Assembly (NCBI GenBank): GCA_048886685.1
Contig: JBHLKM010000017.1
Coordinates: forward strand, 36,407 to 100,406
DNA: 64,000 bases
DNA from: Candidatus Hodarchaeota archaeon
GTDB lineage: Archaea > Asgardarchaeota > Lokiarchaeia > Sigyniarchaeales > SOKP01
Reading direction: 5' to 3'
Shown: piece by piece, positions 1 through 64,000 of the stretch
How the letters are laid out: each line of letters begins with the position of its first letter
Position numbering within the stretch: position 1 is the stretch's first letter
The notes under the pieces: generated by a model
What the model was told of the DNA's origin: nothing
The model's database searches: none
Seen by the model: only the letters and a program-made list of their open reading frames with translations
Position numbers and translations under genes: made by a program

Positions 1-395
1 AATATTGGTAAGTTCAAGGGATTTGTTAATTTGAGCTTTAAGCTACATTTATTATCTGTCATATAAAGAAACGCATTATTTACTTTACCGGAATCTGTTT
101 TGTCTGTATCAAAGATTTCCTCAACCTTTAAGGAAGAATCTTTAAGATCCATTATTTCGTATTCTTTATTAAAATCTTGGGCAGGATTTAGTGTTCCTAA
201 TGTAAGTTCTTTCGATTCCAATGAAGTGTTTAAATTTTCCTTAACATTACATATCAAATTCCATAATCTACTTCTTTGTGTTGGATTTTTCACAACCAGC
301 GTTCCTTTCCCTGAAATTTCTTTAAGATTTTGTTCTCCATCAATGACTATATGTTCGCGATCAGTTATGTCAATAATAACTAGATTTTCTGACAT
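1..395 (-). CDS. Hypothetical protein, 5' part only (runs off window start); N-terminus tentatively mu-homology-domain-like
   Basis: Manual translation from ATG at 395: MSENLVIIDITDREHIVIDGEQNLKEISGKGTLVVKNPTQRSRLWNLICNVKENLNTSLESKELTLGTLNPAQDFNKEYEI..., open to position 1. Absent from the ORF track because it has no stop in the window. Divergent from the 573 gene. Confidence 0.75.
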   Translation of the reverse strand, partial: MSENLVIIDITDREHIVIDGEQNLKEISGKGTLVVKNPTQRSRLWNLICNVKENLNTSLESKELTLGTLNPAQDFNKEYEIMDLKDSSLKVEEIFDTDKTDSGKVNNAFLYMTDNKCSLKLKLTNPLNLPI

Positions 396-572
396 TCGAT
401 AATCTTCTCGTATTTATATTATTCAGATTTAGAAAAAATTTTTATACAAAATTTGTTATCAAAATTTTACTAAATAATAAATTAAATTAATTTAAAATTT
501 TGTTTTCCATAATTTTTTAATTGATAATCAATATCGTTGACATAGAATTATAATTATTTAATTTAAAACACT

Positions 573-1379
573 GTGTTAAACGACAAATTTTGGGAAGTAG
601 TCAAAAGATTTAATCTTCTTATGAAGTCGGCAATTGAAGGACCAAATTGCTTAGAGGTGTGTAATGGTGATTGTTGTTCAATTATGATTGATGTCCCTAA
701 AATTTTAGCAAAAGAATATATTGAGCGGGGTTATGCTGTTAAAAAAGACTTTATTAGAAGCGATATTTTTAGTTTTAAATTAAGGTTTGATGATACAAAA
801 AGAAAGTGTTTTTTATATGATAAAAAAATTAATGGATGTCTTGTTCATAGTTCAGGGATCAAACCTCCTCAATGTTGGATTTACCCTACGAATTTTTCCA
901 ACTCTGAAAAAAAGGAAATAAGTTGTAAAAAAGCAAAGGGTTGGAAAATTATTGATTCTGCCAAAACAGAAGAAGCAGAAAATTTATTAAAATATTATGT
1001 CTTTCTTTGCCAGCTTGAAGCTAAAAGTGAAATAAGAAACCTTAAGGAACGTGTTGCTAAAAGTTTAGGAAATGGTAGCTTAAAATCCCTTCTGAAAAGT
1101 ACTCCTCCGAGTCGAATTTCCGGTTTTAAAGAGGGCTGGGATTGCTTTACTGTCCTACCATCAGAGGGAATCTCATTACAATTAAAAAAGTTTTGTCAAA
1201 GATATAATGAAACATGCCTGACTGCTACTCAAAATTTCATGGAATGTACATCAATTTGTGACAAAGTCTCTGATGCTATTAGTAGTTTTTTACAACAAAA
1301 CTTATGTAATTATGTAAACAAAAAAGGACCTAACGTAGCAGGCGAGTATTTATTTAATGAAATAGATTTTGATGAGTAA
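573..1379 (+). CDS. YkgJ/CxxCxxCC-family cysteine-cluster (Zn/Fe-chelating) protein
   Basis: NCLEVCNGDCC followed by CFLYD..C.VH...KPPQCWIYP, the family Cys pattern; extra C-terminal Cys cluster. Confidence 0.7.
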   Translation: MLNDKFWEVVKRFNLLMKSAIEGPNCLEVCNGDCCSIMIDVPKILAKEYIERGYAVKKDFIRSDIFSFKLRFDDTKRKCFLYDKKINGCLVHSSGIKPPQCWIYPTNFSNSEKKEISCKKAKGWKIIDSAKTEEAENLLKYYVFLCQLEAKSEIRNLKERVAKSLGNGSLKSLLKSTPPSRISGFKEGWDCFTVLPSEGISLQLKKFCQRYNETCLTATQNFMECTSICDKVSDAISSFLQQNLCNYVNKKGPNVAGEYLFNEIDFDE

Positions 1380-1523
1380 TTTTGTCGTCCAAGTGAAGAT
1401 TCATAGGGTTAATTTACGTTATTGTTATTGTACGTATGTATTCTCTACATAATACTTATTTTTAAGTAATATTATTGAAATAACATTTACATAACACAAT
1501 CAGATTTTGTATAGTGAGTGTAG

Positions 1524-1892
1524 ATGGCATTTTCAGATAAAAGCTTAAATGAATTAGCCAAGAATGTTTTTTCAGATAAATATGAGTTTGTTGATGGTCC
1601 AGTACAAGTTAAAGGTAATTCTGGAAAATTTTGGACCTTTGATGCTGTTGTAAAAAACAAACTGAACACTTTTGGAGTATTTATAAGAGATTGGAAAAGA
1701 GAGATTTCAATTACACAGCTTCGACAACTACATAAAGCTTGTATCGATACCAAAATTCAAGGTGGTATTATGGTATGTAACATTATAACAGACTTTTCTC
1801 GGGATTACAGTTCTCAATTTGGAATTCAACTGCTTTCTAGGGGACATTTGATTTCTACATTGAGAAGAAGACAATTTCAAAACAATTTTTAA
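1524..1892 (+). CDS. Mrr-like restriction-endonuclease-fold protein, probably catalytically degenerate
   Basis: KGNSGKFWTFD and I.ITQLRQL...GGIMV....T..SR....QFGIQLL match the Mrr_cat pattern; the (E/Q)xK motif is replaced by FIRDW. Confidence 0.6.
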   Translation: MAFSDKSLNELAKNVFSDKYEFVDGPVQVKGNSGKFWTFDAVVKNKLNTFGVFIRDWKREISITQLRQLHKACIDTKIQGGIMVCNIITDFSRDYSSQFGIQLLSRGHLISTLRRRQFQNNF

Positions 1893-1914
1893 AAAAAGTA
1901 AATGGATAATAAAA

Positions 1915-2073
1915 ATGTGTAAAGGTTTTAATTGTTTAGATTGTCCCGCATTTCATAGTGAAAATTGTTATTATTACGGGAAACGGATTTTGGATTATTA
2001 TAAAAAAGTTCAACTTGAAATTGAGAACAGATACCCAAATAGATATTCTCTGATTTTGGAAACTTTTTCTTAA
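1915..2073 (+). CDS. Small Cys-rich hypothetical protein (52 aa)
   Basis: Manual translation MCKGFNCLDCPAFHSENCYYYGKRILDYYKKVQLEIENRYPNRYSLILETFS*; 22 nt after the previous gene, same strand; below the ORF-track cutoff. Confidence 0.5.
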   Translation: MCKGFNCLDCPAFHSENCYYYGKRILDYYKKVQLEIENRYPNRYSLILETFS

Positions 2074-2221
2074 CTTAATATATTGCAAAATGAGAATATC
2101 CTGATCTGTAACATTTTATTTGGATTTTAGGATAGAGTATAATTAGAATGTTAAATATTTATAAATCGCCGATTAAAATTATTATAATATATCTTAATTA
2201 AGAAATTCAAATGATAGAATT

Positions 2222-2515
2222 TTGATATTTGTCTATAAATTCAATGAAGACTTAGGAGAATTTAAGGAAATAAAAGTAAAAGAGAATGTCCCCTTGTTTG
2301 AATTATTAGATTCTAACAACCTCTTACTTTTTGTTGATGTTCATGGTGAGAAAGTGTGGGTATGGGAAGGTCAAAATACATCAACAAGGATGAAATTTAT
2401 TTCTGCTCAGGAAGCGCCAAAAATTCGAGATAAACACGACTTAGCATTTAGAATCTGTTCAGTTGATGACGGAGATGAGACTGCCGCCTTCAAAATATTG
2501 GTGGGTCTTATCTGA
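2222..2515 (+). CDS. Single-domain gelsolin-like protein (Asgard eukaryotic signature protein)
   Basis: LLDSNNLLLFVD....KVWVWEG.NTSTRMKFISA..A..IR.......I.SVDDGDETAAF matches the gelsolin-repeat consensus. Confidence 0.85.
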   Translation: MIFVYKFNEDLGEFKEIKVKENVPLFELLDSNNLLLFVDVHGEKVWVWEGQNTSTRMKFISAQEAPKIRDKHDLAFRICSVDDGDETAAFKILVGLI

Positions 2516-2628
2516 GTTAATTTTATAGGTTCTATTCTTATTTCAAAAATTTGTAGGGAGATTTAATATAAAACCCTTATTATATGAACCATAAGATAAG
2601 TTCATTAAATTGAAAATGGCAAAAAATT

Positions 2629-4785
2629 TTGAATTCTAAAAAAGATTCTGTTGAAGAGGAATACGTATTCGAATTCTATGATGAAGATTACAGTGAATCC
2701 TTGGAAACAGAGGAAACAAAAGTTATAGAAGAATATAACGATATAAATTTTAAGGAGGATTTAAACGAAGAGCAACTTGAAATAATTAACAACATAAATG
2801 GACCAATGCTTGTAATTGCAGGTGCAGGTAGTGGTAAAACTAGAACAATTACTTATGCAGTTGCTAAATTATTATTATCGGGGGTAATTTCGAGTGAAAT
2901 CATGCTGGTTACCTTTACTAATAAAGCCGCCAATGAAATGATCGAACGTGTAGAAACTCTTTTAGGCAAGCGACCGAAAGGGATCTGGGGTGGAACATTT
3001 CATTCAATAGCCAATCGTTTTATCCGAATCTACGCAAAAACATTAGGCTTAAAGCCAAATTATACAATAATGGATGAAACTGATGCTAGAGCATTAATGA
3101 AGCTTTCAATAGAGAAAGCTAATGTGAAAGAAATAGAAGAACGTTTTCCTAATTCTAGAATGGCAAAAGCTATTTTATCCTATTCTATTAATTGTAATAA
3201 AACAATCCAAGATGTAGTCCTTTGGAAATATTCCCAATATGATAGGGAAGATGTCATTAGAAAATTAGATGAAGTCTTTAATATCTATAGAAAGAAAAAA
3301 GCTCAAGATAATCTAGTTGACTTCGATGATCTCTTAATATACTGGAATCAGTTGTTAGATGAGAGAGCAGTTGCTCAGCTGATTGCACAGAAGATTAGAT
3401 ACGTCCTTGTTGATGAGTATCAAGATACTAATTATATCCAAGATGAAATCATATATAAAATAGTAAAGCAAAACCCAGATCATAATGTAATAGCAGTTGG
3501 AGATGATGCTCAAAGTATATATGCCTTTCGCGGAGCTAATTTTGAAAACATTTTACATTTTGAAAAAAAATATGAAAATTGTAAGAAATATACTATAACC
3601 TATAACTATAGAAGTGTTCCACAGATTTTAGCTTTAGCAAATAATTCAATTCAACATAATATAAAGCAGTTTAAAAAATCTATGAGAACAACTCGTCCCG
3701 AAGGATTACATCCATTTCAAGTTAACTTAGGAGATGATAAAGAACAAGCATATTTTATTGCGAAACAAGTATTAAAATTACACTCAGAAGGATATGAATT
3801 AAAAGATATGGCAATTCTTGTCCGTGCTGGTTTCCACACATTAAGAATAGAACTTGAACTAAAAGCAAAAAATATACCATATGAAGTACGAGCAGGAGTA
3901 GCGTTTTTTGAAAAAGCTCATATTAAAGATGTGATAGCACATCTGCGAATAATTGAGAATTCATATGATGAAATTTCATGGTCTCGAATTTTTGCCATCA
4001 TTCAAGGGATAGGCCCCACATCAGGGATTAAAATATTTGAAAGGATTTCTAAAACGGAGTCTCCTCTTGATGCTTTAGTTAATAAGATGTTCTATGCTGA
4101 ACAATTAAAAGGATCTAAAATCCCAAAAGAGGGTATAAAGAATACAATATCTTATGTAAAAAATCTTTTAGGATTTACTTCAGAGGATAGTCCTTCTGAA
4201 GTCATTAAACAATTAATGTTCATTTTAGAAGATTACATTAAATCAAAATATGATAACTGGCAAGATCGAATGGATGATTTAAATCAATTAAGCATTTATG
4301 CAAATTATTTTCCAACTATTCGCAAATTTTTAGAAAATCTGAGTTTGAACTTATCAAATATAGAATCTAAAACAGTTTTAGCTGGAAGTACGATGGAAGA
4401 AGAAAAACCCCTAATTTTATCTACTATTCACCGAGCAAAAGGACTTGAATGGAGAGTAATATTCATACCAATGTTATGTGAAGATTTATTTCCTTCTTCT
4501 AGAGTAAAGGGAGATCCTGAAGGTTTTGAGGAGGAGCGTCGTGTATTCTATGTAGCTGTTACAAGAACTAAAGATCAATTATATTTGATATCCCCATCTT
4601 TAGTTCAAGGTTCTAAAGGATATCAAACTCTAAGAATCTCACCTTTTATCTCAGAGTTGAACCCAAAAGTCTATAAAAAATCATCGGTACAAATCACATC
4701 AAAGAGAAAAGCTAAGAGAGCAGATTCAAGTAAAAGGGGAAAATCCCTCTTTCAAACAGCAGATGAATTGTTAAAAAAGGATTAA
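2629..4785 (+). CDS. uvrD: UvrD/PcrA/Rep superfamily-1 ATP-dependent DNA helicase
   Basis: LNEEQ Q-motif, AGAGSGKT, TFTNKAA, LVDEYQD, VGDDAQSIYAFRGA, NYRS, STIHRAKGLEW, EEERRVFYVAVTR. Confidence 0.95.
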   Translation: MNSKKDSVEEEYVFEFYDEDYSESLETEETKVIEEYNDINFKEDLNEEQLEIINNINGPMLVIAGAGSGKTRTITYAVAKLLLSGVISSEIMLVTFTNKAANEMIERVETLLGKRPKGIWGGTFHSIANRFIRIYAKTLGLKPNYTIMDETDARALMKLSIEKANVKEIEERFPNSRMAKAILSYSINCNKTIQDVVLWKYSQYDREDVIRKLDEVFNIYRKKKAQDNLVDFDDLLIYWNQLLDERAVAQLIAQKIRYVLVDEYQDTNYIQDEIIYKIVKQNPDHNVIAVGDDAQSIYAFRGANFENILHFEKKYENCKKYTITYNYRSVPQILALANNSIQHNIKQFKKSMRTTRPEGLHPFQVNLGDDKEQAYFIAKQVLKLHSEGYELKDMAILVRAGFHTLRIELELKAKNIPYEVRAGVAFFEKAHIKDVIAHLRIIENSYDEISWSRIFAIIQGIGPTSGIKIFERISKTESPLDALVNKMFYAEQLKGSKIPKEGIKNTISYVKNLLGFTSEDSPSEVIKQLMFILEDYIKSKYDNWQDRMDDLNQLSIYANYFPTIRKFLENLSLNLSNIESKTVLAGSTMEEEKPLILSTIHRAKGLEWRVIFIPMLCEDLFPSSRVKGDPEGFEEERRVFYVAVTRTKDQLYLISPSLVQGSKGYQTLRISPFISELNPKVYKKSSVQITSKRKAKRADSSKRGKSLFQTADELLKKD

Positions 4786-4850
4786 TTACAGATACAAAAT
4801 AGAATAACACAATAAATTAAATCTATATTATTTATAATTGGTGATATTAT

Positions 4851-5639
4851 ATGAAATTAAGATGGTTATTAACAGCTGCGTTTGAAATATTGACTGGCAA
4901 GTATAGAATCTTAATAGACCCATGGATTTCAAGGCCTTCAGATGCAGATCCACAATTAAGAACTAAAATAAGTGATATAAGAGGTTTTGATGCTATTTTT
5001 CTCTCTCATGGTCATTTTGATCATGCCTTTGATGTACCTGAAATCGTTAAAAACACAGAAACAAAGATTTATTGTTCCAAACAGGTTAGAGATCTATTTC
5101 TAAAAGAACTTGACTTGGATCAAAAAAATCTTGTAGAAATTAAACCCTCTCAAGTTATCGAATTTTCCCCAGATCTCAATGTAAAAGTAATTAGAAGCCA
5201 ACATATTCAATTTGATGATTTTGTTATGAAAAGAATTGAGCTGCTCCGCTCTGCTAATCTAATAGAAACTTATGGCCACGATTTTGCTGAGCTAAATAAA
5301 TATATTGCGGGAGATGTATTTGGATTCCTAATGGATTTTTCAAATGGTAAAAGACTAGTGCATTTTGGAAGTGGTGGATATTTTGAGGAAGAACTAAGAA
5401 AATTGCCTAAAGATATTGATATCTTCCTTGCTCCTGTTGCTGGAAGAGGTGATGTTGATAAGGTTATTGCAAAGATGGCAAATATTTTCAAACCCAAAAT
5501 GATCATTCCACATCATTATGATGATTTTTTTCCTCCGCTTACATGGAATTCTTATTCTAATTTTGATGAAGAAGTTAAGAAATTAGATCCAAATATGGTT
5601 GTAAATAAATTGGGGCATGAAACTTATTACGATTTTTAA
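4851..5639 (+). CDS. MBL-fold metallo-hydrolase (UlaG/UPF0173-like)
   Basis: ILIDPW, SHGHFDH, IPHHYD; GGTGA SD upstream. Confidence 0.9.
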   Translation: MKLRWLLTAAFEILTGKYRILIDPWISRPSDADPQLRTKISDIRGFDAIFLSHGHFDHAFDVPEIVKNTETKIYCSKQVRDLFLKELDLDQKNLVEIKPSQVIEFSPDLNVKVIRSQHIQFDDFVMKRIELLRSANLIETYGHDFAELNKYIAGDVFGFLMDFSNGKRLVHFGSGGYFEEELRKLPKDIDIFLAPVAGRGDVDKVIAKMANIFKPKMIIPHHYDDFFPPLTWNSYSNFDEEVKKLDPNMVVNKLGHETYYDF

Positions 5640-5699
5640 TCTATTCTATTTTTTTCAAAGTAAATTTCGAGATATTGATATGAATAAATCTAATTAATT

Positions 5700-7787
5700 T
5701 CATATAACTTCTTTCGTGACTCTGGTTATGTGGTTTTCCTTTTTAAAATTAAATATATCGGTTACAAAAGAATCAAGATTCCTCTCATGAGATATTATTA
5801 TCATTTGAGAAGTATTTAATTTCTCAAAAATGGGTTGCATTCGATTAATTTGTTGTTGGCTGAAACCATCAGTAGGTTCGTCTAGGATCAACAAATCCTT
5901 GGTTTTAACTTCTTGATATCGCTCATTAATAATTTTATTTAAAGCTAATCGATAGGCTAAAGAAAGTGCACTTTTTTCTCCTCCAGATAGATCTTTAAAA
6001 GGGGATTCATAACCGTTAACATATACAATAGGTTGAAAGTCGTCAGTTCTGATTTCAACTTCAATATTTTTATCTTCTACTAATTCATGGAACCATTCTT
6101 TGAAATAAGAATTAAAGTGGTGAGCACTTGAAGCGAGAATTTTTTTTTCAATATCTCTGATCAAAATAGGGAATTGTTCACTAACCCAGTTTTTTAATTG
6201 AGAATAGTAAGTTAAATCATCTTGTAGTGATTTTTTTAACTGAATATTAGATTTCAATTCCAACAATTCTTTCTGTAGATACTCAAGACTCTTTTTTTGG
6301 GCACTTAGCTCATTTCCAGATGATTCTTTACTTGAATTCAGTTTGTTTAGGAACTCTTTTTTTGTATTTAGTTTAGCTTTTATTTTTTCCCCATAATTCT
6401 TGAATTTAAGTAAGTCAGAAATTTTATATTCTGATAATATTATCATTATCTCTTTCTGATTACTAGTTATTTTCTCAAAAAATTCTGTTATTAGAGTATT
6501 TAGGTCCGCTTCTCTCTTCATCTTTTCCGAAATTAGGTTATTTAATGCATCCCTTTTATTTTTAACTCTTTGGGATTCGCGTAAAACTTTTAGTGAATTC
6601 TTTAGTTCATTGATTTTTTGAGTTAAATCATCTATCTCATTTGAAATCCTACTTAAGTTTAATGTTGCGTCATTATATTCTTTTTCAAATCTGTCTTTTT
6701 CATGAATTGCTTGTCCACATAAAGAACACTTACCTTTTTTTAATAACTTATCAACATCTGCCAAAACTTTTTTTATTACAGCTATTTCATTTTCTTTTTG
6801 CGATTTTAAATTTTGTGTCTTTTCTAATTGATTTTCCAATTCATCTTCGCTGAGTTCTGTTTTAACCTTAATTTCTTTTAAATTTTTCAGCTCTTCTTCT
6901 TTTCCAGCTATTTCTTTTTGAATCTTATTCAGAGCTGACTTATTTTTATTCTGTTTCTCTTTGTATTCAATGATATTAGACTCTTTGTTTTCAATTTGCA
7001 CTAATTTCTTAGAATAAATATCTAAATTTTTTTGGATATCCCCAATTAATTTTTCTTGAGAACTTATTTCATTCTGTGTTTTTTCAATTTCAGATTCAAT
7101 ATTTTTAATTTGTTGTTTTGTATCTTCTAGTTCTTCTCCTTTTTGAACTATATCATCTTCAGGTTCCCCAATCTGCTTAATCTTAATCTTAAATTCTTTA
7201 AATTTGTCATTTAAGTAATCTTTAATTATATCTATATTCCTTAACGCAATCTCATATTTTTCAATACCAAAAACTTCTTTTAATATTTCAAAACGATCAT
7301 CAGGATCTGATTGAATGATTTCTTTTATCTGTTCTTGAGGAGTATAGACTGTATACCTAAATAATGGTAATTTTGTCGCTTTTTCATAACGAGAAACAGA
7401 ATATGAGAGTAAAGACAGTATTTTCCTGCGCATATCTGTAGGAGCATAGGAAATTTCTGTTCCATTATCATGATCAGTGAATAAACATTCTTTTTGAGAA
7501 ACCCTTCCTTTTCGATCTTTTGATAAACTCCTTTTAATTGAATATTTCTTCCCGTCGATCGAAAACATTAAACGAACTGAAGCTGAGTTTCTTCCTCTCC
7601 TTAAAAGAGAATCGCCGCTTAAATCTCCATGAATTAATGTTCCAAATAGAGCAAATTCTATAGATTTTAATACTGAAGACTTCCCACTACCTACATCTCC
7701 AAAAAATAACATTGTAGAAGAGGGAAATTCTATCTCTTGGCTTCTAATGCTTCGAATATTTGTTATTTCAATTGATTCTAGTATCAT
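5700..7787 (-). CDS. rad50: DNA double-strand break repair ATPase Rad50
   Basis: NIRS, Walker A GDVGSGKSS, central CSLC zinc hook within coiled coil, LSGGEK signature, LLILDEPT, ISHE; directly after mre11. Confidence 0.93.
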   Translation of the reverse strand: MILESIEITNIRSIRSQEIEFPSSTMLFFGDVGSGKSSVLKSIEFALFGTLIHGDLSGDSLLRRGRNSASVRLMFSIDGKKYSIKRSLSKDRKGRVSQKECLFTDHDNGTEISYAPTDMRRKILSLLSYSVSRYEKATKLPLFRYTVYTPQEQIKEIIQSDPDDRFEILKEVFGIEKYEIALRNIDIIKDYLNDKFKEFKIKIKQIGEPEDDIVQKGEELEDTKQQIKNIESEIEKTQNEISSQEKLIGDIQKNLDIYSKKLVQIENKESNIIEYKEKQNKNKSALNKIQKEIAGKEEELKNLKEIKVKTELSEDELENQLEKTQNLKSQKENEIAVIKKVLADVDKLLKKGKCSLCGQAIHEKDRFEKEYNDATLNLSRISNEIDDLTQKINELKNSLKVLRESQRVKNKRDALNNLISEKMKREADLNTLITEFFEKITSNQKEIMIILSEYKISDLLKFKNYGEKIKAKLNTKKEFLNKLNSSKESSGNELSAQKKSLEYLQKELLELKSNIQLKKSLQDDLTYYSQLKNWVSEQFPILIRDIEKKILASSAHHFNSYFKEWFHELVEDKNIEVEIRTDDFQPIVYVNGYESPFKDLSGGEKSALSLAYRLALNKIINERYQEVKTKDLLILDEPTDGFSQQQINRMQPIFEKLNTSQMIIISHERNLDSFVTDIFNFKKENHITRVTKEVI

Positions 7788-7807
7788 TGTTTGTAACCCT
7801 TAGATTC

Positions 7808-9082
7808 TTAAATTTCAAATATACTTAAAAAAGATTGTTTTAAAGATTCATTATAATTCATTACTTTTGTACCAATTTGTCTTTCTGTTCCAAGTGAACT
7901 TAAAAGCTGATATATTTTTTTTTCTATCTTAGTTGTTTCAAAGTCTTTAATTTTAATATTATTAGCATGTTCTTTTATTAAAGTTTCTTCAATTTCTTCA
8001 TTAGACTCTCCCACAGAAACACTTATAGCTTGGTATTCTATTGTTGTGAGTGCATTTTTATTAATTAAAACTTCATAGGCTCCTTTTTCTTTAAAATTTT
8101 GAATGATTTCATCAATTTTTATATCATATGTTTTACCCGAAGATAAAGGGCCAAATAATCTGATTGTTACGATTTTATCTTGATAACCTCTATTAGATAA
8201 TTCTTTTTTTAGTTTATTTAGAACTGCAGATACTGATTTATTTGTACAATCAAGATATATATTAACGATATCGATTACTTTGATTGGGTTGAATTTAACT
8301 TTTAAATCTAGTTTTTCACCTTTCAGTTCACCCGACACTAAGCAAAAACCTCCATGAACAATTCTTTCAAGCTCTCTAAAATCAGTGGGGAAAATACAAC
8401 CTGGATAAATTATGTTATTTTTCTCACTGATTTGTATAGGATTCCCATCCATCTTTAATTTATCTGGAAGTGTTTTATGAAGATGACCTCCTGCATAATA
8501 GTCAAAACTTTGAGGTAATAAAGATTTAGGAGCAGATTCCATATCTTTGAATTCTTTAGGTTTCAATTCATTTAGCATTGTATGTAGAATAAAGATTTTC
8601 GGGCCTTTTTCAACTTCGAGAGATTCTCTATCTAAATTATGATAATCTTCTATTTCTAGGCTACGTTTTCTAGCCCTTAAACCTGTTAATTTAATTTTAG
8701 TCTTTTGATCTTGGAATAAATTTAATTTTAATTTTCCTTCTTCTGTCATTTCTCCCTTGGATACATCTATAAATAGCCCTGCAGTGATTAAAGGTCTAAT
8801 CATTGATTTATTTGAAGGGGAAAAATCATGAGAACCCATAATACCATAAACAGGTATTTCATTATCCTTTAGTTTTTTTAATTCTTGAGTTGCTAAATCT
8901 ACTACTTCCACTTTTGGATTACTAACATCATATAAATCACCACTAATAATCACAAAATCTACTTCTTCATCAATGATATAATCTGTGGTTTTTTCAAACG
9001 CCTTATATCCTAGTTCATTCAATCTCTCATTTCGCCAAGCACCTAAATGAACATCTGAAATATGAGCAAATTTAACTTTCAT
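7808..9082 (-). CDS. mre11: DNA double-strand break repair nuclease Mre11
   Basis: SDVHLG, SGDLYD, GSHD, GGHLH, IYPG phosphoesterase motifs; operon context. Confidence 0.93.
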   Translation of the reverse strand: MKVKFAHISDVHLGAWRNERLNELGYKAFEKTTDYIIDEEVDFVIISGDLYDVSNPKVEVVDLATQELKKLKDNEIPVYGIMGSHDFSPSNKSMIRPLITAGLFIDVSKGEMTEEGKLKLNLFQDQKTKIKLTGLRARKRSLEIEDYHNLDRESLEVEKGPKIFILHTMLNELKPKEFKDMESAPKSLLPQSFDYYAGGHLHKTLPDKLKMDGNPIQISEKNNIIYPGCIFPTDFRELERIVHGGFCLVSGELKGEKLDLKVKFNPIKVIDIVNIYLDCTNKSVSAVLNKLKKELSNRGYQDKIVTIRLFGPLSSGKTYDIKIDEIIQNFKEKGAYEVLINKNALTTIEYQAISVSVGESNEEIEETLIKEHANNIKIKDFETTKIEKKIYQLLSSLGTERQIGTKVMNYNESLKQSFLSIFEI

Positions 9083-9112
9083 AATTACATTTTTTTTTGA
9101 ATATTTATTATC

Positions 9113-10690
9113 TTAAAATCCTGGAGATGTTTTTTTTATTTTTTTTTCGGTTTTAATTTTATCTTTTTGACCCTCTAATAAAACCTCGTAAAAAGGTATC
9201 TTAATTGGAACTGCGAATTTAGTAAAATTTGATGTAACAATTGCTTCACCAATGTCTAAACTTGCAATTGTTTGGCTATCATCCGCAAGATCTTGAGCAG
9301 AGCTTTCTATTAGGGTCCGTCTTTCCGGACCCATCTCATTTCCTAGTATTATTTTTGTATTCATATTCGCTAGGATTTCTCTATCAATTAAGCTTGGTAA
9401 TTGGGTAATTCCAATTAAACCAATATTAAACTTTCTACCCTCTCTTGCTATTTTGCCAAAAACATTATCTCTCGTTTCTAATACTTTTTTCCCTATTACT
9501 CTAGGAGCTTCTTCTAAAATAATTGTTATAACTGGTTTATTTTCTAATTCATCTATGAATTTAAATCTCTTATACTCATTAAATAAGTTTTCTACAATGA
9601 TTGTTGCAATGAAAATCTCCTGAGCACCTTCAAATAAAGATGTATCGACAATTACAGTTTTACCTTCAATCAAAGAGTTTACAATATTACTAATAGTTGA
9701 TTCATATCCACTCAATGTATATATACCTCTTTCCACAATGTCATTATTTTCGTCAAATCCAAAGTTTAATAAAATTGATAATCTTCTTCTGAGAACGTCT
9801 AGAGTACCTTGTGCAAGCCCTCCAGGTCTCCCATAGGTATCAGTATCATCACTAAAAATCGCTTGAATCCAGTTTTCCCTATGTATTCGATAAAAACCTA
9901 TTAAAGCTTCTATTTGAGGTTGAGTGAAATTAAGGCTCCCCATAGCATGTATGGGTTCTATTAGTTTAACATTGAATTTTAAATCCAATTTCCCGGGTAT
10001 TGGCCTAATCGTATAAAAATCTATATATTTAGAACTTTCAGGATGTTCTTTTAATCCCTTTTGACTCACTGTCCCATAATATTCATTATGAGGATCAAAT
10101 ACTAATTTCCCACAATTTTCATTTTCCATTAAATTAAAAAGAATTGTTTTTACTAGATTTGATTTACCTCTACCAGTAGTAGCTGGAATTAGGATATGGT
10201 GTCTTAAAACATCTGTCGCCTCAAGTTTAACCTTAGTTTTTAGAACCTTAGAACCAGAACGAATTTTACCTAGATTTAATGGATTCTCGATATTTTCTTC
10301 CTTAAAAAATTCTAAATGGCTATCTTCTATTTCGAAAGTATCTGAAAAGAAGCTAGGTAGTCGTTTAGGTAGTAACAACTTATTTTCCTTAACAGATACT
10401 AATGGCCTAGCAAGAGCTAAAACATAATTTCGCAGTTCAGGTTCATATATTTTTAAATCAGACTTATCTCTCTCTAATCCATAACCCGCCATTAATTCAA
10501 GAACATTATCCGGAATTTGACTACCATAAAATAAGTCTTTGATTTGATAAATACTATATTCTTTTCTATTCTTCCCAGCAATAAAAAGCTGACCTAGCTC
10601 AAATTCTTGATCTGATTTCTGTCTAAGTATTAATTTAACTAAGGAAGTGCCAGTAACAAAACTACCAATTTTTTTTCCTAAGTCTACCAT
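9113..10690 (-). CDS. herA: HerA helicase/translocase
   Basis: N-terminal HAS-barrel-like region, [35 protein letters not shown]; operon context. Confidence 0.92.
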
Positions 10691-10712
10691 TTTTTAAACC
10701 ATAAACACTATA

Positions 10713-11849
10713 TCATCTTTTTATAATATTTAATAAATCATGTGCGTTCACTGAACGGAGACGTGGTAAGATATATTCATTATAATCCTCTTGATTAAAT
10801 TCTGCAATCAATTGAATCTTCTGAGGTTCAATTTCCTTAACACTTACAGCAGCAAGCTGATCCGCTTTGATGAGTCCATATGGGTATCCTGGATAAGATA
10901 GATCATTAGAATTATTGGCAAGATTTGATATTATCATTTCACGCTGATCTTCAGACATTTCCTTCGCTTGATCCAATAAAATATCAAATCGGAATGAATA
11001 TTGTGAATTTTTATGTAATTTTACAAAATACAAATCAGCTTGTTCTTGTGCTTTTGTAATTCTATAGACTGGATGATAATACCATGCACTCTCTGGAAAT
11101 TTTTGGTTACCCAAGTAATGAACTAATGAATTTAATGAATTTCCATTTTGAGTGAATAAACGACAAGTCTTGGAAAGCCCTGTAACTATTACTCCTTTTT
11201 TTCTTGCTGTTTGATATAAACTTTCAGCGATTTGATTCTCCCCAGTATAGCCAGATTGGAGTGAACCATCTCTTACAAAAATACAACCCTCATCTAATTC
11301 ATTTGAAATAAATTTGTTTGCATATGTCCATTCAGCAAACCTCATAGCAATTCCCCCAAAAATATCTATATTGGGTAAACGGAATCCTCCTTCTCTTATA
11401 GAAGGATCATTTATTGAAAATTTCAATTCTTCTTTTGGAAGATATTCTAAAAATTCGGATTCCGTTGGAAAGAAGCGTGTAATAAATGCTAATGTATTAT
11501 CGTCAAGAACATCAAGAATGGCAGCACTATAAAACTCTATTTTAACAGGTGTTTTAATAGGTTTAGTCCATCTATTTGAAGTAAATAAGACTCCAGCTAC
11601 ACGATTTAAACTTATATTAAAATCTGCGCTTCTTAGAATGGGACCATTTCCACCATCGACGAATCCTATGTTCTTAATATTTAAATCTTTACATTTTGGA
11701 ATTTCGAATATTTTATCTTCTTGAATCTCAAATGTCTCCTCTTCTGGATCAGACGAATAAGGTTCATCTTCTTTGGAGTATCCCAATTTTCGGCTTTCAA
11801 TAAATTCGACGCATTCTTTCAACGGATTTTTTCTTTTTTCAGCACACAT
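10713..11849 (-). CDS. nurA: NurA 5'-3' nuclease
   Basis: FVDGG, RFAEW, RDGSL, GLSKT, GYPYGL..AD motifs; first gene of the herA-mre11-rad50 operon. Confidence 0.9.
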   Translation of the reverse strand: MCAEKRKNPLKECVEFIESRKLGYSKEDEPYSSDPEEETFEIQEDKIFEIPKCKDLNIKNIGFVDGGNGPILRSADFNISLNRVAGVLFTSNRWTKPIKTPVKIEFYSAAILDVLDDNTLAFITRFFPTESEFLEYLPKEELKFSINDPSIREGGFRLPNIDIFGGIAMRFAEWTYANKFISNELDEGCIFVRDGSLQSGYTGENQIAESLYQTARKKGVIVTGLSKTCRLFTQNGNSLNSLVHYLGNQKFPESAWYYHPVYRITKAQEQADLYFVKLHKNSQYSFRFDILLDQAKEMSEDQREMIISNLANNSNDLSYPGYPYGLIKADQLAAVSVKEIEPQKIQLIAEFNQEDYNEYILPRLRSVNAHDLLNIIKR

Positions 11850-12106
11850 GTTTGTAAATTCGATGCTAGTTTTTCATTATATATCTTTTTTATTAATAAA
11901 TCATTTAGACTCAACAGATTTAACAGTTTTTAAGCAAATATTTAACTTTTTATTAATAGTTTATTCAATTCTCTCCTTTTAAATAAAAATTAAGATCAAG
12001 GTATAGCATATAAGGATAATATTACTACCATATTTTCTGGTTAATTCCTACATTTAAAACTGAAAGAGACTTGTTTTTTATATAATAAAAAGGAAATTAT
12101 ATTAGT

Positions 12107-12781
12107 ATGGGAGAAAAGAAAAATCTGGATCTCTCGTTGATGAATTTCATTGAACCAGATCAAGCTAGCCATGATTATTTTATCAATAGAGAATTTATCG
12201 ATTCAATAAACTTTGAGCTAAAAGGATTTGAGTTCTTCTTCGAATTTATTGGTTTAGATGAGAGAACAAAAAAAGAATTGTATTGTGTCCTTTCTGAGGC
12301 AAGAAGACTTCCCGCCGCATTAGGTGGATTTCATGGGGATTATCCAGGTGGTCTTTTTGATCATATTTTGTTAGTTGTTAATTACACAAATTTCATTTGT
12401 AGTACCTTAAAGGATAAATCATTGCTTAAAAAAGCAATCTTGACGGCTATATGCCATGATTTTGGGAAAGTTCAGTATTATGGATTTAAGCTTGATTTAA
12501 ATAATCGCAAAGTAAAAATTCATATCAACGACGCGAATACTGTTCGGTTGGAGCTCACTTCAAAATTTAAAGTAAGTGGAAGAGATAAACATGTGGAACA
12601 TGGAATAGCGGTCATCAAGAAATATTTATCTAAGCATACACAGTTATTTGATGATGAAATGTATCAGGCGATTGCATTCCACCATGGAAGTTGGAGTAAA
12701 TACCAACCACAGAAAATAAATGAATTAGCTTCCATTATTCATGTTGCTGATATGATTGCAAGTCAGGTTTTTAAAATTTAA
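12107..12781 (+). CDS. HD-domain phosphohydrolase (YhaM/Cbf1-like HD, no OB fold)
   Basis: FHGDYPGGLFDH...CHDFGK...H...FHHG...IHVADM. Confidence 0.85.
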   Translation: MGEKKNLDLSLMNFIEPDQASHDYFINREFIDSINFELKGFEFFFEFIGLDERTKKELYCVLSEARRLPAALGGFHGDYPGGLFDHILLVVNYTNFICSTLKDKSLLKKAILTAICHDFGKVQYYGFKLDLNNRKVKIHINDANTVRLELTSKFKVSGRDKHVEHGIAVIKKYLSKHTQLFDDEMYQAIAFHHGSWSKYQPQKINELASIIHVADMIASQVFKI

Positions 12782-12819
12782 AGATATTGACATAAAATAA
12801 TGTAAAGGTACTGATTTTA

Positions 12820-13707
12820 TTGAGCATGGAAGATACTGTTATAAAAATAGTTCTTGAGGATTTATTAGCACGCTATAAAGATAACATTATTGCAATTTAT
12901 GGAATAGGAAGTTATTTTGATGAGGAGATTCCTGCTTCAAGGGTAAAACCAGATATTGATCTCGTTGTAATAGCTAAATCTTTAGATTCATTTCCTGAAG
13001 TTGAGTGGACGAATGTGAGATTTAGTAGGAGAAAAATAGAAGGGAAAGAAGTATGGATTGGCTTTAACACATTAGAAGGATTCCAAAATAAAGAAATTTT
13101 TAGTAAACAATCATTTTCAAATTTCGAGTGGAGTGTTTTAGATATCAAATATCCTGAAAACTCTTCACTATTATATGGTAAAGATATTCGAGACCAACTA
13201 CCTGAAATTCAACGATCCCAATTTGATTTCGGCGACATATTAGCGCGAGGTCTGTATCATCTTGATAAGAGTCTTGGCGAACAAGACCAAAATATTGCTA
13301 TGAGAAAGTTTTCAAAAGGAGTGTTTAAAACTGGCTTCTATTTGTGTATCTATTTTAACGAGGGTTTCAGAGATACAGGAATCCTACAAATTGGAAATAA
13401 ACTAAAAGAAATATGCGAAATAGTAAAAAGAATTGGGGATATTCTAGGATATTTCGAAGAAACTATAATTTATAGAAGTACTGGTCATTTTATGACTGAA
13501 TTCGAGAAGCTCAGAAAAGAATTCATAAATTTCATTTTTTCCTTGTTAGAAACTGGAGGTTTACATAAAAAAATGACCGCTTCTGAATTAAAAGATTATT
13601 TGGCTACTTCTTTTAGTGGATTCGCTCATCTAATACATTTTCTTAAGAAATCCGAGACAATTAAAGAATCACAATTACGTAAAAAGGAAGCAAATTATCA
13701 TTGTTAA
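12820..13707 (+). CDS. Pol-beta superfamily nucleotidyltransferase with C-terminal helical domain
   Basis: IYGIGSY...DIDLVV motif, followed by a helical substrate-binding/HEPN-like region. Confidence 0.75.
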   Translation: MSMEDTVIKIVLEDLLARYKDNIIAIYGIGSYFDEEIPASRVKPDIDLVVIAKSLDSFPEVEWTNVRFSRRKIEGKEVWIGFNTLEGFQNKEIFSKQSFSNFEWSVLDIKYPENSSLLYGKDIRDQLPEIQRSQFDFGDILARGLYHLDKSLGEQDQNIAMRKFSKGVFKTGFYLCIYFNEGFRDTGILQIGNKLKEICEIVKRIGDILGYFEETIIYRSTGHFMTEFEKLRKEFINFIFSLLETGGLHKKMTASELKDYLATSFSGFAHLIHFLKKSETIKESQLRKKEANYHC

Positions 13708-14137
13708 TACAAATATAATTACTACTAAATTGATCTTAGCTATTCTTTTTTCTATTTTAAGTCACCATAAATTTTTTCAAAAGATTCCTTGATCAATAAT
13801 GATCAAAAACTGAATATATCTTTTTAATTTAAAAAGATTCTTTCGAAAATAACTAGTAAAAGGTGAAAGAATAGTATTGAAACATATATTTTGGTGGTAA
13901 AGATTGGCGAATTACTAGTAAAATTAAAAGAGCTAATAAGTTTGACTCTGATCGATTCAAAAGGAGTACTGATTAGTTCTGAACAATCCTAACAAGCAAA
14001 TTTAATCATTTTCTTTTACTTTTCCAAAAGTGTTAAAACTTATAGAAAAAAAGTAAATATATATAAAGAATTTTTACGTTTTAGTATCTTAGATGTGTTT
14101 ATTGTTCCAATTAAGAAGAAAGCTATATTCATAGGAG

Positions 14138-16513
14138 GTGGATGTGTTTTTGGTTTCTTTAAATATTAAATTAGAGAATTTTGAAGAAGAATGTATAAAA
14201 AGTATTGATTCAATATTCGATGCCTATTTTTTAATCTCAAAAGCAAATATAGTAATGGTTTATAGAATTAAAGACAAACTTCTTAATTTATATTTTGGTA
14301 AAGAAAATCTTCAAGGAGAAGATATTATCAATTTATTCAATTTTCAAATTCAACATGATCGAAAGAAAGAATTTAAACGAAGAATTTTAGAAAAAAAACC
14401 TCAAGTATTTGAGTTTAGTATAAGGGTAAATGATCGATTTGTTTATTATAATGTATTTATCTTTATTTTAGCTAATGACCGAATGCTCATTAGTTTTCGT
14501 AATATTGATTCTCATAAGAAAATTGAGCTTGATTTGGCTGAAGAAAGAAACGCATTAAAAAATATTATCGAATTAAATCCTTATGCTATTGAAATAAAGG
14601 ATGTTGAGGGACGTCATGTCAGTGCTAATAAAGCGTTCATAGATATGTTTAAATCTGTGGCTCCACCTGAATACTCTATCTTTAAAGATCCTCACCTCAA
14701 AAAAAGAGGATTATTGGATAAAATTTTAAAATTAAGGGAAGGTAAGGTTGTTATAATGGGAGAACATTGGTATGATGTTCGCGACTCCGCAAGAGAAGCT
14801 GGTTTTAATTTAGAGGATTATCCGAGCTCACCAATTTGCCATAAAGCCGTTGCGTTTCCAATCTTTGACAGAGAGGGTAAAATAAAGAATTATATTATGA
14901 TGCATGAAGATATTACTGCGCGTAAGATAGCTGAGAGAAAACTGCGTGAGAGTGAAGAAAGATTTCGCACTCTAGTCGAAACTACTAGTGATTGGATTTG
15001 GGAAGTGGATGCAAATTCCGTATTTACTTATATAAGTCCAAAAATTAGAGATATATTAGGATATGATCCAGAAGAAATGATTGGCAAAACACCTTTTGAT
15101 TTAATGCCTTTAGATGAAGCAGAACATGTACAAAATATTTTTCAAACCATACTTGAATCCGATAAATCTTTTAAAATACTTGAAAATACAAATATACATA
15201 AGAATGGAAGTTCAATAGTAATTGAAACAAGTGGAGTGCCAATTTTTGATGAAAACCGGCAGCTTTTAGGTTATCGTGGCATCAGCCGTGATATTACCAA
15301 GCATAAAAAAGCAGAACAGAAATTAAAAGAATCTGAAGAAATGTATCGGAATTTATTTAATAGTACGCCCTATGCAATTTGGCTCGTAGATTTAAAAGGG
15401 AAAATAATTGATTGCAATGAAACTATGGATAAATTTCTAGCAATATTTAAATATAGTGATTTAATAGGAAAGTCTTTTAGAGATGTACTTAAAATGTTTG
15501 CACGTGAAGGTGATCCAAGATTTGAAAATTTAGAGAAACTTATGAGAGATAGATTTAAAATATTACTAAAAAAAGGATACATTAAACCTATTGAATTCGA
15601 AATTAATAGGGGTGATGGTAAAAGCTTTTGGATAACCTTAGAATCGTCCTTTGTCAAAATCGGTGAAAAAAGACTTATTCAAACATTTATTAAGGATATT
15701 ACAGAGAAAAAATTAGCTGAAATTGAATTAGAAGATTTAAGGAGAGATTTAGAAAAAAGAGTAAAAGAGAGAACTATCAAGCTGGAAAATTCAGAAAAAA
15801 AATATCGGATGGCGTATAATAGAGCAAATTGTTTTAAAGGACTGTTTACTCATGATATTTCTAATATGTTTCATACAATTGGTAATTCTATAGATCTATG
15901 TGATGTTTTATTAAAAGAGGGAGTGAAAAATGATAATCTGATTGATTATTTTGATGTAATTGAGCAACAAATTAATAGAGGAAAAAGATTAATAAATAAT
16001 ATTAAAAGCTTATCAGAAATCGAGGAATCTGAGATACCCTTAGTATCTACAGAGGTTTTTGACAAACTGAGAAGCGCTATTCAATTTGTTAAAATAAATT
16101 TCCAGAAGCGAGATATTAGCTTCAATATTGAGTCGGATTTTGATGAGATTTATGTACTTGCTAATGACTTATTACTTGATGTATTTGAAAATATTCTTAT
16201 TAACTCTGTACTTTATAATAAAAATGAATCCATAGAAATTGAAATTAACATTTCTAAATTGAGAGAAAATGAGATATCATATATTAAATTAGAATTTAAA
16301 GATAATGGTATTGGTATAAAAGATAATAGAAAAAGTCTCATATTCATGGAGAATTATAAAAAAAGAACTGAATCTAAAGGTATGGGACTTGGACTTTCTT
16401 TAGTCGCAAAATTTTTAGACCTTTGTGAGGGTAAAATCTGGGTTGAGGATAGAGTTAAAGGAGATTATAGTCAAGGAAGCAATTTTATTATTTTAATACC
16501 AGAAGTAGAATAA
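14138..16513 (+). CDS. Cytoplasmic multi-PAS sensor histidine kinase
   Basis: Several PAS/PAC repeats (EDIT.RK, RDITKHK, KDITEKK), H-box THDISN, N-box FENILIN, DNGIGI, GMGLGL, GSNF. Confidence 0.93.
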   Translation: MDVFLVSLNIKLENFEEECIKSIDSIFDAYFLISKANIVMVYRIKDKLLNLYFGKENLQGEDIINLFNFQIQHDRKKEFKRRILEKKPQVFEFSIRVNDRFVYYNVFIFILANDRMLISFRNIDSHKKIELDLAEERNALKNIIELNPYAIEIKDVEGRHVSANKAFIDMFKSVAPPEYSIFKDPHLKKRGLLDKILKLREGKVVIMGEHWYDVRDSAREAGFNLEDYPSSPICHKAVAFPIFDREGKIKNYIMMHEDITARKIAERKLRESEERFRTLVETTSDWIWEVDANSVFTYISPKIRDILGYDPEEMIGKTPFDLMPLDEAEHVQNIFQTILESDKSFKILENTNIHKNGSSIVIETSGVPIFDENRQLLGYRGISRDITKHKKAEQKLKESEEMYRNLFNSTPYAIWLVDLKGKIIDCNETMDKFLAIFKYSDLIGKSFRDVLKMFAREGDPRFENLEKLMRDRFKILLKKGYIKPIEFEINRGDGKSFWITLESSFVKIGEKRLIQTFIKDITEKKLAEIELEDLRRDLEKRVKERTIKLENSEKKYRMAYNRANCFKGLFTHDISNMFHTIGNSIDLCDVLLKEGVKNDNLIDYFDVIEQQINRGKRLINNIKSLSEIEESEIPLVSTEVFDKLRSAIQFVKINFQKRDISFNIESDFDEIYVLANDLLLDVFENILINSVLYNKNESIEIEINISKLRENEISYIKLEFKDNGIGIKDNRKSLIFMENYKKRTESKGMGLGLSLVAKFLDLCEGKIWVEDRVKGDYSQGSNFIILIPEVE

Positions 16514-16573
16514 TTTGGGATAGATTTAAAAATATTATTAATTATAAACTAGAAATCTAAAATATATTCAAAT

Positions 16574-17401
16574 ATGAATGATAAACAGCCTAAAGAAATA
16601 AAAAAATCGAAAAAAGAAGTAAAATGGTATACATATGTAGATTCTTCACTCAATAATAAATTAAAAGAGTTCATGAAACAATATAACATCAAAAATCAAG
16701 CAAAAATAATAAGAGATTCCGTTAATTACTATTTGGATTATGTAGAGCGAGTATTAGAAAAATCTACTGAAACAAAAGATTTTAATGAGAAGATTATTGA
16801 TGATTTTATTAGAGAAGCGATTGATGGTTATGAATTAAGTAATACTTTTTATGCAGAGTTAAAACAGAAACTTTCACCACTCAAGGTATCAATTCTGATG
16901 TTAAATAGCTTTTTAAATGAACCAAATAAATTATCTGAAAGTATTGACAATGTTAAGCAGGCTTCACTTGAATTAGAAAGTTCAATAAAACGGCGTTTTG
17001 AAGAACCAAAATTTATAAGACATATAAAAAAATTTGATATCTTATATATTGAAGATAATGAACTGGAACGAACCACGGTTAAAAAATATTTCAAGACTAA
17101 AGGTGTAAATATTAAAGCTGTCGAAACTTCTGAAGAGGGATTAGATATTTTAAAAACGTCTACTCCTCAAGCTATCTTACTCGATATTGATTTAAAGACA
17201 AGTAATATTAATGGAATAAAATTGAGTCAAATACTAAAAAATAAAGTGGAATACAGAGAAATTCCAATTATATTAATATCTGCGGTTATTTCAGAAAAAG
17301 AAAAGAAGAAGGTATTAAAAATTTCTCAAGCAGACGATATAATTATTAAACCTATTGATAAACTAACAGATTTAGATGTACTATTGAAATTTCTCAAATA
17401 G
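16574..17401 (+). CDS. Response regulator with N-terminal ribbon-helix-helix-like domain and C-terminal receiver
   Basis: REC intact: YIEDN, LLDID, ISA, KP. N-terminal KWYTYVDSSLNNKLKEFMKQYNIKNQAKIIRDSVNYYL is RHH/CopG-like. Confidence 0.85.
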   Translation: MNDKQPKEIKKSKKEVKWYTYVDSSLNNKLKEFMKQYNIKNQAKIIRDSVNYYLDYVERVLEKSTETKDFNEKIIDDFIREAIDGYELSNTFYAELKQKLSPLKVSILMLNSFLNEPNKLSESIDNVKQASLELESSIKRRFEEPKFIRHIKKFDILYIEDNELERTTVKKYFKTKGVNIKAVETSEEGLDILKTSTPQAILLDIDLKTSNINGIKLSQILKNKVEYREIPIILISAVISEKEKKKVLKISQADDIIIKPIDKLTDLDVLLKFLK

Positions 17402-17539
17402 GTTATTGATTTGTATTTTAAATTTATTTTATTAATATAAAATTCAGAAAATCTTATTTCCGAATAAGTGATATTTATGGATTAATAAGATAAAGTTTCA
17501 GGAATAGAAAAATAAAAAAAAAGTGATTGAAAAGATAGG

Positions 17540-17743
17540 TTATAAATCTCGAGCTTTTACAGTTTTTCGGTTATTTCCTTTTGCTCGTGCAACGGCTTTA
17601 TCAAGTAGTTCCATGATGATACCATTTAAAGCATCTCCATCAAGAACTCCGCTGCTAGTATTACATCCTTTCCCTTTGATATATTCTCGTACCTTGGATT
17701 TTACATATAACGGTTCAGCACCCTTTTTTGCCAACTTACTCAT
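17540..17743 (-). CDS. Prokaryotic histone-fold protein, short-alpha3 (face-to-face/Bd0055-like) type
   Basis: LYVKSKVREYIK....NTS....DAL......LLDKAVARAK.NNRKTVKARDL, ending right after RKT-x-x-x-x-D. True start may be TTG at 17734 (MAKKG), downstream of GAGG. Confidence 0.88.
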   Translation of the reverse strand: MSKLAKKGAEPLYVKSKVREYIKGKGCNTSSGVLDGDALNGIIMELLDKAVARAKGNNRKTVKARDL

Positions 17744-18154
17744 CCTCTTTTTTATTATTTTTTTTAAGAATTTTTTAGAATTTTAATAAAATACGGTTTA
17801 AAATTGAATTAAATAATTTTTTTGTTAAGTATTAATTTTTCAACTGTATTATTAAATCTTTGTAATTTTAGGACAACATTTTGAAATTCCTTTTTTTCTA
17901 CCGAATTTATGGGAGAATTTAAAAGTGGAATTATAACTCTTAAAAACTAAATTAGACAAAAATTCGCAAACTTACTGCTTTTATCTACTTCCACTGCTTC
18001 TAGCTCTATTGGAAATCAAAATAATTTTATGAATTTTAACTAATTGACTGCATTTTCGCAAAATAAACTTATTGAGTCTTGAAGAGTGGGAATATTATAA
18101 AAAAAAAGATAAAGGTTGTTATTTTGTTTGTATGAAGTGAAAATGTAAATCTCT

Positions 18155-18433
18155 TTATTTTGGTGGTGCTAGTACAATTTCAATGCTTGAAACATTGTTA
18201 TTTTGCCCATTTTCCCCTTCTAATTGTTCAGTGCTTAGTTTGATGTCCTTATACTCAGTACCCTTTAAGAATCTATTTCTGAGAATTTCACACACATCAA
18301 CTGCATGTGAAATAGCTCTCCCTCGGGCTTTGACAGTGCATTCTTCACCTTTATTAAGGATCATCATAGTGGCCATCACATAGTTCATAGTTGGACGACG
18401 GCCAACAAAGACAGCATTTTCTTCTTTTGCCAT
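18155..18433 (-). CDS. albA: DNA/RNA-binding chromatin protein Alba
   Basis: [33 protein letters not shown]; GAGG SD. Confidence 0.95.
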
Positions 18434-18705
18434 ATTTATTTCCTCTTTTGTTTTTAATTTTTAATTGTATATCTATATTTCATATAGTTTTTTTGCGTTT
18501 CCGTATTACGTATTAAAGTTTTCTCGTAATTCTAATTTCAAATTACGGTAATAACATTTTCTTGAAATTTTAGAAATTTTTTAAACTTTATTGTCTGATT
18601 AATAACGAATTTGGATAAATTGTAGCAATTTCTCAATTTAAAACTGTTAAAACCCTTTAAAACTGATTGTAAAAAAGGAAAAAAAAGTAGAGTTATTTTG
18701 ATTAT

Positions 18706-18945
18706 TTATAAGCCTGATAATCTTACGCCAAGATAGAATAGAAGCCAAGAGAAAAATAATACAATTATCGCAATTAAGCCCCATGTTTGATATTGATCGA
18801 AATCTCCAAGCGTTAATTCTATATGGACTAATAACTCATTAGTTTCTGGTAATAAAAATAGTATATCGATTATAATAAATAACCCGAATGCTAATAAAAG
18901 GAAGCTTATAAACACTGTAAATTTAGTTGGTGGTGTCCATCCCAT
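18706..18945 (-). CDS. Small two-TM membrane protein
   Basis: 79 aa with two hydrophobic helices; purine-rich (AAGGGA) upstream region. Confidence 0.7.
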   Translation of the reverse strand: MGWTPPTKFTVFISFLLLAFGLFIIIDILFLLPETNELLVHIELTLGDFDQYQTWGLIAIIVLFFSWLLFYLGVRLSGL

Positions 18946-19047
18946 TTGCTTATCCCTTTTTTTATTAATTTCTGATTAATTTTAGAGATTTTATTGAAAA
19001 GAACTAGCATTATATTATTTACTCTATATTTTATAAATCTACTCTAT

Positions 19048-19722
19048 TTAATTATTTTTAGTGAAATCAATATCAATCTCTTTTTTAATTTTTTCTTCAT
19101 TGTAAATTATATTTTTACTTTCTATTTCTTCCTCATCCTCTTCTTTTTTAGCTAGGTCATAAATCAAGCTAATAACAAGTAATACTGAGACAATTACAAG
19201 GAGAGGAATTAATAATCCTGAATCTGTTAATGCAATTTTTACCCAACCTATATATGGTATCCTACCTACAACTACACCAAGAATTCTTGTTTCGGGTACC
19301 CAGACTGCATCAGGATAAGGATTTGCATCTCCTTTCGTTAAAAAAAACCAACCATTATCATACATCTTATCGATAACTCGATGAACAATGGGTTCACTCG
19401 GAGGTTTAATCCATCCCAATAGTCCGCGTGCATCAAAAACAATAATATCTCCTTCTTTTCCTTCGATTGTACCATTTTTTATATTTTCAGCATCTTTTCC
19501 TCTTAAAAATAACAAATCTCCTTTATGTAGGTTAGGTTCCATAGAACCTGAAACAACGACTACCATTGGTGTTTTGGTATTTAATGAAACTTGCATTATA
19601 AAGTAAACTAAAAAAGCTCCAGAAAAAGCAACACCCAGTAAAATTACTGCTACAAATATCTTTCTTTTTAATGAAGTTTCTTTTTCATATTTGACTGGTG
19701 CTTTTATGTTTTTTCTCTTCAT
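19048..19722 (-). CDS. sec11: Signal peptidase I (Sec11/S26B type)
   Basis: N-terminal TM, VVSGSMEP, IVHRV, TKGDAN, IPYIG, C-terminal TM. Confidence 0.93.
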   Translation of the reverse strand: MKRKNIKAPVKYEKETSLKRKIFVAVILLGVAFSGAFLVYFIMQVSLNTKTPMVVVVSGSMEPNLHKGDLLFLRGKDAENIKNGTIEGKEGDIIVFDARGLLGWIKPPSEPIVHRVIDKMYDNGWFFLTKGDANPYPDAVWVPETRILGVVVGRIPYIGWVKIALTDSGLLIPLLVIVSVLLVISLIYDLAKKEEDEEEIESKNIIYNEEKIKKEIDIDFTKNN

Positions 19723-19858
19723 AGTTATATTTTTATCGTCTTATGGACTATGTAATTAAAACTATAATTAAAATTTTCTATAATCAATGAATCTATTGAC
19801 AAAAAATAACAAAAAAATGCTATAGTTCTAAGATTTTGTTCTCTTGCCGTTCGTTTAA

Positions 19859-20155
19859 ACAATAGAAGTTTCACAAAGTAAACCCTCAACAGAAAGTAGA
19901 AAAGCTAAATTAGAAGGAGATGAATTTGAAGTCATCTCAGAATCCTGTAATAATAGTGTGGTAGTTCTTGAAAATCCCATTAGACGTAAAATGTGTCCTA
20001 CTTGTGGAAATGAGGGATTAATTCATGAAGTAGATGACAAAAACATCATTTTATTAGATTATCTCCGAATATCTGGTAAGAAAAACTACTGTCCTAAATG
20101 TGGATATGAATGGTGGAAGTTAATAAACCCAAATAATGCTTTAGAGTGTATTTAA
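19859..20155 (+). pseudogene. Zinc-ribbon protein or 3' remnant of a longer gene
   Basis: CPTC..CPKCGYEW ribbon. The frame stays open and protein-like (TIEVSQSKPSTESRKAKLEGDEFEVISE) for 33 codons upstream of the GTG at 19958, with no start codon, up to TAA at 19856-19858. Confidence 0.5.
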
Positions 20156-20227
20156 ATATAGTCTTAAATACTATATTATTCAATGTGATTATATAATTAT
20201 TTTAAAATTTATTATTTAAAACTCAAA

Positions 20228-21196
20228 TTGATCAAGATGGAAGATTATGCAATTATTTATAACCCAGTAGCGGGGAAAGGGAAAAAAATTAAGAAAGATA
20301 TTGAGTATGCTAGTAAGTGTTTAAATGATTTAAACGTTTCATATAAACTAATTGAGAGTGAATATGCTGGAAACGCGATTGAGTTAGCTCTCCAATTGGC
20401 AAAAGATGGTTATAATGTTATTGGTGCGGGAGGAGATGGAACTTGTAATGAAGTTATGAATGGAATTGTAACTTCGAACACTGATGCATTATGTGGATTT
20501 ATTCCAATGGGAACGGGAAATGATATTCCTGCGGCCATCGGAATCCGTCCCGATATTAAGAGAGCGTGTGAAATAATTGCTGAAGGTCATAGCTCTAAAG
20601 CAGATATAGGACTTGCGACTACTGATGCTGGCATTCAGCGCTATTTTTTAGGTATAGGTAGTCAGGGGTTCGATTCAGAAGTGACTAGAAGAGCAAATGA
20701 AGCAAAAAGAAAAAATTATACTACTCAGACATTAAAGGCTTTATTGCCTTGGAAAAACAAAGAAATTAGAGCATTCATGGACAATGACACCTATGAGGGA
20801 ATAGCGAATTGTTTAGCATGTGCCAATGGTCCTAGTTATGGTGGTTTTATGTATATCTGTCAAAGAGCACGAGTAGATGATGGTCTTTTTCATATAAATA
20901 TCGTTAATATTGGTAAATTTAAACTCCTTAAACACTTTAATAGAATGTTTAAAGCTACACTCTTACCACACCCAAATATCTATGAATATACAAGTAAGAA
21001 ATTAAGAGTGGAAATGAAAAATCCTGAAGATAACCCATACCATTGCCAAGTTGATGGTGAAGTCTTAGGTCCTTTACCAGTAACATATGAAAATATAGAA
21101 AATGGTTTGGAATTTATTCGCCCAAAAGTGAATGAAGTAGCGGAAGCTTTTAAAGAAAAATATGGCAGATATTTCTGGGAATGTGAAGATGATTAA
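20228..21196 (+). CDS. Diacylglycerol/lipid kinase family protein (DagK/YegS)
   Basis: NPVAG, GGDGT.NEV, PMGTGND, GFDSEV, N...YGG, QVDGE. Confidence 0.92.
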   Translation: MIKMEDYAIIYNPVAGKGKKIKKDIEYASKCLNDLNVSYKLIESEYAGNAIELALQLAKDGYNVIGAGGDGTCNEVMNGIVTSNTDALCGFIPMGTGNDIPAAIGIRPDIKRACEIIAEGHSSKADIGLATTDAGIQRYFLGIGSQGFDSEVTRRANEAKRKNYTTQTLKALLPWKNKEIRAFMDNDTYEGIANCLACANGPSYGGFMYICQRARVDDGLFHINIVNIGKFKLLKHFNRMFKATLLPHPNIYEYTSKKLRVEMKNPEDNPYHCQVDGEVLGPLPVTYENIENGLEFIRPKVNEVAEAFKEKYGRYFWECEDD

Positions 21197-21431
21197 TTTC
21201 ATCACCCCTCTAAAGACATAAAATAGTATTGATTATATTAAAGAAGTTTGAAGAAGGTAAAGAGAAAGGACTTTTACCCCACTTTTTTTAAATCTAATCA
21301 TAGAGCCATTTTAAGGATAAGTAAACAAAATTTGTCCAAAATTGTGTAATTCTAAATATAGCTGAATGTTTAAATTCTTACTTATCCATATTATTATTAA
21401 ATCAATACTTTTTGAGATTCAAGTTTTTAAT

Positions 21432-22712
21432 ATGACGAGCACAAAAAATCAAGAGCTTAGCTCAAAATGCTGCTTTGGGTGTATAATTTTAATTATTGGG
21501 ATATCTCTTACTGTTGCCATCCCTACCTTTGCATCTATTAGTGTTTTTTTGATAGTTATAGGTGTGATTGTCATAGTTGTAGAAATTGGTTCAAAAACAA
21601 GGGATATCAGTAAAAGACCATATCCTATTGGTAGCAGAATGCAAAGAGGAGATAAATGCCCTTGGTGTGGAAAAATATTATATGTGAGCTTATCTGGTGA
21701 TAAACGCTGTTATAACTGTGGTTATGAATTCCTCCAGAAACTTAAACAGATGCCTACGCCCTCAGAGAAAAAAGTAGATGAATATAAAATACCCTCTGAT
21801 GAATCATCGTTCCCTCCTATTACAGAATTATTACAATATAAGAAAACTTCGAAGCTAACCTCAAATGATGTTGAATTAAAGACTGAAGAGATTAAAACAG
21901 TACCAGAGAAAAAAAGGGGAGAATCGTTTAAAACTTGTCCTCACTGTAGGCAAAAGTTGCCTTTAGGATCAAAATTTTGTGCTAGATGCGGTCAAAAAAT
22001 TGATGTTCTAAAACCGATTCCAACTACTTCAGCTTTCGATGAAGGGTTGCCTAAGGAAATTCCAACTCAAAAAGTACAGATGCCTCCACAAATATCGGGT
22101 ATAATAGAAATCGATGAGGAGAGTGATTTAAACTGGTTGAAATATCAATATTATGATTTGGGGAGAAGCTTGCAAAATATTGCAGATGAATTAGGTGTAA
22201 GTATGATAAGAATCAGAAATATGCTCAGTAAAATTGAAGTGGTCCCAGAAAAAAAAGAAGCAGAATTGAAGAAAGAAGTTCTTTTATCAAAAACTGAAGA
22301 AATACAACCAAGCCCATCATTTATAGAAAAAGAAGAACTAGCTATCGAAACCCCAGCCGAAGAAATACAAGCAATAACCCCAATTTCGAAGATCAAAGAA
22401 GATTTAACCTCTATTCAAGAAATTAAAACGACTCCATCAGCTTTGGAAAAAAAGGTAGAAAAGACATATATAACTTGTCCTCACTGCGGGCAGAAATTAG
22501 GGTTAGGAGCTAAATTTTGTGCCAGTTGTGGTCTAAATATTGATGTATTAGAACCCATTCCCCCAAAATTGGATATGGAAGAAATAACAGAAAAAAAAGT
22601 AGAAAAACCTAAAAAAGAACTCCATGTCTGTAAATTCTGTGGAATGAGAATTCCCAAGAATAATACTTTTTGTATACAATGCGGAATGGTAATTAAAACT
22701 AAAATCACATAG
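21432..22712 (+). CDS. Membrane-anchored multi-zinc-ribbon protein with central HTH-like segment
   Basis: Two N-terminal TMs, four CxxC-CxxC pairs, WLKYQYYDLGRSLQNIADELGVS HTH-like segment. ATG 21432 preferred to 21366. Confidence 0.75.
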   Translation: MTSTKNQELSSKCCFGCIILIIGISLTVAIPTFASISVFLIVIGVIVIVVEIGSKTRDISKRPYPIGSRMQRGDKCPWCGKILYVSLSGDKRCYNCGYEFLQKLKQMPTPSEKKVDEYKIPSDESSFPPITELLQYKKTSKLTSNDVELKTEEIKTVPEKKRGESFKTCPHCRQKLPLGSKFCARCGQKIDVLKPIPTTSAFDEGLPKEIPTQKVQMPPQISGIIEIDEESDLNWLKYQYYDLGRSLQNIADELGVSMIRIRNMLSKIEVVPEKKEAELKKEVLLSKTEEIQPSPSFIEKEELAIETPAEEIQAITPISKIKEDLTSIQEIKTTPSALEKKVEKTYITCPHCGQKLGLGAKFCASCGLNIDVLEPIPPKLDMEEITEKKVEKPKKELHVCKFCGMRIPKNNTFCIQCGMVIKTKIT

Positions 22713-22735
22713 GGTTTTTGTCTAATTTTTCCAAT

Positions 22736-23890
22736 TCAATCAATCATGTTCCTAGAAGGACTATATCGGATAAAAAATAATATCAATATTGCAATTGCCA
22801 TAATTGAGATACTAATTAAAAAAATCATAATTATTTCTATATAGAGTATATCTATATCCTCATTCCAACGATAGTTGCCTTCATATATATAACCAGATGA
22901 ATTTAAATAAATATTATAAATAAATTGTTCTACAGTTCTCCCAGTTATTTCTAAACTGTTATCTGAAATATATGTTATATTATCTTGGGTTGTATGATGG
23001 TAAGGCCAACCTGGATTATCCCAAAAGTTTATGATCAGATCCGCTGAGGGGATTCCAATGTTAACAAATGCCCTGTGATCATCTATAATCTGATTCCTCT
23101 CAGGATTAGAGGGAAATTGACTAGAATACCCTAATGCTCTACCAACAGCAAATAACTCATCTAATAATGAGGAAGTAGAATATTGTTCATTTATAAATCG
23201 TAAATTTATCCCTCCTACCATATCAAAAAGTATCATACAATCAAAAAGTTCAGTTCCTGGATCATAATAATTATTAATGTTATCAACAAATCTCGTAGAA
23301 CCTTCACACCAACTCCATCCATCTATTCCATAACCGCCATTATCTGCACCTTGATCCTCAGCATCAAAAAACAAAAACCATACTTGACAAGATAAATTTT
23401 CCTTAGATTGATATAATACTTTAGCTAATTCGATCAAAACAGCAGATCCACTCGCACCATCATTTGCGCCTGGTACAGGATCAGATCTATTTGGAACATT
23501 AGGATCTTTTGTAGCTTTTGCACGTGAATCATAATGTGCCCCTAATATGACAATATTACTATTATTTTGGTTTAATTTAAATAGAACATTCTGACATTCG
23601 GTTGAATGAATTGTAAAATTGTGTAAAAAATAGATTATATTTGGATCTATCTCTTTAAATTTAGTAACAAAGTAGCTAGCACAATTAATTCTTTCTGGTG
23701 TTCCAGGAATTCTAAATCCTATATCTAGCTGATCTTGTACGTACTCATAAGCATTATTACCATTAAATTTCAATTCAACATCAACATTTTGAATTTTTAA
23801 GGTGGGTAATGAAAGATATGGTAGATAATAAGATCCAATCCCTAACAAGATGAAAATTAATGGGATTAAAACCTTAAATTGCTGTCTAAT
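22736..23890 (-). CDS. M28 peptidase / glutaminyl-peptide cyclotransferase family, membrane-anchored
   Basis: GAHYDSR, GANDGASG, FDAED, DMVG, DDH, HHT; C-terminal TM. The N-terminal signal anchor needs extension upstream of 23848 (see findings). Confidence 0.88.
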   Translation of the reverse strand: MRQQFKVLIPLIFILLGIGSYYLPYLSLPTLKIQNVDVELKFNGNNAYEYVQDQLDIGFRIPGTPERINCASYFVTKFKEIDPNIIYFLHNFTIHSTECQNVLFKLNQNNSNIVILGAHYDSRAKATKDPNVPNRSDPVPGANDGASGSAVLIELAKVLYQSKENLSCQVWFLFFDAEDQGADNGGYGIDGWSWCEGSTRFVDNINNYYDPGTELFDCMILFDMVGGINLRFINEQYSTSSLLDELFAVGRALGYSSQFPSNPERNQIIDDHRAFVNIGIPSADLIINFWDNPGWPYHHTTQDNITYISDNSLEITGRTVEQFIYNIYLNSSGYIYEGNYRWNEDIDILYIEIIMIFLISISIMAIAILILFFIRYSPSRNMID

Positions 23891-23997
23891 AACGAATCAC
23901 CAAAATACGAGAAATCTTAAGAGTATTCTCATACTATATTTTTCTATATATAATATTTTTTTTAAGTTATTACTAATAAATAAAGGGGATCTATAAA

Positions 23998-26028
23998 GTG
24001 AGTAAAGAAGGTTCTGAATTGAATTTATCGGAATTAGCTTTTATGGATAATACTTTAGAATTAGAAAAAAGAGTGGAAGATTTATTAGAACGATTGACAT
24101 TACAAGAAAAATTTAATTTATGCTCTGGGAGAGATTGGTGGTATACAAATCCGATAGAAAGATTAGGAATTCGATCGTTTGCAATGCACGATGGACCTCA
24201 TGGTGTTCGAGTTGATAGGGAAGGAAAGGTTAATTGTACTTATTTTCCTTCAGCTATATGTAGAACTGCCACCTGGAATCTAGATTTATCTGAAAAATTT
24301 GGAGTTGCTATAGCACAAGAAATACGAGACGTTGGAGCTCACATGATACTTGCTCCAGGAATTAATATTCAAAGAACCCCTATGTGTGGCCGCACTTTTG
24401 AGTATCAAACAGAAGATCCATATTTAAATAAAAAAACTGCGGTTGCTGTCGTAAAGGGAGTTCAAAGTCAGAGAATTGCTGCTTGTATAAAACATTTCAT
24501 ATGTAATAATCAAGAAACAAACCGATTTGCTGTAAGTTCAGAAGTTAGTGAAAGAGCTTTACAGGAGATATACTACCCAGCCTTCAAGGCCGCAATACAA
24601 GAAGCGGATGCATGGTCAGTAATGAGTTGTTATAACAAACTTAATGGAATTTATAGTGCAGAAAATAAGCATCTTTTAAAAGAAGTTTTGATGAATGAAT
24701 GGAGATTTAGAGGATTTGTAGTTACTGACTGGACCGCCACGAGATGGGTAACTACCACAGAAAGTTGCGTAAATGCAGGATTAACACTTGAAATGCCAGC
24801 GGCGATTAAGTATAGTGTTTCAAATTTGTCCCGAGCTTACAAGGAAGGAAAATTTACCCTAGAAACATTTAATGAAAATGTAAAACGTTTGTTGCGTGTA
24901 ATGTTTCTTGTGGGGCTTTTTGATAAGGAAAATACTTTACCAAAAGGAAATCGAAACACCCTTGAACACCAAGCCTTAACTCGTGAAATCGCTGAAGAGG
25001 GGATAGTACTTTTAAAAAATACTGGAAACCTTCTTCCACTAGATCTGGGAAAAGTGAAAAAAATTGCAGTTATAGGGCCTACTGCAAATAAGAGAACGTA
25101 CATAGGCGGAGGTAGCTCTGCGAATTTTCCACCATACGAGGTTAAACCAATTCGAGGGATAAAAGAAAAGTGTAAAGAACAAGCGGAGATAATTACCTCG
25201 CCCTCAGAAGCAGATATAACACTATTATTTGTAGGATTACAACATAAAGAGGGAGAAGATGCTGAGCATTGGGACAAAAAATCTTTTGGTCTACCTTCGA
25301 ATCAAATTGATCTTATAAAAAAAACAGTTAAAGAAAATCCAAACACTATAGTAATTAATACTAGTGGTAGTCCAGTATCCATGGTTGAATGGATTCATAA
25401 GGTTCCCGCAGTTTTACAGGCGTGGTATAGCGGAATGGAAGGGGGAAATGCCATTACTGCCATAATTTTTGGAGATGTGAATCCCTCGGGTAAACTTCCT
25501 ATAACATTTCCTAAAAAACTTTCAGATTCACCTGCACATGCTTCAGAGCGTACTTATCCCGGCGACGAGAAGGTCTTTTATGAGGAGGGTATCTTTATAG
25601 GATATCGCCATTTTGATATAAAGAACATTGAACCACTCTTTCCGTTCGGTCATGGATTATCTTACACCAATTTCACGTATAAAAACCTTGAAACAAGCCA
25701 CGACAAGGTGTCAGGCGAGGAGAAATTTTATATAACACTAGATGTTGCGAATACAGGTGAACATTTTGGAGCAGAAGTTGTTCAATTATATATCCAAGAT
25801 GTTGAATGTAGTGTAGAAAGACCACTCAAAGAACTAAAAGGATTTAAAAAGATTAAATTAAAACCAAATGAGAAGAAATCTGTTAAATTTGAATTAACTA
25901 AAGAAGATCTCTCCTTTTTTGATGAAAAAAGTAATGACTGGAAAGTTGAGAAAGGGAAATTCAATATTCTTATAGGAAGTTCATCAAGAGATATTAGGTT
26001 AAAAGGGGAGATTGAATATCTAGGTTAG
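23998..26028 (+). CDS. GH3 beta-glucosidase
   Basis: DGPHGVR, R.FEY..EDP, CIKHF, MSCYN, VVTDW, FPFGHGLSYT, Fn3-like C-terminus. Confidence 0.93.
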   Translation: MSKEGSELNLSELAFMDNTLELEKRVEDLLERLTLQEKFNLCSGRDWWYTNPIERLGIRSFAMHDGPHGVRVDREGKVNCTYFPSAICRTATWNLDLSEKFGVAIAQEIRDVGAHMILAPGINIQRTPMCGRTFEYQTEDPYLNKKTAVAVVKGVQSQRIAACIKHFICNNQETNRFAVSSEVSERALQEIYYPAFKAAIQEADAWSVMSCYNKLNGIYSAENKHLLKEVLMNEWRFRGFVVTDWTATRWVTTTESCVNAGLTLEMPAAIKYSVSNLSRAYKEGKFTLETFNENVKRLLRVMFLVGLFDKENTLPKGNRNTLEHQALTREIAEEGIVLLKNTGNLLPLDLGKVKKIAVIGPTANKRTYIGGGSSANFPPYEVKPIRGIKEKCKEQAEIITSPSEADITLLFVGLQHKEGEDAEHWDKKSFGLPSNQIDLIKKTVKENPNTIVINTSGSPVSMVEWIHKVPAVLQAWYSGMEGGNAITAIIFGDVNPSGKLPITFPKKLSDSPAHASERTYPGDEKVFYEEGIFIGYRHFDIKNIEPLFPFGHGLSYTNFTYKNLETSHDKVSGEEKFYITLDVANTGEHFGAEVVQLYIQDVECSVERPLKELKGFKKIKLKPNEKKSVKFELTKEDLSFFDEKSNDWKVEKGKFNILIGSSSRDIRLKGEIEYLG

Positions 26029-26088
26029 AATCCGTTATAAAATGGAGTAAGAACAAAAAATATATAAAAGAAAAAAGAGGATGATTTT

Positions 26089-27222
26089 TTGCCCTTAAAA
26101 ATGCATGAAAATGAAACAATGACTCCCAGAGAAAGGGTAGAAACAGCACTAGCGATTAAAGAGCCTGATCGTGTTCCTTTTACCCCAGCATTTCATTGTG
26201 CTCAGGCGAGATTAACAGGCATGACAATTGAGGAGTTTTTTTTTGATATACCAAAATCTTTTGAGGCTACAAAAAAAGTATGGGAAATGTTTGGTGGTTT
26301 TGATATTTATTCAGGCTGTTCTCCTATACTTGGCTATTATGCACCAATACCTAATTCCCACAGTCAATTTTATTTCGATTGGACACTTCCAAAAGGAAAT
26401 ATTCCAGAACAAATGCATGAAAGGGAATTAATGAAACGGGAAGATTATGATCTCGTAATTAATCAGGGATTTGGTCCATTTAAGAGGAGACCTGAGCTTC
26501 AAAATGATTTCGGTAGAATTATAACAGAATTTTCTAAATTGGATATCGCAGTTTGGCTTAAAGAAATGGATGTCATGAATCTTTCGGATGCATTTATCGA
26601 GCCCCCCGTTGATATGATATCGTTTTTAAGAAGTTTTAATAAATTCTTAATTGATGTAGTTGAAATTCCTGAAAAGGTTGTAGAGGCTTGTGAAACCACT
26701 GAGGAGGAACTGTTAAATTCATTAGATGTCCAGTTTCAGGCTTTTAAACGTAAAGATCTTACACAAATGTGTTTATTCGGTTTTTCTAGAATTGCTACAA
26801 ATTTCATATCTCCTAAAAAATTTGAATTATTCTGGCCTCATATTAAAAGAATTACTGAATATATTCTTAAGAATGATTTTATTGTACAATATCACATAGA
26901 TAATGATTATACAGATGTATTGGAATATTTTACAGAATTTCCCAAAGGTAAAATTATGTTTCATTTGGATCTAACAGATATATTCAAAGCTAAAGAAATT
27001 TTAGGTGATAGAGCATGCCTTATGGGAAATGTTCCTCCACAAATAACTGGTAAAGGCACTCCTAAAGAAGTTGAAGATTATTGTAAGAAACAAATAGAGG
27101 AATGTATGGAAGGAGGGGGGTATATGTTGGGTTCTTCGTGTGTATTACCAGATGAAATCCCAGCAGTAAATCTAAAAGCTATGAAAGACTGTGTAATGAA
27201 ATACGGTTTCTATAGAAGATAA
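26089..27222 (+). CDS. Uroporphyrinogen decarboxylase / MtaA-CmuA methyltransferase family protein
   Basis: MTPRERV...EPDRVP, QYHID, CLMGNV, GGGYMLGSSC; adjacent to a corrinoid protein. Confidence 0.85.
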   Translation: MPLKMHENETMTPRERVETALAIKEPDRVPFTPAFHCAQARLTGMTIEEFFFDIPKSFEATKKVWEMFGGFDIYSGCSPILGYYAPIPNSHSQFYFDWTLPKGNIPEQMHERELMKREDYDLVINQGFGPFKRRPELQNDFGRIITEFSKLDIAVWLKEMDVMNLSDAFIEPPVDMISFLRSFNKFLIDVVEIPEKVVEACETTEEELLNSLDVQFQAFKRKDLTQMCLFGFSRIATNFISPKKFELFWPHIKRITEYILKNDFIVQYHIDNDYTDVLEYFTEFPKGKIMFHLDLTDIFKAKEILGDRACLMGNVPPQITGKGTPKEVEDYCKKQIEECMEGGGYMLGSSCVLPDEIPAVNLKAMKDCVMKYGFYRR

Positions 27223-27247
27223 AGTATTTGAACTAATAGTAAGGTGT

Positions 27248-27883
27248 TTGGTGATGAACAAAGAATTAGTAAATGCAATGGTAGATTTAGACAGAAATAA
27301 AGTATTAGAAATTGTGAAAGAAGAAATAAATTCAGGAACTGATCCATTAAGAATAATAGATTGGCTCTCTGAAGGGGTTAAAATTGTAGGTGAATATTTT
27401 GAGAAAAAAGAATATTTCTTAGCAGAATTAATTACTAGTGGTGATATTTTTGAAAATGCTTTTCTAGAATTAAAACCTATTTTAGAAAAGAGTGATCTTG
27501 TCCCTCAAAGTAAAGGAAAAATTGTAATTGGAACAGTTCAAGGAGATGTTCATGACATTGGTAAGAATATTGTAAAAACTATATTAATAGCATCAGGATT
27601 TTCCGTCGAAGATTTAGGAGTCGATGTACAACCACAAAAATTTATAGAAGCTGTTAAACAACCAGAAATTAAAATTTTGGGGTTATCAGCTCTTCTTACT
27701 ATAGCAATTGATTCTGTAAAAGATATTATTACATTACTTGAAAGAGAGAACTTAAGAAATAAAGTAAGAATCATTATCGGGGGAAGTGCCTTTACAGAAA
27801 AAATTGCTAATAAATTAGGTGTAGATGCCTTCGGTAAAGATCCACAAGAAGCTGTTAAGATATGCAAAAAATTCTTAGGATAA
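27248..27883 (+). CDS. Corrinoid (B12-binding) methyltransferase protein, MtaC/MtbC-like
   Basis: Cap domain (VGEYFE..EYFL.EL) plus GTVQGDVHDIGKN, DLGVD, GLSALLT, IIGG. Confidence 0.92.
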   Translation: MVMNKELVNAMVDLDRNKVLEIVKEEINSGTDPLRIIDWLSEGVKIVGEYFEKKEYFLAELITSGDIFENAFLELKPILEKSDLVPQSKGKIVIGTVQGDVHDIGKNIVKTILIASGFSVEDLGVDVQPQKFIEAVKQPEIKILGLSALLTIAIDSVKDIITLLERENLRNKVRIIIGGSAFTEKIANKLGVDAFGKDPQEAVKICKKFLG

Positions 27884-28002
27884 ATCCTTTATTTTAAGTG
27901 TTCTTCTTATCCAAATATTATATATTTCTTATTTCATTAAATATTCCAAGGAAAGGTTGGATATATAGGTCAAGAGTTCGATGTAAAATTCACTCCCAGT
28001 TA

Positions 28003-30099
28003 TTAATTTGAATTAAGAGAATGAGCGCACCAAATATAATGATCTTCTTCAATTTTTATTTTTTGAGGTAACTTTAATTCACATTCCTTTGTTCGAGCTT
28101 CAGAGGAGCATCGAGGATTGAATGGACATCCAGATGGAGGATTTATTGGGCTTGGAACTTCACCTCGGATTACAAAACTAATATTTTGGTTATGGGGATC
28201 AATTTCAGATCTTGAGGCAAGAAGAGCTTTAGTATAAGGATGAGAAGGATTCATGAAAATTTGATCTGTATTACCCTCTTCAACAATTCTACCAAGATAC
28301 ATAACTTCAATCCGATCGGCAATGTGGTTTACAACTGCTAAATTATGAGTTATAAATAAATAACCATATCCATAAACACTCTGTAAGTCTTTTAGTAAAT
28401 TAAGAATTTGAGCTTGAACTGAAACATCAAGGGCAGAAGTAGGTTCATCTAAAATAATCAGTTCTGGATTACATGCTAATGCTCTAGCTATAATTATCCT
28501 TTGCTTTTGACCTCCAGAAAACTCATGAGGGTATCGATCCAAGTGTTCTCGTTTTAATGATACTTCTTCCATCAATCTCAAGACATAACTTCTTATTTCT
28601 GTTTTCTTGGTAATACCCAACAAATTTCTTAAAGGTTCTGCTATAATATCAACCACCTTCATGCGTGGATTTAAGGAAGCATCAGGATCTTGAAACACTA
28701 TTTGTATTTTTTGTCTTAGATAAGATGAATAAATCCCAGGAATGGGTTTGTCATGGAAATAAATCATACCTTCTTTATTAACTAATCCCAAAATTGCTTT
28801 AGCTACAGTGGTTTTTCCACATCCGCTTTCCCCAACTAATCCCAGTGTTTCCCCTGTTTTTATGCTTAAAGCTATCCCGTCAACAGCTTTAACTGCTCCA
28901 ATTTGTCTTTTAAGAACACCTCCGATAAGAGGATAATATACTTTAAGATCCTCAATATTTAATAAATCCTTTCCCTTTTCAAGAATGACTAAATCTCTTA
29001 TTGTTTGATACGCAATAGTTATATAAGATATTTTCTTAATAATATAGCCAGTTCCAATAGAAATGAAAGAGCCAATAAGGAGATTAGGGAAAAAATTATT
29101 AATAAACAAATCAAGTTGAGAGAAGAAAGTATTAATAATGTAAATTGCACCAGGTAACATGGCGATCAGAGAAATAAGGCTTTCGTGCCCGACTAATTGT
29201 ATTTTGTCTCCCCAATAACTAAAAAATATGCTTACACCCAGAATAGTAATAAAAGAAATATAAAATGTTAATACTGAACCTCCCAAATCCTCTATGTTTT
29301 CAAGAAGAAGGAAGAAAACTAAAATCGTACTGAATATTAATAAAACACCTATCAAAACTGATTGGATTTTGCCTAATAACTCTAAGGATTCCTTAAATTC
29401 CTTAAATAACACAGTTTTACATATTACTGCACCTACGGTTGTGTTGATCAACCCAATGAGAAAAAAATTTAAAAAAAGATTATCTAACGAGAGAGAAAAT
29501 AATAAAATTGTTAGTGGTACATCAACTATTAACCATAATAAATTTAAAACAATAATAATAACAAAAAGGTTATTCCATTTTTTTTTTCTTAAGCTAGATA
29601 TCATTAACCAAATACTCAGAATTAATCCGAAGATTGGGAAGATAAAAAATATAAATATCACCCTCACAGATGATTCCATAAATTCTAGCAAAAAAAGCTC
29701 TAAGTGAGAGCCGATCCCAAATAAAAAGCTTAAATTAATTGCAATAACTAAGATGAAAGCTTGATTAGCAATCATAAATTCTACGGATTCTTCAACATTC
29801 TTGCCATTTTTTGTTGTTAGAATAACAGAACCTACAACTATATTTATACCTAATGTAATAAGATTTAATAGAAAAGTAATCCCATATAGATAAAAGAAAT
29901 ATACCCCTAGAAATGCTTCTATTAAGAACCATATTAAGTTGATATAAACGATTTGCTTAAAATTCATCTGCCAATTTTTATTTTTGGCATACCAATCCAT
30001 AAAAAATATCCCAAATAGAAATAAAATGAAAAAAATGCATATTTCCATTAATAAGAAGATATTGAATCTTAAACTCCACAAATTTTCTGGAAAAAACAT
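28003..30099 (-). CDS. OppF/DppF-like ABC ATPase fused to an N-terminal polytopic membrane domain
   Basis: C-terminal half: KAVDGI, GESGCGKTT, FSGGQKQR, LDEPTSALD, HPYT, GCPFNPRC. About 365 N-terminal residues are strongly hydrophobic. Confidence 0.88.
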   Translation of the reverse strand: MFFPENLWSLRFNIFLLMEICIFFILFLFGIFFMDWYAKNKNWQMNFKQIVYINLIWFLIEAFLGVYFFYLYGITFLLNLITLGINIVVGSVILTTKNGKNVEESVEFMIANQAFILVIAINLSFLFGIGSHLELFLLEFMESSVRVIFIFFIFPIFGLILSIWLMISSLRKKKWNNLFVIIIVLNLLWLIVDVPLTILLFSLSLDNLFLNFFLIGLINTTVGAVICKTVLFKEFKESLELLGKIQSVLIGVLLIFSTILVFFLLLENIEDLGGSVLTFYISFITILGVSIFFSYWGDKIQLVGHESLISLIAMLPGAIYIINTFFSQLDLFINNFFPNLLIGSFISIGTGYIIKKISYITIAYQTIRDLVILEKGKDLLNIEDLKVYYPLIGGVLKRQIGAVKAVDGIALSIKTGETLGLVGESGCGKTTVAKAILGLVNKEGMIYFHDKPIPGIYSSYLRQKIQIVFQDPDASLNPRMKVVDIIAEPLRNLLGITKKTEIRSYVLRLMEEVSLKREHLDRYPHEFSGGQKQRIIIARALACNPELIILDEPTSALDVSVQAQILNLLKDLQSVYGYGYLFITHNLAVVNHIADRIEVMYLGRIVEEGNTDQIFMNPSHPYTKALLASRSEIDPHNQNISFVIRGEVPSPINPPSGCPFNPRCSSEARTKECELKLPQKIKIEEDHYIWCAHSLNSN

Positions 30100-30115
30100 A
30101 TTAATCTCCTCTAGT

Positions 30116-32038
30116 TTAAATTTTTTTTATCCTTTTTAATGATAATTCTGCTAGCTTATTATATTGAGGATCATAAAGATGACATGCCACAAAATAATTA
30201 GGTTCAACTTCAATTGTTTGTGGTATATTTGTATCACAAGGTTCAAAACAATATTCACATCTTGGGTGGAACCTGCATCCAGATGGAGGATAAATAAGGT
30301 TAGGAACATTCCCAGAAATAATAGCTAGTCTTTCTTTCTTTTTTCCTACAACAGGTACCGAGGTGATAAGTCCGTTCGTGTAGGGATGATATGGATTTAC
30401 GAACAACTTACTTATTTTTCCATACTCAACTATCGTTCCGCTATACATTACTGCCACCCTATCGCACATTTTCGAAATAATTCCTAAATCGTGAGTAATA
30501 AAAAGGATTGAAGTATTATATTTACTCTTTAAGTCTTTCATTAATTTAAGAATTTGATTTTGAACAGTTACGTCTAATGCAGTTGTAGGTTCATCTGCTA
30601 TGAGAAGTTTAGGACTACAAGCTAAAGCCATTGCTATCTGAATTCTTTGCCTCATACCCCCACTCAATTCATGAGGATATCTGTCAAAAACTAATTCTGG
30701 GGCAGGAATATTCAATTCTCTTAAAAGTTGTTGACTCCATTCTCGTGCTATACTAAAAATACTTTTATCGTAGCTTTTTGAGGCTTCAACTAATAACTCA
30801 TTTCTTTTATGGAGAAGATAAACTTCTGATATTTGGTTTCCTACTTTAAAGACAGGATTAAGAGAATTTAATGGATCTTGAAAAATCATAGTGATATCTT
30901 TGCCCCTAAAGGGTAAAATTTCAATTTTCTTTTTTATTAAATCATTATTCAGAAATTTAACTTCTCCCCTTACAATTTCACCAGGAGGAAGAATCAATTG
31001 TAGGATAGATAAAGCAGTAACCGATTTACCACATCCAGTCTCTCCAACAAGTCCAAGAACTTCACCTTCATAAATTTTAAAAGAGATTCCTTCTACAGCT
31101 CGTACAATCCCTTCTTCCGTATAAAAGTAGGTTGTAAGATCGTTTACGTCTAAAATAATTGTTCCATTTTTGAATTCTTGAATTTTTTTGTCAGCTAATA
31201 GTTTTTCTGCTAATTGAATTTCTTTAATACTTTTTGAAGCAACATCAGGTCCGAACTTCAATTTTAATGAAATAAAGAAGGATAAAGTGTAAATAATTGT
31301 GATCACAATTGTCAAAATTCGAATGTCTTGTTTGTATAGAGTCAATTTATAGTATCTCATAAGATACAATTCAAAAATAATTAGCTGAATTGACCAAACA
31401 GAGAAAGAGACAATCCCTGCTACAATCATAGAATTATTAAGCTCTTCACTTGAAAGTCTTTTTTCAATAGGCAAGGATCTATTAATTAAGTAAGTAATTG
31501 CGATATCAATCATAACAGTAAAAAAAGCCCATTCAAAACCAAGTAAAAAAACGTCATAATCTGGGCTTAACATATCGGGTGGAATCAAATGTCCTATTTC
31601 AATATTTAAAATGTCGATTGAGAGGAACACTAAAGCAATAACCCATGACACTCCCGTTATTATTACAGCTCTTTTAATGTAATTCTTATTTCGCGCTTTT
31701 ATTCCTTCTAAAGAATGATTCTTACAAATTTTCTCAAAGAATATCTTATATATTGGAAAAAAGAGAGTAACCATAATTGCATAAAACAGAAATCCTATTT
31801 GTTCGAAAGATTTGGACACTCCAGAGCCAAATTTTTGAAAATTCTCAAATATAAAACCTAAATACCCTAATGTATATCTAAGAGTTAAAACTAATCCGAT
31901 AACGATACCGCTGCTTACTGCGAAAATTGCATTTTTTTCCTTTATCGAAATTTGATTTTCTTTTATAAGTGGTTTGTTAATGAATTTACTAATAAAAAAT
32001 ACTATAACCATAGAAAATATTGTCTCAAATAATATCAT
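30116..32038 (-). CDS. OppD/DppD-like ABC ATPase fused to an N-terminal polytopic membrane domain
   Basis: GETGCGKS, LSGGMRQR, ADEPTTALD, HPYT, GCRFHPRC; about 290-aa hydrophobic N-terminus. ATG 32038 avoids the overlap with oppC. Confidence 0.88.
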   Translation of the reverse strand: MILFETIFSMVIVFFISKFINKPLIKENQISIKEKNAIFAVSSGIVIGLVLTLRYTLGYLGFIFENFQKFGSGVSKSFEQIGFLFYAIMVTLFFPIYKIFFEKICKNHSLEGIKARNKNYIKRAVIITGVSWVIALVFLSIDILNIEIGHLIPPDMLSPDYDVFLLGFEWAFFTVMIDIAITYLINRSLPIEKRLSSEELNNSMIVAGIVSFSVWSIQLIIFELYLMRYYKLTLYKQDIRILTIVITIIYTLSFFISLKLKFGPDVASKSIKEIQLAEKLLADKKIQEFKNGTIILDVNDLTTYFYTEEGIVRAVEGISFKIYEGEVLGLVGETGCGKSVTALSILQLILPPGEIVRGEVKFLNNDLIKKKIEILPFRGKDITMIFQDPLNSLNPVFKVGNQISEVYLLHKRNELLVEASKSYDKSIFSIAREWSQQLLRELNIPAPELVFDRYPHELSGGMRQRIQIAMALACSPKLLIADEPTTALDVTVQNQILKLMKDLKSKYNTSILFITHDLGIISKMCDRVAVMYSGTIVEYGKISKLFVNPYHPYTNGLITSVPVVGKKKERLAIISGNVPNLIYPPSGCRFHPRCEYCFEPCDTNIPQTIEVEPNYFVACHLYDPQYNKLAELSLKRIKKI

Positions 32039-32084
32039 TACATAATTTACATAATATCCAAACTGAAATAATAAACCTAAGATT

Positions 32085-33083
32085 TTATAGCACCTTCTTT
32101 GTTGCAATACGTAATCTTGGATCCAATGCGTCTCTTAATCCATCACCAATTAACATAAATGCCATAACTGTAATTAATATGAATAGTCCTGGCCAAAAGG
32201 CGGCGTAATAGTGAGAAAATTTAGTTCTTGCATAATTTATATCTGTACCCCAATCAGGTAAGCTTTGGTCTCCAAAACCTAAAAAAGCGATTGAAGTAAA
32301 ACCTAGAATTGCTGCTCCGACTCCACCAAAAAAATTAATAATAATTGGAGATATTGCATTTGGAATTATATGCTTGAACATAATTTTAAAATTTTTAGCA
32401 CCTCCAGTTTGGGCGGCTTCAATATAAATGTTTTGTTTAACTTGGAATACTGATGATCTCATTAGTCTAGCAAAACCTGGAATTGAAAGAAGACCAAACA
32501 AGGCGAGCATAATTTCTAGTTGTTCTCCAATCATTTGGGTAAAAAGAATAAGAAGAATCAAAGCTGGAAAAATCATTATTAAATCAGCAATTCTCATGAT
32601 AACCGCATCCACTCGTCTTCCAAAGTAAGCTGAAATTGTTCCTACGATGATCCCACCAGTTACACCAATAATGATTGTAGCAGTTCCAAACATTAGCGCT
32701 GTCCTACATCCCCAAATTAATCTTCCTAATATATCATAAGCATATGCAGTAGTACCTAATGGATGATCACTTGTAGGTTCTGCAAAAGATTCACCTCCAG
32801 AAAGTCCTCGATCTGTTAATAGATCTACAGTATACTTAGTAAGCCATGGAGCATATATTGCACAAAAAGTAATGAATAATAATAAGAAAATCCCTACAAT
32901 TGTCAAAGGTTTAACTAAACGCCTAAATAATCTTCGTTTAGACTGTATCTTTCCTATCTGATATTCAATGATAGTAAACTCTGGATCACGCCAACCAGGA
33001 ACTAAGAAGAATTTTAAATATCTAATTAATTTCCTTTCTTGACTTTTTATAGAGTTACTTTTTTGTATTTCTCTAAGATTCAT
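32085..33083 (-). CDS. Oligopeptide/dipeptide ABC permease OppC/DppC
   Basis: HPLGT...YDILGRL, EAA loop YIEAAQTGGA, HIIPN, GDGLRDALDPR. Confidence 0.92.
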   Translation of the reverse strand: MNLREIQKSNSIKSQERKLIRYLKFFLVPGWRDPEFTIIEYQIGKIQSKRRLFRRLVKPLTIVGIFLLLFITFCAIYAPWLTKYTVDLLTDRGLSGGESFAEPTSDHPLGTTAYAYDILGRLIWGCRTALMFGTATIIIGVTGGIIVGTISAYFGRRVDAVIMRIADLIMIFPALILLILFTQMIGEQLEIMLALFGLLSIPGFARLMRSSVFQVKQNIYIEAAQTGGAKNFKIMFKHIIPNAISPIIINFFGGVGAAILGFTSIAFLGFGDQSLPDWGTDINYARTKFSHYYAAFWPGLFILITVMAFMLIGDGLRDALDPRLRIATKKVL

Positions 33084-33116
33084 TTGGCTCAGTTTTATAC
33101 CTTGAGTTTTTTCTTA

Positions 33117-34181
33117 TCAATAAGTAATTCTTGGATCAATAATCGTATACATCACATCAGCAATTAAAGTACCGCTAAGAATAATAAGAGCAGTAAATAC
33201 TAATATTCCATTAATTAAAAGATAATCTCCTAACCGAATTGCTGTAACCATAAAGAATCCCATACCGGTATAACTGAAAGCTATTTCTAAAAAAAGAGCT
33301 CCAGTTAATCTAGCAGCAGTGCCTCCTATAATGAGATTGCTTGTAGGGATCAGGGCATTTCGAAGTGCATGTTTATTAATAACAGTGTTCTCTAAGCATC
33401 CCTTTGCTCGTGCTGTCCTAATATAATCTTGTTCTAATACATCTAACATACTTGCTCTTGTTTGTCTTGTAATACCTGCTAGTGAAACAAAAGTCATACA
33501 AATCATTGGTAGAATTAAATGTAAAAGAGTATCTTGTATGAGGGCTTGATCGTTAAATAAATATCCATCAATTAATCGAAAACCAGTGTGAAACGGCCAA
33601 GCAGGATCAGGATATTGGGAAAGTGTAACTGAATTTGGAAACATAATTTCAAGGTTAAATTCCCCATAAGTATAAATAGAGACATAATGTCCAACAAAGT
33701 ATTGGAGCATAGTAGCAAGCCAAAAAACAGGTATACATGTCCCTAATATGCCAATCCCTCGAATAATCGTGTCTTTAGCTTTATCTTTATTTTTTGCAGA
33801 AACAACTCCAAGTTTAACTCCTATAATTGGTATGATAAGTATTGGAATAATAACCAACTCAATTGTTTTAGGAAATATCTTTCCAATGATTTGTATCACA
33901 GGTTCATCCTCAGAAACTATATATGAGGTTCCCCAATCCCCTGTAAAGAAATTTTTAAGATAAATTAATAATTGTGTGAACAATGGTGAATCGTATCCCA
34001 TTCTTTTTCTTTCAGCTTCAATAATTGTTTGATCTGGTAAGAGACCTAATTTATTAAGAACCGGATCCCCGAACATTGCTCGCGACAAAATAAATGTTAT
34101 AACTAGAACTAAGAAGAGCATGGGAATCATAAATAAAACTCGCTTGATAATATATAATATCATATTCTTTGCTTGAGCCAT
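33117..34181 (-). CDS. Oligopeptide/dipeptide ABC permease OppB/DppB
   Basis: GDWGTS, HLILP, DYIRTARAKG, HALRNAL, IDPRI. Confidence 0.93.
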   Translation of the reverse strand: MAQAKNMILYIIKRVLFMIPMLFLVLVITFILSRAMFGDPVLNKLGLLPDQTIIEAERKRMGYDSPLFTQLLIYLKNFFTGDWGTSYIVSEDEPVIQIIGKIFPKTIELVIIPILIIPIIGVKLGVVSAKNKDKAKDTIIRGIGILGTCIPVFWLATMLQYFVGHYVSIYTYGEFNLEIMFPNSVTLSQYPDPAWPFHTGFRLIDGYLFNDQALIQDTLLHLILPMICMTFVSLAGITRQTRASMLDVLEQDYIRTARAKGCLENTVINKHALRNALIPTSNLIIGGTAARLTGALFLEIAFSYTGMGFFMVTAIRLGDYLLINGILVFTALIILSGTLIADVMYTIIDPRITY

Positions 34182-34371
34182 TAATAAACACGATGTATTA
34201 ATTCAATCAATCTCAAATATATAAAAGTAAAGTTAACCTTTATTTTAACCTAACTATTAATTTAGTTTGTTTGTTGAAAGATTTAAATACAACAAAAACA
34301 TAACCAATATCAACTTAACTATTTCAAAATTTATCTAAAATCTAATATTTAGTAAATAAAGGGAAAAAAAA

Positions 34372-36462
34372 ATGAAAAGGCTTATAAAAAATTTAATTTT
34401 AATTATTCTTTTTATGTCTCTTTTATCTCCTATTATCTCGGGTTTTACCAGCTCAAATTATCCTAATATGGCTCAAGAAACCTCAAAAAGCTTTGTTTGT
34501 GGAACGGTGTTTGGTGGAGGTGATTGGGATCCACCTATATATATCTCTACGCCAAATAACTACTACCTTCAGAATTGTCTTGAAAGTCTTGTCTGGACAG
34601 ATTTTGATGGTGATTCCCACCCTGTACTAGCAACAAATTGGACAATTTACCCAAGACCTGACGAAGGAGGCCATACCGGGGGAGTCAAAGCGATAGCATT
34701 TTCATTGAGACAAGGTGTTGAATTCCATGATGGCTCAGAATGGAATGCAACCGTAGCAGAATGGAACCTTGATAGAAATACTATTATCTCTGGAAATTTG
34801 AGTGGCAAAGGGGATCGTCAAAATCAGGATCTATTTTGGTTCGATGCTTCACAATGGGATGGTGAATTTACTCCAAATTGGGATCTGTCTTGGTATAAAT
34901 ATGATCTTTTTGGATTGGGTACTGAAATTCCAATTATTAATCAAACTGAAATAATAAATCCTTATTTAATCAATATTACGTTTAATACATGGACTAATGG
35001 TCTCGGCTACTTTGAGGGGGCTACTTTTTATATGATTTCAATGGAATCTTATAGTGATTGGTACGATACTCCCATTTACGGTATTGGTGAACATCCCGAA
35101 TTTCCTCAGAATAACCCAGCCATTTTCCCCGGACATATGATTGGTACAGGTCCCTATATATTTGATTTCATTGATGAGGCAGTAACTGCAACAGGACATG
35201 TGATTAAAAATGATAATTATTGGAATAATACTGCTCTTGAAGCTAATGAACTGCATTCTATTTCAGATGTATACATTCGTCATTATGCGGATTTCGAATC
35301 ACGAACTACTGCAATACTAACAGGGGAAATTGATTATATCGCCGATCTAGCACAAATACCGATTACTGATCACGAAGCTATAATCGAGGATCCTTTACTT
35401 GATTATGTTCCAGTATATCTTGATCCTGGTATTGTTGATATCACATTCAAATGCGAGGAAGGTCTTAATAAACCATGCTATAATCTTACTGGAGACATGG
35501 CGTGGGCAAATGGTTTAACTCCTAAAGAAATCTTTGAGGTTCAAACAGGATTCACACTACCTGATGGGGTTAACCGAACAGTAAGACGGGCGCTTTCATA
35601 CTCATTTGATTATGATACATTTTTTAATGTTGTTCAGGGAGGTTGGGGAAATCTTACACATAGTTGTCTTGGATTAGAAAGCATATATTATAATCCTAGT
35701 ATACCTGAACCTTATTATAATGTTACGAGAGCACGAGAGATTCTCCTTAGTGATCCTTATTATGCAGGAGAAGCCGCAAAGAGAGGATTAAGTTTAGTTA
35801 ATAGCACAACAGAATGGCGTTCAATTGCTAGTTCGGATCCTATTGGCACACATAATATGATATATACTATTGGGTCAGAAATGCCTGTTTATATGCAGGC
35901 CGCACTCAATGACATTGGATTCTCATTTATTGGCTATTCAGATCCAGATATTTGGCAAAATCAAGTAGCTACTGGTGGTGCTATTCTGTATGATATGTTT
36001 CCATTCCTATGGCCGAATAGTGCTACTAACCCGTGGCCTTTAATGAATGCATTTTTTACATCTAATAATAGAGTTATACCATATTATGGATACAATTTTG
36101 CTTTTTTGGCTAATGACACTATTGATAATTTATTTACTCAGATATTCTTTTCAGAAGACCCACAACCACTATTTGATCAATTAGCTAATGATCTCCAGAA
36201 TTACCATGTTCCATTCCTTTATTTATCCCAATATCAGCAAGGATTTGGAATTAATATTGGATGGCATTTCACAGAGTTAATGCCGGAGCGAATAGGTTTT
36301 AGTGGACTTCCCTATTATGCCTGGATTGGAGGAGAAAGGATCACTACAACAGAGCCACCTTTTATTCCTGGATACGATGTAACTTTTATTGTTTTCATTT
36401 CTATAATAGCTATCTTTAGTACAATTTATGTAATGATGAAAAAGAAAGGAAAATTCCAATAA
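34372..36462 (+). CDS. Family-5 ABC substrate-binding protein with Loki-CTERM-type anchor
   Basis: Signal peptide, LRQGVEFHDG..WNA, IGTGPY, VRRALSYSFDY; C-terminal IPGYD + TM + KKK. Confidence 0.88.
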   Translation: MKRLIKNLILIILFMSLLSPIISGFTSSNYPNMAQETSKSFVCGTVFGGGDWDPPIYISTPNNYYLQNCLESLVWTDFDGDSHPVLATNWTIYPRPDEGGHTGGVKAIAFSLRQGVEFHDGSEWNATVAEWNLDRNTIISGNLSGKGDRQNQDLFWFDASQWDGEFTPNWDLSWYKYDLFGLGTEIPIINQTEIINPYLINITFNTWTNGLGYFEGATFYMISMESYSDWYDTPIYGIGEHPEFPQNNPAIFPGHMIGTGPYIFDFIDEAVTATGHVIKNDNYWNNTALEANELHSISDVYIRHYADFESRTTAILTGEIDYIADLAQIPITDHEAIIEDPLLDYVPVYLDPGIVDITFKCEEGLNKPCYNLTGDMAWANGLTPKEIFEVQTGFTLPDGVNRTVRRALSYSFDYDTFFNVVQGGWGNLTHSCLGLESIYYNPSIPEPYYNVTRAREILLSDPYYAGEAAKRGLSLVNSTTEWRSIASSDPIGTHNMIYTIGSEMPVYMQAALNDIGFSFIGYSDPDIWQNQVATGGAILYDMFPFLWPNSATNPWPLMNAFFTSNNRVIPYYGYNFAFLANDTIDNLFTQIFFSEDPQPLFDQLANDLQNYHVPFLYLSQYQQGFGINIGWHFTELMPERIGFSGLPYYAWIGGERITTTEPPFIPGYDVTFIVFISIIAIFSTIYVMMKKKGKFQ

Positions 36463-36596
36463 TCACAATTAATTACTTTTTTTTAAATTTCTTGCAAGGA
36501 ATCTTATGATGAAATTTTATTTGTTAGATTTATATATAATGAGATTTAATTTATCACAACATCTTCTTAATAAATCAATAAAAAGGTTGATAAAAT

Positions 36597-37787
36597 TTGA
36601 AAAAAACAAAAGCTTTATGCCTAATAATCATTGGATTGCTACTCTTTCTTCCATTTATTAGAAACTCTAAAGCACAAGGTGCTTATGTTGGAATACAAGA
36701 GGATGATATTTATGTATTGGAACTCAGTGTATATCCAGGAAATTGGGGAACATACTTTTTGGATAATTTGGAAGATACTTTGGGTAACCTCGTTCCATTA
36801 GGACCAGATTATAATTTAACTCTAATTTATTATCAGTGGGTTATAGTCACTAGTTATCCACCACCGCAATCTCGTTGGCCTTTAACTGTTAACACTATAG
36901 GTACTGAAGAAACTGGAGATGCACTATCTATTTATGGGGATAACACGACAATCACATATACACCTGTTAATGGAACATTAGGATGGAACCTTGTCGCACT
37001 CCCACCAATAGGTGATGAATATGATTTTTCTTGGGTTATAGTGAACGATACATCAAATTTCTTACGACAGACATTAAATTTGACTCTTGCATTTAGTGCT
37101 TATAGCATTCTGGGGGTTCCTTTTGCACCTACAACTATTAACTGGGCATCATTTGTTTCAGAATATCTTGGTGTTATGGGTGCTCTCGGAGGTCTTTATA
37201 ATAACATTTCGGCCACAGCACAGTCTAATGGATATTTATTAAACATACCAGCCTATGGATTTGAAAACAATAGTGTAGCAATTGATATAAACGTCACATA
37301 TAATTCTAACGGTGTTCTTACATATTATGAGTTTTCATATGGAGGACAAACACTTTGTTCCTATACGTTGGTGGAACCATCTGATCCAATTATAACAAGT
37401 AGTCCGGAAGATTTTACTGTTGAAGTCGGTTACACAGGTGAAAGTATTTCATGGACTGCAACGGATTTATACCCACAAACTTACACGATTGAACTTCAGG
37501 GTGGCGCAACAATGGGACCATTCGGATGGAGTAGTGGTGTAGCAATAACATATAACATTCCTGACGGTTTTACAGAAGGAAATTATACTTATGTAATTAC
37601 TTTTTCTGATCAGTATGGTAATTCTGCTACTGATTCAGTTGTTATGACTGTCGAAGCAGCAGAACCAAGTCCTCCCGCCGACATCCCTGGATATGACCTT
37701 CCAATTGTTATTAGTATTTCCACCATTGTCCTTATCAGTTTAATTGCCTTAATGAAAAAAAAAAGAAGTAAAAATATCATAATCTAA
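36597..37787 (+). CDS. Cell-surface glycoprotein with Ig-like segment and Loki-CTERM-type anchor
   Basis: Signal peptide, many NxT/S sequons, ISWTATD..P.TY...GNYTY.I.FSDQYGNSATDSV repeat-type domain, IPGYD-TM-KKKR tail. Confidence 0.8.
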   Translation: MKKTKALCLIIIGLLLFLPFIRNSKAQGAYVGIQEDDIYVLELSVYPGNWGTYFLDNLEDTLGNLVPLGPDYNLTLIYYQWVIVTSYPPPQSRWPLTVNTIGTEETGDALSIYGDNTTITYTPVNGTLGWNLVALPPIGDEYDFSWVIVNDTSNFLRQTLNLTLAFSAYSILGVPFAPTTINWASFVSEYLGVMGALGGLYNNISATAQSNGYLLNIPAYGFENNSVAIDINVTYNSNGVLTYYEFSYGGQTLCSYTLVEPSDPIITSSPEDFTVEVGYTGESISWTATDLYPQTYTIELQGGATMGPFGWSSGVAITYNIPDGFTEGNYTYVITFSDQYGNSATDSVVMTVEAAEPSPPADIPGYDLPIVISISTIVLISLIALMKKKRSKNIII

Positions 37788-37823
37788 ATTTTTTTTTTAT
37801 TTATTAATACAAATTAGAATCCT

Positions 37824-38642
37824 TTGAAAAGGAGAAATAAAATGGGTAACCGATTAAAGAAAAAAGTAGCCATAATTGTTGGAGCAGGTCAACAACCAGG
37901 AGATACTATAGGAAATGGGAGGGCTATGTCAATCCTATTTGCCCGTGAAGGAGCAAAAGTAATGTTGGTTGATAAAAATCTTGATGCAGCAAAAGAAACA
38001 AAATTAATAATAGATAAGGAGGGTGGAGAATCGTTCGTTTTTGAAGCGGATATTACCAAAGAGGATGATTGTCGTAAAATGGCTGAAAAATGCCTTGAAG
38101 TTTATAGTAGGATTGATATTTTGGTCAATAATGTTGGTATAGGCCGGGGAGACAGAAAGTTGGTCGACTTGAGTGAAGAAGCATGGGATAAAATTTTTGA
38201 TGTAAACTTAAAGGGAATGTTTTTTACATGTAAATATGTTTTACCAGTGATGGAGAAACAGGAAAGTGGTTCAATTGTAAACATTTCTTCTGTTGCAGCT
38301 GTCTGTGCTGTTAGATATGTAGCTTATAAAATTTCAAAATCAGCAGTTAATTCTTTAACTCATCAACTTGCTATGAAGTATGCCAAGAATGGTATCCGTG
38401 TGAATGCAATTATGCTTGGTTTAATGAATACCCCTATGGCTATTGAAGGTATTTCAAAAGCTATGGGGATAAAAAAGGAGGATTTAATAAAAATGAGAGA
38501 CAGTATGGTTCCTCTAAAAGGGGGAATGGGGAATGCATGGGACACAGCTTATGCTGCACTTTTCTTGGCATCAGATGAAGCAAAATTTATTACTTCAGTT
38601 ATACTCCCTGTAGATGGGGGTCAATGTGCAAAAATTGGGTGA
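37824..38642 (+). CDS. SDR-family NAD(P)-dependent oxidoreductase
   Basis: GAG...GNG, NNVG, NISS, YKISK, VDGG. Confidence 0.92.
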   Translation: MKRRNKMGNRLKKKVAIIVGAGQQPGDTIGNGRAMSILFAREGAKVMLVDKNLDAAKETKLIIDKEGGESFVFEADITKEDDCRKMAEKCLEVYSRIDILVNNVGIGRGDRKLVDLSEEAWDKIFDVNLKGMFFTCKYVLPVMEKQESGSIVNISSVAAVCAVRYVAYKISKSAVNSLTHQLAMKYAKNGIRVNAIMLGLMNTPMAIEGISKAMGIKKEDLIKMRDSMVPLKGGMGNAWDTAYAALFLASDEAKFITSVILPVDGGQCAKIG

Positions 38643-38893
38643 TTTTTTTTTAGACTTGAATCAAATGTAACCCCCTTTAAAAAATTATAGAAAAGATGGG
38701 GTCCAGTTATCAACAAAAGGATAAAATAATCAGAAGATATTCTGAGGACCTGCAATGAAAAAAACATATGATAATTGGACAAAAAGAGTTAGTACATGGG
38801 ACAAATATGTAGAGGAGAGAACAAGAAAAATACCTGAATAATTATAATGTTGGAAACCTAATTCATTTAGCATTTTTTATTATGAAAAGTATA

Positions 38894-40180
38894 TTACCAC
38901 AAAGTCATTGATTCAGCAAACAATTGCTTGAGATCCTCGGCACTTGCTGGTCTGGGAGATAACTTGGTTACACGGTGTTGTGGCAAGGTTCCCTGAACTA
39001 GGTCTTCGATATCACTTGGTCCATAACCAACAGCACTTAGACCATTAGGCATCCCCGTAGCTTTCATTATCCTAATAATTTCCGTCGCAAGAATTTCTCC
39101 AGCATCTTCTTTTTTTGTATTAGATATATCAACACCCATTAACTTTGCTGCAATTAAATGTAATTCTGGATTTGTTTTCGCAATGAATCGAAACACGGCA
39201 GGAGAGACAAGTACTACACACATACCATGTGGAATAATTGGGTGTTTTGATTGAAATCCTTCAGGAATGTATTCCTTTACCATCCCTGAAACGGGATAAG
39301 ACATTCCATGAGCTAAATGTACTCCTGCGTTCCCAAAACCGATACCTGCAAATGTAGATGCAAGAATCATCTCCGCTCGAGCTTCATCATCAGATGGATC
39401 TTGAACTACACGCACAATATTTTTTGAAACCATTTTAATTGCCTTAGATGCCCAAAGGTGGCTAATTGGGTTAGCACCCTGGTAAGCTGGGCGGAGTTCA
39501 GGACTTTCAGGAGCAGGGCGGCTGTTGTATGGAATAGCCGTAATTGATTCCAATGCATGACAAAGAACATCAAAACCACAAGAGGCAGCGGCAATCTTAG
39601 GAACAGTCCGAGTATTATTGGGATCTATAATTCCCATGATTGGTCGTAACATACGATGAGCAATACCAGTTTTCGTACGCATTGCTTCTAAATCGAAAAT
39701 TGCTACTCCTGTTGTTTCGCTCCCAGTCCCTGCTGTCGTTGGGATTGCAATCATCGGTTTCACTGGTCCTGGTACCGGAACTCCTCGACCAATAGGCTTA
39801 TTGACATAATCCAAAAAATCTGCAGGATAAGTTGAATATAAATTTGCTACTTTAGCAGTGTCCATACTTGAACCACCTCCTACTCCGATAAACCCATCAA
39901 ATTTACCCTCAGTAGCAAATTTAATCGCATCTTTAAAAGAATGATCAGTTGGTTCAACCCTAACTCGATCGAATAAGATAGCTTCAATATTTTCTTCTTG
40001 TAAGGCAGCAAGAGTGACTGACACAGGTTCACTATTAGTTAGATTTGGGTCTGTAACTATCATAATCCGTTTTGAACCAAGTTTCCTCATATCATATCCC
40101 ACTTCTTTGGTCACCCCTGGACCATATTTGATACTAGAGGTGTCCATCGTGAAAACAGTTTCAAATGACATAATTTTCAC
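38894..40180 (-). CDS. Hydroxyacid-oxoacid transhydrogenase (ADHFE1/HOT-like iron-containing ADH)
   Basis: GGGSSMD, PTTAGTGSE, DVLCHALES, RPAYQGANPIS, GVHLAHGMSYPV, PHG. Confidence 0.88.
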   Translation of the reverse strand: MKIMSFETVFTMDTSSIKYGPGVTKEVGYDMRKLGSKRIMIVTDPNLTNSEPVSVTLAALQEENIEAILFDRVRVEPTDHSFKDAIKFATEGKFDGFIGVGGGSSMDTAKVANLYSTYPADFLDYVNKPIGRGVPVPGPVKPMIAIPTTAGTGSETTGVAIFDLEAMRTKTGIAHRMLRPIMGIIDPNNTRTVPKIAAASCGFDVLCHALESITAIPYNSRPAPESPELRPAYQGANPISHLWASKAIKMVSKNIVRVVQDPSDDEARAEMILASTFAGIGFGNAGVHLAHGMSYPVSGMVKEYIPEGFQSKHPIIPHGMCVVLVSPAVFRFIAKTNPELHLIAAKLMGVDISNTKKEDAGEILATEIIRIMKATGMPNGLSAVGYGPSDIEDLVQGTLPQHRVTKLSPRPASAEDLKQLFAESMTLW

Positions 40181-40469
40181 TTCTCGAATTTTTTTTTATT
40201 ATTTTAAATTTTTAATAATATAAATTTATTATATTAACTTAATCCCATTCAATAAATCTACTACGTATTGAATCCACAAATTTTCCATTAATATGTTTTT
40301 TAAGAGATTCATTCTATTATCAAAATTTTCTAAATTAGATATTTTTAATTCATGTTTCAATATTAATTTATATCAAAACAGTATTCTTAAAAAAAATTGG
40401 AAATTTTATAAATTACTATTAATTGTTTTCTACTGTAATATCAATTTTATTAATAAAAGGGTAAATAAA

Positions 40470-41819
40470 ATGAATGAAAACCTTGTTCCGAAAGATCTTC
40501 GAAAGAATTATTCAATTGAGGAGATCCTATCCATCGAAAAGCAATATATGATACCTGCAGTTACTCATTATTACCAAGAACCCATCCTTATTGTAGGTGG
40601 CGAGGGAGCAATAGTGAAAGATAACTCAGGGAAGCAGTATATCGATTTATTTTCTGGGATCTGCACTAAAATCACAGGTCATCATCACCCAAAATTTGTG
40701 TCAACACTGAAATGGCAAATTGATCAACTTACATATACTAGCACACTATATTCAACAGTTCCTTATGGTGTTCTCTCACAAAAATTGGCTCAAATTGCTC
40801 CATCTGGATTAACTCAGACATTTATTGTGAATAGTGGATCTGAAGCTAATGAATCCGCTTTATTCATGGCACGAAAATATAAAAATAATCCTTATATTGT
40901 AGCTTGTACTCATGCATATCATGGTCGTACTCAATTAGCTCGAGAGATATCCAGTGCTGGTTGGCGGACCGTACCTGAAGCTCATCCTCCTGGTGCCCGA
41001 TTTACTCCATATGGGTATTGTTATCGATGTCTGTTTGGAAAGAAATATCCTGAATGTGATACTGAGTGTGCTCGGTATCTTCGTGAAGTCATCAAGACTC
41101 AAACTAACAATGCTATCGCTGCTTTTATTGTCGAACCAATCCAAGGAGTGGGAGGTATAGTTCAACCTCCTCCAGAGTTTTTCCAGATCACCTATGAAAT
41201 TGTAAAAGAATATGATGGTATTTTTATTGCAGATGAGGTACAAACCGGTTTTGGACGCACTGGTAGTAATTGGTGGGGTATTCAAAACTCAAAGGTGAAT
41301 CCCGACATTATTACTCTCGCAAAAGGATTTGGGAGTGGAATACCTATCGCAGGATTTTTAACACGCCCAGAATATGCTGCAGATTATACTATTACAGATT
41401 CTTTCACTACTTTTGGAGGTAATCCTTTATCATGTGCAGCAGCAGTGGCCGTAATTGAAATAATCCAAGAAGAACAGTATCTTAGAAAAGCCATTAAACT
41501 TGGTGAAAATTTCAAGCGGCATCTACAAACATTGAAAGCTGATCACAAAATAGTTGGCGATGTGCGCGGACAAGGAATGATGTTAGGAATAGAACTCGTT
41601 TGTGACCAAGATTCAAAAGAACCTGCTACTCAAGAAATGCTTGATGTAATGGAGATTTGTCGTCAAAATGGACTTCTTATAGGTAAAGGTGGTATTGAGG
41701 GTAATGTTATAAGGATTCAACCCCCACTTGAATTAACTCTTGAGCAAGTTGAAAAATCATGTCAAATTCTTGATGTTGCCTTTACTGAGGTTGAGAATAC
41801 AATGAAGAAAAGAACATAG
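40470..41819 (+). CDS. Class III PLP aminotransferase (AGXT2/GABA-AT-like)
   Basis: NSGSEANE, YHGRT, EPIQGVGG, DEVQTGFGRTG, AKG, TFGGNP. Start moved to ATG 40470 because the upstream extension is AT-rich and non-homologous. Confidence 0.9.
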   Translation: MNENLVPKDLRKNYSIEEILSIEKQYMIPAVTHYYQEPILIVGGEGAIVKDNSGKQYIDLFSGICTKITGHHHPKFVSTLKWQIDQLTYTSTLYSTVPYGVLSQKLAQIAPSGLTQTFIVNSGSEANESALFMARKYKNNPYIVACTHAYHGRTQLAREISSAGWRTVPEAHPPGARFTPYGYCYRCLFGKKYPECDTECARYLREVIKTQTNNAIAAFIVEPIQGVGGIVQPPPEFFQITYEIVKEYDGIFIADEVQTGFGRTGSNWWGIQNSKVNPDIITLAKGFGSGIPIAGFLTRPEYAADYTITDSFTTFGGNPLSCAAAVAVIEIIQEEQYLRKAIKLGENFKRHLQTLKADHKIVGDVRGQGMMLGIELVCDQDSKEPATQEMLDVMEICRQNGLLIGKGGIEGNVIRIQPPLELTLEQVEKSCQILDVAFTEVENTMKKRT

Positions 41820-41877
41820 AAACCAGAACTTAAATAAACTAGAATTAAAATTCAAAATAAAAAAATTGTAAATAAAT

Positions 41878-42300
41878 TTATATCGGCTCAAAACCCAAAT
41901 CTACTCTTGTTTCTCCTCTAATTTCAGTTTCAATAAAAGTTGCTTTAACTGGCATTCCTATATTGATGGTATCAGGTTTGCTTTCATCAACTCCAATTAA
42001 CTGTCCACTGACCATTGGACCTTCATCTAATTTTATAACTGAAAAGCAATATGGCTTAGTTCTATCGTAACCTTTTTCAACAAAAAAAGGGGTCCCAACA
42101 GTAATACTCGTGAACGCCGCAATTTTTCCTTTTCCTGACATTTCAGACCATTCCATATTTATACTGTTACATTTAGTACACAATTTTCTCACTGGTACAT
42201 ATGTAGCACCACAATCTTTACACTTTGAACCCATTAGTTTCTTCTCAGATAAATAATCTATATAACTTTTAATAGTAAATTCTCTTTCACTCTCTGACAT
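41878..42300 (-). CDS. DUF35 Zn-ribbon/OB-fold thiolase partner
   Basis: CKDC..CTKC plus OB fold; directly downstream of thiolase. Confidence 0.9.
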   Translation of the reverse strand: MSESEREFTIKSYIDYLSEKKLMGSKCKDCGATYVPVRKLCTKCNSINMEWSEMSGKGKIAAFTSITVGTPFFVEKGYDRTKPYCFSVIKLDEGPMVSGQLIGVDESKPDTINIGMPVKATFIETEIRGETRVDLGFEPI

Positions 42301-42312
42301 TTTTTTCCACCT

Positions 42313-43572
42313 CTATTTTTCAAAAATAGTTACAACACATGTGGCTCCTGAACCACCTAAATTATGAGCTAACATACGCTCTATATCAAATTTCACCTGA
42401 CGATTCCTTTCAGCAATACCTCTCATTTGCTTAAAGACTTCTACACAAAATGCTGCACCAGTAGCACCTACAGGATGACCTTTACTCTTTAATCCGCCAC
42501 TTGTGTTAATTGGCAAAGAACCATCTCGTTTTGTTTCTCCATTTCTAATTGCCTCAACAGCCTTACCCTTTTCATAAAAACCTAAATCTTCTAAAGCAAC
42601 TATTTCAGCGATGGTAAAACAGTCGTGAACTTCTGCTACTTGAATATCTTTAGGTTTTAATCCCGACATCTCATAAGCTTGTCGTGCTGCCTCTTTTGAT
42701 GCAATAAAGCTGGTTAAATCTTCTCTATCATGCAAAGATAATGCTGCACTTCCTTGACCAGTGCCAGCAATCCAAATTGGGGTATCAGTATAATTTTTGG
42801 CAACATTCTCTGCGGCTAAAAATACACACGCGGCTCCATCTGTAATTAAACTACAATCAAATAACCTTAAAGGATAAGCTATCATTGGATTTGAGCTACT
42901 TTTAAGATAGTCAAACTCATCTTTCCAATCGGGAACATTACCTCCAGATTTCTCTATTTTGGTAATTTTACTGGCCATTAGATCAGAAATTGACCTTTGC
43001 ATTTGAGCATAAGGATTCTCTTTTCCATTTTCATGGTTTTTTATTGCTACTCTCATTAAATCTTCTACTGTAGTTCCGTATTTATGGAAATGAGCAGAGG
43101 CTAGAGTCGCATACAAGCCTGGGAAAGTGGCTCCCGCCGGATATTCAAATAAGCTGTCTGAAGCTGTAGCTAATACATCTGTTACATTCACAGTAGGTTG
43201 TTCTGTCATACATTCAACCCCGGATACAGCAATAACATCGTGTACTCCTGAAGCTATAGCTAAAATTGCTTGACGTAAGGCAATCCCACTACTAGCACAG
43301 GCACCCTCAAAACGACCTGCTGGTTTAGGGGTTAACCCAACTAAATTTGCCATTTGTGGTCCCAGATGTCCTTGGTGATTAAATAGATCTGAAGAATAAT
43401 TTCCTACATAACATGCGTCAACATCTTTTGGCTCAATTCCATTATCCACTCTGCTTACTGCATCTAACCATGCGTCAATCCATAAATCAGGGTTTCTTTT
43501 ATGAGGAAAATGAGCACCAAACGTACTCATTCCCGCACCTATCATTGCTACTCTTCTAGCTAATTTACCCAT
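42313..43572 (-). CDS. Thiolase (SCP-x/archaeal acetyl-CoA acyltransferase type)
   Basis: EGACASS, KNH, DCS.ITDGA, EVHDCFT, GGLKSKGHPVGATG, HNLGG. Confidence 0.93.
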   Translation of the reverse strand: MGKLARRVAMIGAGMSTFGAHFPHKRNPDLWIDAWLDAVSRVDNGIEPKDVDACYVGNYSSDLFNHQGHLGPQMANLVGLTPKPAGRFEGACASSGIALRQAILAIASGVHDVIAVSGVECMTEQPTVNVTDVLATASDSLFEYPAGATFPGLYATLASAHFHKYGTTVEDLMRVAIKNHENGKENPYAQMQRSISDLMASKITKIEKSGGNVPDWKDEFDYLKSSSNPMIAYPLRLFDCSLITDGAACVFLAAENVAKNYTDTPIWIAGTGQGSAALSLHDREDLTSFIASKEAARQAYEMSGLKPKDIQVAEVHDCFTIAEIVALEDLGFYEKGKAVEAIRNGETKRDGSLPINTSGGLKSKGHPVGATGAAFCVEVFKQMRGIAERNRQVKFDIERMLAHNLGGSGATCVVTIFEK

Positions 43573-43674
43573 AATTTCACCAATTTTTTTTACTTCAATT
43601 TTAATATTTTTAAATTCAAAGAATTGAATTATCGCAAAATTAAATTTGTTATTGTTTTATAAAAAAATCTTTAT

Positions 43675-44928
43675 TTAATCATGAAAATATTTGGATAAAT
43701 ACCAAATTTCAAAAAAGATTCCAATAGATGAAATAACTAATGGCGCTAAATAATGAACATTTTGAACCAGAAATCCACCAATATATCCAGTAGGGATGAA
43801 GCCTATACCTCTTATCATTCCAACAATACCATATGATTCAGCCTTTCTGGTTTCATCTAAATCGGTTAATGTCATCTGTTCAGACGGAATAAATGTACAA
43901 ACACTCATGGCAAAGGGAATATGACTGACAATTAAGGCGGGCAGTAAAAATGCAGTAAACCCACTATTCCAAATAAAATAAGCTAAGATATTAATTGTGA
44001 AAAATGATAGACCAAAGAATTGGCTTAAAATGAGGGATTTCTTTTTCCCGAATTTATCTGCCATATGTCCACCAGGAATTTGAAAGATCATATTTGAGGT
44101 ATTAAATACTATTGTTATCAAAGCAAGTTCTTCTCGTGAAATTTGATAAAAATCTTTCAAACCACCCCTATAAATTGATAAGCTAATGTTATAAATAAAT
44201 AAGTCCAAAGTTAAGAATATCAACACAGCTTTACTTTTAGGATTTTTAATAATTTTGAACCAAATCCCTTGTTCTGAATCGAATGGTTCTATTAGTTTTG
44301 ATTCTGGATCGTTAGTAAATCGAAATTTTTCTGATAAGAATATCAAATTAATCAATCCTTTAGTTATTAATAATCCTATATTTATTAAGAAGAAAAACTG
44401 CGTGTTAAAAGCTCCGCCAAATAGTACAAATGTAGATCCAATTATAGTTCCTCCAAAAAAAGAAAATAATATAAAGCCATACATCAAACCCTTCGATTTA
44501 TTACTATTTTCGGAAACTAAAATCCAACTACTAGAAGCTTCTAGTACACCTCCAAAGAAAAACAAAACAATTCCGATAATAAGAAATGTTAAGGTATTTG
44601 AATTTGAAAGAATGAGAAAAAGTAATCCTAAAACATAAAGCGGGATAGCACTTAACATTAATTTCTTCCGTCCAAATCTGTCTGATAATTTTCCAACAAA
44701 ATGCATTGGTAAAAATTGTACAGCGAAACCAATCGTTACTAAAATACCAGTGATAAGTATAGAATTTGTAAGGTCCAAAATAAATGGTTGATAGACTACG
44801 TTAAATATACCAGCACCCAATCCACCAATTAAGTTGATGAAGAATAGTGCTTGCAAATTATTGCGTTTTATTTTATCAATTTCCACCAAGCTTATATGTT
44901 TACTCATAGTTTGAGATTCTTTTATCAA
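43675..44928 (-). CDS. MFS transporter
   Basis: About 12 TMs; motif A in both halves (GKLSDRFGRK, GHMADKFGKK). Confidence 0.9.
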   Translation of the reverse strand: MIKESQTMSKHISLVEIDKIKRNNLQALFFINLIGGLGAGIFNVVYQPFILDLTNSILITGILVTIGFAVQFLPMHFVGKLSDRFGRKKLMLSAIPLYVLGLLFLILSNSNTLTFLIIGIVLFFFGGVLEASSSWILVSENSNKSKGLMYGFILFSFFGGTIIGSTFVLFGGAFNTQFFFLINIGLLITKGLINLIFLSEKFRFTNDPESKLIEPFDSEQGIWFKIIKNPKSKAVLIFLTLDLFIYNISLSIYRGGLKDFYQISREELALITIVFNTSNMIFQIPGGHMADKFGKKKSLILSQFFGLSFFTINILAYFIWNSGFTAFLLPALIVSHIPFAMSVCTFIPSEQMTLTDLDETRKAESYGIVGMIRGIGFIPTGYIGGFLVQNVHYLAPLVISSIGIFFEIWYLSKYFHD

Positions 44929-45049
44929 TTTTTTATAATTTTAATTATACTAGATAACCATGTTTAGCATAGTAACGAGAAATGTTACAATTCATATGAG
45001 TTTTTTGACCAATATTCCCTCTTCTTTATTTTTGTCTATTTTATGATAT

Positions 45050-46318
45050 TTAATCCGGAAAATTTTTTGATAAGAACCATAACATGAAGATGATCCCCAT
45101 TATTCCAAATATAAAAGGGGTGATATAATGCACGTTCTGGATCAATAATCCTGTGATTGCTCCCGTAGGTATTATCCCTATTCCTCTAATAAATGAAACT
45201 ATCCCTAAAGCTTCTGCACTCCTGCTCTCTTCTAAAGTTGTCAGACTTATGCCTTCTGATGGTATAAATGTAGTATTATACGCCGCCTTAAGAATTTGTC
45301 CTATAATTAATAACGGAAGTAATGAACCTTTAAGGCCACTTGACCATAAAAAGAATGTTATAATACATAAGAAGGATAATGTTAAACCAAATGATTCACA
45401 TAAAATTAAAGTATTTCGCTTTCCAAATTTATCAGTGAGACGGCCTGCGGGCATTTGGAACAACAACGTACTAATATTACTGCAAAGAGATAAGAGTGCG
45501 ATATCTTGCGGAGTGATGTGGTATTGATCGATCAAACCTGCATTATAAATCGAGAAAGAAATATTAAGAATGAAAGCTTCCAAAGTGAAAAAAATGACAA
45601 TTGCTCTTAATTCGGGTGTTGTAATTATTTTCAGCCAAATTCCTTTTTCAGTCTTAGAAGATTTATTTGGATTTATAGAAAGATTAGATTTTCTTGGAAT
45701 AGGATCAGAAACAAAAATCGCAAAGAAAATCTGATTAACAACGAGAACAATGATAAAAATGAAGAAATAGAAGCTAGCATCAAACCGCGAATCAACCAAT
45801 ACAAAGTAACTACCAATGATATTTCCCCCAAATAGCAAAAAAGTCAAGATTCCAAAATTAAAACCTTTTTTCACTTCTTTACTATTTTCCGATACAAATA
45901 CCTGGTAAATTGAAAAGGTTATCGCCCACCCAAAGTTAAGACTTAAAACACCCGTTATGAGAATAAAAAGATTATCCGCAACAATGAAAAGAAATAATCC
46001 AAGAACCATGAAAGGTGTATCAAAATACCACACTAATTTTCGTCCATATCGGTCCGATAACCGTCCTAACCAAGGCATAGGTAAAAATTGTACTATACTC
46101 CCTAATGTGATTATAACTCCTGTTATAAAAATAGAACCTGTGAATTCATATAGAAAAGGCATATAAACGATAAAGAACAAGGTTTGACCTATTCCATAGA
46201 GAAGTAAATTGAATGACATAGTGTAGAAATTTCTACGTTTAATTGATTCAAAATCTCTTGGATTTCTATATCTTTTCATGATTTTCACATTATTCACTCT
46301 ATTTTTTTTTATTATCAT
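45050..46318 (-). CDS. MFS transporter (tandem paralog of the downstream gene)
   Basis: GRLSDRYGRK, GRLTDKFGKR; colinear with 43675-44928 (VSENS, GIW.KII, FIPSE, QNVHY). Confidence 0.9.
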   Translation of the reverse strand: MIIKKNRVNNVKIMKRYRNPRDFESIKRRNFYTMSFNLLLYGIGQTLFFIVYMPFLYEFTGSIFITGVIITLGSIVQFLPMPWLGRLSDRYGRKLVWYFDTPFMVLGLFLFIVADNLFILITGVLSLNFGWAITFSIYQVFVSENSKEVKKGFNFGILTFLLFGGNIIGSYFVLVDSRFDASFYFFIFIIVLVVNQIFFAIFVSDPIPRKSNLSINPNKSSKTEKGIWLKIITTPELRAIVIFFTLEAFILNISFSIYNAGLIDQYHITPQDIALLSLCSNISTLLFQMPAGRLTDKFGKRNTLILCESFGLTLSFLCIITFFLWSSGLKGSLLPLLIIGQILKAAYNTTFIPSEGISLTTLEESRSAEALGIVSFIRGIGIIPTGAITGLLIQNVHYITPFIFGIMGIIFMLWFLSKNFPD

Positions 46319-46924
46319 GATTGGTTGAACTATTTCTTAAATTATTTCTTGATCTATCTTGATTATTTAATCTACTTAATCTAAATTGAACTAATGGAGC
46401 CCACCTACTCTGGCTATATCAATTGAATTTCATATTCCTGTGCTTCTTAAAATGAAGCTTATTACGAATTATCATATATTTTTGAAGTAAGTCAATGTAA
46501 GGTAGGTTAGATAAAGTTCATAGCAATATTCTATAATTTTGATAGCTAAGACTAGTACTTAGAAAAAAAGTTTAATTCAAAAATGATAATCGCTATAAAC
46601 TTAATCCATTTTTTATCACTATACATATTAGTACATAATAAATATTTAAATATTTGGGTTTGATAGGGGTTGTAAGAGTTAGAGAGAAATATTCCCGAAA
46701 AAAAACCAAATATTAAAATTATGAGCCAAAAGCCCTCACGGTTTTTTATTTAAGTAAACAATTTTTAAATGAATTTTAAAAAAGTAAAAAAATAATTTAA
46801 ACTTGATTAAATTTAGATTAAAATTAATTATCTTATCTTGAAGTAAAAAGTAAAAGATCTTAATAAATTAAAAAAATTATATCATAGATTAAACTCTACA
46901 ATTTCTAATAAGGTAATTTTCTGT

Positions 46925-48031
46925 TTGAATGGCGAAGTAATTTTCTACCGGTTAACGGATGTGGGACGTAGCATCGATTTGAAAAGAATAACAAATGTTA
47001 TTCCTGCAATTCAAGATAAAAAAATTATTAAAACTAAAGATACTCCTTCATATGTGGATTTTCCAGATCCCTTACTTTTAGAAGTTACTCAAGTCATATC
47101 TTCTGAATTAAAAAATGTTGAAAAGGTAACTTTGCATATTAAATTATATTCAGATGGTGTGATTTCTTTAATCGCCAGACTCATTTTTCGAGATTTCTCG
47201 TTTAAAGAATTACACACCTTAAGGACAATTAAATTTAAAACTATTGATGGTGAATTTCAAATAAACAATTTTTTAAAATATCATCACGATAAAGTATTTA
47301 AACAAATAAGAGATTGCATTAGTGAAGAAGGTATTAGCGAATCTGAACATGAAAAATACACATTATACTGCTTAACTGATGAATTTAAGAACCCTAAAGA
47401 ATTTATTGAGAATGAGAGAAGTTATATTTCAGCTCTTCTTATGGGAGAAAATCCTAAACTAAACCTTAGTAATGATCAAATTAATAAAATACTTAGAAAA
47501 TCTTTTTCATTTTTGAAAAATGATTTGACAATATTTGATTTTGAAAGAGGATTAATAATTGATCCTAATTATGATTATGAAGATATTTTACTTGTTGTTG
47601 AGATTGCTAATTACCAATTGCTTGAATTGCGTACTTTAGATAAATTATTAGATAGAAGATTAACAGTAGCAGAAGAAGATATACGTAAAATTTATTTTAA
47701 AAGTCGAAGTTTATTTAGAAGATTTAAAAGAAAAGTTGGGCGGTTAATTCGATTAAGGTATGATTTGTTATTTTTGTTAGAGAATATTGAAAATGTTTCA
47801 AAATTATTTGGAGATTATTATTTAGCTGAAATATATACATATTTAGCAGAATTATTTCAATTAAAACAATGGAGTACTAGCATAAGACACCGGCTTGAAA
47901 CAATAGAAGATATTTATAATGTCACACAAACGAATATCAATGAAAAATTCCTACTTTATGTTGAAATTCTACTTAGTTTTATTTTTTTCATGGAATTTAT
48001 ACTTCTATTGTTTGATTTCTTTTTGAAATAA
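46925..48031 (+). CDS. RMD1/DUF155-like protein with C-terminal TM
   Basis: E.AN.QLLELR.LD, ..GDYYLA.IY, W...I..RL..I..IY, LYVEI + hydrophobic end. Confidence 0.6.
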   Translation: MNGEVIFYRLTDVGRSIDLKRITNVIPAIQDKKIIKTKDTPSYVDFPDPLLLEVTQVISSELKNVEKVTLHIKLYSDGVISLIARLIFRDFSFKELHTLRTIKFKTIDGEFQINNFLKYHHDKVFKQIRDCISEEGISESEHEKYTLYCLTDEFKNPKEFIENERSYISALLMGENPKLNLSNDQINKILRKSFSFLKNDLTIFDFERGLIIDPNYDYEDILLVVEIANYQLLELRTLDKLLDRRLTVAEEDIRKIYFKSRSLFRRFKRKVGRLIRLRYDLLFLLENIENVSKLFGDYYLAEIYTYLAELFQLKQWSTSIRHRLETIEDIYNVTQTNINEKFLLYVEILLSFIFFMEFILLLFDFFLK

Positions 48032-48055
48032 CTATTCCTATATTTGCGACTCAAC

Positions 48056-49267
48056 TTACAAGAAAATATTGGGTGCCGGAGAATCCTCTATTTTGTTTGA
48101 CATAATTTTATCAATCGCCATAATAAAATCGTCATGCGAAATAATTTCAGAATTTCTTCTAATAGCATACATTCCTGCTTCAGTACAAATACCCTTAATA
48201 TCTGAACCCATTGCACCTTTAGCAAGAGCAGTTAAAGTTTTTATTTCAACATTCTCTTCAATATGTAGATTTCTCATATGAACTCTGAAGATTTCTTCTC
48301 TTGCTTTTTCATCAGGTAAAGGAAATTCAACAATTCTATCAAATCTACCTGGTCTTAACAATGCAGGATCTAAGATATCAAATCTATTCGTTGCCGCGAT
48401 GAATTTTATATTGCCCCGTTGATCAAATCCATCTAACTCACTTAATAGCTGCATTAATGTTCTATTAACTTCTCTATCTCCTGAAGTAGCATCCTCCATT
48501 CTTATAGAGCCTATTGCATCTAACTCATCAATAAATAAAATAGTAGGAGCTTTTTCTCTTGCTAGTTTGAAAATTTCTCTTACAAATTGAGCCCCTTCAC
48601 CGATGAATTTATGAACCAATTCAGTCCCTACTACTTTCATAAAGGTAGCATTTGTTTCATGAGCAACAGCTTTCGCTAACAAAGTTTTACCTGTTCCAGG
48701 AAAGCCATGAAAAAGAACTCCTTTAGGGGGATCAATCCCTATTTTTTTAAATAATTCAGGTTTCATTAAAGGTAATTCTATGATCTCTCTTACTTCTTGA
48801 ATTTGGTTATCCAATCCTCCAACATCATTATAAGAAACATCGATTGGAGGATCTATTACCTCCATTCCTTTTATGAATGGATCAATTTCTGTTGGTAAAA
48901 TTTCCATTATAGCAAAATTTCTTTGGTTTAATGCGACACTCAAACCAGGAATTAATTTCTCATTTTGGAGTCTACTACTAACACTCACAACATAACTGGC
49001 ATTTGGGGGGCTATTTACAATAGCACGCCTATTTTTATCATCTAGAACATCAATTATATTACCTGTGATTAAAGGTAATTCCCCCAATCGCTCAATTTCT
49101 GCTTTAAGACTATTTATATCATAATCTAACTTTGATAATTCAGATTTTAATAAATTTACCTCGGTATCATAATCTCTAATTTTCTTCTCAAGATATTGAA
49201 TATATAAAGAAATTTTTTCGTTATTCTCTGGTTTCCTGAAATTATTGTTAATTTCCGTTAATCCCAT
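48056..49267 (-). CDS. pan: Proteasome-activating nucleotidase (PAN) family AAA+ ATPase
   Basis: N-terminal coiled coil, OB domain, YNDVGGL, GIDPPKGVL, GFPGTGKT, FIDELD, ATNR, DPALLRPGRFDR. Confidence 0.92.
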   Translation of the reverse strand: MGLTEINNNFRKPENNEKISLYIQYLEKKIRDYDTEVNLLKSELSKLDYDINSLKAEIERLGELPLITGNIIDVLDDKNRRAIVNSPPNASYVVSVSSRLQNEKLIPGLSVALNQRNFAIMEILPTEIDPFIKGMEVIDPPIDVSYNDVGGLDNQIQEVREIIELPLMKPELFKKIGIDPPKGVLFHGFPGTGKTLLAKAVAHETNATFMKVVGTELVHKFIGEGAQFVREIFKLAREKAPTILFIDELDAIGSIRMEDATSGDREVNRTLMQLLSELDGFDQRGNIKFIAATNRFDILDPALLRPGRFDRIVEFPLPDEKAREEIFRVHMRNLHIEENVEIKTLTALAKGAMGSDIKGICTEAGMYAIRRNSEIISHDDFIMAIDKIMSNKIEDSPAPNIFL

Positions 49268-49299
49268 TTTCTTTTACAAATCTCCTATTTTAATTAAAG

Positions 49300-51234
49300 T
49301 CAATTTAATCCAATTCTTTTTTCTGCTCCTTCTAAAATTTTTTTTAACATCTCTTTATATGAAATATCGGCAAATTTACACATCTTTGCGAGGTGCCCAT
49401 CCCAACACCATCCAGGATTTGGATTGATTTCCAAAAGTTTTGGATTTCCTTCTTTATCTAAACGCCAATCAAATCGAGCATAATCTTGGCATTCCAAACG
49501 TTCGAATAAACGAAGTGAACAATTTTCTATAAAATCAACAATATCATGAGGAAGATTTGCAGGGACTGATTTAATATTCCAATAAGGGGAATCAGGTAAC
49601 CATTTAGCTTCATACCCACAAATTTTTGGTAATTCCGGAGGTAAATTAGAGTAATCTTCTTCTATTATAGGAAGGATAATGTAATTATCGGGGGGATTTC
49701 CAATAATCCCTATAGTTAAATCTTTACCTGTAAGAAATTGCTCGATTAATATAGGTTTATCATAACCGAATTTATTGCGAATTTCGGTGATAGCACTTAA
49801 TAGTTCCTCCCCATTATGAACTACAGATTTCTGAGTAATCCCGAAACTTGAATCCCCAAAATTAGGTTTTACAATTGCAGGAAAATATAGCGGTAAATCT
49901 ATAATTTTATCATCAGGTTTTATGTAAATAGCTTCAGGAACAGGTATTTGTAGTTCTTTTGCTATACCTCTGACTAAAGACTTATCATAACAAAAGGCAA
50001 GACATTGAGGTCCAGAACCTGTATATGGAATTCTAAGAATTTCTAATATTGCTGGTATATGTAATTCCTTTCTAGCATCATTAAAATAACCTTCATCACA
50101 CAGATTGAAAACATAATTTAATTTATCTTTTAAATCTTGTAAATCTGGGATTAACTTATTATGGTTATTCAAATATGTAAATTTATAACCTTCCAACTCG
50201 TTTAATGCAACCTTTAATTGATCTATTGTATAAAGATCATCCTCATCAAAGACATTTGAAGGCTTAAGCATATCTGGTTTATTAGGGTCTCCAAATATAA
50301 CTACAACCTTTAGATCTGTTGTTTTTGCCTTTTTTTTGAATTCTGACCACTCCTTCTTGACTAGCCCACTAACTATAATTCTTTTTTCCATCATACCTAA
50401 ATCTTGATCTCTCTGGGATTCAGGAGTTATCGTCCCGTGAAATGTTATATCACTAAAACCAACTTTCTTTAAAACTTCAGAAATTTTTTCATTTGAATAT
50501 AATCTTTCAGCATAGAACTGATCCACTAAAACTCCTTTATTCACATGGGTAATTACCTCACGGGAGATTAATCTTTGATTATCTAGAGATAATGATCTTT
50601 CACGACAAACGAAAAGATCTTGATCAAGCCATTCCCATGAGCGTGGTTGAAAATTATTTTTTAAATAATCTCCATCAGTAACATCAATTATAACTTTCCC
50701 CCAAGGTTTTAGAACTCGATATATTTCTTTAAGAACCTGCACATCATCATTTATCGATTCAAAATATCCAAAACTGTTGCCCAAAATCATTACATAATCA
50801 AAAAAATCTGAATTATAAGGTAATTTTCGAGCATCTCCTTCTCGAAATCTACAGAAGATCCCATTTTTTTTGGCGTTTAATTTAGCTTTTTGAATTAGAT
50901 ATCGCGATCGATCTAAACCATAAATATTTTCAAATCCTCTTCTACCTAATTCAATAGAATGCCTTCCTTGACCACAACAAAGATCTAGAATATAATGTTC
51001 TGGTTTAAAATTCAGAACTTCTGAAAATAAGTCCACTTCAAATTTAGTTATTTTTTGATCTTCAACTACATCACCATCGGTTTTTAAGTAAAAAGAATTA
51101 AAAATTCTTTTCCACCAATCTTTCTTTACATATTCTTCTAAGTTAAGAACTGGTCCTAAACAGATGGTGCTATTTCTTTCGTTCTTTTCAAAATTTCGAT
51201 TTTTACTAAGTTTTTTCTCTGTTTGGCTCATCAT
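49300..51234 (-). CDS. SAM methyltransferase fused to a D-Ala-D-Ala-ligase-like ATP-grasp domain
   Basis: LDLCCGQGRH, GDAR, GNSFGYF in the N-terminal half; PYTGS, DK, VKP..GDSSFG, EQFL.G, YARFDWR, LLEINPNPG in the C-terminal half. Confidence 0.9.
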   Translation of the reverse strand: MMSQTEKKLSKNRNFEKNERNSTICLGPVLNLEEYVKKDWWKRIFNSFYLKTDGDVVEDQKITKFEVDLFSEVLNFKPEHYILDLCCGQGRHSIELGRRGFENIYGLDRSRYLIQKAKLNAKKNGIFCRFREGDARKLPYNSDFFDYVMILGNSFGYFESINDDVQVLKEIYRVLKPWGKVIIDVTDGDYLKNNFQPRSWEWLDQDLFVCRERSLSLDNQRLISREVITHVNKGVLVDQFYAERLYSNEKISEVLKKVGFSDITFHGTITPESQRDQDLGMMEKRIIVSGLVKKEWSEFKKKAKTTDLKVVVIFGDPNKPDMLKPSNVFDEDDLYTIDQLKVALNELEGYKFTYLNNHNKLIPDLQDLKDKLNYVFNLCDEGYFNDARKELHIPAILEILRIPYTGSGPQCLAFCYDKSLVRGIAKELQIPVPEAIYIKPDDKIIDLPLYFPAIVKPNFGDSSFGITQKSVVHNGEELLSAITEIRNKFGYDKPILIEQFLTGKDLTIGIIGNPPDNYIILPIIEEDYSNLPPELPKICGYEAKWLPDSPYWNIKSVPANLPHDIVDFIENCSLRLFERLECQDYARFDWRLDKEGNPKLLEINPNPGWCWDGHLAKMCKFADISYKEMLKKILEGAEKRIGLN

Positions 51235-52074
51235 TATTGAAGTTTATTAGATTTTTTAATTTTAAAGAAATATAAGAAGTAATTCGATTTTTGTGATGGT
51301 TTTTATTTATGAGTAGAATTAATTGATTCTTAATAAGGTTCGCTCTTATGAAAATGTTTCTTACGGATTTAATGTTTTTATGCATTATCATTAAATTTTT
51401 GTAATATTTTTAATAGTATATTATCAAAATTTCATTATTTTTAATAAAAATTAACAACTTTATCTGAGGTTAAATAAAAACTAACTTCTATATAAATATT
51501 TCGAAAATAATTTCCATTAATTAAGTGAAATTTAGAAAAGGTTTAGGTTTAGTTTTAAGTAAAAAATTTCGTAGAAAATTAAATTGATTTTATTCTTAAA
51601 TTTTAGGAGATAAATACAAATTGGATTAAGAATACCCACTTTATTTTATAATTGTTTTCGAAAATTACAGAATTATTTATAACGGAAAAACAATAAGATA
51701 TAAAAGAAAATATATGCTACAGCTTCGAATTATGAAAAAATAAAATTAATGCAACAACATTAATATACTCAAATTTATTAAAGATTCCATCACATTTACG
51801 AATTATGTATTAACTTCTAGGAATTAAACATATAATATAATAATAAGAGATTAAACCATCTTATATTTAATAAAAATTAAGTTCTCAAAATCCTATAAAT
51901 AATAATTCTCCCTTTTGAACTATATTCAAATTTATTTAAACTTATTAACTTGAATAGTTAATATTGAAATTAGAAATATTTAAATACAATATAAGTCTTT
52001 TATCGTATTTGAAAATATATGATAAATTTAATCTATTATAAATAATAATAAGAAAAAAAATGGAGATAAGAAAA

Positions 52075-52230
52075 ATGGGTTCGAAAAAAAAGGGAGGAAA
52101 GAAGAAATACGAGGAAGATGATGATTGGGATGATGATAACGAAGATGATGATGAAGATTGGGATGATGATGACGAAGATGATGATGATGAAGATTGGGAA
52201 GATTATGACAATTTTGAAAGAGATTATTGA
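52075..52230 (+). CDS. Unannotated 51-aa basic/acidic microprotein with three D-W repeats
   Basis: MGSKKKGGKKKYEEDDDWDDDNEDDDEDWDDDDEDDDDEDWEDYDNFERDY*; GGAG SD at 52062-52065; purine-rich coding island in AT-rich surroundings. Confidence 0.75.
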   Translation: MGSKKKGGKKKYEEDDDWDDDNEDDDEDWDDDDEDDDDEDWEDYDNFERDY

Positions 52231-52350
52231 AAATTCCTTATATAAACGCTCTTAAACTACCTTATATCATCTTATTCTATGAAAATGCATAAGCTGACTG
52301 ATTTTTTCTTAATCCTTTATATATATAATACCTTAAATTGATTTTAAATA

Positions 52351-53010
52351 ATGGAGAATCAGAAATATTTAGCGATTTTAATTTTAATTGGTGGAAAGAG
52401 TACTCGGTTTGGAACTGAAAAAGCAATTATTGAGTTTTATGGAAAACCCTTAATTTTACATCAATTAGAAATTTTATCTAAATTTGATCAAGATATCTAT
52501 TTAGTTGCACATTCTGAAGAACAAGTATTTAATTATCGAAAACAAATTGATTTTCCAAAAGAAATTACTTTTCTTATAGATGATAGAGATATTTTTGCAT
52601 ATCCAAGAATCTATAAACCAATGCTAGGAATATATTCTGGCTTGAAAGTATTGAGCGAATTAAACTTTGAAAAAGCTCTTTTATTATCATGTGATATGCC
52701 TTTAATTAAAGCTGAAGTAGTGGAATTAATGATTAATGAATCAATCGAATTTGAGTGTTGTATACCAAGGTGGAATAACGGTTATTTAGAACCATTTTTT
52801 GCGATATATCCTGTTGAGAAAGGATTTCAAAGAGCTAAAGAGATTTTAATCACGAAAAATTATGGTTTAATTAATTTCGTTGATAAAAATTGGAATATAA
52901 ATTATATATCAGTAGAAAAGTCTATTCAGCCTTTAGATAAAAATTTAGGAAGTTTGATCAATATTAATGGTCCAATTGATCTTGTTAAAGTAATAAAATT
53001 ACTTGAGTAA
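52351..53010 (+). CDS. mobA: Molybdenum cofactor guanylyltransferase
   Basis: LIGGKSTRFG.EKA, P..GI.SGL, SCDMP, EPFFAIY, NIN.P.DL. Confidence 0.88.
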   Translation: MENQKYLAILILIGGKSTRFGTEKAIIEFYGKPLILHQLEILSKFDQDIYLVAHSEEQVFNYRKQIDFPKEITFLIDDRDIFAYPRIYKPMLGIYSGLKVLSELNFEKALLLSCDMPLIKAEVVELMINESIEFECCIPRWNNGYLEPFFAIYPVEKGFQRAKEILITKNYGLINFVDKNWNINYISVEKSIQPLDKNLGSLININGPIDLVKVIKLLE

Positions 53011-53155
53011 AATTATTTTTAACAGTTAAAAATAATCTTTTACGCTCGTAAGTTTGGTAATTTTAAAATCTCCCAAATTTAGTATGAAAATGAAAAAAAA
53101 TTTCTATTATTATAGTATATATGTTATTAATTACTAAACAATAATTTGGTACGAA

Positions 53156-53744
53156 ATGTTATTTTCCTTAAATGATTTAATACAACCCTTATCTTGCTTT
53201 AGTAATCCTCCCTATATTAATTTTTTTAGCACGAGTTGCAGAAGTAAAATTAGCTACTTTAAGAATAGTATTTATATCACAAGGAAAACGTAAGTTAGCA
53301 CCATTTATGGGATTTTTTGAAATATTTATTTGGCTTCTCGCAGTTGGACAAATTTTCAGTAATTTAACTAATTTACTTTATTATTTTGCTTATGCTGGGG
53401 GATTTGCCATAAGTAATAACATTGGATTAATTGTTGAAAATAAATTGTCCTTAGGGTTATTGAGCTTACATTTGATAATTCGAGATGATCCTGATAAATA
53501 AATAAAAACTTTAAAGCAGAAGGGGTATGGATTAACAATGTTAACAGCAGAAGGGATAAGAGGTAATGTTAAATTATTTGTTATGATTATAAAACTTAAA
53601 AATCAACTAAGAGTGCATGAAATTATTAGAAATGTTAGACCTAATACATTTGCTTCAATCAACAATGTTCAATCTGTTGAAGGTGGTAAATTTCCTTTAA
53701 CTCAGAAAACTCGATGGTATTTACTAAGAAGAAAAAAAGTATAA
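53156..53744 (+). pseudogene. Disrupted DUF5698/DUF2179 (UPF0316-like) membrane protein
   Basis: One homologous frame reads ILPILIFLARVAEV.LATLRIVFISQGKRKLAPFMGFFEIFIWL...YAGGFA...ENKLSLG, then in-frame TAA at 53499-53501 (DDPDK*IKTLKQKGYGLT), then continues to 53744. ATG 53156 is in another frame, implying a frameshift near 53180. Confidence 0.8.
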
Positions 53745-53993
53745 TTATCTACAAGCTAAAAATAGGGAAAAATAATTATTTTCATTAAAAACAAAACCAA
53801 AACAAATTGTTGAAAATTTAGTAAATTACAAAATGTTGAAAAATAATAAAATTCTTTAGAAGAAGAATACATCAAATTAAAAAAAGAGATAACCCATCAT
53901 AATGAGGAAATCCTCCAATTAAGAAAGTTAATTGAAGAAGATAAAGAGATTTAAAAATTGTTTTAAATTATATTTAAACTTTAATTTATGAAA

Positions 53994-54662
53994 TCATGCA
54001 TTTGTGGGAAATTTAGTAGTAGGAGGCCTTATTTTTTCTCTTTCTGCCAATTTTTCTGAAAGTTCTTTCTTTAAGTCAGCTAATTTATCTTCGTTCACTC
54101 TTATTTCTACACTTTTTCTATAAACGTTTTTTATCGCTTTATTTAACATTTTTTGTTGTTTTATGCATAGATTTTCTGCTTTCGTTAGTTTTTCATTTGT
54201 TGCTGATATTTTTACAAGTTTAGCATAATTTAATTGATTTCTAGCTAATTTTTCCCGTTCTTTAGCAACATTTAGCTTTTCTTTAATAATTTTTAGTTCC
54301 TCTTCAGCTATTTGTTTATCAAGATAAGCAATTTGTCTTTGAACTTCAGCAATTGTTTTTTTGATTACTGCAATTTTTTCATTGTAAATGGCATAATCTT
54401 CTTCACTTTTTAAATTATTATTGGAAAAATTTAGTATATCTTTAACTTCTCCTTTCCTCTCAACTAGTTTTTTACTCTTTTCGGCTAATTTTTGTTTAAG
54501 CTTAGCTAATTCAATTTCATTTTTTACAAGAAGTTCTCGTGCTTTAGCGCTTTTAAGTTCTTGCTTAAATGTGATTTTAGAATCATGATAAATTGATTTT
54601 TCATCTTCTGCAATATCTAGATTTTTTTGTGCTTTTATATCTAAATTCTCAACATTTTCCAT
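53994..54662 (-). CDS. Long coiled-coil hypothetical protein
   Basis: 222 aa, K/E/L/A-rich heptad pattern. Confidence 0.75.
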   Translation of the reverse strand: MENVENLDIKAQKNLDIAEDEKSIYHDSKITFKQELKSAKARELLVKNEIELAKLKQKLAEKSKKLVERKGEVKDILNFSNNNLKSEEDYAIYNEKIAVIKKTIAEVQRQIAYLDKQIAEEELKIIKEKLNVAKEREKLARNQLNYAKLVKISATNEKLTKAENLCIKQQKMLNKAIKNVYRKSVEIRVNEDKLADLKKELSEKLAEREKIRPPTTKFPTNA

Positions 54663-55441
54663 ATTAATAACAACTCTTTTTTTAATTTATTTACATCTAA
54701 TTAGATTTAATAACATATTGAGTATCTCTAGAATTTTAATATATTTAAAGAATTTTCTATTCTAAAATCCTTAAGTTTTAATTTAAATAAGTTAATTATC
54801 ATTTAAATACGGGTTATAGAATAGTTAAAATCAATACAATTCCAAAAATGATATATTTAAAATAATTGGAAAGATTTAATTTGATAGAAATTAGGATCGA
54901 GTAATTTAGAGATAATTTTATTAATGTTTTTATAATTTTCCTCGTAGATATCATCTTCCTCATTTAATTCATTATATATATAAGTGACTGACAATAAGTT
55001 ATTTAAAAAAAAACATTTCAAATATTTTAAAGAATATCATAAAATAGCCCTCGATTAATATACTTAGATATTTTTGCCTGAATTCTAAAATATAAAAAAA
55101 TTTAAAGGGATAAATTCTGTTAATCTTATCTATAAAAAGATAGAGAATATTTTTACCTGTTTAAAAACAGATTACATTTTTAGATTTTTTCTTTTAACTT
55201 AAGAGATTCGAAATTGCAATTGATAAGATTTAAATATGTTTGTTGTTTATTAAAAGACTTGGTAATAAATATAATTACGAATAGAATAAAATAAAAATAG
55301 TTTTGGAAGATTAAAAATTAGAACTTAAAATATTAAAAAATTAAAAAATAAACGAAAGAATAAGGTTTTGGAAAAAAAGTGGCACAATGAAGAAAAAAAC
55401 TTATGAAATGGATAAAAAATGATAAGGGGGAGATAAATTAA

Positions 55442-55669
55442 ATGCAAAATGGTAAAAAACTTAAAGGATGGGTTAAGGAAACCTCAGAGATAAGAGTAGA
55501 TCGGGAAAATTTAAAGAAGGAAATTGATATCCTGAATACTGCAGTTAAAAAGTTACAAATTGAAGTTGATAGAATTTTAAAAGCGTTAAATATGAAATCT
55601 TATGGGGAAGAATTTAGAGAGAGAATGGAAAAAGCCGAAAAAAGGCAGTCTAATGAAATAATCTTGTGA
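55442..55669 (+). CDS. Small coiled-coil hypothetical protein
   Basis: 75 aa, GGGGAG SD upstream, heptad pattern. Confidence 0.6.
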   Translation: MQNGKKLKGWVKETSEIRVDRENLKKEIDILNTAVKKLQIEVDRILKALNMKSYGEEFRERMEKAEKRQSNEIIL

Positions 55670-55952
55670 GACGCTTGGAATTAACGATCTCAAACTAAAA
55701 ATGAAACTATTAAGAGAGAACTAACAATTAAACAACAACAACTATTATTATGAAGAAAACGATAGATGTAATAAGTAAGAGTATAATATATCTAATTAAA
55801 TAATTTTTTATATTCTTTTATTTCATATAAAGCGGTTTTAATGAATTAAATTTATATTGATAGGAAGTGTTAATTTCTTAAAAAAATGAAATCCTATCCT
55901 GATACTAAATACCTAAAAACCAACGACATTAAAAAAATAAAAAAAATGTATA

Positions 55953-57857
55953 TTAGATCCCTAATTTCTCTCTATTCTTTTCAATATGAACCAACATCGC
56001 ATCAACGGCTTGAATTGGATCAGTCTCAATATGTAAGATTCCACCAGTTATATCTTCTAAATCTTGAGTCAAAAGTTTAACTAGATTGGCACCTCCAGTT
56101 ACAGTAGGCACAGGATTGACATATGTATAAAGTCCATATGCTAAAGCGAATATTGCATCAATAGTGGCTTTTTGTTCCATATATTCTGGAGCTACGGCTA
56201 CTACAGGTAAATCTGGGATCGGAATATCACCAAGTGCGACAGAAATTGCACCTATCAAATCGGCAACTCTTCCTGTATCTGTACATGTCCCATAGCTAAG
56301 TACTGGTGGGATTCCCAATTTTTTACATATCGTTTTTAAGCCGGGACCTGCTAAATCTATTGCTTCTAGTGAACATAATCCTCCAACTTGTAAAGCACCA
56401 TTCCCGCATCCCATTGATAATACCAAAACATCTCTTTTGATTAATTCTTTAGCTATTTGAATTGTATGCACATCTTGTCCATAGTCTCTAAGAGTAGTGC
56501 AAGATATTAATCCAGCAACTCCTCGTATAGTACCTTTTTTAATAACTTCCAGTAATGGATCAAGTGCACCTCCTAGAGCTGCTAGAATGCTCTCACTTGA
56601 GAATCCAACAACAGCCTCATTCATAGCTAGTCCTGTTATTGGTTCAATACTTGCCTTTCTTTCTTTAAAGTTATCAATTGCTATTTGAAGAAGTTTCGCG
56701 GCTTGCTCTTCAGCTTTATCTGGTTTATAGTCTACTCTGTCAGTTATACCTTCAAAAGCAATAACTTCAGAGACAGGAATTAACTTAAATTTATATTTCT
56801 CAGCATATATTGGATCAATTGGCATACAACAATTCATATCACATATGAATGCATCAATGCAACCACTTCCCAAAACAGCTTCTTGCATAATCCAATTTCC
56901 CGTGAATCCATAAAAAACATCATCCATTTCCCATCTTTGTATCATTTCTTGTCCAGTCTCAATATTTGCGATAATTCTCAATCCTTTGGCACCAAATGCT
57001 TTCGCTTTATCTTGCCATTCAAGTCTTCTGGCAAGTTGGACCATTGCAAATCCTAAGAACGGTTCATGTCCATTTGGAAGTATATTTACATAATCTGGAT
57101 CTAATACGCCTAAGTTAACTCTCATTTTATGAGGTCTAGGAACATTAAACAGAATATCTTGAGTGAATTCATTGACAAGCTGACTTTGATATGCCATAGC
57201 GATCCCTAATCTCATTGCTTTAAGAGCTAGACTAGCATAATAACCATCAACATTTGTCAAGCAAGAGCTTGTGGAAAACATCATTTCACCATATAATCCA
57301 CCTGGGAAAATTCCTAATTTATCCCATACTTCTTGCCTTTCAGGTGGCGCTAATTTTTTCACTATTTGACTCTGTTCATCATAAGGTACATTAAAGTCCT
57401 CCTTTACAAAATGATATAATCTAAGTGCAATATCTTTTTCTGAACCGATTGTATCTAAGCCAAGACGCTCAGCAAAAGTTTTTAGTTTTTCAGGTTCAGA
57501 AATTTTAAACGGGGTTTTTCCCTCTACTGTAGCTTTTAAAGTTTTTAAAGTTGTTTCAGTGTGATAATGATATGTAGATGCCCCCATAACATTCCTAAGT
57601 AGCATCATACGCATTGCCATACCATCTGCAGTCATTCCACATACACCACGCTTATCTATTGATGAATCTGCTCTGCATGGGCCATTAGAACATAAATCAC
57701 AACGTGCACCTTTTAAACAAAAAGGACATCGTCTATCAGGAACTCCTCCAAATCCTTGTGCCTCAAATCGATCCCAGATTGTATTCATTCCATCTTTTTT
57801 GAGTTTCTCATATACTTTTTGAACAGATTTATGATAAGAAATTCTTTCATTTTCCAT
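55953..57857 (-). CDS. cooS: CooS/HCP-superfamily protein, divergent (clade D / CooS-V-like) Ni-CODH homolog
   Basis: CPFC....CDLCSNGPC, GVCG, NGHEP, SCTT, GCGN, YGTCTDTGR, PEYMEQKA; substitutions YHYH and IETGQE. Confidence 0.88.
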   Translation of the reverse strand: MENERISYHKSVQKVYEKLKKDGMNTIWDRFEAQGFGGVPDRRCPFCLKGARCDLCSNGPCRADSSIDKRGVCGMTADGMAMRMMLLRNVMGASTYHYHTETTLKTLKATVEGKTPFKISEPEKLKTFAERLGLDTIGSEKDIALRLYHFVKEDFNVPYDEQSQIVKKLAPPERQEVWDKLGIFPGGLYGEMMFSTSSCLTNVDGYYASLALKAMRLGIAMAYQSQLVNEFTQDILFNVPRPHKMRVNLGVLDPDYVNILPNGHEPFLGFAMVQLARRLEWQDKAKAFGAKGLRIIANIETGQEMIQRWEMDDVFYGFTGNWIMQEAVLGSGCIDAFICDMNCCMPIDPIYAEKYKFKLIPVSEVIAFEGITDRVDYKPDKAEEQAAKLLQIAIDNFKERKASIEPITGLAMNEAVVGFSSESILAALGGALDPLLEVIKKGTIRGVAGLISCTTLRDYGQDVHTIQIAKELIKRDVLVLSMGCGNGALQVGGLCSLEAIDLAGPGLKTICKKLGIPPVLSYGTCTDTGRVADLIGAISVALGDIPIPDLPVVAVAPEYMEQKATIDAIFALAYGLYTYVNPVPTVTGGANLVKLLTQDLEDITGGILHIETDPIQAVDAMLVHIEKNREKLGI

Positions 57858-58008
57858 AAATTATTACCTTTTATATTTGCCAATTTTGATCAGAATAAAA
57901 AAAAATAATAGTATTTAAGTAATTTTCGAATATAGTCAATAGGACACTGTTTTATATTACAGTTTATTATGGTCAAAATTTTTATCTACCTCTTCATTAA
58001 TTTATTTT

Positions 58009-58443
58009 ATGTCAGATTTAAAGCCTGTTAAATATGAGGATTATGAAGTAGGACAGTCTGCCTCATTTACTAAGAAAATAACCGAAGAAGATGTTATGAA
58101 ATTTGCCGAAGTAACTGGAGATTACAATCCTATCCATGTTAATCCTGATTTTGCAAAGACTCAAACGTTTGGAAAACAAGTAGCACATGGAGCTTTGAGT
58201 TCTGGTCTAATATCAGCAGTTTTAGGTACTAAGTTATTTGGACCAGGTATATTGTATGGGGGTCAAACGGTTAAATTCGTTAAACCTGTGTTTTTTGGTG
58301 ATACATGCACCGCAGTTGCCACAGTAAAAGAAAAATTTACGAAAAAGGAAGGTAAGTTAAAATTCATCATATGTGATACCATAGTAAAAAACCAAAATGA
58401 TGAAGTAGTAACTACGGGAGAAGGTACAATAGTTTTTATTTAA
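58009..58443 (+). CDS. MaoC-family (R)-enoyl-CoA hydratase
   Basis: FAEVTGDYNPIH...FA...AHG, FVKPVFFGD. Confidence 0.92.
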   Translation: MSDLKPVKYEDYEVGQSASFTKKITEEDVMKFAEVTGDYNPIHVNPDFAKTQTFGKQVAHGALSSGLISAVLGTKLFGPGILYGGQTVKFVKPVFFGDTCTAVATVKEKFTKKEGKLKFIICDTIVKNQNDEVVTTGEGTIVFI

Positions 58444-58479
58444 ATTTTTAAATTTTTTTTTTATATTATTTTTAAAGTG

Positions 58480-59055
58480 TTAATATTCAATACCATATCG
58501 TGCAGTTAATCCTTGGGAGGAATAATAATGCTTTATCATTTTCATTTCAGTCACTAAATCAGCAAGTTCTTTAATTTTAGGATGCATCTTTGGACCCCCA
58601 GTAAGGATTAATTCTACCTTCTCCGGTTTATTTTTGATCAATTCTAATACAGGTTCGACAGGTATTACATTCATAGATATAGCAACACCAACTTCATCAA
58701 GAATAACAATATCATAATCATCGCTCATGATAATTTCCTTAGCAAAATCCAGTGCTTTCTTTCCTTCATCTTTATCAAACTTACTAGGTTCAGATATAAG
58801 TTCTGGGCTTCCAAATTGTTTCAAATCAAAATTAGAAATACTTTTAATAGCTTCTATTTCTCCATATTTATAATTCCCTTTCATAAATTGAATCATATAA
58901 ACCTTAAATCCATGCCCCGTGGCGCGCACACCTTGACCTATTGCAGCGGTTGTCTTGCCTATAGGCATTACTATCTAGTTATCTATAGCAATTTTACCCC
59001 GACCAAAATAAACTTGTACAAGACCAACTTTTAATCTTTTTCTATTTGAGCTCAT
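58480..59055 (-). CDS. cobO: Cob(I)yrinic acid a,c-diamide / cob(I)alamin adenosyltransferase, interrupted by a 33-nt insertion
   Basis: Exon 1 (59055-58994) MSSNRKRLKVGLVQVYFGRG(K) joined to exon 2 (58960-58480) GKTTAAIGQG.RA.GHG..V..IQFMKG, ILDEV, ELILTG, ADLVTEM...KH, GIEY gives a 180-aa BtuR/CobO. Confidence 0.92.
58961..58993 (-). other. Putative BHB/BHL-type mRNA intron in cobO
   Basis: 33-nt in-frame insert containing TAG, inside Walker A. Folds as 4-bp central helix GGGU/GCCU, 3-nt bulges AA|A and AU|A, and 8-bp intron stem AUUGCUAU/AUAGUAAU. Confidence 0.8.
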
Positions 59056-59125
59056 TTTTTTATTCCTATTAATTTATTATACTTTGAAATACTCTATCAT
59101 TTAATTATTTTTTAATACCTAAAGG

Positions 59126-59902
59126 TTGCGTCAAATGGGAAATTACGAAAATTTAGATAATCAACTCAATAAATATCTTAGATTAGCTACATTTCCGGTT
59201 GGCGTGAAATTACTTGAAAATTCTGAAGATTTGAATGCTATAAAATTCATAAAAAAACCAGATCATAAGATAGCGTTGTGCCAGATATTCAGTTATGCTA
59301 GATATTATGGATGGACTATGGGATGTAAAAAAGAAGATAATTTATGTCCTTTAGCAGAAATTACTGTAGGTTTCGAAAAGTCACATGCACTCTTCGAAGA
59401 GGGGGCATTTTTTATAGGAAGATATAATGAAACCAAAGAGGCAGCTAAGAAAACAACATCAACAATGCCTAAACTCACCTATGGGAAATACTCTGCTATA
59501 GTATCAGGAGCATTAAGTAGAATTGATTTCAAACCAGATCTAGTATTAATATGGGGTAACTCCTCTCAGATCATGAGGTTAATACAGGGATATTTATGGA
59601 AGAGAGGTGGAAGGATTTCAATGTCAACATTTTGTGATGGCGTATGCGCTGATACAATTTCAAATGCATTATTGACCGGAGAACTCCAAGTTGCGTTCCC
59701 TTGTCTAGGTGATCGTCGTTTTGGATTAGCAATGGATACTGACTTAATAGCATCCATACCATTTGAAATCCTAGAAGAAATTATTGAAGGTATGGAAAAA
59801 ACTCATAAAGCGGGAACACGATATCCAATTCCGTATCAAATTTCGACTCCTGAATTCTTTTTAAAACTGAAAAAACAACTAGGTAAGGTTAAAAAGAATT
59901 AA
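59126..59902 (+). CDS. DUF169 family protein
   Basis: PVGVKL, LCQ...AR..G, CP, PDLVLI.GN..Q.MRL, C, PCLGDRRF. Confidence 0.85.
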   Translation: MRQMGNYENLDNQLNKYLRLATFPVGVKLLENSEDLNAIKFIKKPDHKIALCQIFSYARYYGWTMGCKKEDNLCPLAEITVGFEKSHALFEEGAFFIGRYNETKEAAKKTTSTMPKLTYGKYSAIVSGALSRIDFKPDLVLIWGNSSQIMRLIQGYLWKRGGRISMSTFCDGVCADTISNALLTGELQVAFPCLGDRRFGLAMDTDLIASIPFEILEEIIEGMEKTHKAGTRYPIPYQISTPEFFLKLKKQLGKVKKN

Positions 59903-59947
59903 ATTAGAGATTGAACTATAATTAAAAAATAATTTTTGAGAATTGAT

Positions 59948-61675
59948 TTATTTTTTTCTCATATCTTTTGCTTGTGTTAAAAACTTATCTAAATTCTCTC
60001 TTATTTCAATTTTGTTAAATTTTCCAACACTAGTTCTAGGGATCTCATCTACGATTGCAACAAGTTTAGGAAGCATCCATTTGGTTATCTTACCTTTATC
60101 GACACCTTCGATTGTAAGAAATTCAATTAAATCTTGTTCAGTTTTATTAGAATTTGGTACAAATTTTACTATTGCCATGGGTATTTCTCCCCATACTTCA
60201 TCTGGGACACCAACAACCGTTGCTTCAAGAACAAATTCCGCCATAGCAGATAGATTTTCAAGTAATACGGTAGGGACCATTTCTGCTCCGCTTCTAATGA
60301 CATCTTTCATCCTATCTGCTATTACTATAAAATCCTCTTCATCAACATAAGCTAGATCTCCTGTATGAAACCACCCATCATACCATACATCAGCAGTTTT
60401 TTCAGGATTTTTATAATATTTTTCCATAACCCAAGGACCACGAATGACGATTTGACCAATAGTTTCATTATCATGCGGTACTGGTTTCCCATCTTCATCT
60501 ATAACCTCAACTTCAAGTCCAGGCATAGGCAAACCTGTCTTCACCCTCACTTCATCTAGCTTTTCTTTAGACCAGTCTCTCATGTACTTCTTAACAAATG
60601 CTCTGATCGTAGTTGGTGCTGTTTCTGTCATCCCATACCCAGAAGTTGCGGTAAATCCAGGAATCTTTTTTTCAACTTTGGCTTTTAATCCTAAAGGTAA
60701 TGCTCCGCCACCAACAGAAACCGATACCAGACTGCTTAAATCATATTTATCGAGATCTGGATATTCAATAAGTAAGGCTAAAATTGTTGGAACTACAGCA
60801 ACCGAGGTCACTTTTTCAGTTTGAACTAACTCACAAAAACCTTCTACTGTAAATGTACCAGGTAAAACCATTTTCACGGCAAGAAAGGTATAGATGAAAG
60901 GAGCACCCCAAGCATGAATATGAAATAACGGTGTAGTTACCATTGGAACGCTGTTTTCACCTAACGATTTATGAGTTGGATCATTAAGAAAAGTAGTGTA
61001 GGCAATCATATGCAGGGTAAATATATAAAGAGACCTATGGGTGAACATTGCACCTTTAGGAAGACCTGTAGTTCCAGTAGTATAGCAAAGTGTAGCATAA
61101 TTATGTTCATCTAAGTAAGGCCATTCGAAATTATCAGATTGCTGATTTAGTAATTCTTCATATTCATAAAGATTCTCAATTTTTGTATCTGGTAATCCCG
61201 GTTTATCAGACATATATATAAATTTTTCGACGGTATCTTTTATTTTATCATATGCTGATTCTAATAGTGGCAAAAGTACATCATCAAAAAATATTATTTT
61301 ATCTTCAGAGTGATTTATTGTATATGTTATATGATCAAGAGCAAGTCTTACGTTGATTGGATGTAATGTAGCTCCAATACAAGGAACTGCAAAATATAAT
61401 TCTAAATGTCTATGTGTATTGAGTGCCATTGTTGCGACACGATCGCCAGGTTCTCCAGGTCTCCCATGCTTTATATCCAAAGCCTTCAAAAGATTTGCTA
61501 AACGACACGTACGTTTATACCATTCAATCCAAGTAAACCGATGATATTCTCCAGTAATATGATTTCTATACACTACCCCAATCTCGTTAGGATATGTCTT
61601 TACGGGTCTTTTCATAAATGTTGTAAGTAATAGAGGATATTGAGAACTAAATTCAGGGAAGGGTCCATTAACCAT
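59948..61675 (-). CDS. Long-chain fatty-acid--CoA ligase (AMP-binding)
   Basis: YTTGTTGLPKG, GYGMTET, WFHTGD, DR.KD.I.SG, PRTSVGKF.K. Confidence 0.93.
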   Translation of the reverse strand: MVNGPFPEFSSQYPLLLTTFMKRPVKTYPNEIGVVYRNHITGEYHRFTWIEWYKRTCRLANLLKALDIKHGRPGEPGDRVATMALNTHRHLELYFAVPCIGATLHPINVRLALDHITYTINHSEDKIIFFDDVLLPLLESAYDKIKDTVEKFIYMSDKPGLPDTKIENLYEYEELLNQQSDNFEWPYLDEHNYATLCYTTGTTGLPKGAMFTHRSLYIFTLHMIAYTTFLNDPTHKSLGENSVPMVTTPLFHIHAWGAPFIYTFLAVKMVLPGTFTVEGFCELVQTEKVTSVAVVPTILALLIEYPDLDKYDLSSLVSVSVGGGALPLGLKAKVEKKIPGFTATSGYGMTETAPTTIRAFVKKYMRDWSKEKLDEVRVKTGLPMPGLEVEVIDEDGKPVPHDNETIGQIVIRGPWVMEKYYKNPEKTADVWYDGWFHTGDLAYVDEEDFIVIADRMKDVIRSGAEMVPTVLLENLSAMAEFVLEATVVGVPDEVWGEIPMAIVKFVPNSNKTEQDLIEFLTIEGVDKGKITKWMLPKLVAIVDEIPRTSVGKFNKIEIRENLDKFLTQAKDMRKK

Positions 61676-61939
61676 TTTAAATCTCCATTTTTAAATGATT
61701 TATAATTTTGATATTAAAGCTATCATTATTTTTATTTTAATCGTTTCTGCTTTAATACTGTGTTTTTATATTCTATATGGAGTGAAAGTCAAGGATTTAA
61801 TATCAATATAGGGAAAAAGGCACAAAATAATCAAGATTAACTGTATTTTTAACATCTTTAAGAAGAGAAGCTATGTTGAACACCAATAGTTTAAACTCTT
61901 AAAAAAAAAAAAAGAAAAAATATTTGGCTTTTAAAATAT

Positions 61940-63667
61940 CTAATTGCTTTTCATATCTTTTGCTTTTGCCAGGAACGTATCCAAGTCTTTTCTAATTGCT
62001 ATTTTGTTAAATTTTCCAACACTTGTTCTAGGTATCTCATCTACAATTGCCACTAGTTTAGGAAGCATCCATTTAGTAATTTTTCCTTTATCCACACCTT
62101 CAACCGTAAGAAAATCAATTAGATCTTGTTCATTCTTATCTGAACCGGGAATAAGTTTTATTATAGCCATCGCTTTTTCGCCCCATACTTCATCTGGAAC
62201 TCCTACTACAGTAGCTTCGAGGACGAAATCAGCCATAGCAGCCAGATTTTCAAGAAGTACAGTTGGAACCATTTCAGCACCGCTTCTAATAATATCTGAC
62301 ATCCTATCTGCTATAACTATAAAGTCTTCCTCGTCAATCTTTGCCATATCCCCGGTATGAAACCAACCATTTCTCCAAACTTCTGCGGTTTTCTCAGGAT
62401 TCTTATAGTATTTCTCCATTACCCAAGGACCACGAATGACTATCTCCCCTAGAGTATTATCATCATGAGGAATAGGTTTTCCATTTTCATCTACAACTTC
62501 AATATCTAAACCTGGAACAGGTAGACCAGTTTTTACTCTTACCTCATCTAATTTCTCTTTAGGCCAATCGCTCATATATTTCTTTACGAATGCTGCAATC
62601 GTCGTAGGAGCGGTCTCAGTCATTCCATATCCTGAACTTGCTGTAAATCCTGGTAACTTCTTCTCGATCTTACTTTTTAATCCTAAGGGTAGTGCACCGC
62701 CACCTACAGCAACACTAACAAGACTACTTAAGTCGTATTTATCGAGATCCGGGTATTCAAGAAGTAACGCTAATATAGTTGGGACTACCCCTACAGTAGA
62801 AACCTTCTCTGTTTGAACAAGTTCGCAGAAACCTTGGACTGTAAACGTTCCTGGTAGCACAATCTTTACTCCCATAAAAACGTAGGAAAAAGGTGCTCCC
62901 CAACCATGAATATGAAATAGTGGGGTGATTATCATAGGAATCGTATTCTCACCTAGAAAGACACGAGCGGGATCGTTACTAAAAACAGTATAGGCTGCGA
63001 CGTGTATACACAATAAATAAATTGCTCTGTGGGTGAACATAGCCCCTTTTGGAAGCCCGGTAGTACCTGTTGTATAGCATAAAGTTGCGTAATTGTCTTC
63101 ACTCAAGTGAGGCCATTCGTATTCATCTGATTCAACTTTTAGTAATTCTTCATATTCATAGAGATTTTCTATCTTAGTATCAGGTAATCCCGGTTTATCA
63201 GACATATATACAAACATTTTGACAGTATCTTTTATATGGTCATAGATCCCCTCAACTAATCGAAGAAGTATATCATCAAAAAATAAAATTTTATCTTCCG
63301 CATGGTTTATAGTAAAAATGATGTGCTCAGGTGAGAGTCTTACATTGATTGTATGAAGCATTGCTCCACTACAAGGCGCCGCATAATAAATCTCTAAATG
63401 CCTATGAGTATTAAGCGCCATAGTTGCAACTCTATCTCCAGGTTTTCCAGGTTCTCCAGGATTTATATTTAATGTTTTTAAGGCATTTGCCAGACGACAT
63501 GTTCGTTTATACCATTCCATCCACGTAAATCTAAAATATTGCCCAGTAACCTGGTTTCTGTAAACCACACCAATCTCATTTGGATAAATCCTCACTGGTC
63601 TTTTCATAAAAGTTGTAAGGAGGAGTGGGTAATGAGAGCTATATTCTGGATAGGTTTTATTTACCAT
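61940..63667 (-). CDS. Long-chain fatty-acid--CoA ligase (tandem paralog)
   Basis: Same length (575 aa) and motifs as 59948-61675; colinear and highly similar. Confidence 0.93.
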   Translation of the reverse strand: MVNKTYPEYSSHYPLLLTTFMKRPVRIYPNEIGVVYRNQVTGQYFRFTWMEWYKRTCRLANALKTLNINPGEPGKPGDRVATMALNTHRHLEIYYAAPCSGAMLHTINVRLSPEHIIFTINHAEDKILFFDDILLRLVEGIYDHIKDTVKMFVYMSDKPGLPDTKIENLYEYEELLKVESDEYEWPHLSEDNYATLCYTTGTTGLPKGAMFTHRAIYLLCIHVAAYTVFSNDPARVFLGENTIPMIITPLFHIHGWGAPFSYVFMGVKIVLPGTFTVQGFCELVQTEKVSTVGVVPTILALLLEYPDLDKYDLSSLVSVAVGGGALPLGLKSKIEKKLPGFTASSGYGMTETAPTTIAAFVKKYMSDWPKEKLDEVRVKTGLPVPGLDIEVVDENGKPIPHDDNTLGEIVIRGPWVMEKYYKNPEKTAEVWRNGWFHTGDMAKIDEEDFIVIADRMSDIIRSGAEMVPTVLLENLAAMADFVLEATVVGVPDEVWGEKAMAIIKLIPGSDKNEQDLIDFLTVEGVDKGKITKWMLPKLVAIVDEIPRTSVGKFNKIAIRKDLDTFLAKAKDMKSN

Positions 63668-63724
63668 ATTTAATTACCAGTTTCTAACTTTTTATTCTTA
63701 TTTTCAATATTAATGATTTTAAGA

Positions 63725-63744
63725 TTTATGATTTAGATCATAAA
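63725..63744. promoter_or_regulatory. Inverted repeat, candidate operator upstream of the acyl-CoA ligase
   Basis: TTTATGAT-ttag-ATCATAAA, perfect 8-bp arms, about 60 nt upstream of the 63667 start; AT-rich context weakens significance. Confidence 0.35.
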
Positions 63745-63886
63745 ATCATCATTATTTTTATTTTTATTATTATCACTTAAATACTTTAAATTAGTGAAAT
63801 TTTTCGTAATTCATTTACCCTATCAAAAAAAAGGGGAAATTATATTATAAATCATAGAAAATAATGGAAAGTAGAGATTTTCTAGA

Positions 63887-64000
63887 CTATTCTTGAACTT
63901 GAGTAATTTGTTTATCGCTTCTCATATCCTTAGCTATTGCTAGAAACTTGTCTATATTTTTTCTAATTTCTATTTTATCAAATTTCCCTACACTAGTTCT
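63887..64000 (-). CDS. Third fatty-acid--CoA ligase paralog, 3' end only
   Basis: Manual translation RTSVGKFDKIEIRKNIDKFLAIAKDMRSDKQITQVQE* matches the C-termini of the two neighbours. Confidence 0.9.
   Translation of the reverse strand, partial: RTSVGKFDKIEIRKNIDKFLAIAKDMRSDKQITQVQE

What the first reader, a model, noticed from the sequence alone, without database searches (positions are those of the whole stretch)
58961..58993. Candidate bulge-helix-bulge mRNA intron splitting the Walker A motif of cobO in an Asgard archaeon
Seen: from ATG 59055 the minus strand reads MSSNRKRLKVGLVQVYFGRGK-IAIDN*IVMPI-GKTTAAIGQG. Removing exactly 33 nt restores YFGRGKGKTTAA, the canonical BtuR/CobO P-loop (GxGKGKTT), and an otherwise intact 180-aa gene. 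The pre-mRNA is ...UUUGGUCG[GGGU]AA|A(AUUGCUAU)AGAUAACUAG(AUAGUAAU)[GCCU]AU|AGGCAAG. It gives a 4-bp central helix (G.U, G-C, G-C, U.G), an 8-bp intron stem, and two 3-nt unpaired segments. Cutting each after its 2nd nt reproduces the only junction that fits both the structure and the protein motif. The exon-exon helix is relaxed (GUC/GGC with one unpaired G), so the motif is HBh'/BHL rather than strict hBHBh'. Established: this geometry is what archaeal splicing endonuclease (EndA) plus RtcB ligase process in tRNA/rRNA, and the classic archaeal mRNA example is the short cbf5 intron of Crenarchaeota. Inference: EndA-type splicing of a metabolic mRNA in Lokiarchaeia, with splicing required for expression because the intron carries a stop. 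I do not know of this being described for cobO. Annotation pipelines would miss it by calling a truncated ORF from the intron's internal ATG, so more such introns may be hidden genome-wide.
Basis: partly seen in the sequence, partly recalled or inferred. Interest (0 to 1): 0.96.

Follow-up and report, generated by a model that had tools for sequence, protein, structure and literature searches.

The report
Endonuclease-spread mini-intron in Asgard cobO
The only vitamin-B12-activating gene (cobO) of this Asgard archaeon is split by a 33-base insert shaped like the introns that archaea cut out of tRNAs. Related genomes indicate that it is spliced out of the mRNA and that it was carried in by a selfish DNA-cutting-enzyme cassette, which this genome no longer has.

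Summary
Confirmed. A 33-nt stop-containing insert (58993-58961, minus strand) splits the Walker A codons of the genome's only cobO. Same-site inserts of 29-33 nt occur in 20 of 133 family genomes plus metagenome contigs. All break the frame. One cut register restores GRGKGKTT in 33/33 distinct junctions and gives bulge-helix-bulge geometry in 31/33. The stem covaries, both exons stay under purifying selection, and the host encodes a two-subunit EndA and RtcB. Splicing is very likely (about 0.88) but not shown, because no RNA run was available.

In 14/44 carriers and 0/71 non-carriers, a free-standing LAGLIDADG gene sits upstream. The layout is orphan old exon 1 | nuclease | new promoter, new exon 1, intron. 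This block is near-identical between hosts with divergent exon 2. This genome has a host/cassette mosaic exon 1 and no such nuclease; a sister cassette persists at a GH38 gene.

In print I found only cbf5 and one Haloferax 5'UTR intron. This scan noted the cobO intron before in other genomes, and nuclease-intron cassettes at other genes.

The parts
58994..59055 (-). cobO exon 1 (62 nt, 20 codons plus AA of the Lys codon). A mosaic: host-type 5' part and cassette-type 3' part
   Evidence: pN/pS 0.18 in carriers vs 0.20 in non-carriers
59033..59043 (-). 11-nt block shared by the old and the new exon 1; inferred crossover interval between host-type and cassette-type sequence
   Evidence: match to the orphan old exon 1 of L044 ends here, and a near-perfect match (1 mismatch in 51 nt) to the new exon 1 of L044 starts here
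58961..58993 (-). 33-nt HBh'-type intron
58996..58999 (-). 5' strand of the 4-bp central helix (exonic GGGU)
   Evidence: the Arg codon ends in G in 39/43 carriers vs 12/73 non-carriers
58993..58995 (-). bulge 1 (AA|A), predicted 5' splice site after the second nt
   Evidence: register test
58967..58992 (-). intron hairpin: 8-bp stem and 10-nt loop holding the in-frame TAG (58977-58975)
   Evidence: 5 of 8 pairs show two-sided changes across 33 junctions
58963..58966 (-). 3' strand of the central helix (intronic GCCU); overlaps the internal ATG at 58968-58966 that ORF callers use
58960..58962 (-). bulge 2 (AU|A), predicted 3' splice site after the second nt
58480..58960 (-). cobO exon 2 (CobA/CobO/BtuR, PF02572); only copy in the genome
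   Evidence: dN/dS 0.05-0.09 against the nearest carriers
59056..59134 (.). host-type intergenic/promoter region shared with the divergent DUF169 gene. In nuclease-bearing relatives this region, the old exon 1 and about 1.4 kb of cassette lie between DUF169 and the new cobO start
   Evidence: 42/44 match to the host-type motif vs 23/44 to the cassette-type motif
59135..59902 (+). DUF169 gene, ancestral upstream neighbour; marks the left flank of the cassette site

Best explanation
The insert is a functional tRNA-type (HBh') intron in cobO mRNA. The host's (alpha-beta)2 splicing endonuclease EndA cuts after the second nt of each bulge and RtcB joins the exons, rebuilding the Lys codon of GxGKGKTT (inferred). 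The intron reached this lineage as part of a selfish cassette: a free-standing two-motif LAGLIDADG gene, a new promoter, a replacement exon 1 and the intron. The cassette integrates at the Tyr-Phe/Gly codons and leaves the old exon 1 as an orphan (layout shown in relatives). Most likely the nuclease cuts intron-less cobO across the Walker A codons, and the intron interrupts that site so the cassette's rebuilt gene is immune, while host splicing keeps it working (inferred). In this genome the nuclease is absent, either looped out by recombination between old and new exon 1 or never copied in a short conversion tract. That leaves a mosaic exon 1 and an orphan intron.
For: Splicing: inserts of 29, 30, 31, 32 and 33 nt at one site, all ending the unspliced frame within 10 codons. 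The register test gives protein 33/33 and geometry 31/33, and geometry 0/33 at every other shift. 96.7% of cells pair vs 32-59% for slid controls, with 5 pairs changed on both sides. dN/dS is 0.049 and 0.114 in two carrier clades vs 0.060 and 0.095 in non-carriers. Exon 1 pN/pS is 0.18 vs 0.20, while orphan old exon-1 copies carry stops. cobO is single-copy, PduO was not found, and three MM-CoA-mutase-family genes are present. Two EndA paralogues (one with the Tyr/His/Lys triad, one lacking the His, by inspection) and RtcB are present. The single uL11 and purA genes carry similar inserts. Mobility: at least 19 state changes on the exon-2 tree, and carrier monophyly is rejected (p-AU 0.0002). 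A LAGLIDADG gene lies upstream in 14/44 carriers vs 0/71 non-carriers. An orphan exon 1 occurs in 16/46 carriers vs 0/73 non-carriers. Nuclease, exon 1 and intron are 89-100% identical between hosts whose exon 2 is 78-81% identical. The same layout occurs at a GH38 gene in this genome.
Against: No spliced transcript, circular intron or junction peptide was observed. The exon-exon helix is absent or weak, and two junctions have only 3/4 central pairs. Nuclease activity and target are untested, and no cognate nuclease was found in this assembly. The phylogenetically independent pair test of the nuclease-intron link never goes the wrong way but has too few pairs to be significant (median p 0.25). 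The metagenome carriers were selected by a pattern, so the 14/44 figure is not an unbiased frequency; among genomes alone it is 3/20 vs 0/71.
Confidence: 0.78

Rival explanations
1. The intron is spliced as proposed, but it spreads passively by ordinary homologous recombination or is old and repeatedly lost; the nuclease is a later hitch-hiker at the same site.
For: 30 of 44 carriers, including this genome, have no nuclease beside the gene. Precise loss through gene conversion would also give a patchy tree. The independent-pairs test is not significant.
Against: 30 of 46 carriers show a cassette footprint (nuclease 14, orphan exon 1 without nuclease 8, cassette-type promoter alone 8). No non-carrier has the nuclease or an orphan exon 1. 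The high-identity block ends within about 12-24 nt of the intron on the exon-2 side.
Confidence: 0.12
2. No RNA splicing: the ribosome skips or reads through the insert (translational bypassing as in T4 gene 60 or yeast byps elements, or stop readthrough).
For: The insert is a hairpin with a stop. In some alleles the codon before exon 2 is a Lys codon matching the AAA take-off codon. In this genome the insert is in frame.
Against: 13 of 32 distinct junctions are frameshifting, so readthrough fails. Take-off and landing codons do not match in this genome (AAA/ATA) or in G035 (AAT/AGA), where only a cut inside the codons yields Lys. The stop lies 4-7 codons into the insert, not next to the take-off codon. 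The exon-intron helix and exact 3-nt bulges are conserved, which bypassing does not need (knowledge of gene 60 and byps is from memory).
Confidence: 0.05
3. The working product is the 162-aa protein started at the ATG inside the insert, and exon 1 is irrelevant.
For: All 32 distinct junctions have an ATG/GTG/TTG in frame with exon 2 at the same place.
Against: That codon is forced by the base pairs (U closes the stem, G pairs in the central helix). The product would lack the first strand and the GxGK half of the P-loop, which aligns to Salmonella CobA. Exon 1 is under the same purifying selection as in intron-less genes.
Confidence: 0.03
4. cobO is a recent pseudogene and the hairpin is incidental.
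For: No expression data exist.
Against: Carrier clades with mean dS up to about 0.9 keep dN/dS near 0.05 with no other lesion. The stem covaries. The single uL11 gene is split in the same way.
Confidence: 0.02

Closest known systems
BHB intron of cbf5 pre-mRNA in Sulfolobales and Desulfurococcales (Watanabe 2002; Yokobori 2009, PMC2738675)
   Same: Short intron (16-44 bp there, 29-33 here) in a codon of a conserved functional motif, often a relaxed BHB, host with hetero-oligomeric EndA, patchy gain and loss.
   Different: Different gene and phylum (Promethearchaeota). Several mRNAs per genome are affected here. No nuclease partner is reported for cbf5, whose origin the paper calls unclear. cbf5 splicing is shown by cDNA; cobO splicing is not.
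HVO_1309 5'UTR BHB intron of Haloferax volcanii (Schwarz 2020, PMC7714728)
   Same: EndA substrate in an mRNA.
   Different: Lies in the untranslated leader and does not break a reading frame.
Collaborative and trans homing in phages (review PMC2988022; F-CphI with the psbA intron of S-PM2 is from earlier scan notes and memory)
   Same: A free-standing homing endonuclease paired with an ORF-less intron at a conserved site, with co-conversion of flanking exon sequence.
   Different: The intron here is a 30-nt host-enzyme-spliced BHB intron, not a group I ribozyme. It is chromosomal and archaeal, and the cassette duplicates and replaces the gene's 5' end.
WHO elements of Torulaspora and Lachancea (Coughlan 2020, PMC7282813)
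   Same: LAGLIDADG-type element that homes into a conserved metabolic gene and replaces one end of it, leaving fragments of the old end.
   Different: WHO replaces the 3' end and has no intron. This cassette replaces the 5' end with promoter and carries an intron. Pfam shows no Hint or zinc-finger domain here.
Archaeal rRNA BHB introns with homing endonuclease ORFs in Thermoproteales (Jay and Inskeep 2015, PMC4496867)
   Same: Archaeal introns linked to homing endonucleases, with short ORF-less versions.
   Different: There the nuclease lies inside the intron and the host is rRNA. Here it lies outside, upstream, on the opposite strand of a protein gene.

Membership tests
Archaeal EndA-spliced (BHB) introns | 4-bp central helix between exon and intron | tested here: met
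   4/4 pairs here; 31/33 junctions have 4/4 and the other two 3/4
Archaeal EndA-spliced (BHB) introns | two 3-nt bulges, with cuts after the second nt giving the correct mature RNA | tested here: met
   only shift 0 gives the geometry, and it restores GRGKGKTT in 33/33
Archaeal EndA-spliced (BHB) introns | at least one flanking helix (h or h') | tested here: met
   intron helix 7-8 of 8 pairs in all junctions, with covariation; HBh' counts as a canonical class in bioRxiv 10.64898/2026.10.13.758758
Strict hBHBh' motif | contiguous exon-exon helix next to the central helix | tested here: not met
   the flanking exon bases do not pair without a slip
Archaeal EndA-spliced (BHB) introns | host encodes EndA and an RNA ligase | tested here: met
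   two EndA paralogues and RtcB
Archaeal EndA-spliced (BHB) introns | spliced RNA in vivo, or cleavage by EndA in vitro | not testable with these tools
   no RNA run was listed
Group I / group II self-splicing introns | catalytic core of hundreds of nt | tested here: not met
   33 nt; no Rfam match
Collaborative homing (free-standing nuclease plus ORF-less intron) | free-standing homing endonuclease gene linked to the intron allele | tested here: met
   14/44 carriers, 0/71 non-carriers; PF14528 and two motifs with acidic catalytic positions; absent beside this genome's own cobO
Collaborative homing (free-standing nuclease plus ORF-less intron) | co-conversion of flanking exon sequence | tested here: met
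   carrier pairs that share an intron: exon 1 identity 0.91, first 12 nt of exon 2 0.91, rest 0.72; non-carrier pairs 0.74, 0.82, 0.73
Collaborative homing (free-standing nuclease plus ORF-less intron) | nuclease cuts the intron-less allele and spares the intron allele | not testable with these tools
   needs a cleavage assay
WHO-like gene-end-replacing elements | cassette supplies a replacement gene end and leaves the old end as an orphan | tested here: met
   orphan exon 1 in 16/46 carriers and 0/73 non-carriers; it is the 5' end here and the 3' end in WHO
WHO-like gene-end-replacing elements | intein-zinc finger fusion protein | tested here: not met
   Pfam finds only LAGLIDADG_3
Programmed translational bypassing (T4 gene 60, byps) | matching take-off and landing codons with an adjacent stop | tested here: not met
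   AAA/ATA here and AAT/AGA in G035; the stop is 4-7 codons into the insert

The most novel reading that the evidence does not exclude
Lokiarchaeia host a distinct class of selfish element: a free-standing LAGLIDADG cassette that replaces a gene's promoter and first exon and makes its rebuilt copy immune to its own nuclease with a 30-nt intron that the host's tRNA-splicing enzymes remove. Nuclease loss then leaves orphan introns, and repeated cycles have seeded many spliced mRNA introns in conserved motifs of housekeeping genes in close prokaryotic relatives of eukaryotes.
Probability: 0.6. Interest if true: 0.93.

Novelty: new variant of a known kind. Interest (0 to 1): 0.86.

Why it matters
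The papers I could search report EndA-type mRNA introns in archaea only for cbf5 and one Haloferax 5'UTR. A 2026 preprint says how Asgard BHB introns arrive remains open. This locus gives a spliced-intron candidate in an Asgard metabolic gene with strong comparative support. It also gives a concrete route of arrival with intermediate stages visible in relatives: full cassette, broken nuclease, nuclease deleted, mosaic exon. Both claims can be tested with simple assays. It also means that gene callers truncate cobO, uL11, purA and PFK in these genomes, so metabolic and phylogenomic inventories of Lokiarchaeia carry hidden errors.

Tried and rejected
Sequencing runs: no RNA holder listed; this is no evidence either way. 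Logan contigs of four DNA runs show the insert in one run and intron-less relatives in others, nothing on expression. A de novo genome-wide BHB scan was not better than wrong-bulge controls (18 vs 9-14 candidates) and its coding filter dropped cobO itself, so it gives no intron count; it did recover purA (two earlier attempts failed). No second copy of the intron and no matching tRNA intron in the genome by blastn-short, so copying from a tRNA is unsupported. No long, nuclease-containing version of this intron among the 10 genome hits; no hit in viral contigs. The AlphaFold model of the nuclease was weak in the nuclease half (mean pLDDT 66, pTM 0.46). Foldseek gave no match at E<=0.001; LAGLIDADG maturases ranked first at E 0.06. 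The family call therefore rests on Pfam, the motifs, and an HMM hit to I-AniI at E 2e-4. The independent-pairs test was underpowered. No LAGLIDADG gene within 1.5 kb of the uL11 loci fetched. The sigma-70 promoter scan is uninformative for an archaeon. Literature searches found no report of a cobO intron or of Asgard mRNA BHB introns; the library lacks most subscription journals, and Yokobori 2009 notes that other archaeal mRNA introns had been predicted in papers I did not read. Rows left out of the trees: 7 truncated genes, 3 loci my pattern did not parse, 8 chance pattern hits outside cobO and 4 duplicate loci.

Full report
Observation. The minus strand from ATG 59055 reads 20 codons, then an insert with an in-frame TAG (58977-58975), then the rest of a CobA/CobO/BtuR protein. 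Among frame-preserving deletions, only a 33-nt one restores GKGKTT, in two possible registers. The register 58993-58961 gives a 4-bp exon-intron helix, two 3-nt bulges and an 8-bp intron stem. Shuffled inserts reach this geometry at 2e-5. The exon-exon helix is weak, and RNAfold ties this fold with an alternative. A separately assembled contig matches across the insert without differences. Pfam reads through the one TAG from profile position 3 to 172 and finds no other copy. An intron-less orthologue aligns from residue 8 to Salmonella CobA, P-loop included. Genome records carrying the same intron are titled Promethearchaeota.

Relatives. Of 30 congeneric cobO loci first fetched, 4 had an insert at this site. 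A pattern search found it in 20 of 133 genomes of the family, in four genera; two hits outside the family were chance. It also found 29 cobO loci among 35 metagenome hits. The 49 carrier loci give 32-33 distinct junctions of 29, 30, 31, 32 and 33 nt. Every one ends the unspliced frame within 10 codons, and 13 of 32 are frameshifting. Cutting after the second nt of each bulge restores GRGKGKTT in 33/33 and gives full geometry in 31/33; no other shift gives the geometry even once. The G035/G225 allele settles the register, because only that cut yields Lys. Of the cells, 96.7% pair, against 32-59% for slid partners, and 5 stem pairs change on both sides (relatedness inflates the shuffle control). 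The silent position of the Arg codon that pairs with the intron is G in 39/43 carriers and 12/73 non-carriers; part of this is co-conversion.

The gene is alive. Median dN/dS is 0.049 in the clade of this genome and 0.114 in the frameshifting 29-nt clade, against 0.060 and 0.095 in non-carriers of the same genera. Exon 1 alone shows pN/pS 0.18 against 0.20, which makes sense only if it is joined to exon 2. The genome has no PduO hit and three MM-CoA-mutase-family genes, which by established knowledge need adenosylcobalamin. It encodes two EndA paralogues, one with the Tyr/His/Lys triad and one without the His by inspection, and RtcB. Hetero-oligomeric EndA is the type linked to relaxed motifs and to cbf5 splicing (PMC2738675; PMC12397907). 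Following leads from earlier scan notes, I confirmed similar inserts in this genome: uL11 (35 nt, frameshifting, single copy, 3/4 central pairs, 6-bp exon helix, weak intron stem), purA (30 nt, 4/4) and PFK (31 nt with 4/4 but a weak intron stem; 30 nt with 3/4). A split universal ribosomal protein gene argues strongly that the cell removes such inserts. Splicing itself is inferred: no RNA run was listed. I put it at about 0.88.

The intron is mobile. On a tree of exon 2 without the junction region, intron state changes at least 19 times and carrier monophyly is rejected (p-AU 0.0002). Several carriers have intron-less sisters at bootstrap 100. Pairs that share an intron but have distant exon 2 are 0.91 identical in exon 1 and 0.91 in the first 12 nt of exon 2, then 0.72-0.74. 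Non-carrier pairs give 0.74, 0.82 and 0.73. This holds across genera: this genome and a g28 carrier match at 38/41 nt of exon 1 but only 70% downstream.

The vehicle. A 411-433-aa ORF with two LAGLIDADG motifs (PF14528, E 1.7e-8 and 2.5e-9; HMM hit to I-AniI) lies divergently upstream of cobO in 14 of 44 carriers and 0 of 71 non-carriers. Among genomes alone it is 3/20 against 0/71 (Fisher p 0.009, inflated by kinship). The independent-pairs test never runs the wrong way but is underpowered. The layout is: DUF169, host promoter, the old exon 1 cut off after ...VQVYF, the nuclease on the opposite strand, a new promoter, a new exon 1, the intron, exon 2. Orphan old exons occur in 16/46 carriers and 0/73 non-carriers, and several have stops. 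Eight nuclease-less carriers keep the orphan 127 nt upstream, and eight more keep only the cassette-type promoter. Nuclease, exon 1 and intron travel together: L047 and L002 are 96, 100 and 100% identical there but 78% in exon 2; L049 and L054 are 90, 98, 100 and 81%. Some nuclease copies are broken, as expected from the homing life cycle.

This genome. It has the host promoter and the host 5' end of exon 1 up to the shared block 59043-59033. After that it matches the cassette's exon 1 with 1 mismatch in 51 nt. No cognate nuclease was found in the assembly; the two related ORFs (38% and 29% identical) sit at other loci. The simplest reading is loop-out of the nuclease between the two exon-1 repeats. 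A short conversion tract that never copied the nuclease would look the same. The earlier stage survives on contig C20: an intact 392-aa LAGLIDADG gene lies between an orphan 5' fragment with a stop and a new first exon plus 30-nt BHB intron of a GH38 gene. Relatives carry the same GH38 intron beside this nuclease.

Mechanism, shown and inferred. Shown: the insert, its structure and covariation, selection on both exons, host splicing genes, the cassette layout, block transfer and the mosaic exon. Inferred: EndA cleavage and RtcB ligation in vivo; that the nuclease targets the intron-less Walker A codons (the cassette boundary lies 9-11 nt upstream of the splice site); and that the intron gives immunity, consistent with no nuclease being seen without it.

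Comparison and verdict. It works like the cbf5 intron for removal, like phage collaborative homing for spread, and like yeast WHO elements for gene-end replacement. It meets all testable defining features of a BHB intron (HBh' class) and is not a member of the WHO family. I found no paper on a cobO intron or on this combination in archaea. This scan had already noted the cobO intron in other genomes and nuclease-exon-intron blocks at other genes. Those notes are not independent evidence, and none retrieved tied the nuclease to cobO. New variant of a known kind; interest 0.86.

Noticed in passing
L209:900-2620 (G000:C20:41073-42793): A second cassette in this genome with the nuclease intact: a GH38 gene with a 30-nt BHB intron after its HWDRE codons, a divergent 392-aa LAGLIDADG gene, and an orphan old first exon with a stop on the far side.
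   Followed up: yes
L165 (G000:C1:204867-204901, +): The single uL11 gene has a 35-nt frameshifting insert. In the genus, 25 of 47 genomes with a match have a split or truncated uL11 N-terminal domain, at about three positions; I read the inserts at eight loci.
   Followed up: partly
L166 (G000:C2:178230-178201, -) and L167 (G000:C16, near 51761 and 51445, -): purA carries a 30-nt insert in the catalytic Asp codon, and PFK carries 31-nt and 30-nt inserts, all with BHB-like geometry.
   Followed up: partly
L002, L015, L050, L068, L080, L081 junctions: In one intron subfamily the first 9 nt of the intron match the start of exon 2 after its Gly-Lys codons at 7-8 of 9 positions. The intron may have been born by local duplication plus fold-back of host sequence. 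This genome's intron matches at only 2 of 9.
   Followed up: partly
L044:1761-3029 (-), residues 1-190: The nuclease has an N-terminal all-helical region modelled with high confidence (pLDDT about 80-90) but with no Pfam or PDB match; related proteins occur in 75 of 133 family genomes, some in frames over 1000 aa.
   Followed up: partly
G000:C16:73627-74634 (+): A further two-motif LAGLIDADG ORF; its neighbours were not checked for an intron or an orphan exon.
   Followed up: no
L003, L004, L008, L018, L021, L068, L075, L083 (cobO 5' ends): Several cobO orthologues have no ATG/GTG/TTG at the expected start and begin at an Ile codon, suggesting ATT initiation.
   Followed up: no
L163 (JBHLQA010000019.1): The record is titled Candidatus Odinarchaeota, yet its cobO junction is identical to that of G225 in this genome's genus; probably a label mismatch.
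   Followed up: no
window 55953-57857 (-): Prismane/CODH-family gene with IETG where CCTG is usual; earlier scan notes call such genes CooS-V-like.
   Followed up: no
window 59948-61675 and 61940-63667 (-): Two tandem, similar 575-aa genes that look like acyl-CoA ligases by their sequence motifs.
   Followed up: no
window 52060-52230 (+): A 56-aa ORF with a basic head and a long Asp/Glu-rich tandem repeat.
   Followed up: no
whole genome: ARAGORN finds only 33 tRNA genes, many with introns at non-canonical positions, and several isotypes are missing; this fits multi-intron tRNAs escaping detection.
   Followed up: no
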